Virus record (IMG/VR): IMGVR_UViG_3300037455_000250
Location: 8,968-72,967 of that record
Strand: one strand, 5' to 3'
DNA length: 64,000 nt
DNA from: a virus
Lineage: Duplodnaviria > Caudoviricetes
Shown here: piece after piece, positions 1-64,000 of the stretch
How the letters are laid out: each line of letters begins with the position of its first letter
Position numbering within the stretch: the stretch's first letter is position 1
Notes under the pieces: generated by a model
What the model saw: the letters and a program-made list of their open reading frames with translations, nothing else
Databases searched by the model: none
What the model was told of the DNA's origin: nothing
Made by a program: the position numbers and the translations under genes

Positions 1-23
1 ACACAACGATATGTAAAGAAGGT

Positions 24-461
24 ATGAGTATGACAGATTTAGAAAGATTGGAACAATGTGTCAAAGAATATGTTGCTGACAAAATGGAAGAAGGCCCGTT
101 AAAAAAGAGAATTGAAGGCAATAATCTTCTTATTAAGCAACTAATGGAAACACTTAATAAAGAAAAGTATGTACTTGATAATGGTAAAAAAGTTGTGTAT
201 TCGGTTACATCTAAATCTATTACAGATGAAGAAAGATTAATTGCCGTTATAAAGAAGTATGTACCAACAAGTAAGTGCATTAAGACAAAAGAATATATAG
301 ACGGTGATGTTCTCGAGGCTGAAATGTATAAAGATGTTGACAAGCAGATGTTTACAGATGAGGCACTACAAGAAATGGGTAAGTGTACGACATATAAAGA
401 AGTGCCTACATTAAACATCAGAAAGGCTGCAAAGGGTGAAACTAATGACGATAACGATTAG
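24..461 (+). CDS. hypothetical phage protein
   Basis: 145-aa ORF with AAGAAGG RBS; no motif recognised. Confidence 0.7.
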   Translation: MSMTDLERLEQCVKEYVADKMEEGPLKKRIEGNNLLIKQLMETLNKEKYVLDNGKKVVYSVTSKSITDEERLIAVIKKYVPTSKCIKTKEYIDGDVLEAEMYKDVDKQMFTDEALQEMGKCTTYKEVPTLNIRKAAKGETNDDND

Positions 462-579
462 TCCTTTTGTTTTAGGTGTTTTATGCACAATCGGAGCAGA
501 AATTTTAGCGTTTATTCTTATCTGTATATACTATGCGATAAAGAATAGTCTTAAATCACGCAGAAATGCGTCTAAATGA
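445..579 (+). CDS. small membrane protein (44 aa)
   Basis: MTITISPFVLGVLCTIGAEILAFILICIYYAIKNSLKSRRNASK; overlaps the upstream stop; one hydrophobic helix; absent from the ORF track. Confidence 0.6.
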   Translation: MTITISPFVLGVLCTIGAEILAFILICIYYAIKNSLKSRRNASK

Positions 580-595
580 GCGAGGAGAATAAAAT

Positions 596-844
596 ATGAA
601 TAACGATACTAAATATGAAAGCAAAGCGATTACAACGCAAATTAGAGCGACTTCCAGAGTAAGTGCAAAAATCGGTGACGATTTCTACACATTAGAGTTC
701 TCCGAAGAAAGAACTATTCCTGATGTAGAGGGCATTGACCTTGAAAAAGAGCGTGAACTTCTGTGGGAAGATGTTAATTATTCCGTTGATACACAATTAC
801 AAGACACGATTAAATCTGTACTTGAAAGTAAGCGTAAGAAGTGA
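596..844 (+). CDS. hypothetical protein
   Basis: 82 aa, strong GAGGAG RBS. Confidence 0.75.
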   Translation: MNNDTKYESKAITTQIRATSRVSAKIGDDFYTLEFSEERTIPDVEGIDLEKERELLWEDVNYSVDTQLQDTIKSVLESKRKK

Positions 845-901
845 TATTATAATGAGTACATACTCATAGATTTTGTTTTTGCCATAAGAACAATATCTCT
901 T

Positions 902-999
902 GTCGGTTATTTGGTGTGAGCATTTAACCGCTATAATTGAATAACCGACGAACTAACTTGTCGATGGAGTTCTCACACAACTCTATTGACAAGTTTTTT
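902..999 (+). promoter_or_regulatory. structured leader / attenuator of the replication operon
   Basis: hairpin 902-911/940-949; 17-bp hairpin 955-971/979-995 followed by a T-run; loops GTGTGAG and CTCACAC are complementary. Confidence 0.7.
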
Positions 1000-1023
1000 A
1001 TTGCAAGATTTAGGAGTTATTTT

Positions 1024-1767
1024 ATGAATAGAGATTTTAAGGGAGTGTGGATTAGCAAAGATATTTGGCTTAATCCAGATTTAGATATAACAGAAAAGGC
1101 ATTATTTGCAGAGATTGATAGTTTAGACACTGAGAATGGGTGTACGGCAAGTAATAAATATTTTACAGAGTTTTTTAGAATTAGTGAGAGTACGGTAACC
1201 CGTGCTATCTCACACTTAAAAGAATTAGGGCTTATTGAGAGTTCGTTTGACGGAAAAATTAGAACTTTGAGAGTAGTCAAATTGACGAGGCAGAGTAGTC
1301 AAATTGACGAGCATATTAATACAGTTAATAGTGATATATCTAATACTCAATTAAATATTATTCAAGATAATACTAATATAACTAATAAAGAAGATACATA
1401 TAAAATAAAAGGGCAAAAATTCGTGGACGATTTTAACTCAATTTGTAAGTCGTTACCAAAATGCACTCGATTAACTGTTAAACGAAGTAAGGGTATATCA
1501 AATATATTAAAGAAATATTCCTATGACGATATTTTAACTGTTTTTGAAAAGTTAGAGGAGTCAGATTTTTGTACTAATCGTGGGGGCAAAGGATGGAGAG
1601 CAGACATTGATTTCATTTTAAGAGAGGATAAGTTTGTTAGTGTTTTAGAGGGTAAGTATGATAATCAAGGTCGAAGATGTAATGTAGAAACAATATCACA
1701 GGGAAATAAGAAACATCTTTCAGCAGAAGAAAGAGAGGCGATAATTAAGAATGGAAAGAAATTCTGA
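1024..1767 (+). CDS. replication initiator (N-terminal HTH, replisome organiser type)
   Basis: HTH-like ASNKYFTEFFRISESTVTRAISHLKELGLI; C-terminal WRADIDFILREDKFVSVLEGKY; internal iterons; upstream of helicase loader; start moved to ATG 1024 (AGGAG RBS). Confidence 0.8.
   Translation: MNRDFKGVWISKDIWLNPDLDITEKALFAEIDSLDTENGCTASNKYFTEFFRISESTVTRAISHLKELGLIESSFDGKIRTLRVVKLTRQSSQIDEHINTVNSDISNTQLNIIQDNTNITNKEDTYKIKGQKFVDDFNSICKSLPKCTRLTVKRSKGISNILKKYSYDDILTVFEKLEESDFCTNRGGKGWRADIDFILREDKFVSVLEGKYDNQGRRCNVETISQGNKKHLSAEEREAIIKNGKKF
1270..1311 (+). repeat. tandem iterons (2 x 20 bp), putative replication origin
   Basis: AGAGTAGTCAAATTGACGAG at 1270-1289 and 1292-1311, followed by an AT-rich tract. 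Confidence 0.75.
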
Positions 1768-2401
1768 TTGTTGGTATAGTCGTGTGTGTAATGACGATTG
1801 TGAGCGTTGCACGACATATCCTCAGATGTTATGGCAGTTTGAAAATAGCGGATTGCCTAAGTCAAAATATAAAGTAATTGATTTGTACGCAGGCGAAGAA
1901 GATTATGACGCTTTTACACGATTAGCCGAGATACGAAAGAACATAGCAGATTTCGTTGAACAAGGAAAGAATTTATATATCTGTGGGGCAACTCCCGGAA
2001 ACGGTAAGACTTCTTGGTCTATTAAGATGTTACAGACATACTTTCATTATGAGGCAGAAGGTAATTTATTTAATGTTATAGGTATGTTTGTTTCAGTACC
2101 AGATTTGCTTATTCGATTAAAAGATTTTAGTAATCCGTTAGATAACGAGTATAAAGAAAACATTAAAGCGTGTAATTTGTTAATTCTTGATGATATAGCC
2201 GTTACTGGTCTATCACAGTTTGATTATCTTCAACTGTTTACCATTATAGATAGTCGAATGTTATCAGGTAAATCTATTGTATTCACTTCAAACAATATCT
2301 CATTAAAAGATTTAGAAAAGTCTGTTGGTGAGCGTTTAGCGAGCAGAATATGGAACAACAGTGAAATAATCGAATTAAGAGGCGGTGATATGCGTGGTTG
2401 A
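1751..2401 (+). CDS. DnaC/IstB-like AAA+ helicase loader
   Basis: Walker A GATPGNGKTS, Walker B LLILDD, RLASRI; N-terminal Cys cluster; between initiator and helicase. Confidence 0.85.
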   Translation: MERNSDCWYSRVCNDDCERCTTYPQMLWQFENSGLPKSKYKVIDLYAGEEDYDAFTRLAEIRKNIADFVEQGKNLYICGATPGNGKTSWSIKMLQTYFHYEAEGNLFNVIGMFVSVPDLLIRLKDFSNPLDNEYKENIKACNLLILDDIAVTGLSQFDYLQLFTIIDSRMLSGKSIVFTSNNISLKDLEKSVGERLASRIWNNSEIIELRGGDMRG

Positions 2402-3704
2402 GTTACAGATAATCTCAAAGATATTAGAAACAGGAGATTTCTCAATAATTGAGGATAATCTTATAACTGATGATTATTTCAAAGACACAGGATGGGAAGA
2501 TGAGTTTTTATTCATCAAGAATTATTATCAAGAATATGGTACTGTGCCAGATAAATCAACATTCTTACACAAATTCAAAGACAGATTTAAGGGTGAGAAC
2601 CCTTTAGTTGATACTGAAAGAACCAGTAATGAATATCTTGTTGATACAATCCGTGAAGAATATCAGTTTAGAAAGTTAGCACCTGTAGTAGATAAGATTG
2701 CAGACATAGCCAATACTGACGCAAATAAAGCGTGTGAGTATATGTTGCAGGCTATGAAAGATTTGCAACCGAATTATCGTTTGGGTGGTATAGATATTAT
2801 TGCTAATGGTGATAAGAGATTAGAGAATTATAAGGATAGAGTTGAACATCAATCTGATTGGTATTTTTCAAGCGGTTTTCCAGAGTTAGATACTGTTACA
2901 CACGGCATACAAAGAGGGGAAGAATTTATTGTTATTTTTGCCCGTATCAATCAAGGTAAATCTTGGATATTAGAAAAGATGATAACGCACATTTGGTGTC
3001 AAGGGTTTAATGTTGCGTATATATCTCCAGAAATGGGTGATGATAGTATAGGATATAGATTTGATACTTTATTTAAGGGTTATCCTAACAGAAGTTTGAT
3101 GTGGGGTACATCAGAAGTAAATATCACAGAGTATGAGAACCACATTAGTACATTAAAGAATGACCATAAGAATAAATTTATTGTAGCAACTCCAGAAGAT
3201 TTTAATAGAAAAATAACTGTAAGCAAGTTACGCACATTTATTAAACAACATAAGTTAGACGCAATCGCAGTAGACGGCATTAAGTATATGACAGATGAAA
3301 GAGGAAGAAGAAATGATAGTGACGCTACCGCATTAACTAATATTAGTGCCGATTTAATGTCATTATCAGTCGAATTAAAAGTGCCTATTTTAGTTGTTCA
3401 TCAAGCAAACAGACAAGGTGTAATTGATAACGATAGTGAGGGTACTCCTGGTATGCACACAATAAAAGACAGTGACGGTATTGGGGCGTGTGCGTCAAAA
3501 GTATTTTCATTAAGACAAAAAGACGGTGCAGTATCTATTACTCCAGTAAAGCAGAGAAATGGCCCTGTCGGTGACACATTCAAATATCTTTGGAATATAA
3601 ATATCGGTGAGTTTATATACACCGCAGATAATAAAGATTACACACCAGAAGAAAAGAAAGAACGCAGAGAACGCAAAAAGAATGGAGGTAAAGATGTATT
3701 CTAA
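2394..3704 (+). CDS. dnaB: DnaB-like replicative helicase
   Basis: FARINQGKS Walker A, YISPEM, AVDG Walker B, VHQANR, VKQRNG; start could be 2385 or 2394. Confidence 0.85.
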   Translation: MVELQIISKILETGDFSIIEDNLITDDYFKDTGWEDEFLFIKNYYQEYGTVPDKSTFLHKFKDRFKGENPLVDTERTSNEYLVDTIREEYQFRKLAPVVDKIADIANTDANKACEYMLQAMKDLQPNYRLGGIDIIANGDKRLENYKDRVEHQSDWYFSSGFPELDTVTHGIQRGEEFIVIFARINQGKSWILEKMITHIWCQGFNVAYISPEMGDDSIGYRFDTLFKGYPNRSLMWGTSEVNITEYENHISTLKNDHKNKFIVATPEDFNRKITVSKLRTFIKQHKLDAIAVDGIKYMTDERGRRNDSDATALTNISADLMSLSVELKVPILVVHQANRQGVIDNDSEGTPGMHTIKDSDGIGACASKVFSLRQKDGAVSITPVKQRNGPVGDTFKYLWNINIGEFIYTADNKDYTPEEKKERRERKKNGGKDVF

Positions 3705-3849
3705 TGATGTTAACCTTACATTATGCAACAAATGTAAATCGTGTGTTGATGGAAAATGCACAGATAGTTTTGAACCCGGTGTTAGATATGCCTGTGTTAA
3801 TGTGATATTTAAGGAGAACACAGATGAATATAGACGGAACAATAATTAA
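3694..3849 (+). CDS. small Cys-rich protein
   Basis: GGAGG RBS; CNKCKSC...C...C. Confidence 0.5.
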   Translation: MYSNDVNLTLCNKCKSCVDGKCTDSFEPGVRYACVNVIFKENTDEYRRNNN

Positions 3850-4792
3850 CGCAGAACCAGAAGATATAATCACTGAGTTAAGAGCCCAGTTGGCAAAGAG
3901 CGGCATACAAAAGTTTGCGAAGATATTTGATAGTGGGGATGATTTAATGATTTGTTGCCCATATCATAAAGAAGGCCAAGAGCGTAATCCAAGTGCTGGC
4001 ATTAGAAAATCTGACGGACTATTTCACTGTCTTGCTTGTGGTGAAACACACGCATTAACCGAAATGATTAGTGATTGTTTGGGATATAATAACCCAATAT
4101 TAGGATATAAATGGCTGATACAGAATTTTGCAACAACAGAGGTCAGTTCTCGTGGAAAAATTATTGTTAATTATAGAAGGCTCAATAATGATAATGTGCC
4201 TGATATTAGTTCTCCAAAGATAAGTGAAGAAGAATTGGATAATTACCGATATATACACCCGTATCTGTATGAACGTGGTTTAACAGATGAAATTATAGAA
4301 AAGTTTGATATAGGGTATGACAAAGCGACTGACAGTATCACATTTCCTGTGAGAGATAATAATGGCGATTGTATGTTCGTTGCAAGACGGTCTGTTAAGA
4401 CACATCACTTTGATTTGCCTAAAGGCATAACAAAACCATTATATGGTATGTATGAGTTGACACATACAAAAGGGTTCGGAGTTAAATATCCTACAAAGTT
4501 ATATATCTGTGAAGGAACATTCGATTGTTTAAGATTTTGGTGTAATGATAAACTCGCAGTAGCGGGTTTTGGTTGTTTGTTTAATACATATCAGATAAAG
4601 CAAATACAAGATTTGCCGATTAGAACAGTAGTGATTGCCACAGACAACGATAAAGCAGGCTATGAGGCAAATAATAGATTGCGTAAACTATTAACAAACA
4701 AGGTAATCAAAGAAGTTATATGGCCAGAAGGTCGCAAAGACGCGGGCGAATGTACTGATGAAGAAATACAAAATCTCAAGGAGGTTCTATGA
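3824..4792 (+). CDS. dnaG: DNA primase (CHC2 zinc finger + TOPRIM)
   Basis: CCPYH...FHCLAC; ITFPVRD; CEGTFD; TDNDKAG. Confidence 0.9.
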   Translation: MNIDGTIINAEPEDIITELRAQLAKSGIQKFAKIFDSGDDLMICCPYHKEGQERNPSAGIRKSDGLFHCLACGETHALTEMISDCLGYNNPILGYKWLIQNFATTEVSSRGKIIVNYRRLNNDNVPDISSPKISEEELDNYRYIHPYLYERGLTDEIIEKFDIGYDKATDSITFPVRDNNGDCMFVARRSVKTHHFDLPKGITKPLYGMYELTHTKGFGVKYPTKLYICEGTFDCLRFWCNDKLAVAGFGCLFNTYQIKQIQDLPIRTVVIATDNDKAGYEANNRLRKLLTNKVIKEVIWPEGRKDAGECTDEEIQNLKEVL

Positions 4793-5460
4793 TATACACT
4801 TTTTGGGAAGGGTCAATGTCTGGATACATAAAATTGTGTTTAGATACTTGGCGTCAAGAGTTTACACTTTTGAATTATGACAACCTTAATAACTACACTA
4901 ACTTAGATATAAAGGCGTTACAGAATTATACCATTGCTCAAATATCCGATATTGTTCGTGTGCATATATTAAGAGATAACGGTGGATATTGGGTTGACGC
5001 AGATACTATTATGCTTACTGATTATTTGCCCGAAGAAAATATGATAGGTATGCCATCAGATAGAACTGCACATTGTGGGTATCTTCATTTTGATAAGAAC
5101 GCTACTATGCTAAAAGAGTGGGCAGAAAAGCAAGATATGATTATCAGTTCAGGTAGCACGGGTGAATGGGACTTATTTGCAAACTCTCTTTCTGACCCGC
5201 TTGTTAAGAAGTATGATGAAGTTACCATAAAAGACAGGCAATTATATTTTCCCGAAAGTTATATGTCTATTGAAAATAATCCATATTGTCAATACAGAGA
5301 TTTTTATTTTGATAATCATTATCAAGTATCGGATATAAAGCCGACTGAACTGCTTATGTTACACAATTCTTGGACACCATCTTGGTATAAAGATTTAAGT
5401 GAGATAGAGGTACTAACTAAAACAAGAACAATGTCAAATATATTAAAGGAGGTTTTATGA
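4789..5460 (+). CDS. GT32/capsular-polysaccharide-synthesis-like glycosyltransferase
   Basis: IYTFWEG, CLDTW, SDIVRVHILRDNGGYWVDAD (DXD). Confidence 0.75.
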   Translation: MIYTFWEGSMSGYIKLCLDTWRQEFTLLNYDNLNNYTNLDIKALQNYTIAQISDIVRVHILRDNGGYWVDADTIMLTDYLPEENMIGMPSDRTAHCGYLHFDKNATMLKEWAEKQDMIISSGSTGEWDLFANSLSDPLVKKYDEVTIKDRQLYFPESYMSIENNPYCQYRDFYFDNHYQVSDIKPTELLMLHNSWTPSWYKDLSEIEVLTKTRTMSNILKEVL

Positions 5461-6116
5461 GATACATAATTATGTGTGGTGGCAAGTATCATCAATGGAA
5501 AAAACCGAGACAACTCACACGAATATTTGGTGAAACACTTATTGAGCGTACAACTCGATTATTGAAGATGTGTGGAGTTAGTGGTCACGATATTTGGGTT
5601 AGTACATCTAATGCAGAAATGGTGCGTTCAATATTGCAAGAAGTGCCACATACACACATTGTGGTACACAATAATCCTTTTGAAGTGATTAGTCCGAGTA
5701 TTATTACTGGATATTGGTGTGACTGTTTTTATCCAATGACAGAGCCGTGTACTTATATAATGGGTGATGTTGTATTTTCAGAAAAAGCCATAGAAACGAT
5801 TGTTAAGACAGAAACTACCGATATTGAGTTTTTTGCGTCAGCGCCGCCATTTACTAAACAGTATTCAAAAGAGTGGGCAGAGCCTTTTGCTTTTAAGGTA
5901 TTTGACCAAGAACACTTGAAGTCTGCACAACTCAAAACAAAACAATTATGGGATGAACACAAATTTAATCGACACCCTATTGCGTGGGAGTTTTGGCAAG
6001 TAGTGAAAGATACACCACTAAATCAGATAGATTATACTAATTACACAGTTATTAATGATTATACCTGTGACATAGATAAGCCAGAAGATATTAAATACTT
6101 TGAAGGAGTAATGTAA
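5457..6116 (+). CDS. GT-A-fold nucleotidyltransferase-like protein (LicC/MobA-like)
   Basis: IIMCGG...KPRQL...GETLIERT N-terminus; IMGDVVF; C-terminal DIDKPED. Confidence 0.7.
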   Translation: MRYIIMCGGKYHQWKKPRQLTRIFGETLIERTTRLLKMCGVSGHDIWVSTSNAEMVRSILQEVPHTHIVVHNNPFEVISPSIITGYWCDCFYPMTEPCTYIMGDVVFSEKAIETIVKTETTDIEFFASAPPFTKQYSKEWAEPFAFKVFDQEHLKSAQLKTKQLWDEHKFNRHPIAWEFWQVVKDTPLNQIDYTNYTVINDYTCDIDKPEDIKYFEGVM

Positions 6117-6337
6117 TGATTAGGCGCAGAGTAGTTGAGTGTGATGTTTGTGGGGAAGAAGTTGGGGCTAATTCATATAAGATAATCAGAGCAAAGGATA
6201 TATTAAATTGTTGGGATGACCCTGTATTTGTTTTTTCAGATAAGTATATTCTTTGTGGAGATTGTGAGTATCGGATTAAACGCATAACAAAACGAATGAA
6301 AAATATTATAAATACTAAAGAGAAAGGAAAACGCTAA
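6116..6337 (+). CDS. small Zn-finger protein
   Basis: CDVC...CGDC; overlapping start/stop coupling. Confidence 0.65.
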   Translation: MIRRRVVECDVCGEEVGANSYKIIRAKDILNCWDDPVFVFSDKYILCGDCEYRIKRITKRMKNIINTKEKGKR

Positions 6338-7026
6338 TGGCATACTATTTAATTCATACTTGCAACCAACGATTTTGGTATGTAAAAGAGTATTTAATCC
6401 CGTCTATGATGTTACAAGGCATTCCAGCAGATAATATATTTGTCTATCGGGATTATAACGAGATTGGAAATCTAAGGGCATTCATTGATAGTTGTAATAA
6501 GAATGTTCAACAGTGCGAGAAGAATGGCATTAGCGGAGTTTGGCACTTACAAGATGATATAATTGTCAGTAATGACTTTGCACAAAAGACACAGTTATAT
6601 GATAACGGATTAGTTTGTGGGTTTACTTGTGCTTACGATAAACAACCAGAAGAGGGTTTCTTTCAGTTATATCAACAAAAGATGTGGTATAGTTTTCCGT
6701 GTATGCGAATACCAACAAGCGTGTTAAGAGCGTTCGTTGATTGGGCAAATGTAAATCTATGGCAAAGTAAATATTTTAAGTCGTGGGTTAAGAGAAACAA
6801 AGCAGATGATATGATTTTCAAAGAATGGCTATATGATAACTATCCAGATATGACACATCATAATCTTGCCCCAAACATTGTAAATCACATTGATAAGTAT
6901 TTAGGTGGTTCTGTTGTAAATACACAAAGAGATAAAGACCAAGATACTATGTCAATCTTTTGGGAAGACAACGGAGAGTTACAGAATGTAATGAAGTTCT
7001 TGCTTGACAGAAAACAGAATATTTAG
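6337..7026 (+). CDS. putative GT-A glycosyltransferase
   Basis: GNLRAF...HLQDDIIVS acidic motif, SFPC, PNIVNHID. Confidence 0.55.
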   Translation: MAYYLIHTCNQRFWYVKEYLIPSMMLQGIPADNIFVYRDYNEIGNLRAFIDSCNKNVQQCEKNGISGVWHLQDDIIVSNDFAQKTQLYDNGLVCGFTCAYDKQPEEGFFQLYQQKMWYSFPCMRIPTSVLRAFVDWANVNLWQSKYFKSWVKRNKADDMIFKEWLYDNYPDMTHHNLAPNIVNHIDKYLGGSVVNTQRDKDQDTMSIFWEDNGELQNVMKFLLDRKQNI

Positions 7027-7032
7027 TATAAT
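7004..7032 (+). promoter_or_regulatory. sigma-A promoter for ssb-polA
   Basis: TTGACA-17-TATAAT; -10 sits inside AATATT-N6-AATGTTT. Confidence 0.8.
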
Positions 7033-7085
7033 GTTTATAGTTTCATAAGAAACAAAACAGTAAAACAGTATAAAGGAGACAGTTT

Positions 7086-7766
7086 ATGGGCAGATTAACA
7101 GGCGACAACATTGAACAGTTTAGGAGTTACTCAGGTGACGGTTCAAACAACAGACGCAAATTTTTATCTCTTAAAGATAAGGGTTCAACCGCAAGAGGTA
7201 GAATTGTTTGTGAGAAAGCAGAAGATGTTGAGTGCTATGTAGTTCACAGAGTAAAAGTTGGTGACTACGAAAGAGAAGTAAATTGCTTGTATGAGCAGGG
7301 CGGTTCTATCGAAGATTGTCCGTTCTGCAAAGCAAAGTTAGACAGGTCAGCAAAGATTTATATCCCATTCTTTGACGAGGCAGATGGAGAAATTAAGATT
7401 TTTGAAAGACCTAACAGTTTTTACAGTAAGATTTCAAGTTATTGTTCCCGTTTCGCACCTATCGTTTCGTATGATATAGAGATTGTACGCAATCACGAAA
7501 AGGACAGTAAGAAACCCGATTTTGATATTTTCCCTGGTAAGTCAGATGGAGCAACTGTTGAGGATATTCTGGATGACGCAGGTGTTGAAGAATTGCCAAA
7601 GATTTTAGGTGTATATGTTCTTGACAAAACCGCAGATGATATGGAATATTATCTCGAACACAACGAGTTTCCAGAAACAAGAAGTGAAGATACTCCTATA
7701 AGACGAGGAAGTTCATCAGAAGAAGAAAGACCCCGTAGAAGAGGACGCAGTGGAGATAGGTTCTAA
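7086..7766 (+). CDS. gp32-like single-stranded DNA-binding protein
   Basis: FLSLKDKG, VVHRV, NCL...CPFC Zn motif, YDIEIVR; charged tail; immediately upstream of the polymerase. Confidence 0.7.
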   Translation: MGRLTGDNIEQFRSYSGDGSNNRRKFLSLKDKGSTARGRIVCEKAEDVECYVVHRVKVGDYEREVNCLYEQGGSIEDCPFCKAKLDRSAKIYIPFFDEADGEIKIFERPNSFYSKISSYCSRFAPIVSYDIEIVRNHEKDSKKPDFDIFPGKSDGATVEDILDDAGVEELPKILGVYVLDKTADDMEYYLEHNEFPETRSEDTPIRRGSSSEEERPRRRGRSGDRF

Positions 7767-10066
7767 TGTCACAGTTGTCTTTGTTCGGCGATAGGTTTGA
7801 CAAAGAAACCGATTTAGAAATCGCAAAACAATCTAAACAGAAGTCCAAGAGAAATGCCGTTACTGTAAAAGGTAACGGCATACTTGACAAGATAGCAATT
7901 ATTAGGAACAATGTCGAGAACGCACTTGGCAAATATAAAGACAGATATGTTTGTATTCAAGATATGGACACTTTGCGTAAATACATTGATACCTGTTTAG
8001 ATGATGGCAGAATTGCATTAGATACAGAAACGACAGGACTTAATGTATTCAAAGATAAGATAGTTGGTATATGTCTTAAATCAAAGAGCAATAAAGGAGC
8101 ATACATACCAATTAACCATGTTTCATATAACATAGCAGATAATACATTTACTCGTATTGATACCCAATTAACGATTGAGCAAGTAAGGCCTGAATTGAAA
8201 AGACTTGCCGAAAATATCAAAGAGGTTGATATGTTTAACTCATTCTTTGATAAGAGAGTAATCAAGCACAATTTTGGGCTTTACTTCCCTTGTACTTGGG
8301 AGTGTTCTATCGGAGCAAAGATACTTAATGAGAATATGAACGAGAAGGACTATAACTTAAAGTTCCAACATTCTTACTATGTTCTTAACGGCGAGGAAGA
8401 CGAGTTTAGATTTGGTGATTTGTTTAATGATATAGGGTTTGATAAATGTCCTATTGATTGTGCGACCATATATGGTGGGCATGACGCCGATGATACATTT
8501 GAGTTGTCAGATTTTCAGCGTGAGCATATCTATTATGAGCCGGATTGCACATTTGCAGATAGAAACGGAATGAATGGTGCGTCTTGGTGTTTCTTTAACA
8601 TTGAAATGCCGTGTGTTGACGCAACAATCGAACTTGAAGAAAACGGCATAGCACTTGACCTAAACTATCAAAAAGAATTATCAGAGAGATACAATAAAAA
8701 AGCAAAGGAAATACTTGATAGATTTAGTACAGAGTTAGAGCCATATAATGAGCAGTTAGACGCATTAAGACGGCAAGGTGTTAAACTCGATAATCCTATA
8801 AATATAGGCAGTCCAAAGCAGTTAGCAGTATTACTATATGATGTGCTTAATGTAGGTGTTATAGAGAAGAAAAGTCCGAGGGGTACAGGAGAAGAAATCT
8901 TAACAAAGATTGATAACCCTATTGTTAAAACTATTCTTGATTATCGTAGTGTTCAAAAACTTATAGGCACATATATTGATAAATTGCCTACTTGTCTTGA
9001 AGATGATGGAAGAATACACGCACAGTTTCATCAATATGGTGCGAGAACTGGTAGATTTAGTTCAAGTAATCCAAATTTACAAAATATTCCATCACACAAC
9101 AGAGATATTAGACCTATGTTTGTTGCAAGTCCAAATCATTTATTGATTTCTATGGACTACTCACAACAAGAGCCTTCGTGTCTTGCCGCTTTCTGTAAAA
9201 AGATGGGTTACGATAATCTGTTTAATGCACGATTTAAGGGAAATGACTTATACAGTGAGGTTGCAAGTGCTATCTTTAATCTTCCTTATGATGATTGTGT
9301 TGAGCATAGAGCAGACGGCACGATTAATAAAGAAGGTAAAGCAAGACGAAATGACGCTAAACCAGTTCTGTTAGGTATCTTATACGATAGAGGTGATGAT
9401 AGCGTTGCAGAGGCACTACACATAACATTAGAGCAAGCCAGACAACTTAAACGCAATCTGTATAAGAGATTTCCAGAGATACTTAAATTTGAGCAAGAGA
9501 GTGTCAGAATGGCGCAAGAGTTTGGTTATGTTGATACGATTTGTGGTCGTAAGTGTCGTATACCAGATATGATGTTAGATGATTATGACTTTAAGTGGAT
9601 TGACGCACCAAAAACTGATGATGTGCTTGATTTTGATGGTGATATTGTTGATGAAGTTCCAGACGAAATCTGTGATAAGTATTGGAACAGACTTCATCAA
9701 AAGTATGCAAAGAAAAGAGAAATCTTTGAAGAGGCAAATAAGAAAGACGGAATATGGATTATTGATAACACATTCAAGATAGCAGAGGCTACGAGAAAGT
9801 GTGTTAATTCTCGTATTCAAGGCAGTGCGGCAGACCTTACAAAGAAAGCAATGGCAGAAGTTCTTAAATGTAATCGACTGACAGAGTTAGGTTTCAAGTT
9901 ACTTATCCAAGTACACGACGAACTTATTGGAGAATGTCCAGAAGAAAATATTAAAGAATGTTCAAAGTTATTAGCAGAGGTAATGTCAAAGGCCGCAGAA
10001 GAACTTATCGGTATGCCGTTTAGTTGTGATGCAGAAATTACAAAAGCGTGGTACGGATTAGATTAA
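7766..10066 (+). CDS. polA: family A DNA polymerase with 3'-5' exonuclease
   Basis: ExoI DTETTG; TGRFSSSNPNLQNIP; motif A DYSQQE; motif B RNDAKPVLLGILY; NSRIQGSAAD; motif C QVHDEL; N-terminal QLSLF. Confidence 0.95.
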   Translation: MSQLSLFGDRFDKETDLEIAKQSKQKSKRNAVTVKGNGILDKIAIIRNNVENALGKYKDRYVCIQDMDTLRKYIDTCLDDGRIALDTETTGLNVFKDKIVGICLKSKSNKGAYIPINHVSYNIADNTFTRIDTQLTIEQVRPELKRLAENIKEVDMFNSFFDKRVIKHNFGLYFPCTWECSIGAKILNENMNEKDYNLKFQHSYYVLNGEEDEFRFGDLFNDIGFDKCPIDCATIYGGHDADDTFELSDFQREHIYYEPDCTFADRNGMNGASWCFFNIEMPCVDATIELEENGIALDLNYQKELSERYNKKAKEILDRFSTELEPYNEQLDALRRQGVKLDNPINIGSPKQLAVLLYDVLNVGVIEKKSPRGTGEEILTKIDNPIVKTILDYRSVQKLIGTYIDKLPTCLEDDGRIHAQFHQYGARTGRFSSSNPNLQNIPSHNRDIRPMFVASPNHLLISMDYSQQEPSCLAAFCKKMGYDNLFNARFKGNDLYSEVASAIFNLPYDDCVEHRADGTINKEGKARRNDAKPVLLGILYDRGDDSVAEALHITLEQARQLKRNLYKRFPEILKFEQESVRMAQEFGYVDTICGRKCRIPDMMLDDYDFKWIDAPKTDDVLDFDGDIVDEVPDEICDKYWNRLHQKYAKKREIFEEANKKDGIWIIDNTFKIAEATRKCVNSRIQGSAADLTKKAMAEVLKCNRLTELGFKLLIQVHDELIGECPEENIKECSKLLAEVMSKAAEELIGMPFSCDAEITKAWYGLD

Positions 10067-10144
10067 TTTACAAAAAGTTTACAGTTAAACATTATAATAA
10101 ATGTTATAATAAAGTATAGATAGAGTACGAGTGAGGTATATTAT

Positions 10145-11350
10145 ATGACAAGACGAATAGCGATAATTAATCCTGTTGGAGTAGAAGGCGGTGGCGCAAC
10201 AACTTTATGTGTGCAATATGCAGGATTAGGTATAGATTGTTGGATGAAAAATACCGTAGATTACGCAAACTCAATCGTAGCGACAATACCAAATATCAAG
10301 CCATATTCAACAGATAATGATTTGTTAGATATTGCAACGAAGTATGATAGGTTATTATTTGTAAATATGTGGTTTGGGCATACTATGCCCGATAATGTAA
10401 TAGATAATGTAATTAAGTTACGAAAAAATTATCCTAATTTAGAGATTTGCTATATACATTGTTGTAGAGGATTAGGTGATTTATATACTTTATTACCAGT
10501 TTGTCAGCAACATAATTTTATGTTTGATTATATTTTTTCTTTACATCCTCAAATTACTTCTTTTCCATATTGTAAATCAGTGTTTATGAATATTAATGCG
10601 TGTATTTTGCCTGATTATTCACCATTAAGTGTTAATGAGAGAAATAATATTGTATTCACATCTGGTAGAGTAGAGGGGTTTAAAGGAGTAGTTAAATATT
10701 TTAATTCTATTGATGATGATTTTTTGGCCTCAACAGGAAAGTTTACGTATATACACGAAGGTGCAAAATATTCACATCATAAGAATAATGATGGAATAAG
10801 TTGTCCACCTCAAATGCTTTCAATATTTGACACAACAACGTCTCCGAAATCACTTAAACCACAGTATGTATTACGTGATTATGGGCAAGAGCCTTTGTGT
10901 GATAAATTTAATATTTATCCGTCTTATGATATGCGTTTTATACGTGATAGATGGAAACATTATTTTGCTGGTATTTGTTGTGTTCTCGGAACAACAAGCG
11001 GATATATGGTGGAGCAGACATTATTTGGCACAGAATATAAAATCAAGGATAAGCGAGAGAGAACATTAATAGATAAGCGTACAAATGATTGGGGAGATAC
11101 CTTAGAGTACGCAGACATTGAAAAAATGTCATTTGGTGTACCAGTATTTTTTTCTCGTAAGTTCTCGCAGATAATTGGGTTTACAGATGAGAGGTTAATA
11201 TACAATTCGTTTTCAGAGATACCGGAAAAGGTAAAGTTATTACACACGTATTATGATGATGTGCGAGAGGCACAGTATACGTGGTTACACGAAAAGTTAC
11301 AGAATGTAAATGCAACGATTTTAGAAAAGTTTACAGGAGATATAAACTAA
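10145..11350 (+). CDS. T4 AGT-like GT-B DNA glycosyltransferase
   Basis: 401 aa; GVEGGGAT, SGRVEGFKG and TLEYADIEKMSFGVPVFF resemble T4 alpha-glucosyltransferase motifs as recalled from memory. Confidence 0.7.
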   Translation: MTRRIAIINPVGVEGGGATTLCVQYAGLGIDCWMKNTVDYANSIVATIPNIKPYSTDNDLLDIATKYDRLLFVNMWFGHTMPDNVIDNVIKLRKNYPNLEICYIHCCRGLGDLYTLLPVCQQHNFMFDYIFSLHPQITSFPYCKSVFMNINACILPDYSPLSVNERNNIVFTSGRVEGFKGVVKYFNSIDDDFLASTGKFTYIHEGAKYSHHKNNDGISCPPQMLSIFDTTTSPKSLKPQYVLRDYGQEPLCDKFNIYPSYDMRFIRDRWKHYFAGICCVLGTTSGYMVEQTLFGTEYKIKDKRERTLIDKRTNDWGDTLEYADIEKMSFGVPVFFSRKFSQIIGFTDERLIYNSFSEIPEKVKLLHTYYDDVREAQYTWLHEKLQNVNATILEKFTGDIN

Positions 11351-12201
11351 TGCGTAATGATTTTGCCGTTTTCATTATAACTCACGGACGTCCTGATAAA
11401 CAACTTACATATGATACCTTGCGTAGATGTGGATATAATGGTAAAATTTATCTTGTAGTAGATAATACGGACAATACAATACAACAACACATAGATAAAT
11501 ATGGCGCAGAAAATATCATTGTGTTCGATAAGAACCATTATATAAATTCAGACAGATTTGATAATGGAACAGAGGGTGTTTTTGCGTGTGCCGTTTATGC
11601 AAGACGAGCAGTGGAAGATATAGCAAAAAGTATGAAGTTGGCATACTTTTGTATGATAGATGATGATGTTACCGATTTATGTCTAAGGATTCCATTAGAA
11701 AACAAAGTACGCAGATTAAAAATATATAATATGGATGAAATATTTAATGCGTATTTAGAGTTGTTAGAGATAAAACAAATTAGTTGTCTTGGTTTTGGCT
11801 ATCAAACTCTTTATTTTTCTGGTATGAAGTATTTTACAACAGATTTTAGGCCATTACCTTTTAGACTATTCATAAGAAAAACATCAGTAGATATTGATTG
11901 GTCTAATTGGTATGGTGAAGATGAGATTGCAGGATATCAAAGCAATATAAAAGGTCTATTATGGACTGCTATACCATTAGTTATGGTGACAACATCAGAA
12001 GAGGCTACAGGCGCTATGCAAACAACATATGAACAAACAACCTCTTTTTTACGTTCAATAGTTGAGTTAAGGTATGTTCCATCACAAGTAGTAATTGCGA
12101 CTTGTACGAGAGGTAAAAAGAAAGGAACACAACATCTATATAGAAGAAATCAAGATTGGTTTCCTAAAATCATAAGTAGCACGTATAAAAAGGAGATATG
12201 A
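11350..12201 (+). CDS. TAGT/GREB1-like GT-A glycosyltransferase 1
   Basis: FAVFIITHGRP, YLVVD, YARR, MIDDD, GEDE; start moved to ATG 11350. Confidence 0.8.
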   Translation: MRNDFAVFIITHGRPDKQLTYDTLRRCGYNGKIYLVVDNTDNTIQQHIDKYGAENIIVFDKNHYINSDRFDNGTEGVFACAVYARRAVEDIAKSMKLAYFCMIDDDVTDLCLRIPLENKVRRLKIYNMDEIFNAYLELLEIKQISCLGFGYQTLYFSGMKYFTTDFRPLPFRLFIRKTSVDIDWSNWYGEDEIAGYQSNIKGLLWTAIPLVMVTTSEEATGAMQTTYEQTTSFLRSIVELRYVPSQVVIATCTRGKKKGTQHLYRRNQDWFPKIISSTYKKEI

Positions 12202-12599
12202 ATATGCAGTTAGAGTTTTTTAACACACCAGAGGTAGATAGCAACAACAAGTACACAAAAAAGATTGCAATTCCACAGTATGTGCCTTCTGAGGTTGCAC
12301 CCACATTAAACGAACTCTGTAATTTATCAAAATATTCCGAATTGTTACGAGATATAAAATCTTCAAATGTAACAGAGGAAGAAAAAGAGTTTTTAATACG
12401 TGCGGCTACACGACACATTGTATTTAATTATGCGAAAATAGCGGATTATTATGCACACGCAACACCTGAAATGCAAAAACTTATGGAGAAATCTGCGTTA
12501 GTTATTATTGATTATGAGGATGCAATAGCAAATGGTTATGTGAAATTAAGTAGCACGATAAAGTCAATCATAGAGGAAACAAACAAAAATGAGAACTGA
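12198..12599 (+). CDS. small helical protein associated with TAGT-like genes
   Basis: coupled between the two TAGT-like genes; FNYAKIADYYAH...LVIIDYEDAIANG; N-terminal QLEFF. Confidence 0.65.
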   Translation: MNMQLEFFNTPEVDSNNKYTKKIAIPQYVPSEVAPTLNELCNLSKYSELLRDIKSSNVTEEEKEFLIRAATRHIVFNYAKIADYYAHATPEMQKLMEKSALVIIDYEDAIANGYVKLSSTIKSIIEETNKNEN

Positions 12600-13455
12600 T
12601 TTTGCAGTATTCGTTTTAAGTCACGGCAGAGCAAAAAGTCTTAAAACAATTAATTCTTTATTGTCGAGAGGGTATACTGGTAGATGGTATATTATTGTTG
12701 ATGATGAGGATGACCAAATATCGTTGTATCAACAAAATTTTGGGGAAGACCATATAATTGTGTTTGATAAGAAAGAAGTCGGCAAAACATTCGATATAAT
12801 GGATAATTTTGAAGGTCGACAAGTGCCGACTTTTGCTCGAAATGCGGTGTACGATATAGCAGATAATCTTGGGTTAAAATACTTTTATGAGGCAGATGAT
12901 GATTTAGTATGCTTTAGAGCAAGATTATTAGACAGTGAGGGTGTATTACGTACAGTCTATTTTAATGATATGGATAAAGTGTTTTCTGCATATCTTGATT
13001 ATATGGATAATGCAGAACGTATAGATGTATTAGCGTTTGGACAAACTGGAGATTTAATCGGCGGAAGTGGCTCAAAACTTTTTATAAAAGGATATATTAG
13101 AAAAGCCATGCAGGGATTTATTGTACGTGTGTCGAGTAGAATAACATATGTAGGAAGATTTAATGATGATGTTAATGCGTATGTTGACGCGGGTAAAATA
13201 GGTTATTTGTTCATTACATATAAAGATGTGATAATGGACACAATAGAAACACAGAAAAGCAAAGGCGGTATAACGGAAAATTATAAGAAATATGGTACCT
13301 ATGTTAAGTCTTTTTATTCTGTAATATTAGACCCGAGTTGTGTATTTATAAGCACAATGGGCTTTGGTAATTATAGAATACATCATCAGATAGATTGGGA
13401 AAAAGCGGTGCCTAAAATAATAAGTAGCGATTTTAAGAAAGGAGAGGCAGAATGA
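12589..13455 (+). CDS. TAGT/GREB1-like GT-A glycosyltransferase 2
   Basis: FAVFVLSHGRA, YIIVDD, FARN, EADDD, GRFNDDV, QKSKGG, YVKSFYS, HHQIDW. Confidence 0.85.
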   Translation: MRTDFAVFVLSHGRAKSLKTINSLLSRGYTGRWYIIVDDEDDQISLYQQNFGEDHIIVFDKKEVGKTFDIMDNFEGRQVPTFARNAVYDIADNLGLKYFYEADDDLVCFRARLLDSEGVLRTVYFNDMDKVFSAYLDYMDNAERIDVLAFGQTGDLIGGSGSKLFIKGYIRKAMQGFIVRVSSRITYVGRFNDDVNAYVDAGKIGYLFITYKDVIMDTIETQKSKGGITENYKKYGTYVKSFYSVILDPSCVFISTMGFGNYRIHHQIDWEKAVPKIISSDFKKGEAE

Positions 13456-14192
13456 AAGTAGGATTGTTCCCTATGGTAGCAGATGTATTACACGCCGGTC
13501 ATATACTCGCTATCAAAGAGGCAAAAGCAAACTGTGATTACCTTATAGTTGCGTTATATTGTAAACCTAAGAGAAAACCAAATATTGTGCAGAGTATCTT
13601 TGAGAGATATACTCAACTATCCGCAATCAAATTTGTTGATGAAGTGATGCCTTACGAAGATGAAGAGGATGTTTATAGGGTGTTGCTCTCTATTAAATTT
13701 GATGTATATTTTCTCGGCGCAGATTACAAGAATAAACGATTTGAAGGACAAGACCTCGTTGAAAATTTAGGCAAAGAAATTTATTACTTATCCCGTAATC
13801 ACACAATGAGTAGTTCCAAATTAAAATCAGATATTATTAAAAATGGCGCAAAACAAGAAACGAAAGATAAAGTTATTGCGGTTGATTTTGATGGGTGTAT
13901 TTGTAGTATGAATTATCCTGATATAGGAGAGCCTAATTGGGATGTAATCAATGCTCTTAAACAAGAAAAAGAGAACGGCGCAAAAATCATTTTATGGTCT
14001 TGTCGTGCTGATGAATATTTACGTGCGGCGATAGAGGCGTGTGATGAATGGGGATTACAGTTTGACGCAGTAAATGAAAACGTACCAGAAAGATTAGTTA
14101 AGTATGGATATTCCGATTCTCGAAAGGTTAGTGCTGACGAGTATTGGGACGATTTAGCAAAAGTTATTAAATTTAAAGGAGGACAGAATTAA
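13452..14192 (+). CDS. TagD-like cytidylyltransferase fused to a HAD-family phosphatase domain
   Basis: DVLHAGH (HxGH), FERY, GADY, SSSKLK; second domain VIAVDFDG...LWSCRA...DEYWDD. Confidence 0.85.
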   Translation: MKVGLFPMVADVLHAGHILAIKEAKANCDYLIVALYCKPKRKPNIVQSIFERYTQLSAIKFVDEVMPYEDEEDVYRVLLSIKFDVYFLGADYKNKRFEGQDLVENLGKEIYYLSRNHTMSSSKLKSDIIKNGAKQETKDKVIAVDFDGCICSMNYPDIGEPNWDVINALKQEKENGAKIILWSCRADEYLRAAIEACDEWGLQFDAVNENVPERLVKYGYSDSRKVSADEYWDDLAKVIKFKGGQN

Positions 14193-15268
14193 TGTCGACA
14201 TTTACAACAGAGAGGTTAAAGCAGTTAGTAGCGTATGTGATTAAGGGAGCAGGGTTCAAACCTAACTTTGAATTATCTGATAAAATCGGTATACGAGTTA
14301 GAGATGGTGTCTTGTACTTAAATACAACAGATGGTACAAATTATTTGAGTGTATCAGATAGGTGTGTGTCGGATAATTTCGATATTGTAGTAAATGCAGA
14401 GGTATTTTCAAAACTCATTGGTAAGATTACATCAGAAACCGTAGATATTATTGTTGTTGATGATACAAAACTTGAAGTAACCGGTAATGGTAAATATACA
14501 CTTGAACTTGTGCCAAGTGAGAGCGGTGAATTACTTTCATTTCCTGATAAATTTCCTGAAAATACAGTTGAAAAAGGAACAATATCTGCAAGTGATATAG
14601 TTGCAATAAATACCACTCTTAGTGCGTCACTGTCAAATAAAATCGGCAGTATCTATACAAACTATTATTTTGGTGAAGTCGTTGCAAGTACAGACCGTGC
14701 TATGATGGCAATTTTCAATCGTAAATTAGTAGATGATGTATACCTGTTTAATAAAGAATTTGTTGAACTAATGACATTGAGTGGTGCAGAGGTTTCTATA
14801 TCACAGAATGATAATGTAATTGTGGCAGAAAGTTCAATTAGTGAACACGGCTCAATTCGTGTTTGCACTATACTTCCAACAGATGTTGATAAGTTTGAGA
14901 TTGATGGCATTCGTAAGTTTGTATCTATGGAACTAACATCATTCTGTCGTATTCGTAAAGCAGAAATATTGGCTCTCCTTGATAGACTTTCACTGTTTGT
15001 AAGTGATAAGTTTGATGATGGTGCAATCATTCTTAATTTTAAGAAAGAATATGTTGAGGTTTCATCATTAGCAAGTAGCGGTGTTGAGCGTATCGAATAC
15101 ACCGAGTGTAAAGAGCCGATTGAATTGCAAATCAAGATTAATATTGATAGACTGCGTGACCAGTTAAAGTCATATACATCTGATATGGTAGATTTGTATT
15201 ACGGTAGTGATTTGTGTATTAAACTCGTTGATGGAGATATGACACAGTTAATCGCTTTAATGAAGTAA
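14192..15268 (+). CDS. dnaN: DNA polymerase III beta-like sliding clamp
   Basis: 358 aa; LYLNTTDG, ASTDRAMMA, KINIDRLRDQL and C-terminal LIALMK parallel DnaN; clamp loader encoded downstream. Confidence 0.75.
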   Translation: MSTFTTERLKQLVAYVIKGAGFKPNFELSDKIGIRVRDGVLYLNTTDGTNYLSVSDRCVSDNFDIVVNAEVFSKLIGKITSETVDIIVVDDTKLEVTGNGKYTLELVPSESGELLSFPDKFPENTVEKGTISASDIVAINTTLSASLSNKIGSIYTNYYFGEVVASTDRAMMAIFNRKLVDDVYLFNKEFVELMTLSGAEVSISQNDNVIVAESSISEHGSIRVCTILPTDVDKFEIDGIRKFVSMELTSFCRIRKAEILALLDRLSLFVSDKFDDGAIILNFKKEYVEVSSLASSGVERIEYTECKEPIELQIKINIDRLRDQLKSYTSDMVDLYYGSDLCIKLVDGDMTQLIALMK

Positions 15269-15291
15269 AGATAACAAACAAAACATTTATG

Positions 15292-15320
15292 TAGGGACTT
15301 GAAATATAGTCCCTATTTTT
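15292..15320 (+). terminator. intrinsic terminator
   Basis: TAGGGACT/AGTCCCTA stem followed by TTTTT. Confidence 0.85.
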
Positions 15321-15336
15321 ATTATAAAATTCGCTA

Positions 15337-15372
15337 TTGCAATTCATTCAAACATTTAGTATAATGTTTACA
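15337..15372 (+). promoter_or_regulatory. sigma-A promoter with palindromic operator
   Basis: TTGCAA-17-TATAAT; AAACATT-N6-AATGTTT overlaps -10. Confidence 0.8.
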
Positions 15373-15408
15373 AGTTGAGATAAACTCAACAAGAAAGTGA
15401 GGTATCAT

Positions 15409-15615
15409 ATGAACAGAGAAGAACGACCTATCGTCTATACGATAACACAGATAACTCGTAACTTTGGTGGGTTATACACTATTAAAACATACGATAAAAG
15501 ATGTACTCCGCACAACTATACAGATGTAGGAGTTACACAGTTGTTTGCCATTTTAGAAATAATCACACAAGACCTTAATGATGAAGGCTATTCGGTAGTA
15601 TTTGAGGTAGATTGA
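15409..15615 (+). CDS. hypothetical protein
   Basis: GAAAGTGAGGT RBS, first gene after the promoter. Confidence 0.65.
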   Translation: MNREERPIVYTITQITRNFGGLYTIKTYDKRCTPHNYTDVGVTQLFAILEIITQDLNDEGYSVVFEVD

Positions 15616-15616
15616 T

Positions 15617-15862
15617 ATGAAACTGATAATTGATATGCCCGAAGATATATTGGCAGATATGAAAAACGGTCATACTCGTTTAGGCGAAATTGCAGATGTT
15701 GTTGCTAAAGGTACAGTTTTTAAAAAGGGCAAGTGGATAAGCCATTATGACGAACTTGGCTATACTTGTTCCGTTTGCGGTGCATTTAGAATGAGTGCAA
15801 AGACCGACAACTTTAAGTTTTGTCCTGATTGTGGTGCAGACTTACGAGGTGCAGAAAAATGA
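15617..15862 (+). CDS. small Zn-ribbon protein
   Basis: KGKWI...CSVCG...FCPDCGADLR. Confidence 0.7.
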   Translation: MKLIIDMPEDILADMKNGHTRLGEIADVVAKGTVFKKGKWISHYDELGYTCSVCGAFRMSAKTDNFKFCPDCGADLRGAEK

Positions 15863-16200
15863 AAGTTGTAATTGATATTGACGAAGAAGATTACAAGAAA
15901 ATCATCAAGATAACAAATGCTTGGAGATACACAGGCACAACAATAGTAGGGAGTGCTTATCACGCAATTGCTAATGGTCAAATTCTCCCAAAAGGACACG
16001 GAGATTTGATTGAGCGTAAGGAATTGAAAGAACACAAGTTCTTGTCGCCACAAGTCAAAGTAATTGGTGGTAGACATAGCGGAAAACTGAAAGAGCAGAT
16101 TACACAAGCCTATCAAAAAGGTTGGAATGATTGCATTGACGCAATTATCGACAATGCTCCCACAGTAATTGAAACAGATAAGGAGAAAGGACAATGCTGA
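15859..16200 (+). CDS. hypothetical protein (paralog of 18704-19054)
   Basis: MKVVIDI...LPKGHGDLI...IDNAPTVIE. Confidence 0.7.
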   Translation: MKVVIDIDEEDYKKIIKITNAWRYTGTTIVGSAYHAIANGQILPKGHGDLIERKELKEHKFLSPQVKVIGGRHSGKLKEQITQAYQKGWNDCIDAIIDNAPTVIETDKEKGQC

Positions 16201-16769
16201 CAATGCTTAAAGACTATAAAGGTTTGATTGAAATTAACGGAGAAAAGTACGATAGCGTTAAAACTGCATTAAATCGCTTTAAGAGTGATAGCGATACAAT
16301 TACGATTAAGTTATCGTCTAAACATCAAGAGAGCGTTAAATCAAGCGTAAGAGCGTCAGAGAGTAACACATTAAAAAAGATATATGTTAAACAGTATATG
16401 ACGAAAAAATCTTCTCCTGATTTTACATTTATGACACAGTATAATAATGACAATCCTATGCCATACAGAGAGATGATAGGCACTGTTGAGAAAGAAACTC
16501 GTGGCATGGTTTATATGAAACTTCACGCAGATATTTCGGCAGAGAGAACTTTTAGATGTATGTGTTGTGGAAGACCACTCACTAATCCAGTATCACAATA
16601 TTTCGGTATAGGACCAGAGTGTGGCGGACACAATTATGTTAATCCGTTTTACAACGAAGAAGAATTAAAGAAGGCAGTTAATGATTACCGAAAAGTGTTA
16701 CAGAATGTAACATGGGAAGGTTGGATAATTAAATCAGCAATTTTAGAAGAGGAGGAAATCACACAATGA
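16194..16769 (+). CDS. DUF6011-like Zn-finger protein
   Basis: CMCCGRPLTNPVSQYFGIGPECG. Confidence 0.65.
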   Translation: MLTMLKDYKGLIEINGEKYDSVKTALNRFKSDSDTITIKLSSKHQESVKSSVRASESNTLKKIYVKQYMTKKSSPDFTFMTQYNNDNPMPYREMIGTVEKETRGMVYMKLHADISAERTFRCMCCGRPLTNPVSQYFGIGPECGGHNYVNPFYNEEELKKAVNDYRKVLQNVTWEGWIIKSAILEEEEITQ

Positions 16770-16984
16770 GAACAGACGAAGTACCTAAGAATGTTCAGAA
16801 CAGACTTGAAATGTTGGGCAATCCAATCAGACGCTTGCTTAGAGATGAGGAAGACCCTGCCGTAGTTTGTGCCGTGTTATCCGCAAATCTCGATACTTGG
16901 GCACAGGAACACGGATATGACGCAAGCAACCTTGCAACTGCAATAGCCATTGCCGTTATTCATCATACGGAGGATAGAGTATGA
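16766..16984 (+). CDS. hypothetical protein
   Basis: coupled ORF with GAGGAGG RBS. Confidence 0.65.
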   Translation: MRTDEVPKNVQNRLEMLGNPIRRLLRDEEDPAVVCAVLSANLDTWAQEHGYDASNLATAIAIAVIHHTEDRV

Positions 16985-17163
16985 CAGAAAATCAAATGAA
17001 AGACTGGCGTGAGATTTGTCAAGCGTTTGCAGATAAGTACGGCTATAAGTTGCTTTTTGTGAATGAAGAAAGTTGCGGTGTAGAAATGAAAGACGGAAGT
17101 TTTGCTCACATTTATGCAGATGAAATGTCAGAAATGTTAAGGAGAAATTCGAATGTTAATTAA
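16981..17163 (+). CDS. hypothetical protein
   Basis: ATGA-coupled ORF. Confidence 0.6.
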   Translation: MTENQMKDWREICQAFADKYGYKLLFVNEESCGVEMKDGSFAHIYADEMSEMLRRNSNVN

Positions 17164-17398
17164 GTACGGTACACCAATCAGATACTTTGACAGTCTTGGT
17201 AATGAAATTCACGACGGCGATTACGTGATATTAGAAGGTCGAAAAGAAAGAGTTTATTTGACAGATGATGGTTATCTCGGAACAGACGCAACTAATCCGA
17301 AGTGGATAGAAACAGGCAGAGCATTTACTTGTCAGTATGGTATTTATCCGTTCAATGAAAAAGATGAACCTGTATTAGTGAAGGAGAACATAAGATGA
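17153..17398 (+). CDS. hypothetical protein
   Basis: AAGGAG RBS, 81 aa. Confidence 0.65.
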   Translation: MLIKYGTPIRYFDSLGNEIHDGDYVILEGRKERVYLTDDGYLGTDATNPKWIETGRAFTCQYGIYPFNEKDEPVLVKENIR

Positions 17399-17538
17399 GT
17401 GCATATAGCGATTGGAAATGTGGTGCTATGTCAGACGAGGAGTTTGAACAGTGGGGTATCAGATTTAATGCAGAGGAAAGATACTATGCGGCACACGAAT
17501 TTGACGAGCCATATAACGAGGACGATTATGACGAGTAA
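17395..17538 (+). CDS. small acidic protein (47 aa)
   Basis: MSAYSDWKCGAMSDEEFEQW...; AAGGAG RBS; absent from the ORF track. Confidence 0.6.
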   Translation: MSAYSDWKCGAMSDEEFEQWGIRFNAEERYYAAHEFDEPYNEDDYDE

Positions 17539-17689
17539 TACACATTTCGCGGGTTTAGAAGGACACTGGTCTTGTGTTGGTTGTAAACACGAACATTTAG
17601 CGTGTGCCGCAGAGCCGTGTTACAGTTGTCGCAACGGAGTGTGTGACGAATGTTTGAACAGAAAAGATAATTGGGAGCCACAAGAATGA
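17528..17689 (+). CDS. small Cys-rich protein
   Basis: CVGCKH...CYSC...CDEC; 3' part of track ORF 17399-17689. Confidence 0.55.
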   Translation: MTSNTHFAGLEGHWSCVGCKHEHLACAAEPCYSCRNGVCDECLNRKDNWEPQE

Positions 17690-18033
17690 ATAGACCAACT
17701 CGTTTTTACTCAAATAAACAGGAAAAGCATATTGCTAAAGTTGTTGGTGGCAAGAAAGTCGCTAATTCTGGTGCCACTGCATTTAATAAAGGTGATGTTA
17801 CATCTGAAAACTGGCTATTTGAGGCAAAGACAAAAACATCTGAAAGTCAATCTATGACGATTAAGAGAGAATGGTTAACAAAGAATAAGGAAGAAATGTT
17901 TGCTATGGGCAAATCGTATTGTGCTTTAGTGTTCGATTTTGGTGATGGTAATAATTATTATGTACTTGATGAAAAAACATTTTTACAGATGAAGGAGGCT
18001 TTAGAGATTAAAGATGAAGATAATTTGCACTAA
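17686..18033 (+). CDS. PD-(D/E)xK Holliday-junction-resolvase-like nuclease
   Basis: QEKHIAK...NSGA...KGDV...FEAKT. Confidence 0.7.
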   Translation: MNRPTRFYSNKQEKHIAKVVGGKKVANSGATAFNKGDVTSENWLFEAKTKTSESQSMTIKREWLTKNKEEMFAMGKSYCALVFDFGDGNNYYVLDEKTFLQMKEALEIKDEDNLH

Positions 18034-18167
18034 ACAGGAGAAAGATAATTTTATCCGAGCAACGATTAATAACAGATACTGTCCATTTTTATTTGAAGAA
18101 AAAACTTTTGAATGTATAAGCAAGTGTGGTATTTGTTGTGAAGAAAATATAGAGTGGGAGATTATTA

Positions 18168-18401
18168 ATGACTAAACAGGAGATTATCGACTATTTGTAT
18201 GATGTTAACTGTTATGCAGACTATACTATTGAGGATATTGCAGAAGATTTAGCAACACCCTGTGGTAGATGGAAACCATATATGGATGACACTTACATTT
18301 GCACAAATTGTTTAAGAAAAGCAAATGGAATGGTTTATCGTATAGACCACTTGTTTTGTAAAGACGAATTGAGTTCATTTTGTCCGTACTGTGGGGGCTG
18401 A
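18168..18401 (+). CDS. small Zn-ribbon protein
   Basis: GRW...CTNC...FCPYCG. Confidence 0.6.
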   Translation: MTKQEIIDYLYDVNCYADYTIEDIAEDLATPCGRWKPYMDDTYICTNCLRKANGMVYRIDHLFCKDELSSFCPYCGG

Positions 18402-18419
18402 TATGCGGGGTGATAACAA

Positions 18420-18707
18420 ATGACAACAATCTATAATCCTTTGAGTGACAATCCAAAATGGCGATATAGTGACGAGAATAACAAGCCAAAAACAAAAATC
18501 CATCCAAGAACTACCGAACAAAAAGCGTCTGCAAAATTATTTGCCAAAGCACTGATGAAAGAAATGAGCCAAGAAGAAATTGCATTATTGCTTTGGGAGG
18601 TCGAGTGTGAAGTTTGTGCATATCATAAATATTGTGCAGGGCGTTGTTCACATAAGCATTGTGCCGATGGATTAAAAGAAACATATTTAGCGAGGTACAA
18701 GAAATGA
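18420..18707 (+). CDS. small Cys-rich protein
   Basis: CEVC...C...C...C. Confidence 0.6.
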   Translation: MTTIYNPLSDNPKWRYSDENNKPKTKIHPRTTEQKASAKLFAKALMKEMSQEEIALLLWEVECEVCAYHKYCAGRCSHKHCADGLKETYLARYKK

Positions 18708-19054
18708 AAGTTGTAATTGATATATCCGCAGATGATTTTAATGCAATTCGTCAAGGTCGTTTATATTTTATCGGACACGATAGGTTAGACCAGTGTATAA
18801 CCGAGGCGTTTCAAAGTTCCACAATCATTCCAAAAGGACACGGAGATTTGATTGACAGAAATGCTTTCATTAAAAAGACAACAAATCTGTATTGTGAAAA
18901 TTGCGAGCGTAGAATGGGAATGAAAAAAGGCAAAAAGCAATTTGTATATGATATTGGAGACGCGCCTTGTCGAGCGTGTGAAGTATGCGATTTGATTGAT
19001 GATGTTGAAAACGCCCAGACAGTAATTGAGGCAGATAAGGAGAATGAAAAATGA
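18704..19054 (+). CDS. hypothetical protein (paralog of 15859-16200) with Cys insert
   Basis: MKVVIDI...IPKGHGDLI...CENC...CRAC...VENAQTVIE. Confidence 0.7.
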   Translation: MKVVIDISADDFNAIRQGRLYFIGHDRLDQCITEAFQSSTIIPKGHGDLIDRNAFIKKTTNLYCENCERRMGMKKGKKQFVYDIGDAPCRACEVCDLIDDVENAQTVIEADKENEK

Positions 19055-19215
19055 GCATTGAAAACGGAAAAGTTTGTTGTAATTGCCGACACAATATCAG
19101 AACAGGTGAAGTGCCAAAAATAGAATGTCATTGTGACATTGATGGTTCATGCATTGGTTATGTTCGAAGTAAGGTACATTGGTGTAAGCATTGGAGTAAG
19201 GAGAATAAAGAATGA
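19051..19215 (+). CDS. small Cys-rich protein
   Basis: CCNCRH...C..C...C; ATGA coupling; absent from the ORF track. Confidence 0.55.
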   Translation: MSIENGKVCCNCRHNIRTGEVPKIECHCDIDGSCIGYVRSKVHWCKHWSKENKE

Positions 19216-19415
19216 AATGCCCATATCAGACCATAACAACAGTTGAAACAATAAAGGCTATGGCAAAAGTAAATGAAGATATGCAAGTAGTAAAGACATA
19301 TTTTGCAGAGTGCTACAAAGAAGAATGTCCTTGGTATGTACCTGAAAGACAATTTAGTGGCGGAATTATCACAACAGACTATTGTTTAAGAGTAAGTAAG
19401 GAGAATAAAGAATGA
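19212..19415 (+). CDS. small Cys-rich protein
   Basis: MKCPY...ECYKEECPWY...YC; AAGGAG RBS. Confidence 0.7.
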   Translation: MKCPYQTITTVETIKAMAKVNEDMQVVKTYFAECYKEECPWYVPERQFSGGIITTDYCLRVSKENKE

Positions 19416-19588
19416 AACAGTATAAATCCACAGAGATAAGATGTTTGCGGTGCAATACTAAAGTAGGTGTAATACTTATGACAGAACCTATCGAAACGGT
19501 AAAAGCATTATGTCCTACCTGTGCATATATCGTACAACACCTTAACGGCGGCAGAGTTACCGCATATAGTAAAGGAGAGAAAGAATGA
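19412..19588 (+). CDS. small Zn-ribbon protein
   Basis: CLRC...CPTC; AAGGAG RBS; absent from the ORF track. Confidence 0.6.
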   Translation: MKQYKSTEIRCLRCNTKVGVILMTEPIETVKALCPTCAYIVQHLNGGRVTAYSKGEKE

Positions 19589-19824
19589 CAGATTATCAGA
19601 AAGGTTATCAAGACGGCTACAAAGACGCAAAAGAAGAAAGACCGCAAGGCGAGTGGATTAAGAACGAGGGAAAAGATATAAGAGATAATTTTTACACCTG
19701 TTCAAAGTGCGGCAGAAGTATCAATGTCATTTGTGGTGAAACAATAGAAGATTATCCATTCTGTCATTGTGGTGCAGATATGAGAGAGGTGATAAAGAAT
19801 GAACAACGATTTAATCAGCCGTGA
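19585..19824 (+). CDS. small Zn-ribbon protein
   Basis: RPQGEWI...CSKCG...FCHCGADMR. Confidence 0.7.
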   Translation: MTDYQKGYQDGYKDAKEERPQGEWIKNEGKDIRDNFYTCSKCGRSINVICGETIEDYPFCHCGADMREVIKNEQRFNQP

Positions 19825-20176
19825 GGCTTTGAAAAAGGAATTGCATAATTTCTTTGATGGAAAAGTTATTAATGAACCTACTTATATTTTGCGTGATGTT
19901 TTTTGTCATATTGACAATGCTCCGACAGAACCATTACCTGATTTCAAAGAAGGTTACAAGCAAGCCATAATTGACGGAAAGACTAACTATTCAAGACCAC
20001 AAGGCGAGTGGATAGAATGTACTAAATCGGGTATGCCTTTAACAGAATATGGAAGAATGACGGGCGAAAAGTGGTATGGGTTTAAGTGTTCACAATGCAA
20101 TTTCATATACAAAGGAAATGCTTTAATTGAAAGTCCTTACTGTCAAAAGTGCGGTGCAAAAATGACGATAGGCTAA
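19799..20176 (+). CDS. Zn-ribbon protein
   Basis: MNNDLISRE...IDNAPT...RPQGEWI...CSQC...YCQKCGAKM. Confidence 0.7.
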   Translation: MNNDLISREALKKELHNFFDGKVINEPTYILRDVFCHIDNAPTEPLPDFKEGYKQAIIDGKTNYSRPQGEWIECTKSGMPLTEYGRMTGEKWYGFKCSQCNFIYKGNALIESPYCQKCGAKMTIG

Positions 20177-20203
20177 TTCACTAAAATTGAAAGGCGGTGC
20201 GGA

Positions 20204-20395
20204 ATGAAGTATAGTTTACCATTAGAAACTGCATTACACGATTTATATATGATAAAACAAGGATATGAGCCAGATGGTATCTATCCTGCGTGTCTTGATG
20301 TTGCTATTGAATTATGTAAGGAACGAATAGAACACGAACATAGGTTAGAAAATATGGTTAATGAACTTGCGAGAGAGCATAATGCAGATGAATAA
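20204..20395 (+). CDS. hypothetical protein
   Basis: 63 aa with RBS. Confidence 0.6.
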   Translation: MKYSLPLETALHDLYMIKQGYEPDGIYPACLDVAIELCKERIEHEHRLENMVNELAREHNADE

Positions 20396-21038
20396 TCGAA
20401 CCTTTACAATATTAATATTGTCGTTATCTGTGTATTTATTGTTCTTGTGCTTTAGCGTGTTTGCAATAAATAACAGAGAAGATAAGGCACGATTACAACC
20501 AGTTTATACGGATATTCCAGCAAAAGATTTATATGTTGAGTTGCCAGATATAGAGTATATTCATCCCGTAATGTCTAATCTTGGTGAATTACAAGAACAG
20601 TACAGAGTAGTGGAAATAACATATAAAGAAATGCGACTAACATATTTAGGTACATATTTTATAACGGCATATTGTCCTGCTGAATGTGGTGGCTCTTGGT
20701 CTACTGCAAGCGGAGAAACTTGTCATAGAGCCGATTATGAGGACAGATTAGTTGAGCCTACTACTTGTGCAATAGATAGGCGTTTTCATTCTTTTGGAGA
20801 TACCTTCTATATAGAGGAATTTGACCGTACATTTGTTGCGGAAGATACTGGACCCGGAGTTCAAGGACATTGGTTAGATTTGTTTTATGAGGATTATGAT
20901 GATGTGTTATCATTCCCAACAGGATATTATACTGTGTACTCTGTTGAATGGGTTGATGTTACATTTATAACTGGTGAATATGAAGAAGGATATTTATTAT
21001 ATGAGCCCCCTACAAGTCAATATGAACGTGTAAATTAG
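20382..21038 (+). CDS. membrane-anchored 3D-domain (MltA-like) protein
   Basis: N-terminal TM; ITAYC...TASG...CAIDRR...GDTFYI...AEDTG...LDLF. Confidence 0.8.
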   Translation: MQMNNRTFTILILSLSVYLLFLCFSVFAINNREDKARLQPVYTDIPAKDLYVELPDIEYIHPVMSNLGELQEQYRVVEITYKEMRLTYLGTYFITAYCPAECGGSWSTASGETCHRADYEDRLVEPTTCAIDRRFHSFGDTFYIEEFDRTFVAEDTGPGVQGHWLDLFYEDYDDVLSFPTGYYTVYSVEWVDVTFITGEYEEGYLLYEPPTSQYERVN

Positions 21039-21041
21039 TTA

Positions 21042-21074
21042 TTGATTTTTAATCAAACATTTAGTATAATGTTT
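21042..21074 (+). promoter_or_regulatory. sigma-A promoter with palindromic operator
   Basis: TTGATT-17-TATAAT; AAACATT-N6-AATGTTT. Confidence 0.75.
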
Positions 21075-21115
21075 ACAGATAGTAAGATAATACTATTAGA
21101 AAGTGAGGTTATTCT

Positions 21116-21304
21116 ATGAAACGAAATAAGAGTGGGTCAGTCACACTAACAGAGAACGATTTTAGGGATATTTCAACAGATGTAGCCGCAGAGATATGTC
21201 AAAAGTTAGAGTGTGCTCCTAACGCAATATTATTATCTGCATTATTATGTGCTGAAATTTCAAAACGCATTTTTGATAATGAATTAATCATTGAGGAGAG
21301 GTAA
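21116..21304 (+). CDS. hypothetical protein
   Basis: GAAAGTGAGGT RBS. Confidence 0.65.
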   Translation: MKRNKSGSVTLTENDFRDISTDVAAEICQKLECAPNAILLSALLCAEISKRIFDNELIIEER

Positions 21305-21898
21305 TATGCCTGAAGATGAATTTGCAATTAAATCTAAGGACTTATATGACATCCTCGATAATCGTAAAAATATGGTATTAAAACTTGTTTATGGTAAAGT
21401 TGACTATGAAACATATAGACAGATTGAAGAGGTGTTTGAGGTTAAAGTATGAGTGAGTACAGATGTACGCAACGCTGGTGTTGTAGTGGAGATTGTAGCG
21501 AATGTGATAACTATACTCCTGAGTTCGACAAAGAGGCGTATGATGAATACTACAATATGTTAGAGGATAGAGAAAGAGATGGAAATTGATTTAACAGAAG
21601 AAGAATTGGAACATATTAATTATGCTTTATATGTAACAGAAATGCAGATGGGTTTAGCAACATTCACATTAACAGGTATGTTAGAAACACAAAAGAAAAT
21701 AAAATCAGCAATCGAAGGAGTTGCAAATGAATGAGCCTAAAGACAGTTTGTTATGTGATGTATGCAGAACTTGTATGAGGCGTAAGCGTTGTCCAAAAGC
21801 ACTAACTTATCCGCAAATAGATAAGTGCAACGCACACAGAACGAGTAAAAAACGCGGCCAAGAACCGCCAAATAAAAAACATAAGGAGACAGAACAAA

Positions 21899-22087
21899 AT
21901 GAAAGAAACAAAACCAACAAAAGAGCAGTTTGAGGAGTATGTAGCAATCAGAGATAGTGGAGTAACTAATATGTTTGATGTTAAGTTTATTGAAGGTTGC
22001 TCTTATTCTGGTCTTACAAAAGAGCACTGTATTTACATTATGAAACATTTTGAAGAATTAGCAGATGAATACGAGGTAGCAGTATGA
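21899..22087 (+). CDS. hypothetical protein (DUF5049-like)
   Basis: AIRDSGVTNMFD motif. Confidence 0.55.
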   Translation: MKETKPTKEQFEEYVAIRDSGVTNMFDVKFIEGCSYSGLTKEHCIYIMKHFEELADEYEVAV

Positions 22088-22308
22088 GAGGACAGAGAAA
22101 CGCAATTCTTAATCATTTGAAGTCAGGCAAGTCAATCACAAGTAAAGAGGCATTTGAGTTGTATGGAGTAACTCGTTTGTCAGCAATCATTCACGATTTA
22201 AGGTGTATGGGCTATCCTATTCATGCTTTCACAGTTGAAGGTACTACAAGATTTGGTGATAGTTGCAGATATGCGAAATACATTTTAGGAAAGACAGAGG
22301 AAGAGTAA
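22084..22308 (+). CDS. winged HTH protein
   Basis: ILNHLKSGKSITSKEAFELYGVTRLSAIIHDLR..GYPI. Confidence 0.8.
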   Translation: MRGQRNAILNHLKSGKSITSKEAFELYGVTRLSAIIHDLRCMGYPIHAFTVEGTTRFGDSCRYAKYILGKTEEE

Positions 22309-22309
22309 T

Positions 22310-22546
22310 ATGGGCGAAGATGTAAAAGAATTAGTTGAAAGACTTACTAATTTAGAGGTCAAATCAAGATATTTGGACACACTCGTTTCTGTGCTTTTGA
22401 GCGGTATGGAAAAAGGATATACAAAAGGAGAATATAGATTTTATAGCGACACAGAGGTTTGTGCGTTAATAAAACTTATCGCACCAGGCGCGTTTAATCT
22501 TCGAGTTGCAGAATTGGAAAAAGACAAAGTAAAGGGGGAAGACTAA
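22310..22546 (+). CDS. hypothetical protein
   Basis: coupled ORF. Confidence 0.65.
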   Translation: MGEDVKELVERLTNLEVKSRYLDTLVSVLLSGMEKGYTKGEYRFYSDTEVCALIKLIAPGAFNLRVAELEKDKVKGED

Positions 22547-22788
22547 TGACAGGATTAATTGTTGCAGTAACAATATTAGGAACATCATTTGTAGCATATG
22601 CAATATATAGTTTTATCCGTATGTATCAAATGACAAGAAATATGGACGCAATCGCACAGTGTTTTTTGACAATCGTGACACATCCAGAAGATGTGGATAT
22701 TATTGAAGATTACTCAACTAATGGCACAACATCAAAGTGTATGAAGTCTGATTGGAATTTTCCTAATACGGAGGGCGGTTTTCAATGA
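22546..22788 (+). CDS. small membrane protein
   Basis: N-terminal TM helix. Confidence 0.65.
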   Translation: MTGLIVAVTILGTSFVAYAIYSFIRMYQMTRNMDAIAQCFLTIVTHPEDVDIIEDYSTNGTTSKCMKSDWNFPNTEGGFQ

Positions 22789-23804
22789 GCGTATCACTTG
22801 CAATAAAATATAGACCCCAAAAGTTTGACGAGGTGGTAGAGCAATCTGCCACCAAGGTCATTCTCAAACAACAATTAGATAGCGGAGATATTAAGAACGC
22901 ATATTTATTCTGTGGTGGTGCAGGTACAGGCAAAACAACTTGTGCCAGAATATTTGCGAATGAAATTAATAAGGGTAAGGGTCTTCCCATTGAGTTAGAC
23001 GCCGCAAGTAATAACTCCGTAGATGATGTAAGAGAGATTATTCAGCAAGCCAAAACAAACGCATTAGATAGTGAGTATAAAGTGTTTATTATGGATGAAG
23101 TCCACGCACTATCAAACAATGCGTGGCAGGCTATGTTGAAGATACTCGAAGAACCACCAAAAAAGTCCATATTCATTATGTGTACGACAGACCCACAGAA
23201 GATACCAAAGACAATTCTTTCAAGAGTGCAGAGATACAATTTCCAACGAATTAGTCATAAGGCGATTGTTGAGAGATTATGGTATGTGGTTAAGTGTGAG
23301 TTTGAGAACGGTTACCAAATTCGAGCCACAGATGAGGCTCTTGATTTTATCGCAAAGCAGGCACAGGGCGGAATGAGGGACGCTTTGACAATGCTTGATA
23401 AGTGTCTCGCATATTCAGAAGATTTAACCATTGATAGTGTTGTTAAGGCATTAGGAATGTCTGATTATTCTTATATGATTGACTTGTTATATGCGGTTGT
23501 AATCGTAGATTGTAAAGGTCAGATAGATGTTATCAATAAAGTATATATGTCTGGTATTGACTTAAAGCAGTTTATTAAGGACTTTACAGTCTTTGTGTTA
23601 GATTGTTGCAAGTATGATTTACAGGTAGATTTTAAGCATTGTTCTTGTCCTGATACACCAGACATTTGTGATGTGTTTGAGAGTGCTTGTAAAGATATAG
23701 ATATTATTAACTTGTTACGCAGTCTTATTAGATTGCAAACAGATATTAAATGGGACACTAATCCGAAGAGCCGTCTGGAAGCCTGGTGCATAACTGGTGA
23801 ATAA
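22785..23804 (+). CDS. dnaX: DNA polymerase III gamma/tau-like clamp loader ATPase
   Basis: LAIKYRPQKF, GGAGTGKTT, ELDAASNNSVDD, MDEVHAL, LKILEEPP, ILSRVQ, GGMRDA. Confidence 0.95.
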   Translation: MSVSLAIKYRPQKFDEVVEQSATKVILKQQLDSGDIKNAYLFCGGAGTGKTTCARIFANEINKGKGLPIELDAASNNSVDDVREIIQQAKTNALDSEYKVFIMDEVHALSNNAWQAMLKILEEPPKKSIFIMCTTDPQKIPKTILSRVQRYNFQRISHKAIVERLWYVVKCEFENGYQIRATDEALDFIAKQAQGGMRDALTMLDKCLAYSEDLTIDSVVKALGMSDYSYMIDLLYAVVIVDCKGQIDVINKVYMSGIDLKQFIKDFTVFVLDCCKYDLQVDFKHCSCPDTPDICDVFESACKDIDIINLLRSLIRLQTDIKWDTNPKSRLEAWCITGE

Positions 23805-23860
23805 GTGCTATTGTGTACTATTTTATTGTGTGATATATTGTATGTGAAAGGAGCGTTTAT

Positions 23861-24535
23861 ATGAAATCATACAAAGTATATATTCACACATTTCCCAATA
23901 ATAAGCGTTATGTTGGCATTACAAGCAGTAGCACATTACACCGTTGGGGTGACCATGGACAAGGTTATGCAAATCAAAAATTGATGTGGAGAGCAATTCA
24001 AAAATACGGTTGGGATAATATCCAACACATTGTTATTGCAGACAATCTTACTAAAAAACAGGCGTGTGCATTAGAGATACAGTTAATTGCTCTCTTTCAA
24101 TCAAATAAACCAAGATATGGCTATAATGTTTCAGACGGAGGAAATATTCCTGCGCCTCGTTCAGAAGAAACACAAAGACGCATTACTGAAAAATTGCGTG
24201 GTAGAAAACTCTCGGAAGAAACAAAAAAGAAAATATCAAAAAGCCATCTTGGAGAATTAAACGCATTTTATGGTAAAAAGCACACGGAAGAAACAATAAC
24301 TAAATTAAGAATTGCACATACGGGTAAAAAAGCAACAGAGCGTACAAAACAAAAGTTAAGCGAACAACGGAAAGGAAAACATAAGTCGCAAGAGCATAAA
24401 AACAAATTGAGTAAGTCTTTGCTTGGACATTCTGTATCTGAGGAAACTCGATTGAAAATGTCATTGGCTAAAAAAGGACGAAAATTGTCAGAAGAAACTC
24501 GCAGAAAAATGAGCGAGGCACATAAACGAAAATAA
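23861..24535 (+). mobile_element. free-standing GIY-YIG homing endonuclease with NUMOD3-like repeats
   Basis: YKVYIH...KRYVGIT...RW, GYNVSDGG, repeated SEET(K/R)xKIS; inserted at the dnaX 3' end. Confidence 0.9.
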
Positions 24536-24537
24536 TA

Positions 24538-24573
24538 TCAAGAATAGAGGCTTGGTGTATTGCAAAGGAGTAA
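24538..24573 (+). pseudogene. stranded original 3' end of dnaX
   Basis: encodes SRIEAWCIAKE*, against the current dnaX end SRLEAWCITGE*. Confidence 0.8.
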
Positions 24574-24575
24574 CT

Positions 24576-25391
24576 ATGATTGGACAGACAGTATTAAGAG
24601 AGCGTATTAACGGTCAGATAGAGCGTAAGAAATTTCCGAGATTTTCAATCTTAATAGGTGAAAAGGGAAGTGGTAAGAAAACACTTGCCAAAGAGATTGC
24701 AAAGAATTTGGGAATAAGTGCCGTAATGACAGAAACCACAGTTGATAACATTCGACAGGTAATAGACGATTGTTATAAGATTATTGAGCCGTTGGTGTTT
24801 ATATTACCAGACTGTGACAATATGTCCTCTGCGGCGGCTAATGCTCTTTTGAAAGTAACAGAGGAACCTCCGCAAAGAGCCTACTTTATCCTTACCTGTG
24901 AAAGTATTGACAATCTTCTACCAACACTTAAAAGTCGTGGCGTAACTTATATGCTTGAACCTTATTCGTATGAGGATAAATGTGATTATCTTGATAATCT
25001 TGAAATGTCAGATGAAGATATGGAGTTTATTCTTGGAGTATCTTCAACTATAGGCGATGTTAAAACTATGTCAGAAATGAACATCACGGAGTTTAAAGAT
25101 TATGTTGAGTTGGTAATAGATAATATCGCAGAGGTATCTGTCAGCAACGCATTTAAGATAGGTGATAAGATTGCTCTTAAAGATGAGGAAGACAAATATA
25201 ATCTTAAACTTTTCTGGAAAGCGTTTAACGCAGTATGTGTGGACAGAATGAAACAAAGCGATTATCCTGTTATGTATTCAAACGCAATCGCAATTACTGG
25301 TGATTTTGCTCAACAGTTACATATAAGAGGTATAAACAAGCAAATGCTATTTGATGGTTGGCTACTTAAAATCAGAGAGGCTTGGGTATGA
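24576..25391 (+). CDS. holB: clamp loader delta-prime-like subunit
   Basis: GEKGSGKKTLA, VDNIR, AANALLKVTEEPP, LLPTLKSRG. Confidence 0.9.
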   Translation: MIGQTVLRERINGQIERKKFPRFSILIGEKGSGKKTLAKEIAKNLGISAVMTETTVDNIRQVIDDCYKIIEPLVFILPDCDNMSSAAANALLKVTEEPPQRAYFILTCESIDNLLPTLKSRGVTYMLEPYSYEDKCDYLDNLEMSDEDMEFILGVSSTIGDVKTMSEMNITEFKDYVELVIDNIAEVSVSNAFKIGDKIALKDEEDKYNLKLFWKAFNAVCVDRMKQSDYPVMYSNAIAITGDFAQQLHIRGINKQMLFDGWLLKIREAWV

Positions 25392-26332
25392 ACATTACTG
25401 ATGTTAAAACTCAAATCAAGAACAAGGATATACAGTCATACTATATCTTTGCTGGTGATGAGATTGAGATACAGAGAATATACATTAACAAGATTGCAGA
25501 GGTACTTGGCTATGAAGTAGTTAGAGCGGACACAATCGCAGATGTTTGGTCAAGTATCATAACACCAGCTTTGTTTGATAAACCTTGTGTGTATGTTGTT
25601 CGTGACGATAAAGACCTATTACAAAATGAAAAGTTAAATGAAAAGTTAAATAGTAAAACGGAAAACTTAAATGATAATGTCATTATCAATTTGATAACAA
25701 CAGTAGATAAGCGTACAAAATGGTATAAAGCAAATAGCGATAAAATCATTCTATTTGAGCGTTTAAGTGATACAGTCTTAAAGAAATACATTCAGCGTGA
25801 GATAGCACTAAATAACGCTAATTGTGAGCGTTTAATCGCTATATGTGAGAGTGATTATTCACGCATACTTTTAGAGATAGACAAAATCAAACGCTATGTT
25901 AATTATTTAGGACCGGCAGAGTTGTTTGACGGAGTATTTGTGAAGTTAGTTGAAGATGGGACAATTTACACGCCACCTAAAGACGCAATCTTTGATTTAG
26001 TGGACGCTATATTAAAGAGAAATGTTCCGCTTGTGTATGACTTGCTTGAACAGTGTTATGCAGTTGGAGAGGCAAATATGGTTATCTTGTCTGTTCTATA
26101 TAACAATGCAAAACAGGTGTTACAAGTTCAAGCGTGTGAAAGTTCGGATGTTTGTAAGTCAACAGGATTAACTTCTTGGCAAGTAAAGTGTGCAAAAGAA
26201 AAATGTGGTCATTATTCTCTTGGCGAGTTGGAACGCATTTTGAAATTGATACAAGAAACACAGAAAGGAATAATCACAGGACAGATTGAAGATAGTTTGT
26301 CCGTAGAAAGATTATTGGTAGAGATTTTATGA
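25388..26332 (+). CDS. holA: clamp loader delta-like subunit
   Basis: YYIFAGDE, LF..P, DKRTKWYK, EIDKI, AIFDLVDAI; follows dnaX/holB. Confidence 0.85.
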   Translation: MNITDVKTQIKNKDIQSYYIFAGDEIEIQRIYINKIAEVLGYEVVRADTIADVWSSIITPALFDKPCVYVVRDDKDLLQNEKLNEKLNSKTENLNDNVIINLITTVDKRTKWYKANSDKIILFERLSDTVLKKYIQREIALNNANCERLIAICESDYSRILLEIDKIKRYVNYLGPAELFDGVFVKLVEDGTIYTPPKDAIFDLVDAILKRNVPLVYDLLEQCYAVGEANMVILSVLYNNAKQVLQVQACESSDVCKSTGLTSWQVKCAKEKCGHYSLGELERILKLIQETQKGIITGQIEDSLSVERLLVEIL

Positions 26333-26619
26333 CAGACCAAGAGGCAATATCTCAATTAAAAGATTTGTATAATGGACCAGCACGATTAACACAGAAACAA
26401 TATATGGCATTAGACAAAGCAATCGAGGCTCTCAAACTGGCTATTTGTGTTGACGCAGTTTCGGATAGTATTGGCACACAGGATTTTTCTAATTCTAAAA
26501 ACTATACCAGATGTTTACGGTGTAATCGCACACTTAAAGACCCCATATCACAAGAAAGGGGTTATGGTGAGATTTGTTGGAAGAAACATATGTTAGATAC
26601 GCAACAGACCTTATTCTAA
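26329..26619 (+). CDS. DUF6011-like Zn-finger protein
   Basis: CLRCNRTLKDPISQERGYGEICW; C-terminal QQTLF. Confidence 0.7.
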   Translation: MTDQEAISQLKDLYNGPARLTQKQYMALDKAIEALKLAICVDAVSDSIGTQDFSNSKNYTRCLRCNRTLKDPISQERGYGEICWKKHMLDTQQTLF

Positions 26620-26690
26620 AATTCACAATTTGTTTACAGATTAAATCTATTCTAAAGCGTATAATTAAAGTATAGAAACTTGATAATTAA

Positions 26691-27007
26691 ATAAGTGAGT
26701 AAGCACCCTCTGTGACGCAATTCTTTCTTTCTCCGAGTAAGCAACCTCAATCGTATCGAATATTCTTAGTTCATTTGGTTTTTCTCAGCGTTGACAGTTA
26801 AGGTTTAAGACGATATGGCATACGCAACGCACTCCAGATAACCTTATAATCGTATGAGTTCATCAAATATCTTAAACAAAAGGTGCTTTTCTATATTGAG
26901 GTATGGTGTAATCGGTAGCACACGGGCCTTTGACGCCCTTAGTGAAGGTTCAAGTCCTTATACCTCAGCCAACCATACTCTCATTGTCAAGTATGGTCCT
27001 CACTTAT
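26691..27007 (+). ncRNA. candidate structured RNA enclosing tRNA-Gln
   Basis: closing stem ATAAGTGAG/CTCACTTAT; inner stem AAGCACC/GGTGCTT; hairpin ACCATAC/GTATGGT; no ORF. Confidence 0.5.
26897..26971 (+). tRNA. trnQ: tRNA-Gln(UUG)
   Basis: acceptor TGAGGTA/TACCTCA, D stem, anticodon loop CTTTGAC, TTCAAGT T-loop, encoded CCA; one mismatch each in the anticodon and T stems. Confidence 0.9.
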
Positions 27008-27081
27008 GCAGTATGTGAAATTCATAGCCTCGTTTGTGTGTTTAGGGGTCGTTAAAGCCGATTTTAGAAAGGAAAAATCAT

Positions 27082-27897
27082 ATGGCAAGAAATTTGAAAA
27101 ACATTACCAGATTAATTGAACGAGCAAACAGTGTGGTTCCCATAGAGCAACAGTTTCTTGATGATTTGAAAAGGTCAATAGAGATTTCTGATAAGAAAAA
27201 TTCCCGTAAACCAAGTGCAACATATAGTCCGTCTGGGATGGGGTGTATTCGTGCTATGTATTATAAGCGAGCAGGAATAGATGTTGAGGGTGATAGTAAT
27301 TACACAATGATTGGTATTTGTAATTCTGGGAGCGACCATCACAATCGTATTCAGACTGCAATTTCCCAGATGAAAGACAATGGGTTCGATTGTGAATATA
27401 TTGATGTAGCCGATTATGTTAAATCTCGTGGCTTAGATATTTATTTGGACATTGTAGATAAATGCGGAAATGAAACAAAACTCTTTGATAGAAACCGCAG
27501 TATCAGTTTTCTTTGTGACGGAATTATTCGTTATCAAGGTAAGTATTACATTGTTGAGTTTAAGACAGAAAGTTCATTTAAGTGGAGAGATAGAAAGGGA
27601 GTAGACCCTAAACATTACAATCAAGCAGTTACATATAGTTTGGAATTACAGTTAGATAATGTTATTTTCGTGTATATCAATAGGGATATATGTGATTATA
27701 AATCATACTTATTTGAAGTCACAGAGTACGACAGAGAGCGTATAGTCGATTTAATAGACACTTGTGAGAACTATGTAATCAACAAAGAGTTGCCGCCTAA
27801 GCCTAAGGACGCAACTGACAGGAAATGTGCGTATTGTGCATACCAAGAATTATGTAAGGTGAATAGTAATGGCTACAAACAAGGGGAAGAAGTTTGA
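27082..27897 (+). CDS. Cas4-like PD-(D/E)xK exonuclease
   Basis: YSPSGMGCIR..YY, GSDHH, CDGII...VEFKT, QAVTY, C-terminal CAYCAYQELC. Confidence 0.85.
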   Translation: MARNLKNITRLIERANSVVPIEQQFLDDLKRSIEISDKKNSRKPSATYSPSGMGCIRAMYYKRAGIDVEGDSNYTMIGICNSGSDHHNRIQTAISQMKDNGFDCEYIDVADYVKSRGLDIYLDIVDKCGNETKLFDRNRSISFLCDGIIRYQGKYYIVEFKTESSFKWRDRKGVDPKHYNQAVTYSLELQLDNVIFVYINRDICDYKSYLFEVTEYDRERIVDLIDTCENYVINKELPPKPKDATDRKCAYCAYQELCKVNSNGYKQGEEV

Positions 27898-28342
27898 GGA
27901 TGTAATCAAAGAGGCATTTCTAAAGGTTGAAGATATTTCAATAGACAGATTGCGTGACGCTCCAAAGAAATTAAAGGGAGTAGATAATCCATCAGATTTT
28001 ATCGTGTATAAAAAACCTCACGAATTGTATGTTGAGTGCAAATCACATAAGGGAGGAACTCTCCCTTTTTCTTGTATTCGACAAGAACAATGGAATGGAA
28101 TGTTAATGAAGTCCAAAATAGACGGTGTAAGAGCAGGCTTTATTATTTGGTTTATCGACCACGATAAGACATTTTGGGTAAGCATTGAGAACGCCACTTA
28201 TTTTTATCGTAATGGGTATAGGTCAATCAGACTTAAAGACCTGAATAATTATAACAGTATTGAGATACACGGAACGAAAAAGCGTGTGTATTTTGATTAT
28301 GATATGGATGAGTTTTTGGAGGAATTGTATGGTGCCACTTAG
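27869..28342 (+). CDS. recU: RecU-like Holliday junction resolvase
   Basis: NKGKKFE...PSDFI...ECKS...LPFSCIRQEQW. Confidence 0.75.
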   Translation: MATNKGKKFEDVIKEAFLKVEDISIDRLRDAPKKLKGVDNPSDFIVYKKPHELYVECKSHKGGTLPFSCIRQEQWNGMLMKSKIDGVRAGFIIWFIDHDKTFWVSIENATYFYRNGYRSIRLKDLNNYNSIEIHGTKKRVYFDYDMDEFLEELYGAT

Positions 28343-28580
28343 ATTTATGGTAATTGATAAAAAGACAGGAAAAGAGGCAGACACTTACGAGATTGCTTTA
28401 CACGAAGAATGGGCAAATCGTCTTTGTTTTTGTGATATGGAAGGTTGGTATATCGGAGAAGATGGATATTTAATGCTCGCAGACGAATGTGGTCAATATG
28501 CTTATCCACCTGACCCAGATAGATTTGAGGTAGTGTTTTTAACAGAGGAGGAACAGAATGGCGATAATACTGACGATTAG
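28329..28580 (+). CDS. hypothetical protein
   Basis: RFMVIDKKTGKE...DECGQYAY; start moved to 28329. Confidence 0.65.
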   Translation: MVPLRFMVIDKKTGKEADTYEIALHEEWANRLCFCDMEGWYIGEDGYLMLADECGQYAYPPDPDRFEVVFLTEEEQNGDNTDD

Positions 28581-28659
28581 TATTTGTCTGAATGTATTTC
28601 AGTTTATTTGGTTTTGGTTATTGATGTATACCTGGAAAAAGGAGAAAGACAATGAGTAA
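28558..28659 (+). CDS. small membrane peptide (33 aa)
   Basis: MAIILTISICLNVFQFIWFWLLMYTWKKEKDNE; GAGGAGG RBS. Confidence 0.55.
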   Translation: MAIILTISICLNVFQFIWFWLLMYTWKKEKDNE

Positions 28660-29173
28660 ATTTGACAATATTGATTTGGAAAAGATTAGTGCCATTCAAC
28701 TTCGTGTTGAAGATAGTTCAAAACAGATGGATGAAATCGTAAATGGCATTATTGAGGAATATGTTAGAGAACTTGATAACTATGTCGGACACATAGACGA
28801 TAGGCTCTGTGATAGAGATAATCCTCCCACTGACAGTGAGTTAGATAATTTCTGTATGAATTTAGGAACACTGATTTATTTTGCTGGTAGTATGTGTGAA
28901 AAGTTAGGTATTCGTGATGATATTGCAAAAGCAGTATATAAAGAAACTTATAACACATACAGAGATAATCAAGCAAAAGGAACAGTTCAAGATAAAAACA
29001 CAATGGCAGAGTTAAGTTCCCAACAGGAGCAACTCGTAAGTGTTTGTTATACGAGAGCATACAAGATTGTTAAAAGCAAAGTAGATAACGCACAAGAACT
29101 GTTAACAGGAGTTAAGAAGGTTATCAGTCGCAGGATGCAGGAACAACAACTCACACAAGTAGGAGGTAGATAA
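28652..29173 (+). CDS. coiled-coil protein, possible recombination mediator
   Basis: all-helical; near recA; function is inference only. Confidence 0.5.
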   Translation: MSKFDNIDLEKISAIQLRVEDSSKQMDEIVNGIIEEYVRELDNYVGHIDDRLCDRDNPPTDSELDNFCMNLGTLIYFAGSMCEKLGIRDDIAKAVYKETYNTYRDNQAKGTVQDKNTMAELSSQQEQLVSVCYTRAYKIVKSKVDNAQELLTGVKKVISRRMQEQQLTQVGGR

Positions 29174-29562
29174 TGCTTAAAGTAGTAGGAATGGGTAGTG
29201 TATGTTGTGCATTTTCTGAAATGTCTACAACAGAACTTTTCCAAATGAACGCTCCATTTAATTTTTATGTTGAGGCTCCCTTATATTGGTGGCTCGATTT
29301 TGATTACACAAAATTTGGTTTTGAATTAGGCGATTTCACTGAGGTTGATAAACTGAATATGTCTGTATCTACAATGGTCAAAGGTTGTGCGATATTGACC
29401 TATCAAGAAATTGTTACGATATGCCAAGAATACTGTAATGGCGTATATAAATATACTCACAAATCTTATGAATGGAATAATGAGCGTGAGTGGAACGATT
29501 TTTGTGAAACACTGTTAGATGTTAAAGGTGTAAGAGATTTAGTTGACGAGGAGGTATTTTAA
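29173..29562 (+). CDS. hypothetical protein
   Basis: AGGAGG RBS, coupled. Confidence 0.7.
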   Translation: MLKVVGMGSVCCAFSEMSTTELFQMNAPFNFYVEAPLYWWLDFDYTKFGFELGDFTEVDKLNMSVSTMVKGCAILTYQEIVTICQEYCNGVYKYTHKSYEWNNEREWNDFCETLLDVKGVRDLVDEEVF

Positions 29563-29563
29563 T

Positions 29564-30592
29564 ATGTCGAGCAGTATGGACGCGTTACTTGCTAAAGTAA
29601 ACAAAGAAGTCAAAGAGGAGATTATCTTTAAGGGACTTGCGAGTTATAACTACAATAAAATTCCCTTTTTATCTCCCAGATTTAATTATTGCACATACGG
29701 CGGGATTCCCGCTGGTAAAGTAATCGAACTCTTTGGTCCTGAACACGGGGGTAAAACAACAACGGCTCTTGGCGAACTTGCGGAGTTTCAGAGACTGGAA
29801 AGAAAACACGCAGAAGAGGACAACACTTATGTTGAAAGGGACGCCTTTTATGTTGATGTAGAAAATACACTTGATAGCGATTGGGCACAAAATTTAGGTG
29901 TTGACACGGATAAAATGTATCTCTTACAACCAAAATCTCAGAGTGCGGAAGTTATTTTTAATCTCATTACAGACGCTATTGAAACAGGTGATATTGGCTT
30001 TGTCGTGTTAGACAGTATTGCGGCTATGGTATCACAAGATGAATTAGAAAAGGACTATGATGAAAAATCTTTTGGTGGTATCAGTGGGCCTCTTTCGAGA
30101 TTTTCCCGTAAAATTGAAATGCTCTGTGCAAAATATAATTGTACCTTAATAGGTATTAACCAAGTTCGTGATGATGTTAACAGTTCTTGGGGTGGATATA
30201 AGACACCCGGTGGCCGTGCTTGGAAACACATTTGTATTATGCGTGTGGAGTTTAGAAAAGGAAAATTCATTGATGAAAACGGAGTAGAACTTTCTAATAA
30301 CACAGAAACACCCGCAGGCACTTTAATTACATTTACCGTAATCAAGAATAAGACTTGCCCTCCTGACAGACGAGTTGGTTTTTATACACTTCGTTGGAAC
30401 GGCGTTGATAAGATAGCAGACCTTATTGAGGTTGCAATTAAGTGTGGTATCATTGAAAAATCTGGTTCTTGGTTTATTATTCCAGAAGTATCAGAAAAGA
30501 TACAAGGACAAAATAATGTTCGTAAATATCTCGAGGAACATCAAGATGTATTAGCGAATTTGGAAGAGTTAGTTGCTGAAACAATATCTTGA
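29564..30592 (+). CDS. recA: RecA-family recombinase
   Basis: GGIPAGKVIELFGPEHGGKTT, YVDVE, VLDSIAA, INQVR, TPGGRAWK, VIKNK, EKSGSWF. Confidence 0.95.
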   Translation: MSSSMDALLAKVNKEVKEEIIFKGLASYNYNKIPFLSPRFNYCTYGGIPAGKVIELFGPEHGGKTTTALGELAEFQRLERKHAEEDNTYVERDAFYVDVENTLDSDWAQNLGVDTDKMYLLQPKSQSAEVIFNLITDAIETGDIGFVVLDSIAAMVSQDELEKDYDEKSFGGISGPLSRFSRKIEMLCAKYNCTLIGINQVRDDVNSSWGGYKTPGGRAWKHICIMRVEFRKGKFIDENGVELSNNTETPAGTLITFTVIKNKTCPPDRRVGFYTLRWNGVDKIADLIEVAIKCGIIEKSGSWFIIPEVSEKIQGQNNVRKYLEEHQDVLANLEELVAETIS

Positions 30593-30752
30593 TAAAACGC
30601 AAATAATTCCTATCGCGTATAACGCTCTGTATAGTGTCTATTTTGCGTCGGCATATACAATGAATATCTGTATATGTTTTCGATATGCCAAGATAAATTA
30701 GACATAATTCCGTAAGTTGTTAAAATTCATCATTTTGTATCACCCAAATAAT

Positions 30753-30793
30753 AAATTACCCCCGATAGATTTAGTATCTACCGAGGGTAATTT
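30753..30793. terminator. hairpin at the convergence of + and - operons
   Basis: AAATTACCC...GGGTAATTT with inner TAGAT/ATCTA stem. Confidence 0.7.
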
Positions 30794-30798
30794 GCGTT

Positions 30799-30873
30799 TC
30801 ATGGGTTTTGTTGTTGATGGTTTTCTTTGTCTGCCATAAGCATTAACCAATATTCGAGTTCCTCTTCCGACAT
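30799..30873 (-). CDS. 24-aa peptide in its own transcription unit
   Basis: MSEEELEYWLMLMADKENHQQQNP; GAGGTG RBS; promoter TTGTAT-17-TACAAT at 30929-30901. Confidence 0.55.
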   Translation of the reverse strand: MSEEELEYWLMLMADKENHQQQNP

Positions 30874-30929
30874 ACAATCACCTCAACTAATGATGATATT
30901 ATTGTATGCAAAAATTTCCATAAATACAA

Positions 30930-30960
30930 GTGCGGGCTATCCTACGCTAATAGCCCGCAC
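30930..30960 (-). terminator. terminator of the early (-) operon
   Basis: 11-bp stem GTGCGGGCTAT/ATAGCCCGCAC. Confidence 0.75.
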
Positions 30961-30992
30961 TCAATAAGGAAAGTGAGAAATATAGAAAAATG

Positions 30993-31238
30993 TTATCTTG
31001 TTGGATAACTATGAATTGCTCCTGTATTATCTGTCCAACAATTTACAGGTGCGTCATAGTCAGCGTTTTCGTGGTCCCAATATTTGTTATTTACCATTAT
31101 TGTTTCACTATTGCCAATACTCATAAACAGATATGCAGTACCCTCCATAAACGCTTTAGGATTGTATTTCTTGTATAATGCTTTAATGTCCTCTAATCTT
31201 GCAATAAGTTCTGCCTCAAAATCTCCTCTACTCATCAT
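30993..31238 (-). CDS. hypothetical early protein
   Basis: GAGGAGG RBS, coupled. Confidence 0.65.
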   Translation of the reverse strand: MMSRGDFEAELIARLEDIKALYKKYNPKAFMEGTAYLFMSIGNSETIMVNNKYWDHENADYDAPVNCWTDNTGAIHSYPTR

Positions 31239-31240
31239 AC

Positions 31241-31450
31241 TTATTCTTCCTCCTCATTCAAACTCTCAAATATTCTTACCGCTACATTTGCGGAATACAT
31301 AACAAGTAATTCACTTACTAAGTCCAATAAATCTTTGTCGCCTGTAAGTTTTGCCGCAAGTTCCGCTTTTGCTATTTCTTCGTGCATTATCTCCGCTAAT
31401 CTGTCACGGGTAATAGAAACTTCTCCGCTTAACCACTTTTCGTCTACCAT
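31241..31450 (-). CDS. hypothetical early protein
   Basis: AAGGAGG RBS. Confidence 0.65.
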   Translation of the reverse strand: MVDEKWLSGEVSITRDRLAEIMHEEIAKAELAAKLTGDKDLLDLVSELLVMYSANVAVRIFESLNEEEE

Positions 31451-31476
31451 ATTAATATTCCTCCTTCAATCGTATA

Positions 31477-31746
31477 TTAGTTTTCTTCTTTCCAATAAGA
31501 GCCTTCATCAATGAACTTCTTTGTCCCGTAAAGCAACTCTGGCGCATTTTTATTCATTGACGAATAATCCCGTAATAAAAATCTTTCTGCACCACTCACC
31601 GTCTTAAACTGTCTAATCGTATAGGTCATGATACTGTTTCCTCTTCGCATAAATCGTGCTACACAGTAACGACCAAGATGATACATAATACCAATCTGAC
31701 CATACTCGCCAAACTTAATCATATAGGCATATTTTCGTTCTTCCAT
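31477..31746 (-). CDS. hypothetical early protein
   Basis: GAGGT RBS. Confidence 0.65.
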   Translation of the reverse strand: MEERKYAYMIKFGEYGQIGIMYHLGRYCVARFMRRGNSIMTYTIRQFKTVSGAERFLLRDYSSMNKNAPELLYGTKKFIDEGSYWKEEN

Positions 31747-31748
31747 AA

Positions 31749-32066
31749 TTACTTACCTCTCATATCTGCGGTTGTGAGTGTTCTTGCTCCTTGATAGCCA
31801 CAATTCCACATTGTTGCACTTTTACCTTCATATTCAGTTACGGCATATCCATACTGCGATAACAAGAATTTTAATTCGGTCTGAATTTTTGAGGTTGTAC
31901 GGCTATACTTCTTAACATTGACCTTTGCCGTTTTATTTTCTCGGTCAATCTGACAAATTTCTGTGGAGTAGTTGAATAGGGTATCATTTGCACAACCTAA
32001 GTGCCCATATGCTCCAAACTTCTTCTTTCCTGTGATGTACTGTCTGATAAAATCGGTGTTATTCAT
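31749..32066 (-). CDS. hypothetical early protein
   Basis: GAGGG RBS; TLFNYSTEIC...YSRTTSKIQ. Confidence 0.7.
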   Translation of the reverse strand: MNNTDFIRQYITGKKKFGAYGHLGCANDTLFNYSTEICQIDRENKTAKVNVKKYSRTTSKIQTELKFLLSQYGYAVTEYEGKSATMWNCGYQGARTLTTADMRGK

Positions 32067-32079
32067 TGTTATTCCCTCC

Positions 32080-32724
32080 TTAACCTTCAAGTGCGTTTCT
32101 TTTCATAGCGTTATATCCAGCAGTTTTGCCTGTTCTAAATGCCTCTCCGTTATATGCTCGCGGTGTGCTTGTTCTTACTCGTCGGAATCCCTTTGTGTGG
32201 TCAGCATATAATTCTTTAACATCTTCTGGAACGACCACCATCAATGCTTTGCTCTGTTCAGCAAGGGCTTCTTTAATACCTTCAACAAAACCAATTACAC
32301 AGGAATTGTAAACATTATCGGCATATCCGTACTTCGCTTTAGCCTCTCTATACAGTTTATTTCCTAAACTGTTACCCATATCGAATAAGTAATTAAATGT
32401 TTCTGCGGCAATCATCACGTCGGTCTTGTGTCCAAAGAATACGATTGTACCCTTACCGTGTAAAAAGTGCTTACATCTGAAATTATCCGCTACGGTGCGA
32501 GCAAGTGAATACTTCCACTTCTTTGCGGGAACATCAATCTCTACTTCGCCGATAGGCTCTTCTTTTGTGATATCCACATTCTCGACCTCTGCCAAGGCAA
32601 TATTATACTGTTGCATTAATTCCTGTGCTTTGCAGGCAGCAGAGATTGCCTCTTCTTTGGACGGGTTGTTCTTGGATAACTCAAACAATTTCTTAATCTT
32701 TTCCAAAACCTTTTCATTTTCCAT
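32080..32724 (-). CDS. DUF2786-domain protein
   Basis: KVLEKIKKLFELSKNNPSKEEAISAACKAQELMQQYNI. Confidence 0.85.
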   Translation of the reverse strand: MENEKVLEKIKKLFELSKNNPSKEEAISAACKAQELMQQYNIALAEVENVDITKEEPIGEVEIDVPAKKWKYSLARTVADNFRCKHFLHGKGTIVFFGHKTDVMIAAETFNYLFDMGNSLGNKLYREAKAKYGYADNVYNSCVIGFVEGIKEALAEQSKALMVVVPEDVKELYADHTKGFRRVRTSTPRAYNGEAFRTGKTAGYNAMKRNALEG

Positions 32725-32772
32725 TTTAGTTTCCTCACTTTCTGTAAACATTATCTATCGTTTACACTTACT

Positions 32773-32828
32773 ATTATAATGGGAGAATATTAATATTTCT
32801 TACATATCCTGTGAATAAATTGTAAACA
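32773..32828 (-). promoter_or_regulatory. repeated early promoter module, copy 1
   Basis: TTTACA/TTCACA boxes 11 bp apart upstream of TATAAT; shares 20 bp exactly with 34152-34171. Confidence 0.7.
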
Positions 32829-32841
32829 TTATCATAAACGA

Positions 32842-33225
32842 TTATGTGAGCCGTGGCAGATAGTTTTCCACAAAGTCTTTATAAACTGGTTCGCTTGTAT
32901 ATCCTGCCATCCAATAATGTATTTCTCTTATCCACTGATAGATAAATTCGTCTTCATCACCTTTGTATTGATGTGTCCAGTTTTTCTTTGTAAATTCTTT
33001 GAAAATGGGCATATTGTGTTCTATCATTTCAGACCAATCACAGATGAGACCATCACGAACCTTCTTCTTAACGTCTACCAACTTTACTATACCACGGCAG
33101 AACTTTTCGTAGAAGTCCCTTTCTGTTCCAATCCAATCAACTGTAACGATGGCGTCAAAAGTATTATCGTAGGTATCAAAAGTACCTTCTGTAAGTTCCA
33201 ATAATTCGTATAATGTAATATTCAT
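32842..33225 (-). CDS. hypothetical early protein
   Basis: AGGAG RBS, MNITLYELL. Confidence 0.7.
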   Translation of the reverse strand: MNITLYELLELTEGTFDTYDNTFDAIVTVDWIGTERDFYEKFCRGIVKLVDVKKKVRDGLICDWSEMIEHNMPIFKEFTKKNWTHQYKGDEDEFIYQWIREIHYWMAGYTSEPVYKDFVENYLPRLT

Positions 33226-33378
33226 AATTGGTCTCCTAACCATTCTTTAAATAATTTTAATGCGTCTTTTTCGGAATAGCCTATATACTGTCGTTTAAAA
33301 AACATACCTTTGGCAACGGCACGTATTTCATATACATTCTTTGCCATTTTTGATATTGATAGCCGTACGTTTATCTGT

Positions 33379-34092
33379 TCACCCATATATAGTACACTCC
33401 TTCAGGTCTGTTAAAATCGACTGTTCTATTACCTCATCCGGAATTTTAGGTACATATACGCGTTTTACATCTTCTCCCGGCCATCTGATGAGTGCCTCTC
33501 CATACATTGGTAATTCTTCACAACCACTAACTTCAATGATATTTCGTGAGTGTTGTGCGGTAGCGGTATGTAATCCAATTAGCACAGGAAAATTCACCTT
33601 AATTCGTGTTGGAATTACACTGGCTAATGGACACTGTGTTGCTACTATTACTTGAACTTTTGTGGCTCTTCCCAACTGGCATATTCTTTGTAATAAATTA
33701 GCGGCTTTTTTGCTCGTAAGCATAAGGTCTGCCATTTCATCTACCACTAAATGTACGGTAGACTTGTCGTATAACTGAATGCCTCGTGATTTCATATCAT
33801 CTAATCTTGCCATCACCATTCTTAATACACCTTCAAGTGTATTTTCGGCATCCTCAATACTTGTGGCACATCTGATACAGTGTTTGGTGTTTTCAAATCG
33901 AGATAATTCAACCATTTTCACATCAATAAGTACGGACTTATGTTCGTTCACGTCCTTAAGCGACAATACTTCCAATAATGATGTAATCAGTGTTGACTTT
34001 CCTGAGCCAGGACATCCCGCAATTAATGTGTGCTTGCCACTATTTAATATATCTTCATATAGTGGCGCGGTTAATCCAACAAATTCTTCCAT
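33379..34092 (-). CDS. stand-alone FtsK/SpoIIIE-family ATPase
   Basis: HTLIAGCPGSGKS, LIDVKMVEL, VVDEMADLM, GRATKVQVIVATQCP, LPMYGEAL. Confidence 0.9.
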   Translation of the reverse strand: MEEFVGLTAPLYEDILNSGKHTLIAGCPGSGKSTLITSLLEVLSLKDVNEHKSVLIDVKMVELSRFENTKHCIRCATSIEDAENTLEGVLRMVMARLDDMKSRGIQLYDKSTVHLVVDEMADLMLTSKKAANLLQRICQLGRATKVQVIVATQCPLASVIPTRIKVNFPVLIGLHTATAQHSRNIIEVSGCEELPMYGEALIRWPGEDVKRVYVPKIPDEVIEQSILTDLKECTIYG

Positions 34093-34136
34093 ATATAGTC
34101 CTCACTTTCTGATTGCTTGTGTGCAATACTGTATAT

Positions 34137-34193
34137 AGTATAGATTGGCGTATATTAATATTTCTTACATACCGTGTGAATATTCTGTAAACA
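34137..34193 (-). promoter_or_regulatory. repeated early promoter module, copy 2
   Basis: same boxes and spacing as copy 1; -10 TATACT. Confidence 0.7.
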
Positions 34194-34746
34194 GTTCTTC
34201 CCAAACTTCATCATTTCTTGCCACACTATCAATAAACTGTAAGAGGTCAGTAATATCCGCCTCGCAATTCGTGTACTTGGCAAGTAAGACTGCCCCTGCC
34301 TCTCTCAAAGGATTAAGATGTGCTAATTTTTCCCTTGCTCGATTGTATTCGTCCACATAACACTTCAGGTCGAACGGGATACAATTTCTATATGCGCCTT
34401 CAAGTATTGTTTCCGCAATTTCGTCTGTATCAAGGTCATACCAAATATCGTTGGTAAAATCAATGTCGCTATATCCATCACAAGTGAAGAAGTCCGCATA
34501 CTCATCATATTCCAGATTAATAAGGTCCCAAGGGTCCCAGTTTGCTAACTGGTCGTTGATGTTTTCCGCATTGTTCTCATATAAACGGTCATACCTGTTG
34601 TTATCTCTGATTTCGTTTCCCAATTCGAGTGCGTCCTCATTACTCATATAATCCAACGCATCCACAACAAACTCTTTTGCCTCTTCCCATAACTCCTCGA
34701 GTGTCTTAAATCTGCCATTTTCCTTCTTAATTTCGATGTTTTCCAT
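34165..34746 (-). CDS. acidic hypothetical early protein
   Basis: 193 aa, D/E-rich; AAGGAG RBS. Confidence 0.75.
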   Translation of the reverse strand: MENIEIKKENGRFKTLEELWEEAKEFVVDALDYMSNEDALELGNEIRDNNRYDRLYENNAENINDQLANWDPWDLINLEYDEYADFFTCDGYSDIDFTNDIWYDLDTDEIAETILEGAYRNCIPFDLKCYVDEYNRAREKLAHLNPLREAGAVLLAKYTNCEADITDLLQFIDSVARNDEVWEELFTEYSHGM

Positions 34747-34762
34747 AGTGCTGTCTCCTTCC

Positions 34763-35041
34763 TTATGCTACTTCCTGTAAGTTTAATAATGGTTCCATTT
34801 CTGCGGCGTCATATATTTCATATCCGCCTTCTTTCCATTCAATGTATGCCTCAATATCTCCGTCGTAATAACTTGCCAGATATCCGCTCTCGACAAGTGT
34901 AGATATAATATTTTTGCACACTATCGACCAATCATCTGGGCTCGTATCAATCGAAACTCTTCCAATAACTCTCCAATCATTTACTGTCCAACCCTCACAG
35001 TCAGACCATACATCTAACCATACAACCTCGTACTCTCGCAT
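34763..35041 (-). CDS. hypothetical early protein
   Basis: LDVWSDCEGWTVND motif; AAGGAG RBS. Confidence 0.7.
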   Translation of the reverse strand: MREYEVVWLDVWSDCEGWTVNDWRVIGRVSIDTSPDDWSIVCKNIISTLVESGYLASYYDGDIEAYIEWKEGGYEIYDAAEMEPLLNLQEVA

Positions 35042-35042
35042 A

Positions 35043-35522
35043 TTATTTCTCCTTCCATAAAAGTTTATAGACTTCTTCCATAATTGCTGGGATTACTTCC
35101 TTATTTATGCGTTTGTATTCGTCCTCATTCTTAATGGTGTCTTTCGCAGGGTTAGTAGTATAGTGTGCTCCACCTATGGATAACATATCGGAATATGCCC
35201 TTGCGATATAGAAACTCCTCATCAACTCTACTAATTGCCATGTTTCCTTATCTGTTAAAACGGTTTCGGTAAAGAACTCCGTGAAAGCGTCATATCCATT
35301 TTTATCGGGGTTCTTAAAGAACAGTCCGTCAAAGTGCTGGTGGCTTGCAATATCTCTTGACAGATGAGGTATTCGGTTGTTCGTGTACGTTTCAACATAG
35401 CCAAAGCCCCAATACCAGCCACAATCCCAACTTCCACTTTCGAGAAAATACTTAATACCGTCTTTGTCTGTTCCAAGTAAGAAACAATCCTTACCAAATT
35501 TGTGCATAACATATTTCTTCAT
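35043..35522 (-). CDS. hypothetical early protein
   Basis: SWDCGWYWGFG motif; AAGGAGG RBS. Confidence 0.75.
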   Translation of the reverse strand: MKKYVMHKFGKDCFLLGTDKDGIKYFLESGSWDCGWYWGFGYVETYTNNRIPHLSRDIASHQHFDGLFFKNPDKNGYDAFTEFFTETVLTDKETWQLVELMRSFYIARAYSDMLSIGGAHYTTNPAKDTIKNEDEYKRINKEVIPAIMEEVYKLLWKEK

Positions 35523-35535
35523 GGGTTATTCCTCC

Positions 35536-35823
35536 TTAATCGTCATACGCCCAACCGGGTTCTACCTGAACTTCATATCCTTCTAATGACGCTTTTGGTC
35601 CATAGCATACCCACATCATTCCAAAACTTGCTCTATCCATTCCTCGTTCTATATAGTAATCTTCAATCCGATTAAATATTTCCTTTCCCACTTCAATCTT
35701 GGTGCAATCATAATGGTCAAATGATTTTCCTTCAATAGCGTCTGCCATCATCTCATAGAGGTCAACAATCCCACATTTTGCTAATTCGGGGTTCATAATC
35801 CAAGTTTCTTTTGTCTTTTCCAT
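35536..35823 (-). CDS. hypothetical early protein
   Basis: GAGG RBS before MEKTKETW. Confidence 0.7.
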   Translation of the reverse strand: MEKTKETWIMNPELAKCGIVDLYEMMADAIEGKSFDHYDCTKIEVGKEIFNRIEDYYIERGMDRASFGMMWVCYGPKASLEGYEVQVEPGWAYDD

Positions 35824-35833
35824 AATATTTTCC

Positions 35834-36121
35834 TCACAGTTCATATTCAATTTCCTCTATTCTTACATTGTCATAGCACGGAATACTGATAACTCCGTCC
35901 TCGTTCTTCTTGGTCAGGTGTTCTTTTATATACTTCTTTGCCTCAGCCTCAGTTTCAAACCATTTCAGGTCCAGATGACTTTCTGTAAGTGAGGACTTAA
36001 ATACATATATCTTGTATTTATTCCTCATTGTGTAGAGATATTTAGGTTCTCTACCAATTCCATCTTTCTTTGTTTCGTCATATACAAAGTAATCTACCTT
36101 GATAACATAGTATTTTGCCAT
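35834..36121 (-). CDS. hypothetical early protein
   Basis: coupled ORF. Confidence 0.7.
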   Translation of the reverse strand: MAKYYVIKVDYFVYDETKKDGIGREPKYLYTMRNKYKIYVFKSSLTESHLDLKWFETEAEAKKYIKEHLTKKNEDGVISIPCYDNVRIEEIEYEL

Positions 36122-36357
36122 TATTCTTCACCTTCTTCCTCAACAATATTTGCAACAAGAACTCCGGTCTCACCTACAATAGCTCTGACTTCATCACACG
36201 CGGCAAATTTAGCGTCCAGTAACGCTTTTGCTCTCTTTTCCACATCACTCTCAGGAATTTCCGCAATTTCAATTTCAGGATAAAATGTTCCGAAAGGCTC
36301 TCTTCCCTTCTTTCTATCCGTTGTTGTCTTGTAATACTTAACCTCAAACTTTGCCAT
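36121..36357 (-). CDS. hypothetical early protein
   Basis: AAGGAG RBS before MAKFEV. Confidence 0.7.
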   Translation of the reverse strand: MAKFEVKYYKTTTDRKKGREPFGTFYPEIEIAEIPESDVEKRAKALLDAKFAACDEVRAIVGETGVLVANIVEEEGEE

Positions 36358-36408
36358 AATTCTTTCTCCTTTCATTATTGGCTTGCGTTTTCGCTTTTCG
36401 CTACACTA

Positions 36409-36465
36409 ATTATAGACAGGTAATTATTACTAAATCATCAATACCTTGTGAATATTTTGTAAACA
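36409..36465 (-). promoter_or_regulatory. repeated early promoter module, copy 3
   Basis: plus-strand TGTGAATA and TGTAAACA 11 bp apart; same spacing to TATAAT as copy 2. Confidence 0.7.
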
Positions 36466-36508
36466 AACTATGACGGTTGTAGACACACTATCATATAGAT
36501 ATGGTAGT

Positions 36509-36856
36509 TTATTTATATTCGTCAAGGACAACCTCTTCCCATAACCGCACATTCTCACAGTATTCATCTACTTCCAAAAAATACGGTTTATAATACTCGG
36601 TATAATCATAACTTCCTATTACAATTAACTTTCCTTCTTCGTCCTCAATCATTATCGGATAATTTAATTGGTAGAACTGTCCGAGTGCATACAGTTTTCC
36701 CTTATGCCTAAAGTAAATTAAATCGCCACAGGGCTCGGCATAATCGAATAGTTGATGGCGTTTGGTAACATACGTGCAGTTTATCTTTATCCATCGGCTT
36801 GCTTTGATGTACCCATATTTAGGATTAGGTTCTTTCGGAATATAAATTTTAGCCAT
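36509..36856 (-). CDS. hypothetical early protein
   Basis: AAGGAG RBS before MAKIYIP. Confidence 0.7.
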   Translation of the reverse strand: MAKIYIPKEPNPKYGYIKASRWIKINCTYVTKRHQLFDYAEPCGDLIYFRHKGKLYALGQFYQLNYPIMIEDEEGKLIVIGSYDYTEYYKPYFLEVDEYCENVRLWEEVVLDEYK

Positions 36857-37134
36857 GATGCTTTCTCCTTTCTGTTGCAGGGCTTGTTGTATTGTCTCCT
36901 CTAAAGTTAGGTCCAAATACGCGGTGACGCGGAAATTCTTTTTCATCTATTTCCCGTATATCTCCTTTTACTTTAACCCACGGGTTTACTTCCCCGAGTG
37001 TAAACTCTCTTGCCAAGGTTTTATTCGGGGCTTCCACATAATACCACTTTTTTCCCCAATTCGGGTCATAAATTGGCACGGCAAAACATTTCCACTGTGA
37101 ATATGGAATACTCCAATACTTCTTCAACAACTCT

Positions 37135-37368
37135 TTACTTGGCATACAGGTCAATCTCCTTTTCCAATCGAATTTCAACCAATTCATCTTTCTTGTGGTC
37201 ATATCGGGTGAAAATCATCCTTCCCGGCTCACTCTCCGTTGCCTCATATTCATAGCCTATGGCTTTAATTGTGCTGATGGCATACTGCAATTTACTGTCC
37301 TCAAATTCTGTTTGGTTCAGAACTTTAGGATATAGTCCAGATAATTTCCAAGTCGTGCAACTCCACAT
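37135..37368 (-). CDS. hypothetical early protein
   Basis: AAGGAG RBS before MWSCTT. Confidence 0.65.
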   Translation of the reverse strand: MWSCTTWKLSGLYPKVLNQTEFEDSKLQYAISTIKAIGYEYEATESEPGRMIFTRYDHKKDELVEIRLEKEIDLYAK

Positions 37369-37400
37369 ATTATTCTCCTTTCTTTTATGACGGTTGTAGA

Positions 37401-37607
37401 TTAGAACGGTAATAGAAGTTCTCCAATCTCTCTTCCAAGAATGTCCATTCTGTATAATGGGTCGTGTCCTTTTGCTTGTCGTACTGTTATGCGGTGCGGG
37501 CACGTACTATCCTCGTGACGAGCATACCAATAATTTTTTCCGTTAATCGTCTTTTTGTAAATTAGATAGTGGTCACGGTACTCAATAAATTTCATATCCT
37601 CGTTCAT
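37401..37607 (-). CDS. hypothetical early protein
   Basis: GAAGGTGAG RBS before MNEDMK. Confidence 0.6.
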   Translation of the reverse strand: MNEDMKFIEYRDHYLIYKKTINGKNYWYARHEDSTCPHRITVRQAKGHDPLYRMDILGREIGELLLPF

Positions 37608-37623
37608 AATCTCACCTTCTCTC

Positions 37624-37953
37624 TTACAGGAAAAAGTCATTTTGGAAATAACTGTCTGCCATATCGTGGGCGTATTCCTCTGGGTCAGTATCAATCTCAT
37701 CTTCGTGCGCCAACGCCCACTCATATTCCTCGTTATAAATTCTTTCCCATTCGTCGGCTATCTGTTCTCCGTACGATTTAACATCCTCACGGTAAACACA
37801 TCTTGCCTCAGGATAGTTTAATCGTATCTCGTTAATCCGCATTTCCACAAAACTATCAAGATGTTCACCCATAGCCTCAACCGCTTTAGCCTCGATAGTA
37901 TCCGCAATAACTTCCGAGCCACATTCGTCTATCAAAACAATCTGTACCTTCAT
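37624..37953 (-). CDS. acidic hypothetical early protein
   Basis: GAGG RBS before MKVQIV. Confidence 0.7.
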   Translation of the reverse strand: MKVQIVLIDECGSEVIADTIEAKAVEAMGEHLDSFVEMRINEIRLNYPEARCVYREDVKSYGEQIADEWERIYNEEYEWALAHEDEIDTDPEEYAHDMADSYFQNDFFL

Positions 37954-38127
37954 ATTATTCTTCCTCGCTTTCACATATAATTTCCACAATTTCTATTCCA
38001 TCGTAGAGTAGGGAGAATGTCTCCCGCACATCATCTTCATCATATCCATCAATAAGGGTTTGACCTAACAGTTCAGGATGGGCGTAATCCGTGTGTATCA
38101 CGGTGTAAAGTTTCTTAATTCCCATAT

Positions 38128-38358
38128 TCATTCCTCCTCATTGTTATAGCAGATAACCATACGACCATCCGCAAGTGTGTATAAGTCAGTGACTTCCTCT
38201 TCCTGAATTTCATCAAACAGGTCTGTCATTTTGAAGTCGCTAACCTCTCCCTCAAACCTCTCTCCAGAGTCCTCATCATTAATAAAGGCGTCATTCTGGA
38301 CAATGATATTAAAATTCATATTGTCCATCCTGTATAACAAATCATAAATAGTCCACAT
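38128..38358 (-). CDS. acidic hypothetical early protein
   Basis: GAAAGTGAGG RBS before MWTIY. Confidence 0.7.
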   Translation of the reverse strand: MWTIYDLLYRMDNMNFNIIVQNDAFINDEDSGERFEGEVSDFKMTDLFDEIQEEEVTDLYTLADGRMVICYNNEEE

Positions 38359-38419
38359 ATTGTTCTTCCTCACTTTCTCCCCGTATAGTCGATAGGACAA
38401 CTCTTTGACGGTTGTAGAT

Positions 38420-38761
38420 TTATTCGAGTGTTACTCCTAACTTGTCGGCTAATCTATCTAATTTGATGTTCATTCGGTCGGTAAAGTCGGTTATCTCTTG
38501 TATCATATAGGCTACTGCCTCTTCTTCTTCGTGACAAGCGTGGATAAACGCATCTTCGGGGCACTGGAAGTAGTGACCTTGTCCCCAATACATCAGTCGG
38601 TCTGTGTTTTCATCACTGTTATCAGGACGTCGCTCTCCCTTAACTCCTTTTATTCGAGGTGACCAACACGCTATCCATTGATAATCACCATTTCTTTCCC
38701 ATCTCACTACTGCATAATCGGATAAAGGAAATACCTTAAGAACTTTAACTGTCTGTGCCAT
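38420..38761 (-). CDS. hypothetical early protein
   Basis: GAGGAGG RBS. Confidence 0.7.
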   Translation of the reverse strand: MAQTVKVLKVFPLSDYAVVRWERNGDYQWIACWSPRIKGVKGERRPDNSDENTDRLMYWGQGHYFQCPEDAFIHACHEEEEAVAYMIQEITDFTDRMNIKLDRLADKLGVTLE

Positions 38762-38762
38762 A

Positions 38763-38861
38763 TTATTCCTCCTCTCTGTTGTCCCAGATAAACGCTAACT
38801 GGACGGCTTTAATTATCACAAGAATAATTCCTACAAACCAAGCGATAACTTCAGGCTGCAT
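38763..38861 (-). CDS. small membrane peptide (32 aa)
   Basis: MQPEVIAWFVGIILVIIKAVQLAFIWDNREEE; AGGAGG RBS. Confidence 0.6.
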   Translation of the reverse strand: MQPEVIAWFVGIILVIIKAVQLAFIWDNREEE

Positions 38862-38876
38862 TGTTTGGTTCCTCCT

Positions 38877-39083
38877 TTAAAGTAAAATATCATCAAGGTA
38901 ATCAGGTTCAAGGTCATATCCTGCAAGGATATCTTCTATCTCCTCACTGCCTTCAAGGATATCTTCTAAGTCCATTGTTGCGAGTACTCCATTAATTTCT
39001 GATTTAAGGATACGGTATTCGTCCTTTGCAACCTCTTCACTCATCCCATCTCTTTCCATAAAAATCTTGATAATTCTGTTCAT
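38877..39083 (-). CDS. acidic hypothetical early protein
   Basis: IFMERDGMS...DYLDDIL. Confidence 0.7.
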   Translation of the reverse strand: MNRIIKIFMERDGMSEEVAKDEYRILKSEINGVLATMDLEDILEGSEEIEDILAGYDLEPDYLDDILL

Positions 39084-39124
39084 ACTGTTCTCCTTTCCTT
39101 TTTGAACTTTGTAGATTTGTTGTT

Positions 39125-39346
39125 TTATGCCTCTGAAAGTATTTCTCCATCAAGAGTTGCTATGGTTCTAAGTCCCGTTCCTTGATACGCAAACGGCATT
39201 CCAACAATCTCCTCAACTGCTTTCCCAGCGGCTAACCATCTGTTGTGTTCCTCTTCTGACTTCGGGCAGAGATATAAATCCTGATATACTTTCTCAGGTA
39301 TCTCAATTATTTCTTCCTTGCAAATAGTGACTTTAACCTGTATCAT
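39125..39346 (-). CDS. hypothetical early protein
   Basis: GAAAGTGAGG RBS. Confidence 0.65.
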   Translation of the reverse strand: MIQVKVTICKEEIIEIPEKVYQDLYLCPKSEEEHNRWLAAGKAVEEIVGMPFAYQGTGLRTIATLDGEILSEA

Positions 39347-39350
39347 ATTC

Positions 39351-39560
39351 TTACCTCACTTTCGTAATAATTCCATCTTCGAGTGTTACACTTGCGTACC
39401 ATCTATGCGGTTCGGGGTAGTGCGGTCCCTCCACACAAACTGTTCCATTACTCGGCTCGTTCCCACCGAACGGTCCTGGCTGATAAACTCTCACCTTCTG
39501 TCCATTGGCAACGGCCTCCTTGAGTGCTTTCTTGGTCTTGAAGTTGATTGTGGTATACAT
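39351..39560 (-). CDS. conserved small phage protein
   Basis: NFKTKKALKEAV...EGPHYPEPHRWYA. Confidence 0.75.
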   Translation of the reverse strand: MYTTINFKTKKALKEAVANGQKVRVYQPGPFGGNEPSNGTVCVEGPHYPEPHRWYASVTLEDGIITKVR

Positions 39561-39776
39561 ATTCAGTCCTCCTTCTTAAATCTCTTCGTTAGCAAGTATT
39601 TCCTTATAGGTCATAATAAGCACTTCGTCAGTGCAGGCTCTAATCCAATCCTCACTCCAACCTCTCTTACGCAACTCCTGTCTGATACATTCCATCACCA
39701 GCATATTAATTCTCCTTTCTTTCAAACCAAATTTCTTCCATTACGTTCTCAAAATCTTCTAACATCGGGTATCACC

Positions 39777-40022
39777 TCACTCTCTTTCTTCAACCGGCAG
39801 GTATTCCATTGTTATTTTTCTGGTTTTCTGTAAATCTTCTACGTCTCCGTAGGCATAAATTCTATCCACTTTGTACTGTCCATCTGGGTTAAGGATGTTG
39901 TAAACCCTCATCACGTTGGGCAATTCTTCTGGTGTGGTATCTAATTTCAAGATTTCCGCAGTCGCAAGGTTGATAACCTCGATTGTCATCCTTACGGTCT
40001 TAACTCTACCGAACATTGTCAT
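39777..40022 (-). CDS. hypothetical early protein
   Basis: AAGGAG RBS. Confidence 0.65.
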   Translation of the reverse strand: MTMFGRVKTVRMTIEVINLATAEILKLDTTPEELPNVMRVYNILNPDGQYKVDRIYAYGDVEDLQKTRKITMEYLPVEERE

Positions 40023-40106
40023 ATTCTTTCTCCTTTCACTTGACTGGTGTAGATTTAGTTTTTATTCAATCAAGCACACAGACTATTCGCACGGAAGGGT
40101 ATCTAT

Positions 40107-40301
40107 TTAGAACTCGTTGGGATCGGTGTCGTATTCCCAATCATATGTTCCGTGATAGCGGTTCTGCTCTTCAAGGAACTCCAATCTTTCTTCTTCTTCA
40201 ATGTGGTTGTAGGCGTCTTCAATGTCGATAGCGGATAGCGGACAACGCATTTCATCTAATCTTCTTTGGCACTCTGCCAGAACTTTCTCAATTTTTGTCA
40301 T
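40107..40301 (-). CDS. hypothetical early protein
   Basis: GGAGG RBS. Confidence 0.65.
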   Translation of the reverse strand: MTKIEKVLAECQRRLDEMRCPLSAIDIEDAYNHIEEEERLEFLEEQNRYHGTYDWEYDTDPNEF

Positions 40302-40438
40302 AGGTCACTTTCCTCCGAATGTATGTATCGTGTTAAACCAGCGGACAAATTCTGCCCCGTATAATTCTCTGCAAATTCTAAAACCGAACTTTTCGTACTG
40401 GCTTGCGTAGTATTTAGCCATATCTTTAGTCCTCCTTA

Positions 40439-40627
40439 TTAGTAATTAAGTGATAGGATTGCTCTCATATAGTCTTCCGCACAGTGGATTCCCATATCCA
40501 AATCAAATCTTCCTTCGGCTTTGTACTTTTCATATTCTTGTGTCATTTCTTGATAACCCTCATCGGTTATGATTGCGGTACAGGATGCGCCCTGTCTATA
40601 AGAATAATATTTAATCTTGTGGTCCAT
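40439..40627 (-). CDS. hypothetical early protein
   Basis: AAGGGGG RBS. Confidence 0.65.
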   Translation of the reverse strand: MDHKIKYYSYRQGASCTAIITDEGYQEMTQEYEKYKAEGRFDLDMGIHCAEDYMRAILSLNY

Positions 40628-40679
40628 TTTAATTTCCCCCTTTCTTAGGTGCGAATAATCTGTATTCTTGATTGACTTC

Positions 40680-41293
40680 AGGCGTGTTTTGCGGACACTT
40701 ACTAATGCGTGTTATTTATTTATGCTATGAACTCTGTAGATGCGAGTTCGTTTCGGCTTGTGTTATGCGGGAGCATTTTCTTTTGTAATCTGACGGAAGA
40801 CGATTTCGGGCTTGTCTTTCTTCTTGGGAGCGGCTGCAGGTTTCTTGCTTTCGGCTTTCTTATCTGCGGGCTTCTTTTCGGCGGGTTTCTTCTTGTCAGG
40901 ACGTTCCTTGACTGTGGCAAACTGGACATCTTTCAGGTTGTCTTTCAGGAACTTCTTGATAGCGTCAACTGCGGTCTCTTTTTCGCCAACTTTGATAAGT
41001 TTCATATACTCGTAATCGTCGGGATTCTTCTCGAGGTCGGGCTTTAACTTCACGCCCTCAAGGTTCTTAAAAGTGTCATTCCAGTTTTTGTGCAGGTAAA
41101 CGTGTGCTGTGGACGAATTTGCCTTCTTATATGCGAAAACAATTTGCTTGTCCTCAGTATAGAAACGGAATGTGGTGTTCTGTGCAAAAATCTTAATTTT
41201 CATGGTAAGTTCCTCCTTATGAACTAAAATATTATTGTGTTTGGGTGGGTGCATAAATAATACACGCATAGTAAGTATCTCCAAAACACGCCT
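40680..41293. repeat. about 45-bp imperfect inverted repeat pair (40680-40725 / 41251-41293)
   Basis: AGGCGTGTTTTG..ACTTACTA(A)TGCGTGT..TTTATGC in opposite orientations; brackets gene 40763-41203. Confidence 0.85.
40763..41203 (-). CDS. first early gene: Lys-rich protein with histone-H1-like PAEKK tail
   Basis: AAGGAGG RBS before MKIKIF; KKPAEKKPADKKAESKKPAAAPKKK. Confidence 0.75.
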   Translation of the reverse strand: MKIKIFAQNTTFRFYTEDKQIVFAYKKANSSTAHVYLHKNWNDTFKNLEGVKLKPDLEKNPDDYEYMKLIKVGEKETAVDAIKKFLKDNLKDVQFATVKERPDKKKPAEKKPADKKAESKKPAAAPKKKDKPEIVFRQITKENAPA

Positions 41294-41563
41294 GTTTTTG
41301 CGGTAGAAGAACCGGACGCCATCTCGTTTTACGCGATACTCTCGTATCTCCCATTCAGAGCCTCTCCTGGTTGAGGGTTATATGCTATTTTCTTCTGGAC
41401 TTTATTGGGGGTGCGAGCCCTACTGAGGTGCCATACTAAGATAGTCAGTTACTCCGAGCGACGTATATTCAGTTGTACTTTTTATTATTCTTATCTTCTT
41501 GCTTACATCACTTCTTTCTGTATCTGTATTTCAATCTTGCTTTTGTGCTTGATTGATGGCTTC

Positions 41564-41607
41564 AGTCTAACACTGCAAAAATTACGTTTCTGTTAATAAA
41601 ATATGAA
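41564..41607 (-). promoter_or_regulatory. leftward early promoter (TTCATA-5-TTAACA-21-TAGACT)
   Basis: same phased-box layout as 10067, 26622 and 41864. Confidence 0.5.
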
Positions 41608-42030
41608 TTTTTAACGTTTAACGATAAATTTTCACGATTTTTGTTAATCATTTATGAACAAAAAATTAAGTCAAGAATTTTTTAACAATTTTCTTTGACA
41701 TTTATTGTTTCCCAATAAAAATTTGTTGTTTTACGATATGAATATTTATGCAATTTGATTTATAATATTGTATTCTTTTATGCAATGTTTTATCGTTTTT
41801 CGATAAATAAATGAATATTCACTGTATAATGTCAAATAAAATTTATATGTAAATTTTTTGTAAACTTTATCAGACTAAAGAAAATATTAACAAACTGTTA
41901 AAATCAATCTCTTTTGTGTAAACGAATATGAATTATTTGTGTCATATATTATGGAATTGTAAAAAGTATCAACCACCGTGTTTTTATATCATGTTTTTGT
42001 TGTGCTATTTGTCAAGTATATTTACTTTAC
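41580..42030. other. very AT-rich non-coding block between the divergent early and late regions
   Basis: no ORF; A/T tracts; several TGTAAA/TGTTAA boxes. Confidence 0.7.
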
Positions 42031-42212
42031 AGGGCTAATTCGAGTACCAAGCGGGATCTCCTTTGCTCCAGACCGTTTCTTATATTAGCATAGTCTGGCC
42101 CTCTCCTACGCGAGGGACACGCAGCCAGAGCGTTCCAGCCCTATATTGACACGTGAGCAAAACAGAAAACAGATGGCGGGGTGGCGTGGCTGAGCTACGG
42201 AGAATTACACGT

Positions 42213-42400
42213 GGACTGTTGTAGATAAAGTATGCGATAACGCTGGATATACGTAACCATACATAAAAGTAAGCTGAATGACCTGCTGGATAAACGGAAT
42301 GAGGACGTGTTTCTGGACGCGTCCTAGGACAGGAAAAACAAAAATAAAATAGATTTTCAAAGTGGTTGTCTGATTTATGTGGGACTGTTGTAGATAAAGT
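42213..42400 (+). repeat. 19-bp direct repeat GGACTGTTGTAGATAAAGT (42213-42231, 42382-42400)
   Basis: exact copies 169 bp apart, just upstream of the late promoter. Confidence 0.8.
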
Positions 42401-42410
42401 GTTCAAAGTA

Positions 42411-42439
42411 TTGACTTATATATAGGCAGATGTTATTTT
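42411..42439 (+). promoter_or_regulatory. promoter of the packaging/structural operon
   Basis: TTGACT-17-TATTTT with extended TG. Confidence 0.6.
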
Positions 42440-42573
42440 AAGTGTATAAACAAGATATTCATTGTATCGGGGGTCTCTGAAATGGTCCTGAGGACGAGTA
42501 AGAACGACGGGTGATTAACAGTTTATCTTATTTATATTAGAAAGACAGACAATTAAATATGCGAGGTGTATGT

Positions 42574-42828
42574 ATGGATAATCAAACACTGGCAAGTGAA
42601 ATGCTACACGAACTTAAGGCAAGTAACCGAAGGTGGTTTATAGCGTTTATAGTCGTTTTGGTATTATGGTTTGCTACTATAGGTATCTTTATTTGGTATG
42701 TGTCTTTGCCGATTGATGAATATACGGTAGACCAATATGCTGATGGAGATACTAACACTATGATAGGTGTAGGTGACTTAAATGGCTACGCGACAAAGAG
42801 TGACACGCAGACGGAGAGCATCCCGTAG
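42574..42828 (+). CDS. small membrane protein
   Basis: GAGGTG RBS; TM segment RWFIAFIVVLVLWFATIGIFIWYV. Confidence 0.75.
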   Translation: MDNQTLASEMLHELKASNRRWFIAFIVVLVLWFATIGIFIWYVSLPIDEYTVDQYADGDTNTMIGVGDLNGYATKSDTQTESIP

Positions 42829-42844
42829 TCGTAGGAGAAGATAA
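42782..42844 (+). CDS. 20-aa arginine-rich peptide
   Basis: MATRQRVTRRRRASRSRRRR; AGGTGA RBS; stop is 2 nt before the next ATG. Confidence 0.6.
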   Translation: MATRQRVTRRRRASRSRRRR

Positions 42845-42846
42845 TT

Positions 42847-43167
42847 ATGGGTGCGGGCGCTCAAACTAAAACTATAAAAACTTTGCAGAGGGCTCTCCAG
42901 CACGAAGGAGAGTTTATTTTAATCAATACCTCACAGTTTTATAGTATTGATAAACATAAAACAGTTACCCGCTATCATATTAAAAAACAAGTTCAATCAT
43001 TAGATAGTAAGAATAAATCTACTATGGTTGAACTCTTTTCATCTTGTTCCCAAATTCAGATAACCCTGTTTTTAAGAGATTATTATTTTGAGATTACAGG
43101 ACAAGAGATACCTCACGATAATCCTTATTGGGAGCAGGTTAAAGCAGAATATTTTAAGGAGCACTGA
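42847..43167 (+). CDS. hypothetical protein
   Basis: AGGAG RBS. Confidence 0.7.
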   Translation: MGAGAQTKTIKTLQRALQHEGEFILINTSQFYSIDKHKTVTRYHIKKQVQSLDSKNKSTMVELFSSCSQIQITLFLRDYYFEITGQEIPHDNPYWEQVKAEYFKEH

Positions 43168-43169
43168 AT

Positions 43170-43685
43170 ATGGCACGAGGAAAAAGTGAAGGCAACGCAA
43201 AAGGACAAGAGTATAAAATGTCTGTCCGTGAACAGAAATTCGTATTGTTTTATCTGGAACACGGTGACGCTACCAAAGCAGTAGTTGACGCCAAATTTAA
43301 TACTAACGCTCCTAAACAATATGGTAAGAAACTTCTGGCAAAGCCGAAGATACAAAGAGAGATTGCCAAACAGTGGGAACTGTTTCAAAATGAACGAATT
43401 GCAGGCTCACAAGAAATTATGGGCTTTTATACTGCCGTTATGAGAGGTCAAGTTAAAGACCAATTCGGATTAGAGGCAACTCTCGCAGATAGATTAAAGG
43501 CAACTGACTCCCTTGCTAAAAGACAGATTGACGCCCAGACACTGGCGCAAAAGGGAATTGATAATCAAGTTACGATTAAACTTTGTTGGGATAGAGATAA
43601 TACAGTTCAAGAGCCCGATATACCTGTAATTGATGATGATTACATAGATGATATTCCTGAAGAGGGCGAAGATGGCAACGAGTAA
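43170..43685 (+). CDS. terS: terminase small subunit
   Basis: REQKFVLFYL..GDATKAV...LLAKPKIQREI...EIMGFYTAVMRG...DRLKATDSLAKR. Confidence 0.9.
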   Translation: MARGKSEGNAKGQEYKMSVREQKFVLFYLEHGDATKAVVDAKFNTNAPKQYGKKLLAKPKIQREIAKQWELFQNERIAGSQEIMGFYTAVMRGQVKDQFGLEATLADRLKATDSLAKRQIDAQTLAQKGIDNQVTIKLCWDRDNTVQEPDIPVIDDDYIDDIPEEGEDGNE

Positions 43686-44052
43686 ATGGTTACAAATTGA
43701 TGGCGTAGAGTATCAAGTGCCAATTGTTGACTTGCAGAGAAAAGGAGACATTCTTGACCTTACTGCAAATCGTACAGAGGACGGTGTTCTTCATAGAGAT
43801 GTTATAGGCACATACTATAACTATACACTTAATATTGGTCGTGTACGTGACCAGAGTGTAAATGAGGCACTTTGGTGGGCATTAACTGCTCCTGTAGCAA
43901 GCCATCAAGTTCAGTTACCGTATCAACCTGAGCCTTTTGAAGGATATTTTGGTAGTTGCAAAGATAACATTACGTTGATAGACGCAAACGGACAAAAAAC
44001 GAAAGGACTGTCTTTTAACTTAATCGCTACAAGACCCTCACGCAATGCCTGA
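43672..44052 (+). CDS. distal-tail (Dit/DUF6711)-like protein located between terS and terL
   Basis: IDGVEY...RKGDILD...RTEDGVLHRDVIGTYYNYTL...QLPY...FEGY...GLSFNLIA. Confidence 0.6.
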   Translation: MATSKWLQIDGVEYQVPIVDLQRKGDILDLTANRTEDGVLHRDVIGTYYNYTLNIGRVRDQSVNEALWWALTAPVASHQVQLPYQPEPFEGYFGSCKDNITLIDANGQKTKGLSFNLIATRPSRNA

Positions 44053-45304
44053 AATAAATATCAATATACAAGACTGTATTATACCTATGTATGATGAGGT
44101 GCTTAAGGACATACTGTCACATAAGCACACTCACTATGTGTTTCCTGGAGGAAGAGGTAGTTGTAAATCATCTTTCGTAGGACTCGCTATTCCATTAATC
44201 ATTGTAAATAATCCACAAGTACACGCCGCTTGTTTCAGAAAGATAGGAAATACCATTCAAAACTCTATTAGGGCGCAGATTGAGTGGGGAATTAGTAAAT
44301 TAGGACTGGAAAGTCTGTTCTTAATGCCAAAATCATATGCTAATCCTATCGTTTTTAAGCCTACGGGACAGTGTATTCACTTTTTGGGTTTGGATAAACC
44401 ACAAAAAATCAAATCAATTAAGCCTAAATTCGGATATATAGGAGTTACTTGGTTCGAGGAGTTAGACCAATTTGCAGGAGAGAATGAACTTCGTACTGTA
44501 ACGCAGTCAACAATGAGAGGTGGTTCCACTTATTGGGACTTTAGAACTTTCAACCCACCTATTTCAAAGAATAATTGGGCTAATATGTATGCAGAAAAAG
44601 CATATAAACGCTCTCCAAGTACAATAGTTACACGTAATACTTATTTAGATGTTCCACCGTCTTGGTTAGGTACACAGTTTTTTGAAGAGGCAAACGAACT
44701 TAAAGAGATTAACCCGAGAGCGTATGAACACGAATATCTTGGAATTGCTACAGGCACAGGCGGTGATGTGTTTGAAAATGCGTGTGAACTTGATATGACG
44801 CAGATGATACCAAGGTTTGACCATATTTATAATGGAATTGACTGGGGTTTTGCAAGAGACCCTTTCAGATTTGTCCGTATGCACTTTGACGCCAAGAAAC
44901 TTGATTTGTATATATTTGACGAGTTTACTACTTATAAAACCCGTAATGAGGACACTTTCCATAGACTTTATGATGAAGAAAAGAAGATATACAGACAGGA
45001 ATTAGTTACCGCAGATAGTGCGGAAGAAAAATCTGTTGCTGATTTTAGAGCCTATGGAGCATTTATTAGACCTGCAAAGAAGGGTCCTGATAGTGTTCGT
45101 TATGGAATTAAGTGGTTACAAGGTTTAAGACATATTTATATAGACAAAAATCGTTGTCCAGAGACCTATTATGAGTTTGTCAACTATGAATATGAGAGAG
45201 ATAAAGACGGAAACTTTATTAGTGCTTATCCTGACGCAGATAACCACTCTATTGACGCAGTTAGATACGCTCTGGAGAACTACTGTAATAGACGAGGAAA
45301 CTAA
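44045..45304 (+). CDS. terL: terminase large subunit (PBSX-like)
   Basis: GGRGSCKS, GLDKPQKIKS, WFEELDQF, TFNPP, EHEYLG, GIDWGF, DNHSIDAVRY. Confidence 0.95.
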   Translation: MPEININIQDCIIPMYDEVLKDILSHKHTHYVFPGGRGSCKSSFVGLAIPLIIVNNPQVHAACFRKIGNTIQNSIRAQIEWGISKLGLESLFLMPKSYANPIVFKPTGQCIHFLGLDKPQKIKSIKPKFGYIGVTWFEELDQFAGENELRTVTQSTMRGGSTYWDFRTFNPPISKNNWANMYAEKAYKRSPSTIVTRNTYLDVPPSWLGTQFFEEANELKEINPRAYEHEYLGIATGTGGDVFENACELDMTQMIPRFDHIYNGIDWGFARDPFRFVRMHFDAKKLDLYIFDEFTTYKTRNEDTFHRLYDEEKKIYRQELVTADSAEEKSVADFRAYGAFIRPAKKGPDSVRYGIKWLQGLRHIYIDKNRCPETYYEFVNYEYERDKDGNFISAYPDADNHSIDAVRYALENYCNRRGN

Positions 45305-45318
45305 TTTTTCCCGTTTTA

Positions 45319-45347
45319 TTTACTTTCATCTACAACTGTTATAAAAT
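45319..45347 (+). promoter_or_regulatory. internal promoter, probably giving a leaderless mRNA
   Basis: TTTACT-17-TAAAAT; predicted +1 falls on ATG 45354; no SD. Confidence 0.5.
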
Positions 45348-45353
45348 TGTAGT

Positions 45354-45971
45354 ATGAGCGAACATCTTAACTTACTTACTATGGCATTTGACGGTGTTGG
45401 CGAATACAGAATACCGCAAATTAAGCCCGTTACTGAACTCTATGTGAAAGATTGGATAGGGTTTAACTTCGTTGCGACAACAAAAAAGCAACGAGAAACA
45501 ACTGGAATACACTTTTATATAGACGATTATCAATTTGAGCGTGTTTGGAACTATCCGTGGCGATACTCAAAGACATTTAAAGAATTTGGTGCGATAATGG
45601 CACCAAATTTCTCAACTTATCTTGATTTTCCTAAAGCGGTACGTATATTTAATCAGTATAGGTCATACTGGTGTGGTGCTTATTGGCAAGAAATGGGGGC
45701 TATTGTTATACCCTCTGTTGAATGGGGATTGCCTGAGGATTATGATTGGTGTTTTGACGGTGCGCCAGAAGGCGGAATTGTAGCAGTTTCAAATGTAGGA
45801 TGTATGCGAGATAAAGAGGCAAGACAGGTTTTTATGGATGGATATAAGGAAATGCTTATTCGACTACAACCAAAAGAAGTATTAATGTTTGGTCATTTAT
45901 TTGACGATTATCCAGGTCCTGTGCATTATATTAAGTATCAACAAGCAAAAGGCACACAAGGAGACGAATAA
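45354..45971 (+). CDS. DUF4417-family protein
   Basis: HFYIDDYQFERVWNYP, PNFSTYLDFP, YWQEMG..VIPSVEW, FDGAP. Confidence 0.85.
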   Translation: MSEHLNLLTMAFDGVGEYRIPQIKPVTELYVKDWIGFNFVATTKKQRETTGIHFYIDDYQFERVWNYPWRYSKTFKEFGAIMAPNFSTYLDFPKAVRIFNQYRSYWCGAYWQEMGAIVIPSVEWGLPEDYDWCFDGAPEGGIVAVSNVGCMRDKEARQVFMDGYKEMLIRLQPKEVLMFGHLFDDYPGPVHYIKYQQAKGTQGDE

Positions 45972-45972
45972 T

Positions 45973-46332
45973 ATGGGAAAAGCGAGATATTATGGAATGG
46001 CTACGAGGGAAGAGAAACAAGATGTTTCTCGTTCTGATAGAGGCGCAAGAGTATATGGAGGGGGTCCCTTGACGTATTCTGCGGTAGTTACTGCAATCCT
46101 TAATTATAAAGATACACACCCGAATTTTGATAATTTAACTACTACTGCGGCTGCCAGTGCAATCGCAAAAGAGTTAAAAGACACGGGAAAATATGGCAGT
46201 GTGTCCGCATCGGGTTCAAGAATTAAAGGAGAAGGGTATTCTATTGCTCTTACAAAGGGCGGGAGTACAGGCGGTATGATAGTTGCGAGTAAGGCCTCCG
46301 AACAAATCAATACCGATAAGAAAAAGAAGTGA
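45973..46332 (+). CDS. hypothetical protein
   Basis: AGGAG RBS, basic C-terminus. Confidence 0.65.
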   Translation: MGKARYYGMATREEKQDVSRSDRGARVYGGGPLTYSAVVTAILNYKDTHPNFDNLTTTAAASAIAKELKDTGKYGSVSASGSRIKGEGYSIALTKGGSTGGMIVASKASEQINTDKKKK

Positions 46333-46340
46333 GGCGAAAT

Positions 46341-48116
46341 ATGAGTTTATGGAGTACAATAACCGATAGAGTAAAGGGGATATTTAATAAAATGTTTGGC
46401 AAATCAACGATAGAAGAAGTATTACACATTACTCCTGCAATTTCTGACAAGATGTTCAATGCGATTAATCTTTGGACAAAAATGTATGAAGGAAATGCTC
46501 CGTGGTTAAAAGCACCTACTGAGGAAGACCCGAGTTGTGTTAAATCTCTCGGTTTGCCTCAGTTGATTGCGTGTGAAAAAACCAGAACGGCTCTTATTGA
46601 GTTTGAAAGTGAAATCACTACGCCAATTAAAGATATTAAACCCGCTACTCCTAATTATATGGACAATCGTAATATAGGTACAGACGGAAAACCTCAACCA
46701 ATGATTGCTAATCACGTAATTCCAGAAGATGTGCCTAAAGGGTCTACTGATAGGGCAGAGTTTCTTAATAACCAGTACGCTAAACTTAAAGACGCTTTGC
46801 GTGTTCAGATTGAATATGGTATTGCGAAAGGCGGATTAGTAATTAAACCTTATCCTGTAAAACATAACATAGACATACAACAAACAAATATGCTCACAGG
46901 AAAAGTTATACAAAAAGACACTACAAACCCCTGGACAATAGAATTTGATTATATTCAGGCAAGTGACTTTTATCCTCTCGCGTTTGACGCAAGTGGAAAG
47001 ATAACAGAGGCGGCATTTGTTGAGCGTAAGATGGATAAAGGCATTGTATATAGTCGTGTAGAGTATCATAAACTGACAGAAACGGGTATAACTGTCATTA
47101 ATAAAGCATTTAAGACAAAAGTAGTAGATGGCAGAGCAGACCAAGATTATTTAGGAGAAGAAATCAAACTGAGTGAAGTGCCTGAGTGGGCAGGTTTTTC
47201 CGAAGAAACAACCGTTGCAGGTGTAAATCGTTTACTTTTTGCATACTTTAAAATGCCCGAGGCTAATACGATTGATACTCATTCTCCTCTCGGCGTAAGC
47301 GGTTTTGATAAAGTAAAAGGACTTATCGAGGAGGCTGACAAACAATATTCTCGTATGCTTTGGGAATTTGAAGGCGGTGAACTTGCTATTGATATTGATA
47401 GACAGGCATTGAGATGGTTGGAAGACCCAGATAATCCCGATAAAGGACATTCAGTTATGGGTACACTTCAACAAAGATTATATCGTAAAGTAGACCTTAA
47501 TGAGGATAATACTTATAATGTATTTTCTCCTGCTTTGCGTGACCAATCCCTTATTAATGGACTTAATTGTCTGTTAATGAGAATTGAAGATGGTGCGGGT
47601 ATCTCTCGTGGTACTCTGTCTGATGTTACAACTGAGGCAAAGACGGCTACTGAATTAAGGATGTTGCGTATTCGTAGTTATGAGACCAACGCACATATTC
47701 AAAAGGCAATCCAACACGCATTAGAGGATGCGATTTATGTTATGAACGCTTATTGTGATTTGTATGATATTACACCTGATGGTGAGTATGAAGTTTCTTA
47801 CGAATGGGATGATAGTATCATCAATGATAGTGATACCGAACTTACTAAGAGGATGATATTGGTTCAAAATGGAATTGCGTCTAAACTCGAAACTCGTATG
47901 TGGTATTTTGGTGAAACAGAAAATCAAGCAAGAGAGGCATTACGCCGGGTTCAGGTTGAAAGTATGGAAAGCGTTGAACAGAATATCGCAGAAATGCAAA
48001 TGATGGGACAACCTCCAGAAAGTAAAAAAGAGGAAAGTCCGAAAGACCAAAACAAAAATAGTAACACTAACTCCGCAAACAACTTTAAGAGTGGCGATAA
48101 CCAATATAGTGAATAA
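46341..48116 (+). CDS. portal protein (A118-type)
   Basis: WTKMYEGNAPW, EYGIAKGG..IKPY, FAYFKMP..N....SPLGVS, SPALRD, KTATE; downstream of terL. Confidence 0.9.
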   Translation: MSLWSTITDRVKGIFNKMFGKSTIEEVLHITPAISDKMFNAINLWTKMYEGNAPWLKAPTEEDPSCVKSLGLPQLIACEKTRTALIEFESEITTPIKDIKPATPNYMDNRNIGTDGKPQPMIANHVIPEDVPKGSTDRAEFLNNQYAKLKDALRVQIEYGIAKGGLVIKPYPVKHNIDIQQTNMLTGKVIQKDTTNPWTIEFDYIQASDFYPLAFDASGKITEAAFVERKMDKGIVYSRVEYHKLTETGITVINKAFKTKVVDGRADQDYLGEEIKLSEVPEWAGFSEETTVAGVNRLLFAYFKMPEANTIDTHSPLGVSGFDKVKGLIEEADKQYSRMLWEFEGGELAIDIDRQALRWLEDPDNPDKGHSVMGTLQQRLYRKVDLNEDNTYNVFSPALRDQSLINGLNCLLMRIEDGAGISRGTLSDVTTEAKTATELRMLRIRSYETNAHIQKAIQHALEDAIYVMNAYCDLYDITPDGEYEVSYEWDDSIINDSDTELTKRMILVQNGIASKLETRMWYFGETENQAREALRRVQVESMESVEQNIAEMQMMGQPPESKKEESPKDQNKNSNTNSANNFKSGDNQYSE

Positions 48117-49303
48117 TGCTTACTGACGAACAAATTGAGCAGATTTTATATAAGTATACCAGTCGGCAAGACGAATTTAATCTCTCCGTAATAACTGTAA
48201 TTGCGGAGAGATTATCTAAACTTGCCGATTTTGATAGTCTCTCCACTTTAAGTGGCTCAACAACCGTGATTTCAGATATTGCGGAAATGAACGATATTCA
48301 TAAAAAATATATCAAAAAACAGAAAAAAGCCCTTGAAGAAGATTTTTGGTGGATTGCTTTTTTACTTTATGCAGAGGCATTAGGGTTTTATGATGTTCAA
48401 TTATCTATTCGAGAAAACACGGAAGTATATAACGCAGTTGTGAAAGCAATAAAAGAGGCGCAAACAAAATTAGAGGAAGTTGTTAAATATCCTGTTTTTG
48501 TTATTCGTGATTTAAAAAATCCCGCTATCCTTAAAGCATATAATTTTGAAAAAACTTATAGGTCTGTTATCACAGAGGCATTTAATTATCGTAATGTGTC
48601 GAAAGAACTTCAAAGCATAGCGTTAAAACGCACGGAAATGCAGTTATTTGATAGTGGCGTACACTATATGATAGATAACTCATCTGACAGTGCAAAAGAC
48701 GCTAAAAACGCAAATCTCGCAGTTAGGTTTAATGTGCTTGATAGTATGAAAAATTTGATAAATACAATGCAAGATATTATGGGTAACCAGTTTGGCGCAG
48801 ATGGTCTCGAATTATCCGCTCATATTTTTCCTGCTCCTGACCATGCACCGGCACAAGGACACCAGTTTACATTTGAAGAAGTAGAAAAAATGCAAAATGG
48901 AGAAGATTTTAAAGATGTTACAGGACGAGAGTATGTGGGGTTTGTTCGTAATATCGGAGAATGGAACTGTCGCCATTATTTTATGCAGATAAAATTAGGG
49001 GCTAAACCGGAACACTCTCAAAAAGAGTTAGATAAAATACTGGAAGAAAATGAACGAGGATATACTGACGAAAACGGAAAACACCGAACATTATACGAGT
49101 GTACTCAGGTTCAGCGTAGATATGAACGAGAAATCAGGTACGCTAAACAAAAATATTTATATGGTAAAGCATTAAATGATACCAGTATAATGTCCGCGGC
49201 CCGTAACAGAGTGGGAAAATTAACCACTCAATACAAACAGTTTAGTAAGAACTGCAATATACCAGCACAGTTAGAGCGAATACGTGTCAATGGTTACCAA
49301 TAA
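48116..49303 (+). CDS. minor capsid protein (A118/Phage_min_cap2-like)
   Basis: LSAH..PAPDHAPAQG, GEWNCRHYF, YECTQVQRRYEREIR. Confidence 0.85.
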   Translation: MLTDEQIEQILYKYTSRQDEFNLSVITVIAERLSKLADFDSLSTLSGSTTVISDIAEMNDIHKKYIKKQKKALEEDFWWIAFLLYAEALGFYDVQLSIRENTEVYNAVVKAIKEAQTKLEEVVKYPVFVIRDLKNPAILKAYNFEKTYRSVITEAFNYRNVSKELQSIALKRTEMQLFDSGVHYMIDNSSDSAKDAKNANLAVRFNVLDSMKNLINTMQDIMGNQFGADGLELSAHIFPAPDHAPAQGHQFTFEEVEKMQNGEDFKDVTGREYVGFVRNIGEWNCRHYFMQIKLGAKPEHSQKELDKILEENERGYTDENGKHRTLYECTQVQRRYEREIRYAKQKYLYGKALNDTSIMSAARNRVGKLTTQYKQFSKNCNIPAQLERIRVNGYQ

Positions 49304-49306
49304 TCG

Positions 49307-49335
49307 TTGACGCTAAAAGGATTATATATTATAAT
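49307..49335 (+). promoter_or_regulatory. sigma-A promoter for scaffold/capsid genes
   Basis: TTGACG-17-TATAAT. Confidence 0.8.
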
Positions 49336-49340
49336 ATTGT

Positions 49341-49476
49341 AAATTAAGGATAATTATTACCTTAATTTAGGTTCTTCAAAATAATTACGGCGATAAGTCG
49401 TGTTATATAGTCACGCCAAGACGCTTAAAATGGCACAATCCACGCAGACCGCGCCTGCGACATTATAAATTAAGCG
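49341..49476 (+). ncRNA. structured 5' leader with predicted pseudoknot upstream of the GP20 scaffold gene
   Basis: hairpin 49341-49368; GCCA/TGGC; CGCTTAA/TTAAGCG; CGCAG/CTGCG. Confidence 0.55.
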
Positions 49477-49508
49477 GATATAAAAGATTGTTTTAGGAGG
49501 ACTTTTTC

Positions 49509-50186
49509 GTGAACATTAAGGACATTTTCGACAAATCAGAAACAGGCTCAATGACTTATGCAGAGTTCGAGGCCGCACTTAAGGATAGTGGTGCGAAGTT
49601 CGCGGACTTATCCGAGGGCAAGTATGTAAGCAAGTCAAAGTATGATGATGATATTAAGGCAAAAGATGGTTCTATTGAAGAACTGAATGCCACTATCACA
49701 CAAAGAGATACAGACCTTGCTGACTTAAAGGGAAAACTTGCAGAGGCTGGCACAGACGCAACGAAGTTATCAGAACTCCAAACGAATTTTGATAACCTGC
49801 AGAGCAAGTACACAACCGATATGCAAGAATATCAACAGAAACTTGCTGACCAGAAGTACGAATTTGCGGTAAAAGAATACGCAAACGGCAAAGAATTTAC
49901 CAGTCAAGCCGCAAAGAGAGATTTTATTAGGTCTCTTATGAGTGAAAAGTTGAAGATGAAAAACGACACAATCATTGGTGCAGATGATTTCGCTAACACT
50001 TATGCTACAGAAAATGCAGACGCATTTAAACCTGTAGAGCAAACAGAAACCACACCTGCACAACAGACAGTCGCTAACAAACCGCAGTTCGTGGGCGCAA
50101 CACCGGGAACCCAAGAACAAAAAAAGCCGTCATTATCCGATATGATGAGAGCGGCAAATGAAAATCCTGGTGCAAACTCTTATTAA
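49509..50186 (+). CDS. head scaffolding protein (Phage GP20-like)
   Basis: GKYVSKSKYD...TQRDTDLADLK; coiled coil; upstream of the major capsid gene. Confidence 0.85.
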   Translation: MNIKDIFDKSETGSMTYAEFEAALKDSGAKFADLSEGKYVSKSKYDDDIKAKDGSIEELNATITQRDTDLADLKGKLAEAGTDATKLSELQTNFDNLQSKYTTDMQEYQQKLADQKYEFAVKEYANGKEFTSQAAKRDFIRSLMSEKLKMKNDTIIGADDFANTYATENADAFKPVEQTETTPAQQTVANKPQFVGATPGTQEQKKPSLSDMMRAANENPGANSY

Positions 50187-50214
50187 TAAATACTAAAGAA
50201 GGAGAAAAGAATTT

Positions 50215-51633
50215 ATGGGACTTTTTGACGCAAAACTCTTTAATGGTGAAGTGTTCCAGAAGTATATGGACCGCATTCCCAACACAAAGTTGAATGAACT
50301 CGTTAAGTCAAGAGCCATCGTTGCTCGTCCTGAACTTGCAACGGCTATGGCAGACCAAGTAGGTGGTAACTATCTTACAACTCCCTTGAAGGGTCTTATC
50401 AGTGGTGCAGTTCCGCTTAACTATGACGGTCAGACAAACATCACATCCAATAGCACAAAGACATTCTCTCATTCAAGAGTAGTTGTTGGTCGTGCAAATG
50501 CTTGGACAGAAAAGGACTTCTCTTACGACATTACTGGTGGCGTAGACTTTATGGAGAATGTTGCTCAACAGATTTCCGAGTATTGGGATGAGATTGACCA
50601 AGACACAATCGTACATATCCTCAACGGTATCTTTAAGATGGAAGATGATGAGGGTGCAAAGTTCGTACAGAGCCACACCTATGATGTATCTGCCGCTACA
50701 AACACAGAGAATGTTGTAGGTTATATGGATGGTACAACACTCAATACTGCTATTCAGAGAGCGTGTGGAGACCACAAGGGCAAGTTCTCTCTTGCTATTA
50801 TGCACTCTTTCGTAGCAACAAACCTTGAGAACCTTAAGTTGCTTGTTTATCTGAAATACAATGACGCTAACGGACTTCAGAGAGACCTCTCTATCGGTAC
50901 TCTTAATGGTAGACTTGTTATGGTAGATGATAGTATGCCTACTACTGATATAGTTTCTACACCTGGCGTATGGAACTTCGAGGTTACTACACCCGCAGTT
51001 GCTGGTGATAAGATTACGATTTTCGATAAGACATACACATTTATTGCCAATTCCTCTACACCTGCCGCAGACGAGATTAAGGTTGGCACAAACGGTACTG
51101 CCGCACAACAGGCTACTAACATTGTTGCTAAACTCAATGCTCTCACAACGGGTCCCGCAACACAGTACACAATCGCAGTTGCAAGTAGCACAAAGGTACA
51201 GTTCACACAGAAGGCTACGGCTTATGGTGCTGGTGCTCCTACTGCATCCGCAGAGCAGGTTGGTACAAGCGGTGCAATCGTAATCTCTGATGTTGCAAAC
51301 ACAACTCCTAAGGTTGAAGTTACAAAGTACACAACTTATGTATTCGGCGATGGTGCTATTGAGTACACAAACTGTGGTGCAAAGGTACCTTACGAAATGT
51401 ATCGTGACCCTGCTACAAACGGCGGTCAGGACACACTCTATTCTCGTCAGAGAAAGTGCTTTGCTCCTTACGGCATTTCGTTCACAAAGGCATCCATGTC
51501 TAAACTCTCTCCTACAGACGCAGAGTTGGAGACGGGTGCTAACTGGGAACTCGTTAATAGCAACGAAGATGGTACAAAGGAGTACATCAGCCTGAAGGCT
51601 ATCCCGATTGCAAGAATTATCTCTCTCGGTTGA
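50215..51633 (+). CDS. major capsid protein with an internal inserted domain
   Basis: FNGEVF, NYDGQTNI, GRANAWTEKDF, MHSFVA, GRLVMVDDSMP, YTTYVFGDGA, RDPATNGGQDTLYSR. Confidence 0.92.
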   Translation: MGLFDAKLFNGEVFQKYMDRIPNTKLNELVKSRAIVARPELATAMADQVGGNYLTTPLKGLISGAVPLNYDGQTNITSNSTKTFSHSRVVVGRANAWTEKDFSYDITGGVDFMENVAQQISEYWDEIDQDTIVHILNGIFKMEDDEGAKFVQSHTYDVSAATNTENVVGYMDGTTLNTAIQRACGDHKGKFSLAIMHSFVATNLENLKLLVYLKYNDANGLQRDLSIGTLNGRLVMVDDSMPTTDIVSTPGVWNFEVTTPAVAGDKITIFDKTYTFIANSSTPAADEIKVGTNGTAAQQATNIVAKLNALTTGPATQYTIAVASSTKVQFTQKATAYGAGAPTASAEQVGTSGAIVISDVANTTPKVEVTKYTTYVFGDGAIEYTNCGAKVPYEMYRDPATNGGQDTLYSRQRKCFAPYGISFTKASMSKLSPTDAELETGANWELVNSNEDGTKEYISLKAIPIARIISLG

Positions 51634-51670
51634 TTTAACACTGACTAAAAGAATTTAAGGAGGGTCTCTG

Positions 51671-52108
51671 ATGGTTTACTACTTAACTTTTGCGGAATAT
51701 CAAGAAATGGGTGGTACGCTTGACGAGGCCCTCTTTAGTTCTCTTGAACTTGACGCACAGGGTTATATTGACTGGCATACTTTCAACAGATTATGGAAAG
51801 AAGAATGGCGCACAGAAGATATTATGGAGCGAGTTAAAATCTGTATGTATCAACTTATTAAGTTGCTTGCAGTAACAAATAATATGCTTACTCCAGATGT
51901 TCAGGCAACGCACGGAATTAACGTGAATGCCCAAGTAACAACACAATCAAATGATGGCGTTTCTTCAACATACGCAGTATTTTCCGCAGATATTCTGTAT
52001 GAGAAAGCCAAAAGAGAGATTAACGATTGCATTACACGAAATCTGTCTGGCATAATGAACAATGCGGGCAGAAAACTGTTGTATAGGGGATTATATCCAA
52101 ATGAGTAA
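51671..52108 (+). CDS. head-tail connector
   Basis: YLTFAEYQEMGG, IDWHTFNR, SNDGVSSTY, LLYRG. Confidence 0.8.
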   Translation: MVYYLTFAEYQEMGGTLDEALFSSLELDAQGYIDWHTFNRLWKEEWRTEDIMERVKICMYQLIKLLAVTNNMLTPDVQATHGINVNAQVTTQSNDGVSSTYAVFSADILYEKAKREINDCITRNLSGIMNNAGRKLLYRGLYPNE

Positions 52109-52571
52109 TTTTCCTTTTCAGTGGTGGGATAAGACCATTACAATCTATAACAAGTTAATTGACCCATCAACCCAACGGGTTAGTTGGTATAAAAATACTT
52201 GTGAGAATTGCTTTTGGAAATGTATCAATAACACGTACACAATAGGCAGAGGCCGTGTGTCCTCATCCGGTGTTGTGTTAGAAACAAAAAATATTGTCTG
52301 CAGGATACCTAAAGACGATAAATTTGTGACTAAACGTGTATGGAAAACTCTCACGGATAGTGAAAAAGCAACCCATTTTACGTTAAGTAACGGTGATATA
52401 ATCGTACTGGGCGAAGTTACAGATGTTATTGATGAGTACACAGACGGTCAACGCTCTACGGACTTGCTTGCTAAATATAAAGAATTTGATGAGTGTTTAG
52501 AGATTGACGCCTACGTGAACAATACAGGAGAAGGTTTAGGTGTAGAACATTATCGTATAGTTGGTAAGTAA
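52101..52571 (+). CDS. head closure/neck protein (DUF6751-like)
   Basis: TITIYNK...FTLSNGDIIVLG...HYRIVG. Confidence 0.7.
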   Translation: MSNFPFQWWDKTITIYNKLIDPSTQRVSWYKNTCENCFWKCINNTYTIGRGRVSSSGVVLETKNIVCRIPKDDKFVTKRVWKTLTDSEKATHFTLSNGDIIVLGEVTDVIDEYTDGQRSTDLLAKYKEFDECLEIDAYVNNTGEGLGVEHYRIVGK

Positions 52572-52572
52572 T

Positions 52573-53151
52573 ATGCAGTTTATTATTAAAAAAACACCCA
52601 ATATGGAAAAATATATTACGGCATTTGCTGATTTAGAAACATCTGCCAATATGAGTGTTGCGGGTCAAATAGCGGCATATTATATCAAGCAAAAAGTTCC
52701 TACAAGAACAGGTGCTTTGAGAGTGGCATATACGATAGACAGTACATCTAATTCCTTTGCAGTAGATTGGGGTGGTAGTAATGCTTTGCCCTATTCTCGC
52801 TATCAATTTTACGGAAGAGTGTACGAAATTAATAAAGCGGTATTCGCTAATGGACAACATATGGGCTGGGTATCTCCAATTAAACCAAAGAGACCTACAG
52901 AACGTATGATGGGCACACCCGCTGAGATACCCTTAAAAGATGGTCGCGTGATTATCATAGAGGGCTATCATACACCAAACACAGGCCCAGAATGGACAGA
53001 CAGTCCAAATACTGATATGGAAATCTCTCAACCTATACAGTATGGAATTGGTCGCTACTTATATGAACAGTATTGTAAAGCAACAGACACAAAACCTGTC
53101 GGAGGTTTTCAAGTATTAGAGTGGGCGGAGAAGTTGAATAATGCCAGTTGA
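52573..53151 (+). CDS. neck/minor capsid protein
   Basis: KVPTRTGAL, PYSRYQFYG, TGPEW. Confidence 0.7.
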   Translation: MQFIIKKTPNMEKYITAFADLETSANMSVAGQIAAYYIKQKVPTRTGALRVAYTIDSTSNSFAVDWGGSNALPYSRYQFYGRVYEINKAVFANGQHMGWVSPIKPKRPTERMMGTPAEIPLKDGRVIIIEGYHTPNTGPEWTDSPNTDMEISQPIQYGIGRYLYEQYCKATDTKPVGGFQVLEWAEKLNNAS

Positions 53152-53620
53152 TAAGAACCAAGCAGTCTTAAATTTTCTTGCAACATACGATGGTATGGAG
53201 ACAAACCCTATCTTCATAAACTTTATTAATGCAAAAAATAATGATGTGCAATATCTGACGTCATCCAATGATAGGTCATTAAATAAGAAATTTGTGGACG
53301 GCAGTATATTAAAGCGTTTCACATTTTCTATCGTCATAACTAAATCAATTACAAGTATGGCAATAGCAAAAGATATAATGATGAATGAGAATATTACAGA
53401 TATTGCCAACATTCAAACATTTATGGATTGGGTCAATGAACAAGGAGAAAATCAGAATTTTCCAGATTTTGGGACAAATTGTGTAATTGAAGAAATGCAC
53501 ACTACCGCAGACAACCCGTTATTAAACGGCATTAACACAGAGGTTACTCCTGCTCTGGCTTTATACAGTACAGAGATTAGGATTGACTATATTGATTATT
53601 CAAAAATAATTTGGTCATAA
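53141..53620 (+). CDS. tail terminator-like protein
   Basis: FINF, KKFVDGS, WVNEQ...NFPDFG; sits before the major tail gene. Confidence 0.65.
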   Translation: MPVDKNQAVLNFLATYDGMETNPIFINFINAKNNDVQYLTSSNDRSLNKKFVDGSILKRFTFSIVITKSITSMAIAKDIMMNENITDIANIQTFMDWVNEQGENQNFPDFGTNCVIEEMHTTADNPLLNGINTEVTPALALYSTEIRIDYIDYSKIIWS

Positions 53621-53636
53621 GAAAGGAGAAACAGTT

Positions 53637-54197
53637 ATGGCTATAAGTGAATTTAACTTGGCTCAACACCAGAGAGCCGCTCGTAAGTTGCTTATCACAG
53701 TAGCAGAATGGGAAGACCCTAATGGTTCCATCACTATTGGTGAAGGTACAAGTTCGTACAAGGTAAATCGTGAAATTCTCGGCCGTAGAACTGAGGACAG
53801 TTCCATCGAGTACAATGCTGATATTGAGACCACAACAGATATTCTCGGTATCAACTATACTGATGTTAATAGAACACAACCTCAGCAGGACTTTGACCCT
53901 TACCTCATTCTCGGTGGTTCAAAGTTGGGTGCGAAGTTGAACGATATTCGTAAGAGAAACGCTCTCACGGAACTCAATGCGTTTACACTTTACATCATTA
54001 CGGCATATATTGGAGATAGTTCCAACGGCTATGAGGCAGAAAAGCAAAGTAATTGCACAATCACCTACAACTCTTTGGGCGGTGACGCAAATGTTAATAT
54101 GCCTATTTCCGCATACTTCTCTAATGAGAGCGTAACAGGCACCGTTAATAAGTTGAGCGACGATTTCACATTCCAAGAAGACACACCTGGAGCGTGA
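53637..54197 (+). CDS. major tail protein
   Basis: EILGRRTED, YNADIETTTDILG, SLGGD; synteny. Confidence 0.85.
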   Translation: MAISEFNLAQHQRAARKLLITVAEWEDPNGSITIGEGTSSYKVNREILGRRTEDSSIEYNADIETTTDILGINYTDVNRTQPQQDFDPYLILGGSKLGAKLNDIRKRNALTELNAFTLYIITAYIGDSSNGYEAEKQSNCTITYNSLGGDANVNMPISAYFSNESVTGTVNKLSDDFTFQEDTPGA

Positions 54198-54215
54198 GAT
54201 TAATTGATTTAAGTG

Positions 54216-54247
54216 TCTCCTGTATGCGATAATATCCATACAGGAGA
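54216..54247 (+). terminator. 11-bp hairpin after the major tail gene (no U-tract)
   Basis: TCTCCTGTATG/CATACAGGAGA. Confidence 0.55.
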
Positions 54248-54272
54248 TTACTAAATCTATATGGAGGTCATT

Positions 54273-54842
54273 ATGATTGACGAAATTAAGAAAGACACAG
54301 AACTTAACAAAGAAAAGACAGAACTTGAACAGGAAAATACTTCTCCTGCAGTTTCTACTCCGATAAATACAGAGTCCGACATTGTTGATGTTGATTTAGG
54401 CTTTGTTGAAAAGAAAAGGTTTAGAATTGCAGGCGATTACAATAGAATGTTGGAACTTAATGTTTCTGACCTCAATGCTCTTGTAAGATTAAAAGCCGGA
54501 TATCCTAAACTTCAAAAGTTGTTTGAGAAAGCCACAACAAATATAAGCAAGTTAGATGATAATATGGATGATTTAGAGGGTCTCGGAATAATCGCAGATA
54601 CACTGGAAAGTATTGACAAGGATATGCGTGATATTATTGACAGTATTTTTGACGCTAATGTATCAGCAGTTGTGGCCCCTTCTGGAAATATGTTTGACCC
54701 TGTTGGCGGACAATATAGATTTCAGCGTGTAATTGACATTGTATCTGGTTTGTACTCGACAGGACTTAACGCAGAATTTGAAAAGATGAAAAATAAGGTA
54801 GAGAAAAAAACAAGCAAGTACACAAAGAAGTACCATAATTAA
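54273..54842 (+). CDS. tail assembly chaperone
   Basis: synteny between major tail and tape measure genes; GGAGG RBS favours start 54273. Confidence 0.7.
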   Translation: MIDEIKKDTELNKEKTELEQENTSPAVSTPINTESDIVDVDLGFVEKKRFRIAGDYNRMLELNVSDLNALVRLKAGYPKLQKLFEKATTNISKLDDNMDDLEGLGIIADTLESIDKDMRDIIDSIFDANVSAVVAPSGNMFDPVGGQYRFQRVIDIVSGLYSTGLNAEFEKMKNKVEKKTSKYTKKYHN

Positions 54843-54844
54843 AA

Positions 54845-55435
54845 ATGTATGAGTTACCAACAACAATAACGATTAATGGAACAATCTATACCATACGATT
54901 AAGAGGTGATTATCGTGTGGTATTAGATTGTTTTGCAGTTCTTAATGATGTTGAATTAACACAACAGGAACGCACTTTAGCGTGTTTACTTATTTTCATT
55001 GAAGATTTTAATGAGATTGAAGATGTATTATCTATTAACGAGGAGAACCTTCGCCTGTTAATAGATAATACATTTTTGTTCTTTAATTGTGGGCAACCAG
55101 ATTGTCCTTCTGCCAAGATGAATTTTAAAACCATTGATTGGGAAAAGGACGCACAATTAATCAGTTCCGCAGTAAATAAGGTAGCAGGAAAAGAAATCAG
55201 AACAGAGCCTTATATGCACTGGTGGACTTTTATGGGATATTTTAACGCAGTCGGAGAAAGTGCGTTATCCACTGTTGTAGGTATAAGAACGAAGATTGCA
55301 AAGAATGAAACCTTAGAGAAGTACGAAAGAAAATTTAGAGCAGATAATCCTCAATACTTTAGTTGGGATATGCGTACTTTACAACAGAAGGAAGAGGACG
55401 AATTACTTAATCAAATCTGGAATAGGGGTGATTGA
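54845..55435 (+). CDS. Gp15-like tail assembly chaperone
   Basis: MYELPT, IRLRGDYR, DWEKDAQLISSA, YMHWWTFMGYF. Confidence 0.85.
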   Translation: MYELPTTITINGTIYTIRLRGDYRVVLDCFAVLNDVELTQQERTLACLLIFIEDFNEIEDVLSINEENLRLLIDNTFLFFNCGQPDCPSAKMNFKTIDWEKDAQLISSAVNKVAGKEIRTEPYMHWWTFMGYFNAVGESALSTVVGIRTKIAKNETLEKYERKFRADNPQYFSWDMRTLQQKEEDELLNQIWNRGD

Positions 55436-55437
55436 TA

Positions 55438-58400
55438 ATGGCAAATGAGAATAGAATGAAATTCGAGGCCGAGTTCAACTTTAATACCAAGACTGCGGCG
55501 CGAAAAGCACAACAACTGTTATACACCCTCAATCAGTTTAAAGATGTTGAAGTTCAAGGAAGTGAAGAGGCTAAAAGACTGCAACGCGGATTAAGCGGTG
55601 TTGCAAAAGAGGCTACAAAAGCGTTTGGAGAACAAGGCATCGGTCGTTTCTCCACTAATGTACGTAATATTGACAGATGGAACACTAAATTAGAAAAGAC
55701 AAGAACAGAAATAGCCGCTACAAAGACAGAATTAGCCCAATTAACTTCTGTTAGTAATAAAACAGAGGCACAACGTAACATAGATTTAGCCGCTGCCGTT
55801 GGTGTGCGTGAACACCTAAAGAAGTTGGAAAATGACCGTTACGAGTTAGCGTTAAAGATTAAGAGAGCAGAGCAGGATAACGCATCCATTAATGCCAAAG
55901 CAGAAAATTATATCAAACAGTATAATGACGCATTTAATCGTGCCATTGATATACGAGCAATCCGTATAGAAAAGATTGCCCAGAATGAGATTAATTTTGC
56001 AACAGAGGCCGCACAACTCCAACGTAGTGCGACCGCAAATGCTCAAAAAACCGCTGACGCAACGGAAAACATTATTAATGCTCAAAAGAGGTCTAACGAA
56101 GAGGCTGCCAAGTTCCAACAACAACAAAGGGCTGCCGCATCCAGCGCGGCCTCAGACGCTACGACAAAGAATATTACAGACACGACAACGGCAGTATCAC
56201 AAGAGGCGAATGAGTTTAAAGCACTCGTTCAGGAAATTGCGTTGTTACGCAATAGCGGACAAGACGCATCCAAACAATTTGCAGAATTGGAGACACGTTT
56301 ACGCTCTTTTGATACCACTACCGCAGATTTTTACCAATTAGATAAATACCTTACAAACATTAAAGAAACTATTGCATATATTAAAAAGGACTTGAATAAT
56401 CCTTCTAATCTTGCAGATGTGGCAAATAGTTTGTTTTCTGCGAGAGTGCCTGCCCAGAGAGCACAGGCCAAATTAAACAAACAGGCTGAAACTACGGGTA
56501 ACACGGCCGCTCAACAAGCGGCACAAAGAGCAGAAATGGAAAAAGAGCGGGTTCTTATGGAGAAAGAACGTGCCGCTCAACAGGCAGCCCAAGAAAAGTG
56601 GGATGCCCAGCAAAAGGCACAAAGAGAAAAAGAACTGGCTCAAATGGAGAAAGACAGAGCCGCTAAACAAGCCGCACAAGAAAAATGGGAAGCCAAGCAA
56701 GCCGCACAACTGGAAAAAGAAAGACTCCAGATGGAAAAAGAACTGGCTGCCCGACAGGCTGCGGAAGACAAATATAATGCTAAACAACAAGCAAAACAAG
56801 AGGCACACGCGGCTGCCCAACAGAAAATATATGACAGAGTTAATGCTCAACAACAGCAGGCAGTGCAGGCAAAGCAAGCCGCTATCATGGCATTAATAGC
56901 GGCAGACACACAATATAAAACAACTATGCAGGCCGTTCTTGACACCACTGACAAAGTTAGTGCGTCAATGCGTATGGAAGGGGCTAATGCGGGAATTGCT
57001 GAACTTATCAGACGATTAACAGAGTTAAAGGCAGCAAAAAAGGCACTTGAAGATTATGGATTACCCAAAGAAATGGATGCTCGTTATGCTATGCTCATCC
57101 AAATGATTGCTCAAACAGAGCACCAAATACAGTCGTATAATAGTGAACTTAAAGCGTCCACAACTGCGGCAGATAATGCTGGTAAAGCAGGACAACAAAG
57201 TGCAAACAACATTAAAAAAGGGTTCAAAGAACTTCCTGCTATTCTTAAAGCAGTAAAGAAAGGGTTTAAGTCATTATCATCACTTGCAAATAAAACACGC
57301 TCTTCCGTTGGCGGAATGGCTAAGTCTATGCAATCAAATTTCAAGCGTATGCTTTCCACGCTTACAAAGTACGTGTTTGGTTTCAGGAGTTTGTTTTTCC
57401 TTGTTCGTAGACTGAGGAGGTATATCGGAGAAGGAATTAAAAATATGGCTCAATTTAACGATGGCAACAACCACGTTAATGAGAGCATTACCAAATTGTT
57501 ATCGTCATTACTGTATCTTAAAAATGCGTGGGCAACGGCATTCTCACCAATATTGCAGTTCGTTACTGTATGGCTTTCTAATCTTATTGATAGTCTTGCA
57601 GAGGCAGGAAATGCTTTTTCAAGATTTTTAGGACGTCTTATGGGTGTTGGCTCTGTATTTCAGGCGGTTAAAGTTGACGCGGCTGACTACGCAAAGAGTT
57701 TGGATAACGCAGCAGGCAGTGCTGGTAGCGCGGCAGATAAGACAAAGAAACTTACAGATAGACTTGCCGCATTTGATGATTTGAATGTGCTGGGTGTTGA
57801 TAACGATAATGACGGCTCAGGCGGAGGCGGTGGAAGTGATATTGAGGATTATGTGCCTGACCCGAACGAAATGTTTACAATTCTTGATGTTGCACAGGAT
57901 GTTAAAGACAAATTAATCGCTATGTGGACTGCGGGAGATTTTACAGACCTCGGTAAAAATATTGCCCAAAGTATAAAAGACGGATTATTGTCACTCAACG
58001 AACAGTGGCCAGAAATACAAGAAACCGCACATAAAATAGGTACAAGTATCGGCACATTCTTAAATGGCTTGTTAAGTGACCCAACTGTGTTTGAAGAGGC
58101 TGGCAAGGCAGTTGCCGGTGGTCTTAACACTGTTGGTCAGGCTATTGCGGGCTTTTTTGAAACATATGAAAAAGGTAGTATTGGTTCTTCAATCGCAACA
58201 TTCTTTAGAGGAATATTTGAAGATTTTGATTGGGGTACTGCCGGTGGTAATGTTGGAGAACTTGTTACCACATTCTTTACAGAAGTATCTGCTTTGTTAA
58301 AAGAATTTCCTACAGAGGATGTTGTCACGGGTATTCAAGAGTTCTTTGAAGGCATTAAATGGGATGAAGTTGTTGCCTCTATTTTTGAGTTTATTGGTTC

Positions 58401-59616
58401 TGCGGCAAGTTTTATTGGTGCAGTTACCAAAGGCTTTGCACATCTTCTTGATAATATTACTTCTGAGGATATTGTTGCCGCATTTGAAGATATTGATTGG
58501 CAAGATGTTGCAGACGGTATCGGTGAATTACTTGGTGCCGCTATTGCATTAACATTTACGAGCGTTACTTTACCAATGAAAATCGGTAAAGCGATAATCA
58601 CTGGAATTGCAAATGCACTGTTAGAAGATATACAGAATACAGGTTCTATGGGTAAACTCCAAGAGGGTATTCAAGAGAACGATTGGGTTAAAATAGGAAC
58701 TGCTATGATTGACGGCTTATTCTACGGCATAGGAGAGGCTCTTATGAACGCAGGCCAATGGGTCGCTGATAATATTATTGCTCCTATTGTTGACGCAGTA
58801 AAAGAGGGTTTTGATATTCACTCTCCTTCTGGTGTATTTGAAGATATTGGTAAGGCCTTAATAGAGGGTCTTATGTCAGGTATTAACTTACTGATAGAGG
58901 ACGCCAAGCAGATTTTCACAGATTTACAAGACTGGCTCACAGAAAAATGGGATGGTATTAAATCTGACGCCTCTGAAAAGTGGGGTTTGATTAAATCAAC
59001 TGTTACTACAAAGGCAACGGAACTTAAAGACAAAGTGACTGAAAAGATAACAGACTTAAAAGATAAATTATCTGAAACTTGGTCAGATATTAAGAGTGAC
59101 GCGTATGAGAAATTTATTATTATGCGTGTGGCTATTGTTGAGTGTTTTAATGTGTTAAAGGATAAATTAAAAGACCCCGTCAATGGTATTATTGATATTA
59201 TTGAGGACTTGGTAAATTTTGCAATTAGAGGTATTAATAAACTCATAGGCGGAGTTAATTCTGGAATAGATTTACTTGGTCCTGCGGCCGCAACATTGAA
59301 TATGCCTACATTCTCAATATCAACTATTCCTGAAATTTCTCTTCCTCGTCTTGCACAAGGTGCCGTCATTCCACCGAACAAGGAATTTATGGCAGTTCTT
59401 GGTGACCAGAAGAACGGTACAAACATTGAGGCTCCGCTTGATACAATTAAACAAGCAGTTGCGGAAGTTGCTGGTAACGAGGAAGTGATACAATTATTAC
59501 AACAACTTATTGCTGTTGTTGAGAACAAGAACTTGTCAATCGGCGATAAAGAAATAGGTAGAGCAAACGCGAGATACACCACTCAGCAGAATAGAATTAG
59601 AGGAGTTAGTTTCTAA
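55438..59616 (+). CDS. tape measure protein
   Basis: about 1390 aa; coiled-coil N-terminal half, LAAFDDLNVL, W-periodic repeats, FDIHSPS, LPRLAQGAVIPP. Confidence 0.92.
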   Translation: MANENRMKFEAEFNFNTKTAARKAQQLLYTLNQFKDVEVQGSEEAKRLQRGLSGVAKEATKAFGEQGIGRFSTNVRNIDRWNTKLEKTRTEIAATKTELAQLTSVSNKTEAQRNIDLAAAVGVREHLKKLENDRYELALKIKRAEQDNASINAKAENYIKQYNDAFNRAIDIRAIRIEKIAQNEINFATEAAQLQRSATANAQKTADATENIINAQKRSNEEAAKFQQQQRAAASSAASDATTKNITDTTTAVSQEANEFKALVQEIALLRNSGQDASKQFAELETRLRSFDTTTADFYQLDKYLTNIKETIAYIKKDLNNPSNLADVANSLFSARVPAQRAQAKLNKQAETTGNTAAQQAAQRAEMEKERVLMEKERAAQQAAQEKWDAQQKAQREKELAQMEKDRAAKQAAQEKWEAKQAAQLEKERLQMEKELAARQAAEDKYNAKQQAKQEAHAAAQQKIYDRVNAQQQQAVQAKQAAIMALIAADTQYKTTMQAVLDTTDKVSASMRMEGANAGIAELIRRLTELKAAKKALEDYGLPKEMDARYAMLIQMIAQTEHQIQSYNSELKASTTAADNAGKAGQQSANNIKKGFKELPAILKAVKKGFKSLSSLANKTRSSVGGMAKSMQSNFKRMLSTLTKYVFGFRSLFFLVRRLRRYIGEGIKNMAQFNDGNNHVNESITKLLSSLLYLKNAWATAFSPILQFVTVWLSNLIDSLAEAGNAFSRFLGRLMGVGSVFQAVKVDAADYAKSLDNAAGSAGSAADKTKKLTDRLAAFDDLNVLGVDNDNDGSGGGGGSDIEDYVPDPNEMFTILDVAQDVKDKLIAMWTAGDFTDLGKNIAQSIKDGLLSLNEQWPEIQETAHKIGTSIGTFLNGLLSDPTVFEEAGKAVAGGLNTVGQAIAGFFETYEKGSIGSSIATFFRGIFEDFDWGTAGGNVGELVTTFFTEVSALLKEFPTEDVVTGIQEFFEGIKWDEVVASIFEFIGSAASFIGAVTKGFAHLLDNITSEDIVAAFEDIDWQDVADGIGELLGAAIALTFTSVTLPMKIGKAIITGIANALLEDIQNTGSMGKLQEGIQENDWVKIGTAMIDGLFYGIGEALMNAGQWVADNIIAPIVDAVKEGFDIHSPSGVFEDIGKALIEGLMSGINLLIEDAKQIFTDLQDWLTEKWDGIKSDASEKWGLIKSTVTTKATELKDKVTEKITDLKDKLSETWSDIKSDAYEKFIIMRVAIVECFNVLKDKLKDPVNGIIDIIEDLVNFAIRGINKLIGGVNSGIDLLGPAAATLNMPTFSISTIPEISLPRLAQGAVIPPNKEFMAVLGDQKNGTNIEAPLDTIKQAVAEVAGNEEVIQLLQQLIAVVENKNLSIGDKEIGRANARYTTQQNRIRGVSF

Positions 59617-61589
59617 TGTATATTCCTGAACACGCAAGCGAGTATAAGACCGCTATAAGAAAAGCAAGCAGACCCTATAATACAGTCTATGGTACTATCA
59701 CATTTCCTGATAGTACCACTATGCTGGTCAATAGTTCTAATATGCCGACAAACTCAATTACCATTAGTAAACAATGCGTTGATAGTAATGAGTTGATGTT
59801 TGGTGGTGTATTTATGAGTACGCTTAAATTATCTATTCTTACCGATATGAGTAGATATGCGTTTTATAATGCCAAAGTCGAACTCACATTCAAGATTAAA
59901 GTTGATGAAGATACTTCTGGAACTTCTTCTATCCCAATCTATTCTGAGGTGCCGCTTGGTGTCTTTACAGTATCAGAGGCAGAAAGACCCACAAATATGG
60001 TAACGCTTACGGCTGACGATAATATGTCTATGCTTGATGTGGATATTGGTGGTGAGATTGTTTCTGGCACGCCTTGGCAAGTATTCTCGTTTGTTTCTGC
60101 ACAAACTGGTATGCAGTTGGCGTTTACTGAAAATGATTTGGCTGATTTCATTAACAATAATTACGCTATTTCTGTATCTGAGGCGGGTGGTATTCATACA
60201 TACAGAGAAGTCGTTAAGGTTGTCTGTCAGATGTTGGGTTGTTTTGCTTACGCAGACAGACAAGGCAAACTCGCATTAAAGATGTTCTCCTCTGTTGCAG
60301 ATGATACGCTTACTACTGGTGATTGGTACTCTTGTGTACCCGCTGATTATCAGTGTAAGTATGTTGCACTTTCAATCACAAGTATGGCTGGTACTTGGTT
60401 AAAGACAGTTCAAGACCCAAATGAGGTCGGTAACATAATGAAAATCGAGGACGCTCCTGCTTGGGACTATGGTAGTGCAGAGGCACAGAATACCAAAGCA
60501 CAAAATCTGTTTGATTTACTTACAAGCATAGATGAATACACCCCTTGTGATTTAAGTATGCCGTCTGACCCGGCATTTGATTGTGGGGATAGATTACATC
60601 TTGTAACAAAGACAGAGCCTGTCGACACACTCATAATGTATATCGAGTGGAAGTTCCATCAAGGAATGGACATTACGAGTGAGGGCATAAACCCTTACAC
60701 AGAAGGTAGTAGTGCATTAACAACCGAGAGTACGAGAATACTTAATCAGGCGGTAGAAAGAAGTAAGTTACAATTTCTTGCTTTTACCAATCCGCAAGTA
60801 AAAGTTCTTACACCAAATAATAATGTTGAGATATGCAAAGCAGAGTTCACGCCTACGGCTGATACAAACGCTCTGTTCGTTGCCACGATATTAGTTGATG
60901 TTTCTATTGATGATGATACGGAAAGCGAAACAGAGATAGTGGAAGTGCCTATAGAGGTCACAGACCAACAAGGGCAACCCGCTATTGTCACAGACTTGCA
61001 AGGCAATCCTCTCACGCTCAAAGGAAATGCTACGAACACATATACATATTATCGTGACGGCAAATGCCCTATCTCTATTTGGTACACATTCAACGGCATT
61101 AAAGTGCCGAGTGATGAAGAACCGTATGTGGCGATAGACAACATTGAAAAGGGAAAACACATTATAACAGTAAGTTATCCTATAACCGGACTTACTGCAT
61201 ATCAAGCCGCAGATTGGCGTGTGTATATGAAGTGCGGTAGTGGTACAGTTACTATTGAGGCGTTTACAACTAAAGCAACAATTCTTGGTCAAGAGATTAT
61301 GGATAGCAACCGTATCAACGGTCCTATTGAAGGCTTTAGTGATACTTACCTTGAAGAACTTGGACACCTCGGAGTTGTTGAACTTACAGATGAGGGTGAA
61401 GTTACAATCAATGAGGCAATATTGTATAATATTAGTGATGATTTTGATTTGTTAGATATAGGCGCTTTAGAGCCTATTACTTTGATAGATACACCACAAA
61501 TCTTTATGGAGAGTTTGAAGTTAAAGAGACTTACTGAAAGCGGTAAGAGAAGAATTACCGAAGATGGTAAACACAGAGTATCAGAATAA
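59616..61589 (+). CDS. baseplate hub/tail tip protein
   Basis: LMFGGV...LKLSI, PLGVFTV, LTADDNM, PAFDCGDR; follows the tape measure gene. Confidence 0.75.
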   Translation: MYIPEHASEYKTAIRKASRPYNTVYGTITFPDSTTMLVNSSNMPTNSITISKQCVDSNELMFGGVFMSTLKLSILTDMSRYAFYNAKVELTFKIKVDEDTSGTSSIPIYSEVPLGVFTVSEAERPTNMVTLTADDNMSMLDVDIGGEIVSGTPWQVFSFVSAQTGMQLAFTENDLADFINNNYAISVSEAGGIHTYREVVKVVCQMLGCFAYADRQGKLALKMFSSVADDTLTTGDWYSCVPADYQCKYVALSITSMAGTWLKTVQDPNEVGNIMKIEDAPAWDYGSAEAQNTKAQNLFDLLTSIDEYTPCDLSMPSDPAFDCGDRLHLVTKTEPVDTLIMYIEWKFHQGMDITSEGINPYTEGSSALTTESTRILNQAVERSKLQFLAFTNPQVKVLTPNNNVEICKAEFTPTADTNALFVATILVDVSIDDDTESETEIVEVPIEVTDQQGQPAIVTDLQGNPLTLKGNATNTYTYYRDGKCPISIWYTFNGIKVPSDEEPYVAIDNIEKGKHIITVSYPITGLTAYQAADWRVYMKCGSGTVTIEAFTTKATILGQEIMDSNRINGPIEGFSDTYLEELGHLGVVELTDEGEVTINEAILYNISDDFDLLDIGALEPITLIDTPQIFMESLKLKRLTESGKRRITEDGKHRVSE

Positions 61590-61601
61590 GGAGAGTAAGT
61601 T

Positions 61602-62510
61602 ATGGCAGATGAACTTGATGAATATAGAATATCAGAGTTAGATACCGCACCATCACTCGGTGCCAATGACTTAATGGAAGTAGCGGTTGTTGATGGTGAC
61701 GCAGAAAGTGGCTATCACTCATATAAATCTCCGTTATCCTTGTTGGGTGATTTCTTTAACACTATTCTGCAATATGTCACCTCACTAAAGACAGGCAATA
61801 AGACGATTACTGGTGCTATAAATCAGACCATTTCAAACTTTGCCAATGATTATGACGCAACTGCTACTTATGATGTTGGTGATTGTGTTCTCTATGCTGG
61901 TGTTCTTTATAAGTGTACTACGGCAATAACAACGGCAGAGGCTTGGGACGCTACACACTGGACTGCGGTTAAAGCAGTAGATATGGGTGGTGGCGGAGCA
62001 TTATCTGAATTGACAGATGTTGCAATTACAACACCGTCAAACGGACAAATCTTGCAATATGATAGTCAGACAGATACTTGGAAGAACGAAACCCTTACTG
62101 TGGTTGCAAGTTTTTCAGAATTAAGTGATGTTAGTTTAAGTACACTCTATAACAATGATGTGCCTGTATATAACTCAACGACACAGAAATGGGAAAACAG
62201 AACGGGTTATATCCCTTTCAAGGATATAAGCGGAACACTTTCAGCAGGAGAAACATCTATCACACTGTCAAGCGGCTACATCACAACCGCAAGTGTGGTA
62301 GACATATATGTTGATGATGGAACTAACACAGACCCAGGTATTCAACCCACTTCAAAGACAGTCGCTACGGGTTCGATTACACTTACTTTTTTGCCTCAAT
62401 CGGTTAATATAACAGTAATGGCGAGAATATCTTGTGAAGTGATAAGCGTTGGCGGATTGCAATCGGCAGACTATACACCAACAACAAGTGAATATACGAC
62501 AGGAGGCTAA
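61602..62510 (+). CDS. tail fibre / receptor-binding protein with CBM5/12-like module
   Basis: RISEL.TA N-terminus; YDATATYDVGDCVLYAGVLYKC...WDATHW; two LSEL(T/S)DV...WKN/WEN repeats. Confidence 0.75.
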   Translation: MADELDEYRISELDTAPSLGANDLMEVAVVDGDAESGYHSYKSPLSLLGDFFNTILQYVTSLKTGNKTITGAINQTISNFANDYDATATYDVGDCVLYAGVLYKCTTAITTAEAWDATHWTAVKAVDMGGGGALSELTDVAITTPSNGQILQYDSQTDTWKNETLTVVASFSELSDVSLSTLYNNDVPVYNSTTQKWENRTGYIPFKDISGTLSAGETSITLSSGYITTASVVDIYVDDGTNTDPGIQPTSKTVATGSITLTFLPQSVNITVMARISCEVISVGGLQSADYTPTTSEYTTGG

Positions 62511-62516
62511 TAAACA

Positions 62517-63125
62517 ATGGCAAAAGTTGATTTCGTGAGCAAACAGTATAACGAGTTCGGCGGATATTTTAGTGGTTTGGGTAGTTCACTTATTACTGTA
62601 AGTGGAAATACAGTTACGGTTGGTGGAAAGTTGGTTTTTTCTACGGCACAGTGGAATATCACCGCCTCTTGGAATGGAACACAGTTGTTTTCTATTGCCG
62701 TAAACTATCCTCACTCTTTAGAGGTATATTCTTCCGATACTTTGTTTTATCTTCAAGGTGTTGACCCACAGGGTAGACGTTATCTGCTTATGTATGAGAA
62801 GATTGGAGATACCGTTCTTTACGGACAGTTAAATGGTGGTGCAGGAACGGGTATTTCAAGATATGCTATGACTTCTGTTACATTAACTGACGCCTCAAAT
62901 AGTGGTAAAACCTATGTTCACGGCACAGTATTTAATTACGCAACCGATGTAGGCAAGATTGACTATGCTAAATCTTCTGCATTGTTCAATAACTCAATTA
63001 AGAAACTCACAGACACTAACTTTATGGCTTGCTCTACCGTAACGCAAGGTTCAGTTGTTACGATAGCGGGTGAAAACTACTATGCGGTAACAACAAAGGA
63101 ATTGTTGCCGATAGACAGTAATTAA
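62517..63125 (+). CDS. putative tail-associated beta-rich protein
   Basis: AGGAGG RBS; G/S/T-rich; synteny. Confidence 0.6.
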   Translation: MAKVDFVSKQYNEFGGYFSGLGSSLITVSGNTVTVGGKLVFSTAQWNITASWNGTQLFSIAVNYPHSLEVYSSDTLFYLQGVDPQGRRYLLMYEKIGDTVLYGQLNGGAGTGISRYAMTSVTLTDASNSGKTYVHGTVFNYATDVGKIDYAKSSALFNNSIKKLTDTNFMACSTVTQGSVVTIAGENYYAVTTKELLPIDSN

Positions 63126-63129
63126 GGCG

Positions 63130-63870
63130 GTGACTAATATGGCATATTTCCACACTAATGTATTAGACCCACAAATAAAAGCCTTGCCGACTATTGGCAC
63201 GGCACAAGGTTCAGTGGCAAGTTTTGAAACTGATATGACCGAAGATTTAATTGAGGTTGTTTGCGATATTCAGTATAGTCAGGCAAGCGGTATACCAACA
63301 CCCACTAATCCTATACCGATTACTGTTTATAGTTCACTTAATCTTTCACATAGTGGTGCTGATACATCAAACCCGACAATTACAAACATTCCATTTGGTC
63401 AGACAGTAGCAATTGGAACACTTGATGTTTTGAGCGGTGTTTTAACAATCGAAAAGGGTGCAAGTATGTTTGATGGTTCGTCTGATGAAGTGTGGAGTGC
63501 ATATTCAGCGGGAAATGGATATTATATAAATGTTCCTGAAATGAAATCAGGTAATAATTTACCTTCAATTTCTAATTCATTTCCGCAATATTCAGGTGTA
63601 AATGCTATTGGTTTAAGGTTTGGTTTTAATAATACCTATGCATATTTTTATCAGGCAAATACCATTGATAATATTACTGATTTAGCAAGTTGGAAAACTT
63701 GGTTAAATAATAACCCTATTACTATTGTATATGACCTTGAAACAACAACGAAAGAACAGTTAAACAGTAATCAGATAACGGCACTATTAAACGAAAACAA
63801 TATTTGGCACGATTGCAACGGAGATACAGAAGTTAAATATATCCTGTCAGTGGGCAAATTGATAAGTTAA
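63130..63870 (+). CDS. putative tail-associated protein
   Basis: GTLDVLSGVLT, FDGSSDEVW, WKTWLNNNPITIVYDL; start could be 63139. Confidence 0.65.
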   Translation: MTNMAYFHTNVLDPQIKALPTIGTAQGSVASFETDMTEDLIEVVCDIQYSQASGIPTPTNPIPITVYSSLNLSHSGADTSNPTITNIPFGQTVAIGTLDVLSGVLTIEKGASMFDGSSDEVWSAYSAGNGYYINVPEMKSGNNLPSISNSFPQYSGVNAIGLRFGFNNTYAYFYQANTIDNITDLASWKTWLNNNPITIVYDLETTTKEQLNSNQITALLNENNIWHDCNGDTEVKYILSVGKLIS

Positions 63871-63882
63871 GGTGGTGAATGT

Positions 63883-64000
63883 ATGACAGAACTAATTGCA
63901 ATTCTTATACCTTGCTTTATGATTATTTTTCAGATTGTCGGTATGACATTTTTGTATTTCATACCTAACAAGTCAATCATAAAAGGGTTGAAAGAGTGGT
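63883..64000 (+). CDS. small membrane protein, truncated by the window end
   Basis: GGTGGTGA RBS; hydrophobic N-terminus. Confidence 0.5.
   Translation, partial: MTELIAILIPCFMIIFQIVGMTFLYFIPNKSIIKGLKEW

Follow-up and report, generated by a model that had tools for sequence, protein, structure and literature searches.

How can a free-standing endonuclease gene lie inside the last codons of an essential replication gene that runs up against the next one, and apparently leave both in working order? The question is raised by the clamp-loader region of a metagenome-assembled virus record with a genome of 73 kb, in which two versions of the end of dnaX flank such a gene. The source of the phage was cattle gut. 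The window, i.e. the whole stretch of DNA analyzed, comprises 64,000 nucleotides, and the features that matter here are the following:

22785..23768, plus strand: core of a dnaX-like clamp-loader ATPase gene, codons 1-328 (Pfam and homologues)
23769..23804, plus strand: tail A, the last 11 codons and the stop of dnaX (SRLEAWCITGE, stop), predicted to be the expressed copy
23805..23860, plus strand: spacer of 56 nt holding the endonuclease ribosome-binding site AAAGGAG at 23847-23853, 7 nt before the ATG (direct reading)
23861..24535, plus strand: putative homing endonuclease gene of the GIY-YIG/NUMOD3 type, free-standing and to all appearance intact (224 aa)
24538..24573, plus strand: tail B (SRIEAWCIAKE, stop), a putative left-over dnaX end that is no longer coding, carrying the Shine-Dalgarno sequence of holB
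24576..25391, plus strand: holB-like (delta') clamp-loader subunit gene (Pfam DNA_pol3_delta2, 1e-19)
25382..26332, plus strand: holA-like (delta) clamp-loader subunit gene, given for context only (Pfam DNA_pol3_delta_C, 1e-14)

The dnaX ORF that includes tail A is 339 aa long (22785-23804) and gave Pfam matches to DNA_pol3_delta2 (3e-27), AAA, DNAX_ATPase_lid and DNA_pol3_gamma3; its 120 homologues are 331-345 aa long and 66-75% identical to it. Tail A is spelled AGC CGT CTG GAA GCC TGG TGC ATA ACT GGT GAA TAA. Tail B, spelled TCA AGA ATA GAG GCT TGG TGT ATT GCA AAG GAG TAA, begins 2 nt past the GIY-YIG stop and ends 2 nt short of the holB ATG (24576). An earlier note on this DNA had reported both tails, and we found the sequences and coordinates exactly as it gave them. 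Its remark that nearly the same peptide is written there in different codons also held, since 8 of the 11 residues are identical and the stops stand in register, whereas the DNA agrees at 19 of 36 bases (53%) with a longest common run of 5 nt. Because the tails have only 11 codons, all tail statistics given here are small-sample values. In a random control (200 Markov-1 windows, 64 kb, six frames) the best 11-mer match was 7 in four windows and at most 6 elsewhere, never 8. The tail repeat is real and not due to chance. An extension of the repeat by four codons upstream (TNPK vs TKII, 7/12 nt) was too weak to be used. A chance likeness or an assembly artefact, as might be suspected of a short repeat in a metagenome-assembled record, is hardly credible: besides the outcome of the random windows, the match falls at the one meaningful position with its stop in register, copies that are 53% identical in DNA cannot mislead an assembler, and contigs assembled independently showed the endonuclease together with homologues of dnaX or holB (paired by matching size and source).

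Endonucleases of the GIY-YIG/NUMOD3 kind are often encoded within introns, and the label 'group I intron endonuclease' is attached to some homologues in the databases, so that one could imagine the 769 nt between the tails being spliced out, as a group I/II intron or an intein, and the dnaX core being joined to tail B. This appears very improbable. No Rfam match was obtained at E <=1 between 23300 and 25000 on either strand, RNA folds around both junctions were no better than those of shuffled sequences, dnaX is already complete before the insert with a consensus tail and a stop, and the endonuclease gene has its own Shine-Dalgarno sequence, ATG and stop. The distance of 769 nt is not a multiple of 3, which excludes an in-frame intein. 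Rfam, folding and the signals of the gene thus agree with the proposal of the earlier note that a GIY-YIG gene sits inside the 3' end of dnaX without splicing. No plus-strand terminator was found between dnaX and the endonuclease gene, and a promoter and terminator scan from dnaX through the endonuclease gene to holB gave nothing exceeding background. Seemingly long matches of 1.4 kb to dnaX in IMG/VR loci proved to be dnaX matching its paralogue holB, not introns.

The 224-aa protein itself is predicted to be a GIY-YIG homing endonuclease with C-terminal NUMOD3 DNA-binding repeats. It matched Pfam NUMOD3 (PF07460) at 2e-22 and 79 bits (four matches to the repeat when the genome was scanned), and GIY-YIG (PF01541) at 25.8 bits against a cut-off of 22.6. 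Residues Y17, G19, R28, E72 and N89 are invariant among 35 endonuclease homologues and Y7 is nearly so; we take these conserved residues to be the equivalents of I-TevI Y6/Y17/R27/E75/N90. No solved relative of the endonuclease turned up in the PDB, whether searched by sequence or by profile. It is the only GIY-YIG/NUMOD3 gene of the 73-kb genome, in which the HNH families PF01844 and PF13392 gave no match. All homologues that are 88-97% identical have the same length of 224 aa and belong to contigs whose dnaX is only 68-76% identical (paired by matching size and source). The endonuclease is therefore far more alike than its host dnaX, which points to recent spread. Its distribution is patchy. 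Of about 70 IMG/VR relatives only L077 has a homologue at the same dnaX-holB site, with 41% identity, and none of the others carries a close copy; in viral contigs searched with the endonuclease, identity reached no more than 53%, for a fragment, and was 41-48% where the match was longer.

Concerning tail B, the earlier note had placed the holB ribosome-binding site inside this downstream copy, and indeed AAGGAG (24565-24570) lies within it, 5 nt upstream of the holB ATG. Tail B lacks a start codon, and its frame is closed by a TAA five codons upstream; it is thus not an ORF, and this arrangement agrees with expression of the hybrid dnaX with tail A only. Among 120 holB homologues, 116 start with M[IVL]GQ at the equivalent ATG. 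The position of tail B relative to holB is the same as that of the dnaX end in endonuclease-free relatives, and in L001 and L084 the Shine-Dalgarno sequence of holB is likewise placed inside the last dnaX codons. That the other tail was kept as the Shine-Dalgarno region of holB, as the note proposed, is in accord with all of this. We also looked for tail B before holB in other endonuclease-bearing contigs by way of N-terminal extensions of holB and did not find it; the three extended proteins came from endonuclease-free arrangements.

What the site looked like before the insertion can be read from relatives that lack the endonuclease. In 57 of about 70 endonuclease-free IMG/VR relatives dnaX and holB overlap or adjoin, with a gap of -30 to +20 nt from stop to start. 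This overlap or abutment is ancestral, so that an insertion there has to rescue both genes. A scan of metagenome contigs gave, among the matches listed, one close short contig (L084) and two partial ones; viral contigs searched with holB gave no match and a scan of genome contigs gave bacterial dnaX genes only. Among GenBank phages the relatives are distant, namely Streptococcus phages MS1 and Dp-1 (46-48%) and Clostridium phage phiCTP1 (44%). The prediction that endonuclease-free dnaX genes would end in SRIEAWCIAKE directly before holB was right as to the place, since the tail does lie directly on the holB start, but wrong as to the usual sequence: most of 120 dnaX homologues, including those of near-complete genomes without this endonuclease, end in ...[AS]R[IV]EAWCITGE, and IAKE/ITKE is a natural minority. 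ITGE-type tails, which the note had named as a marker against its model, are accordingly the norm in endonuclease-free relatives. As ITGE is the family consensus and IAKE the minority, the peptide level is silent on which of the two tails is foreign. Repair by a recoded tail, too, was upheld in one half. A differently spelled tail does complete dnaX, but with ITGE-type tails normal where there is no endonuclease the spare tail looks like a foreign natural allele and need not be a designed recoding. Judged from the sequences, the endonuclease-linked tail appears to be marked by S or C at -11, L or V at -9 and rare codons, and not by ITGE. The five dnaX proteins paired with the endonuclease (by matching contig size and source, at the protein level) all end in [SC]R[LV]EAWCI[TI]GE. 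On contigs of at least 30 kb the [SC]R[LV] tail accompanied the endonuclease in 3/3 cases and was seen in 2/31 without it (Fisher P=0.0017, with the pairing likewise inferred and the contigs phylogenetically non-independent).

The differences between the two tails amount to 8.6 synonymous changes on 6.8 sites against 8.4 non-synonymous changes on 26.2 sites (P=0.003). The tails thus differ mainly at silent sites, as if by purifying selection, which implies that each once ended a working dnaX. This bears on a rival order of events, in which the dnaX/holB junction was first duplicated in tandem and the endonuclease gene landed later between the copies, which then diverged in place. Slippage can duplicate junctions, and this one tolerates insertions, as unrelated inserts of 177-907 nt occur there in 12 of about 70 relatives. 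Yet a relic left in place should drift regardless of coding, whereas the synonymous enrichment and the stop in register indicate that the copies diverged as working ends. No tail duplication was seen at the other inserts in this junction, and a nucleotide divergence of 47% reached in place clashes with the 88-97% identity that the endonuclease shows across lineages. We consider duplication first to be improbable.

Composition suggests which tail came from outside. The codon use of tail A falls at the 2.7th percentile of the 11-codon windows of the phage, with the rare codons AGC (0.09), CTG (0.06), GCC (0.12) and TGC (0.16), and its first seven codons have a GC content of 0.67 vs 0.37 across dnaX, whereas tail B is typical of the phage (74th percentile). 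Compared with the same codons of endonuclease-free L084 and L007, tail B is identical at 20/24 nt and tail A at 14-15/24 nt (n=2 relatives, with 66% and 72% protein identity). The spacer matches the post-dnaX spacer of L007 at 16/19 bases, a value reached by 6/2000 shuffles. An alternative that we hold to be unlikely, though less so than those above, reverses the roles: spacer, endonuclease gene and tail B would make up the cassette, placed exactly in the interval from the dnaX stop to the holB start, with tail A native and tail B a foreign supplier of the ribosome-binding site. It draws on the ITGE ending being the family consensus and IAKE rare, and on a possible Shine-Dalgarno sequence (GGTGA) within tail A. 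It draws also on P0126, a 78%-identical endonuclease that runs past the stop into a C-terminus ending in ...HQE; this fits the same TCAAGAATAG downstream, a point that also favors the main reading given below, and suggests conservation of the beginning of tail B beside the endonuclease gene in another lineage. Against it, tail A is the one whose composition stands out in this genome, tail B is nearer to the DNA of endonuclease-free relatives, and the [SC]R[LV] type accompanies the endonuclease. Moreover, a donor with the endonuclease gene before its dnaX tail would need a tail A of its own for viability, so that at the founding event this alternative merges with the main model; and if both tails were co-converted during homing, cassette models with tail A or with tail B are identical for this genome.

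Our main reading, to which we give a probability of about 0.7, is that tail A, the 56-nt spacer and the endonuclease gene form a mobile cassette that lies at the codon 328/329 boundary of dnaX and arose by one-sided homing. Tail A retains R330, E332 and W334, which are invariant in 46 homologues. A plain insertion at this point would deprive DnaX of these three invariant residues or part holB from its ribosome-binding site. The cassette would avoid both losses, as tail A finishes DnaX and the displaced tail B remains before holB as an untranslated ribosome-binding site. Tail A would be a divergent allele from another phage, where it formerly closed a functional dnaX. The founding event may have been a cut by the enzyme near codon -11 in a dnaX that lacked the endonuclease; repair of the left side by homology with the donor dnaX would then have copied in the donor tail, spacer and endonuclease gene, and the right end would have been joined without homology. 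The whole unit, probably including tail B, could later have spread by ordinary homing. Since both tails may have come together in this way, the 'old tail' of the earlier note may refer to the first genome invaded; its mechanism as a whole is supported in part.

This reading has consequences for the persistence of the element. With common runs of at most 5 nt between the tails, recombination cannot easily delete it. The predicted target of the enzyme is the conserved junction of dnaX tail and holB start. Over the 21 bases that follow the insertion point the occupied allele has 11 altered, and it is therefore probably no longer a substrate. Removal of the enzyme's own target by the spare tail is plausible. 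In the first seven codons of tail A all five synonymously variable ones differ maximally, an outcome expected in roughly 1% of cases under phage codon use (a rough estimate). One might go further and see in the locus a natural 'cut and rescue' unit that is hard to lose, in which tail A is kept maximally unlike the target, giving immunity and blocking recombination, and the stranded tail is indispensable as the holB ribosome-binding site. We hold this extension to be doubtful. The dnaX genes of relatives span GC3 values of 0.14-0.55, so the rare codons of tail A need not mean selection for resistance.

Other insertions occur in the same operon. L077 shows the mirror layout, in which a 55-codon relic of the dnaX 5' end is followed by a GIY-YIG gene and then by a complete dnaX; its two dnaX 5' copies have mean identities to relatives of 0.585 and 0.609. 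In relatives holA is split by NUMOD4/HNH_3 ORFs. The clamp-loader operon is a hot spot in this phage group, where insertions appear to be tolerated in three ways: by tail replacement, by start replacement and by a split gene. If the cut and rescue unit is true, it would represent, together with the mirror case, a general and unrecognised route for intron-less endonucleases into overlapping essential phage genes. The locus itself illustrates how an endonuclease without intron or intein can occupy the coding end of an essential overlapping gene: it would bring a spare end, while the old end stays as a translation signal. For annotation, short orphan gene ends beside endonuclease genes may mark past invasions, and gene ends may have another history than gene cores.

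One-sided homing with illegitimate repair has a precedent in phage T4 (PMC2988022), and by its layout the locus resembles the Seg-type genes of that phage (SegF, SegG), being a free-standing GIY-YIG gene with DNA-binding repeats among essential replication genes (PMC2988022). It is likewise patchy in relatives, and its spread would be expected to proceed by double-strand-break repair with co-conversion of flanking markers (PMC2988022). However, Seg genes are intergenic and involve no duplication of gene ends, whereas the endonuclease gene described here lies inside a coding end that is rescued by a carried tail (PMC2988022); the T4 review does not mention duplication (PMC2988022). In Seg-type insertions the coding of the neighbors is unchanged, while in this phage dnaX has a duplicated and replaced end, and its endonuclease-free relatives have no intergenic space. 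Genes in pieces, such as those produced by mobE in nrdA of Aeromonas phage Aeh1 and by mobA in T4 gene 39/60, also have an intronless endonuclease within an essential phage gene (PMC2988022); the split holA of the relatives is a solution of this kind. In the published cases two polypeptides reassemble (PMC2988022), whereas DnaX, its missing end being furnished by the cassette, would remain a single chain.

The closest likeness is found among the mORF gene hybrids of fungal mitochondria, known from atp6 of Allomyces macrogynus, from atp6, atp9 (GIY-YIG), cox2 and nad3 of Glomus sp. DAOM-229456, from atp9 of Rhizopus and from cox2 of Mortierella (PMC3630166). Cleavage and expression have been demonstrated for some of them (PMC3630166). 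The phage reviews and surveys searched did not contain such an architecture. In both systems, on our main reading of the phage locus, the gene core is followed by an inserted C-terminus that completes the gene, then by the endonuclease ORF and then by the native C-terminus, and splicing is not involved (PMC3630166). The termini are close in protein and far apart in DNA, with 91% aa and 63.5% nt identity in Glomus atp6 against 8/11 aa and 53% nt in the phage (PMC3630166). The native terminus of the fungal genes is the one closer to relatives (PMC3630166), as tail B may be, to judge by two relatives. The phage case differs in its bacteriophage host and in that the replaced piece has just 11 codons. 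Instead of being fused in frame, its endonuclease ORF comes with a separate ribosome-binding site, and the leftover tail is usable as the Shine-Dalgarno sequence of the overlapping next gene. The layout is thus well described in fungal mitochondria and rarely in phages, and the dnaX cassette appears to be the phage counterpart of the mORFs.

The window forms part of a complete record (72,967 bp) of an uncultured virus whose closest GenBank phages, Streptococcus phages MS1 and Dp-1 and Clostridium phage phiCTP1, are distant (44-48% DnaX identity). In its clamp-loader operon the coding sequence for the DnaX C-terminus occurs twice, as tail A at the expressed end of dnaX and as tail B before holB:

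22785-23804, + strand: dnaX-like clamp-loader ATPase gene, 339 aa
23769-23804, + strand: tail A, end of dnaX, AGC CGT CTG GAA GCC TGG TGC ATA ACT GGT GAA TAA (SRLEAWCITGE, stop)
23861-24535, + strand: GIY-YIG/NUMOD3 endonuclease gene, 224 aa
24538-24573, + strand: tail B, TCA AGA ATA GAG GCT TGG TGT ATT GCA AAG GAG TAA (SRIEAWCIAKE, stop)
24576-25391, + strand: holB-like gene, ATG start
25382-26332, + strand: holA-like gene

Both tails lie exactly where the earlier note had placed them, with the sequences it gave. Tail B begins two bases past the endonuclease stop and is followed by CT and the holB ATG. The peptides share 8 of 11 residues with their stops in register, and the DNA 19 of 36 bases, which bears out the claim of two near-identical peptides written in different codons. 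The repeat is more than chance: across all six frames of 200 random 64-kb sequences the best match to the 11-mer stayed below 8, and tail B also falls at the single position of relevance. Tail B is not an ORF, because it lacks a start codon and a TAA stands five codons before it. Its AAGGAG lies 5 nt ahead of the holB ATG, and M[IVL]GQ starts at the equivalent ATG in 116 of 120 holB homologues.

Of about 70 IMG/VR relatives (DnaX identity 48-66%), 57 have a dnaX stop that overlaps or directly adjoins the start of holB. In the relative L001, AGGAGG lies within the dnaX tail and the dnaX TGA overlaps the holB GTG; in L084 (72% identity) dnaX ends AGA ATA GAG GCC TGG TGT ATA ACA AGA GAA TGG GAG AAA GAA TAATG, and holB (MIGQ) begins at the ATG of this terminal TAATG. 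There is therefore no intergenic space, and the holB ribosome-binding site consists of dnaX codons. The tail itself matters to DnaX: a 46-sequence alignment shows no variation at N326, P327, R330, E332 and W334 and almost none at C335. Any insertion at this place thus has two genes to rescue. Inserts of 177-907 nt occupy the junction in 12 of the roughly 70 relatives, and no tail duplication was found in any of the 12; ten of them (L014, L017, L019, L031, L036, L049, L062, L063, L075 and L078) carry 177-696 nt between dnaX and holB.

It had been predicted that endonuclease-free relatives would end dnaX in IAKE directly before holB. The direct junction is indeed the rule, but IAKE is not the usual ending: most DnaX homologues, including those of near-complete genomes without this endonuclease, end in [AS]R[IV]EAWCITGE, the ITGE type that had been named beforehand as a refutation. 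Endings in ITKE, IAKE and FAKE form a natural minority (e.g. ARIEAWCIAKE in the homologue P0085), so both tails represent natural allele types. Tail A is set apart by its spelling and its S and L(V) residues. It is written in codons that this phage seldom uses (AGC 0.09, CTG 0.06, GCC 0.12, TGC 0.16); ranked against every 11-codon window from the long ORFs of the phage, its codon use lies at the 2.7th percentile and that of tail B at the 74th. GC content reaches 0.67 in the first seven codons of tail A versus 0.37 for dnaX. Over eight comparable codons in the two endonuclease-free relatives available, L084 and L007, tail B matches 20 of 24 nt and tail A 14-15. Since GC3 in the dnaX genes of relatives ranges from 0.14 to 0.55, a GC-richer donor could explain the rare codons without selection for recoding.

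Tail B might alternatively be a relic that drifted in place. By the Nei-Gojobori method, the tails show 8.6 synonymous differences on 6.8 sites and 8.4 non-synonymous on 26.2, an over-representation at synonymous sites (binomial P=0.003) that opposes such drift and means that both copies diverged while each ended a working gene. The comparison favours an origin of the tails as two alleles from different lineages.

An intron or intein was rejected. No Rfam family matched between 23300 and 25000 at E <=1, and no RNA fold exceeded shuffles; dnaX is complete ahead of the insert, AAAGGAG, ATG and a stop all belong to the endonuclease gene itself, and the tails lie 769 nt apart in different frames. 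The earlier interpretation is partly supported: invasion of the dnaX end without splicing fits, the expected IAKE endings do not. As an oddity, the endonuclease ORF ends CGA AAA TAA, and in the -1 frame its A-run leads through ATA ATA into tail B (24526-24573), so that a hypothetical -1 frameshift ahead of the stop would extend the endonuclease by IISRIEAWCIAKE; no canonical slippery heptamer occurs there.

The endonuclease gene appears to be intact: its GIY-YIG domain scores above the Pfam cut-off, its NUMOD3 matches are strong, and Y17, G19, R28, E72 and N89 are invariant across 35 homologues. It is the sole GIY-YIG/NUMOD3 gene of the genome, in which no HNH-family match was found. Homologues in ENA and Logan assemblies are 88-97% identical and all 224 aa long, while DnaX homologues reach at most 75%. 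We paired endonucleases with dnaX genes by common source and contig size:

Endonuclease and dnaX homologues paired by inference
ENA contig, 3,682 nt: endonuclease P0122; dnaX P0025; tail SRLEAWCITGE
Logan contig, 7,063 nt: endonuclease P0124; dnaX P0089; tail CRLEAWCITGE
ENA contig, 50,479 nt: endonuclease P0243; dnaX P0035; tail SRVEAWCITGE
Logan contig, 72,181 nt: endonuclease P0246; dnaX P0074; tail SRVEAWCIIGE

Within this set, identity is 88-97% for the endonucleases versus 68-76% for DnaX, and [SC]R[LV]EAWCI[TI]GE ends the window's dnaX and every paired one. Among contigs of at least 30 kb, all 3 that have the endonuclease show the [SC]R[LV] type, versus 2 of the 31 that lack it (Fisher P=0.0017). 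Given an inferred pairing and related contigs, these figures suggest but do not prove that tail A goes with the endonuclease between genomes. The element may carry tail B along as well: the endonuclease homologue P0126 (78% identical; same 3,375-nt contig size as a holB homologue) reads through the stop into KQHQE and its own stop, which fits the same TCAAGAATAG after it.

The founding event would have been one-sided homing. After cleavage by the enzyme near codon -11 of a dnaX without endonuclease gene, the left end would be repaired from a donor dnaX, whose tail would be copied together with its spacer and endonuclease gene; the whole unit would then spread by ordinary homing. Of the 19 spacer bases directly following tail A, 16 are identical in L007 immediately past its dnaX stop, a score attained by 6 of 2000 shuffles; this may be a faint trace of a donor whose dnaX did not precede holB. 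L007, the closest IMG/VR relative (66% DnaX identity), carries a different 820-nt insert between dnaX and holB (4509-5324), with three small ORFs, one of which matches the Pfam family superinfection-exclusion GP17 at a borderline score (25.7 bits, cut-off 25). Also in the spacer, TATTGTGT occurs twice as a direct repeat (CTATTGTGTAC / TTATTGTGTGA; 23811-23838), where a promoter scan gave nothing over background. The longest run common to both tails is 5 nt, so element loss by recombination between them seems unlikely. Of the 21 bases past the insertion point, 11 depart from tail B, so that the enzyme probably does not accept the occupied allele as a substrate.

In L077 (IMGVR_UViG_3300021387_000125; region 2486-5428) a 55-codon dnaX 5' relic ending inside the Walker-A codons (2486-2653) precedes a first GIY-YIG gene (2689-3498, 269 aa), a complete dnaX (3495-4520), a second GIY-YIG/NUMOD3 gene (4536-5414, 41% identical to the window's) and holB. 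Between the relic and the working start, 31 of 47 residues but only 61% of bases are identical, and the layout mirrors that of the window at the other end of dnaX. In L017, L041 and L060, and also in L025, L044 and L067, holA is split in two ORFs at about residue 175-182. In the first three (L017:5993-7473, L041:6060-7834, L060:5288-7096) the ORF between the halves is a NUMOD4/HNH_3/NUMOD1 (I-HmuI-like) endonuclease, which makes the clamp-loader delta subunit a case of genes in pieces; the intervening ORF of L044 is a different one. Rfam searches gave no intron. With the junction inserts, these cases make the clamp-loader operon a hot spot for such elements.

Within a limited literature search, duplication is unmentioned in a review of T4 mobile DNA (PMC2988022) and in a 2025 Skunavirus study, and in a survey of endonuclease genes in phages from 2023 it comes up solely for repeats within those genes. 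Mobile endonuclease ORFs of fungal mitochondria consist of gene core, inserted C-terminus, endonuclease ORF and native C-terminus, with termini alike in protein and divergent in DNA, as in Allomyces atp6 and in Glomus atp6, atp9 (a GIY-YIG case), cox2 and nad3 (PMC3630166). The window has the same order of parts, and its termini are likewise similar in protein and divergent in DNA; its arrangement belongs to an already known kind of element.

Follow-up and report, generated by a model that had tools for sequence, protein, structure and literature searches.

Comparative analysis shows that two inverted repeats at the head of a tailed-phage early operon are, as judged from their complementarity and its variation among relatives, the arms of consecutive long-range helices in the sense (minus-strand) early transcript. 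Along this polycistronic RNA, the first early cistron would lie within helix A and the three that follow it within helix B. We regard it as very probable that an RNA helix is under selection here, and the sequence comparisons described below show pairing, rather than sequence, to be what selection appears to preserve.

The source, a gut or rumen phage, is a 72,967-bp IMG/VR record rated complete by CheckV, with a GC content of approximately 37%. The window, by which we mean the whole 64,000-nt stretch that was analysed, corresponds to bases 8968–72967 of this record. Its replication and DNA-modification module (Table 1) encodes DnaB, primase, a family-A polymerase, clamp and clamp loader, as well as RecA-like and RecU-like proteins and two TET-associated glycosyltransferases, and a plus-strand packaging and structural module lies beyond the large non-coding region. 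From this gene layout, helices A and B lie on the first 1.25 kb of a leftward early operon. The closest cultured relatives according to TerL are Blautia and Clostridium phages. These relatives, together with strong AGGAGG-type ribosome-binding sites, suggest that the host belongs to the Clostridia, but with TerL identities of only 45–49% they offer no model system. At the nucleotide level, the early region matched nothing among GenBank phages, ten early proteins had no match in Pfam or PHROGs, and no Rfam family was matched between positions 38000 and 44000.

The 146-aa product of the first early gene, one of the proteins for which Pfam and PHROG gave no match, has a Lys/Pro/Ala-rich tail behind a beta-rich domain that carries a K-D-EKHPD-YEY motif. 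Its AF2 model has a mean pLDDT of 77, and fold searches yielded nothing convincing (best Foldseek E = 0.26, best VIA-align Z = 4.9). A word-based protein search recovered no proteins other than the 146-aa and 81-aa ones of the window itself. Relatives of the 146-aa protein were detected only by a full HMMER search, which found eight remote homologues; their contigs were retrieved and the proteins aligned.

In a self-BLAST of the 64 kb, no long-range inverted repeats other than pairs A and B exceeded the threshold. Each arm pattern occurs in the window solely at its own two sites, with none expected from shuffled sequences, and the arms of A and B are unrelated to each other in sequence. All arms are wholly intergenic or untranslated, and the genes lie between them (arm separation 525 and 546 nt in the two pairs). 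The 5′ arm of helix A stops 47 nt upstream of the ATG at 41203 and thereby leaves the AAGGAGG ribosome-binding site unpaired. Pair A has an ungapped core of 26 nt (88%); its gapped alignment of 47 columns contains 41 Watson–Crick pairs, three bulged bases and three mismatched positions, which on the minus-strand RNA are one G-U, one A-C and one transversion. The resulting helix of approximately 42 pairs has a calculated duplex energy of −58.8 kcal/mol in the sense and −55.0 kcal/mol in the antisense orientation. In pair B 27 of 32 positions match, and the 26–29 pairs of the helix give −38.3 (sense) versus −31.6 kcal/mol (antisense). Both repeats had been recognized in the original prediction and are real: the extent of pair A could be refined to that given in Table 1, and the 24/27 core described for pair B agrees with ours. 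The 5-nt spacing reported between the pairs, on the other hand, is actually 3 nt. The statement that mismatches turn into G-U pairs on the coding strand holds: two of those in B are G-U on the minus-strand RNA only, and A has one G-U on each strand. A weaker inverted repeat (40585–40612 with 41227–41254) reaches only 71% and was taken as chance, and no local hairpin exists at the junction 40676–40678. Both the MFE and the centroid fold of the 1.3-kb sense RNA contain helices A and B. Since either strand forms both helices in silico, however, folding alone cannot tell the strands apart.

Table 1. Positions of the helices, enclosed genes and neighbouring elements in the window, and of helices in two related loci (coordinates of the respective locus).
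Feature	Position	Strand	Remarks
Replication and DNA-modification module	1–30.6 kb	plus	
Approximately 30 small genes	31–41.2 kb	minus	mostly orphans
Motif copy AUCUACA-N4-UC	40042..40054	minus	immediately 3′ of helix B, before the next gene's ribosome-binding site
Helix B, 3′ arm	40066..40097	minus	starts 9 nt past stop codon
Three small early genes (62, 38, 64 aa)	40107..40627	minus	inside helix B; Shine-Dalgarno sites
ORFs within helix B	40439–40627, 40305–40421, 40107–40301	minus	strong Shine-Dalgarno sites
Helix B, 5′ arm	40644..40675	minus	complementary to 40066–40097; orthologous to L122:730–756
Linker between helices A and B (3 nt)	40676..40678	minus	read off the sequence
Helix A, 3′ arm	40679..40725	minus	starts 37 nt past stop codon
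Motif copy AUCUACA-N4-UC	40729..40741	minus	in loop A, immediately 5′ of 3′ arm
First early gene (146 aa)	40763..41203	minus	sole gene inside helix A; strong Shine-Dalgarno
Helix A, 5′ arm	41251..41294	minus	complementary to 40679–40725
Non-coding region (1.26 kb)	41295–42558		
Leader and candidate early-promoter region	41295..42000	minus	AT-rich, upstream of helix A
Partial third copy of helix B 5′ arm (13 nt), UCAAUCAAGCACA	41544..41556	minus	in leader
Two helices of L122	172–205/694–727, 730–756/1330–1356		
Chained repeats of L007	63–90/462–489, 490–514/832–856, 859–890/1386–1417		sequences unrelated to A or B

Twelve relatives, the window included, were compared at the orthologous first gene by calculating the RNA duplex between its 5′ and 3′ untranslated flanks. 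Six of them (the window, L122, L124, L125, L007 and L196) form duplexes of −51 to −61 kcal/mol, compared with shuffle means of −25 to −38 kcal/mol (sd approximately 4); the window itself reaches −61 versus −28 kcal/mol in shuffles. The arm sequences of these six are unrelated or heavily diverged. The TerL-anchored locus L007 (84% TerL identity) carries three chained repeats at the corresponding place, L122 has two helices, L124 and L125 one each, and L196 a chain of four. Across the stems, the geometry is nevertheless constrained: the 5′ arm ends 16–58 nt upstream of the start codon with the ribosome-binding site unpaired, the 3′ arm begins 8–38 nt past the stop codon, the enclosed loops measure 300–850 nt, and consecutive helices in the relatives are separated by −1 to 7 nt. 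The chained geometry is alike in the unrelated phages L086 and L069. In the other six relatives (L120, L039, L193, L194, L195 and L123) the first-gene helix is missing and the energies lie at shuffle level, so the feature must be dispensable or replaceable. In two of these the ends concerned bear local hairpins instead, in L120 a GC hairpin right after the stop codon and in L039 hairpins in the 5′UTR, which fits a function of structure at the gene ends.

Exact-pattern scans, in which arm A was sought in the viral collection and arm B in both the viral and the metagenome collection, returned single chance matches that lacked a second arm. Inverted-repeat matches in L020, L022–L024 and L033 turned out to be palindromic operator-promoter repeats and thus a different thing, and a multi-copy repeat family containing ATCTACA in L022–L024 also differs, the antisense duplex being the more stable one there.

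Covariation in relatives, which the original prediction had named as a check, was found between the window and L122. This relative is orthologous over the whole region, sharing the first gene, both the 62-aa and the 64-aa gene and, downstream, the 81-aa gene; its helix B likewise holds the orthologues of the 62-aa and 64-aa genes, with a different gene in the middle. In helix B, the outer nine and the inner eight positions are identical in both phages and the central ten covary. Both partners of a pair have changed in a compensatory manner four times in this centre (C-G to U-A, A-U to C-G, G-C to A-U and U-A to C-G); in addition, a single mismatch has become a pair again, another position has lost its pairing, and two G-U pairs persist as G-U. 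The helices A of the two phages share short cores only, but are fully paired in both. The helix B covariation involves two sequences and alone is not a strong statistical test; combined with the six helices that occupy one position with different sequences, it shows complementarity to be what is preserved.

Whether pairing takes place in RNA or DNA can be judged from the mismatches, because a transition between the arms appears as G-U on one of the two strands and as A-C on the other. Twenty stems were picked purely by strand-symmetric DNA identity, 13 of them from this phage family and seven from L086, L069 and L081, phages unrelated to it that came up in a scan of the loci surrounding a widespread 69-aa gene. 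Read on the coding strand, the mismatches of these stems comprise 29 G-U versus 7 A-C (binomial p = 1.6e-4), and in all 19 informative stems the sense duplex is more stable than the antisense duplex (p = 2e-6). The energy calculation has no built-in bias, as the single perfect duplex gives equal energies on both strands. Base-composition skews predict a G-U:A-C ratio of approximately 1.1, and mutational asymmetry at compositional equilibrium should not yield 4:1. The G-U excess and the consistently greater sense stability thus point to RNA helices in the early mRNA and imply that both arms reside on one transcript, its promoters being candidates only. Taken together with the varied arm sequences and the compensatory changes, these data lend strong support to the preference for RNA duplexes over DNA sites that had been expressed in the original prediction. 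G-T is the best-tolerated mismatch in single-stranded DNA as well, and the strand bias is therefore no strict exclusion of folding by the coding DNA strand. For this to happen in a dsDNA phage, however, a stretch of 300–850 nt would have to become single-stranded.

Bacterial RNase III cleaves dsRNA of at least approximately two helical turns with little sequence specificity. No RNase III gene was found in the complete phage genome, and the enzyme acting on the helices would hence be that of the host. According to the mechanism we propose, it would cut the 25–45-bp helices on both strands, as at the 16S/23S stalks, to release cistron units with 5′ and 3′ ends still paired in a stub duplex. These paired ends might shield the units both from 3′ exonucleases and from the 5′-end-dependent RNase J or RNase E; in Bacillota, they would be expected to resist RNase J1 and 3′ exonucleases. 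As an explanation of the whole, the cutting of sense-RNA helices by RNase III into end-paired cistron units is the one we cautiously favour, and on RNase III processing with end protection as its purpose our judgement is evenly balanced. Circularisation of the modules finds no support.

It is also conceivable, though in our view rather unlikely, that the helices are real but remain uncut and serve a closed-loop or insulating role, or that they are cut in order to destabilise immediate-early messages and switch them off quickly. Uncut helices could bring stop and start codons into apposition for ribosome recycling, isolate the folding of individual cistrons or block exonucleases. All the evidence for RNA pairing fits these roles equally well, as do the tight geometry, with start and stop codons 8–58 nt from the helix, and the restriction of the helices to promoter-proximal genes; the hairpins of L120 and L039, too, suggest that end structure matters. 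What speaks against uncut helices is established knowledge, according to which any host possessing RNase III should cleave near-perfect duplexes of 25–45 bp. A stabilising and a destabilising outcome of such cleavage are not distinguished by the present evidence.

Considerably less probable is that the arms are strand-specific ssDNA hairpins marking attC-like recombination cassettes, which are gained and lost among phages. The patchy presence among close relatives and the variable gene content within the helices would agree with such cassettes, and the tolerance of G-T in DNA hairpins makes them compatible with the strand bias. Like the cassettes of integrons, the phage units are gene-sized, bounded by self-complementary folds and provided with gene-specific cores. 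An attC site, however, is a local imperfect palindrome downstream of a gene and, besides bearing conserved R and L boxes, depends on an integrase. Among the 13 stems of the family, the outer ends have neither the GTTRRRY/RYYYAAC core nor any other core or conserved triplet in common, and the phage genome is devoid of an integrase or other site-specific recombinase. With arms 300–850 nt apart, an entire gene would furthermore have to become single-stranded. Finally, the orthologous helix B has stayed in place while its centre covaried, which indicates vertical maintenance and not cassette exchange, and searches of viral and metagenome collections revealed no cassette in another genomic context.

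DNA inversion, put forward as the alternative in the original prediction, is disfavoured. In this scenario, to which we assign very little credence, the repeats would be invertons or substrates of homologous recombination that flip the cassettes relative to the early promoter. A segment flanked by inverted repeats is the basic anatomy of an invertible element, and the repeats have in common with invertons that 20–45 bp flank a few hundred bp; in addition, the phage encodes RecA-like and RecU-like proteins. Yet the complete 72,967-bp genome contains neither a serine (PF00239) nor a tyrosine (PF00589) recombinase, and because the sequence is private to each pair, one invertase could not serve all of them. 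Unlike in invertons, the cassettes are coding and promoterless, so that a flip would amount to silencing only, and neither the coding-strand G-U bias nor the compensatory changes are expected at DNA sites. Gene order and orientation are also unchanged in the one other assembly of the phage. A MITE or mobile cassette was rejected as well, since the arm sequences occur only at their own pair, have no flanking target-site duplication and are without copies in the viral and metagenome collections. Inversion switches, integron-like and MITE-like elements thus each fail in a defining feature, as judged by recombinase, core and copy evidence. That the repeats are functionless, neutral relics of inverted duplication or template switching would accord with the rapid turnover of intergenic DNA in phage early regions and with their lack in half of the relatives, but is hardly credible given that the layout recurs independently at one place with different sequences and 0–7-nt linkers, also in unrelated phages, and that neither compensatory changes nor a 29:7 strand-specific mismatch bias would be expected.

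Helices cut by RNase III, as we prefer to read them, have two precedents, both of which had been invoked in the original prediction. Its comparison to rRNA operons stands with regard to topology. In the RNase III stalks of rRNA, the flanks likewise pair over hundreds to thousands of nt to give a helix of 20 bp or more, serial helices are found on one polycistronic transcript, and pairing is conserved while the sequence drifts. The phage units differ in being small protein cistrons with loops of 300–850 nt and in that only about half of the close relatives have the helices; neither boxA nor another antitermination signal could be demonstrated for them. The likeness to T7 is restricted to function. 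Processing of T7 early RNA yields discrete, stabilised mRNAs, and the early RNase III sites are, reportedly after Dunn and Studier, R0.3, R0.5, R1, R1.1 and R1.3. In both cases a double-stranded element is located at each cistron boundary of a phage early polycistronic RNA, but the T7 sites are local hairpins of approximately 50–60 nt with an internal loop, situated between genes, whereas the phage helix is formed by two half-sites across a gene and the ends of its cut product would stay paired. The phage helices therefore belong to neither system, resembling the rRNA stalks in topology and the T7 sites in function.

Small variable early ORFs of unknown function with a flanking regulatory element in a fast-evolving region are also known from the PeSL cassettes of T4-type phages, in which direct repeats comprising a conserved early promoter and a local stem-loop mediate recombination (PMC2839356, PMC4122927). 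The flanks described here differ from PeSL in that they are inverted, gene-specific and conserved in complementarity only. In the full-text literature, which was covered incompletely, we found no paper on gene-enclosing long-range helices in phage early mRNAs, and this absence is accordingly weak evidence of novelty. The early-gene helices are probably an undescribed way of processing and stabilising early phage messages.

A broader proposal, which we put forward tentatively and rate somewhat below even, is that many unrelated tailed phages express their immediate-early genes as self-contained panhandle mRNA modules. Each cistron or small set of cistrons would sit within a leader-trailer helix of its own, the helices following one another head to tail as in rRNA operons, and RNase III of the host would excise messages with mutually protecting ends. 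If true, the helices would be gained, lost and replaced by hairpins rapidly while their geometry is kept, and would constitute a general, undescribed layer of early expression. Early genes decide the success of an infection, and the making of stable, discrete messages from them is known in detail for few model phages such as T7. Gene-enclosing helices of rRNA-like layout, recurring across phages that are not related, would offer a new and general rule by which to interpret early operons. They could then serve as a sequence-only marker of immediate-early genes in uncultured phages and would account for long intergenic complementarity overlooked by annotation. A possible use is as compact insulator and stabiliser parts in synthetic operons.

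Upstream of helix A, a promoter scan of the minus strand identified sigma-70-like candidate sites at 42015, 41853 and 41674. Alignment of the leader across relatives revealed no conserved structure, only a single 18-nt element that it has in common with L125. The Firmicutes-type boxA pattern is no commoner than in shuffled sequence, although this may not be the boxA of the host. A shared TCAATCAA motif was discarded, as it is not general across the family, and the direct repeats D1 and D4 of the early region are ribosome-binding sites. The leader's partial third copy of the 5′ arm of helix B would be able to form a perfect duplex with the 3′ arm of B at its outer end. Lastly, the intergenic motif AUCUACA-N4-UC is present in 10 copies versus 1.2 expected. 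Its placement in loop A, immediately before the 3′ arm, recurs in L122, L125, L196 and L007, and its placement just 3′ of helix B is likewise found in L122.

The sequence GA-N4-TGTAGAY occurs 10 times in the window against 1.2 copies expected, with a concentration between positions 34892 and 42395 and the copy at 29367 falling outside that span. As nine of the 10 copies lie on the plus strand, the early sense RNA reads AUCUACA-N4-UC, and a ribosome-binding site usually follows 8–25 nt 3' of the motif. In the window and in the related phage loci L122, L125, L196, L007, L039, and L120, the motif is often located directly 5' of the 3' arm of a gene-enclosing helix or right behind the last helix. 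Two GA-N4-TGTAGAY copies are also found upstream of the rightward late promoter. Possible roles for this motif are as a promoter element, as a processing site, or in protein binding.

Repeats of other types were detected in relatives. More distant relatives (L022/L024 and L023; 68% identity in TerL) carry a four-copy repeat family with two forward and two inverted members, whose first arm starts with ATCTACA. In contrast to the unique helices, this family is multi-copy and forms a more stable duplex as antisense than as sense RNA; it probably represents a different kind of element from the helices that enclose genes. Furthermore, the perfect palindromes TTTTGAAAAAATTTTCAAAA and TTGTGCAAATTGCACAA recur in the early regions of relatives directly upstream of TTGACA boxes, and together with these they look like repeated operator-promoter units.

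In the leader upstream of helix A, the pairing arms around the first early gene, the outer portion of the helix B 5' arm recurs as a third, 13-nt copy; helix B surrounds the next three small early genes. This copy, situated approximately 250 nt upstream of helix A, is perfectly complementary to the end of the helix B 3' arm, and judged from this complementarity their pairing could enclose both cassettes. A comparable additional arm copy (14 nt) exists in L086, an unrelated phage with chained helices. The leader copy may offer an alternative pairing or may be an evolutionary trace. The window and L125 also have in common an 18-nt leader element, CAACCAGGAGAGGCNCTG, which precedes the first helix by approximately 60 nt. 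In the window, this element provides the ribosome-binding site of a 40-codon ORF (41232–41354) that crosses the helix A 5' arm; the counterpart in L125 comprises only five codons, and the encoded peptide is therefore not conserved. Iteron-like copies of TTTAACGATAAA, to which repeats in relatives (L039:1977–2216) are related, are candidate operator sites or a candidate replication origin.

Coordinates of repeats, leader elements, and selected genes (window positions unless a locus is named)
Feature	Position	Strand	Remark
GA-N4-TGTAGAY	29367, 34892, 36472, 37389, 38407, 39104, 40042, 40729, 42214, 42383	plus (9/10)	
Four-copy repeat family (first arm starting with ATCTACA)	L022/L024:2845-2867, 4285-4316, 5277-5308, 5508-5530; L023:3706-3738, 5074-5106, 5287-5328		
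Perfect palindromes	L020:27-46/707-726; L022:1795-1814, 2471-2490, 3415-3432; L033:3453-3471/4424-4442		
Helix B 5' arm, third copy	41544-41556	minus	
TTTAACGATAAA, inverted copies	41610-41628/41789-41807		AT-rich core of divergent intergenic region (41560-41960)
CAACCAGGAGAGGCNCTG	41356-41373; L125 about 505-525	minus (window)	
Caps_synth-like glycosyltransferase	4789-5460		
NTP-transferase	5457-6116		
401-aa gene	10145-11350		no assignment; within putative modification cluster
TET-associated glycosyltransferases (two)	11281-12201, 12589-13455		
Cytidylyltransferase-like gene	13452-14192		
GIY-YIG/NUMOD3 homing endonuclease	23861-24535		

The first early protein (40763–41203) belongs to a small uncharacterized family (alignment A4, with remote homologs). 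Its beta-rich domain spans approximately 100 aa and contains a K-D-EKHPD-YEY motif; the tail behind this domain is variable and rich in Lys, Pro, and Ala. Fold comparison of the protein's AF2 model (mean pLDDT 77) yielded no convincing match; a weak resemblance to double-wing DNA-binding folds was far short of significance. A 69-aa early protein (MYTTINFKTKKALKEAV..., 39351–39560) matched no Pfam or PHROG family, and at least 132 viral contigs, whose environments and genome sizes are very diverse, encode relatives of it (50–84% identity). Elsewhere in the window, the gene cluster at 4789–6116 and 10145–14192, made up of the tabulated glycosyltransferase, NTP-transferase, cytidylyltransferase-like, and 401-aa genes, suggests that the phage DNA is hypermodified, and a homing-endonuclease gene is interposed between both clamp-loader genes (22785–23804 and 24552–25391).
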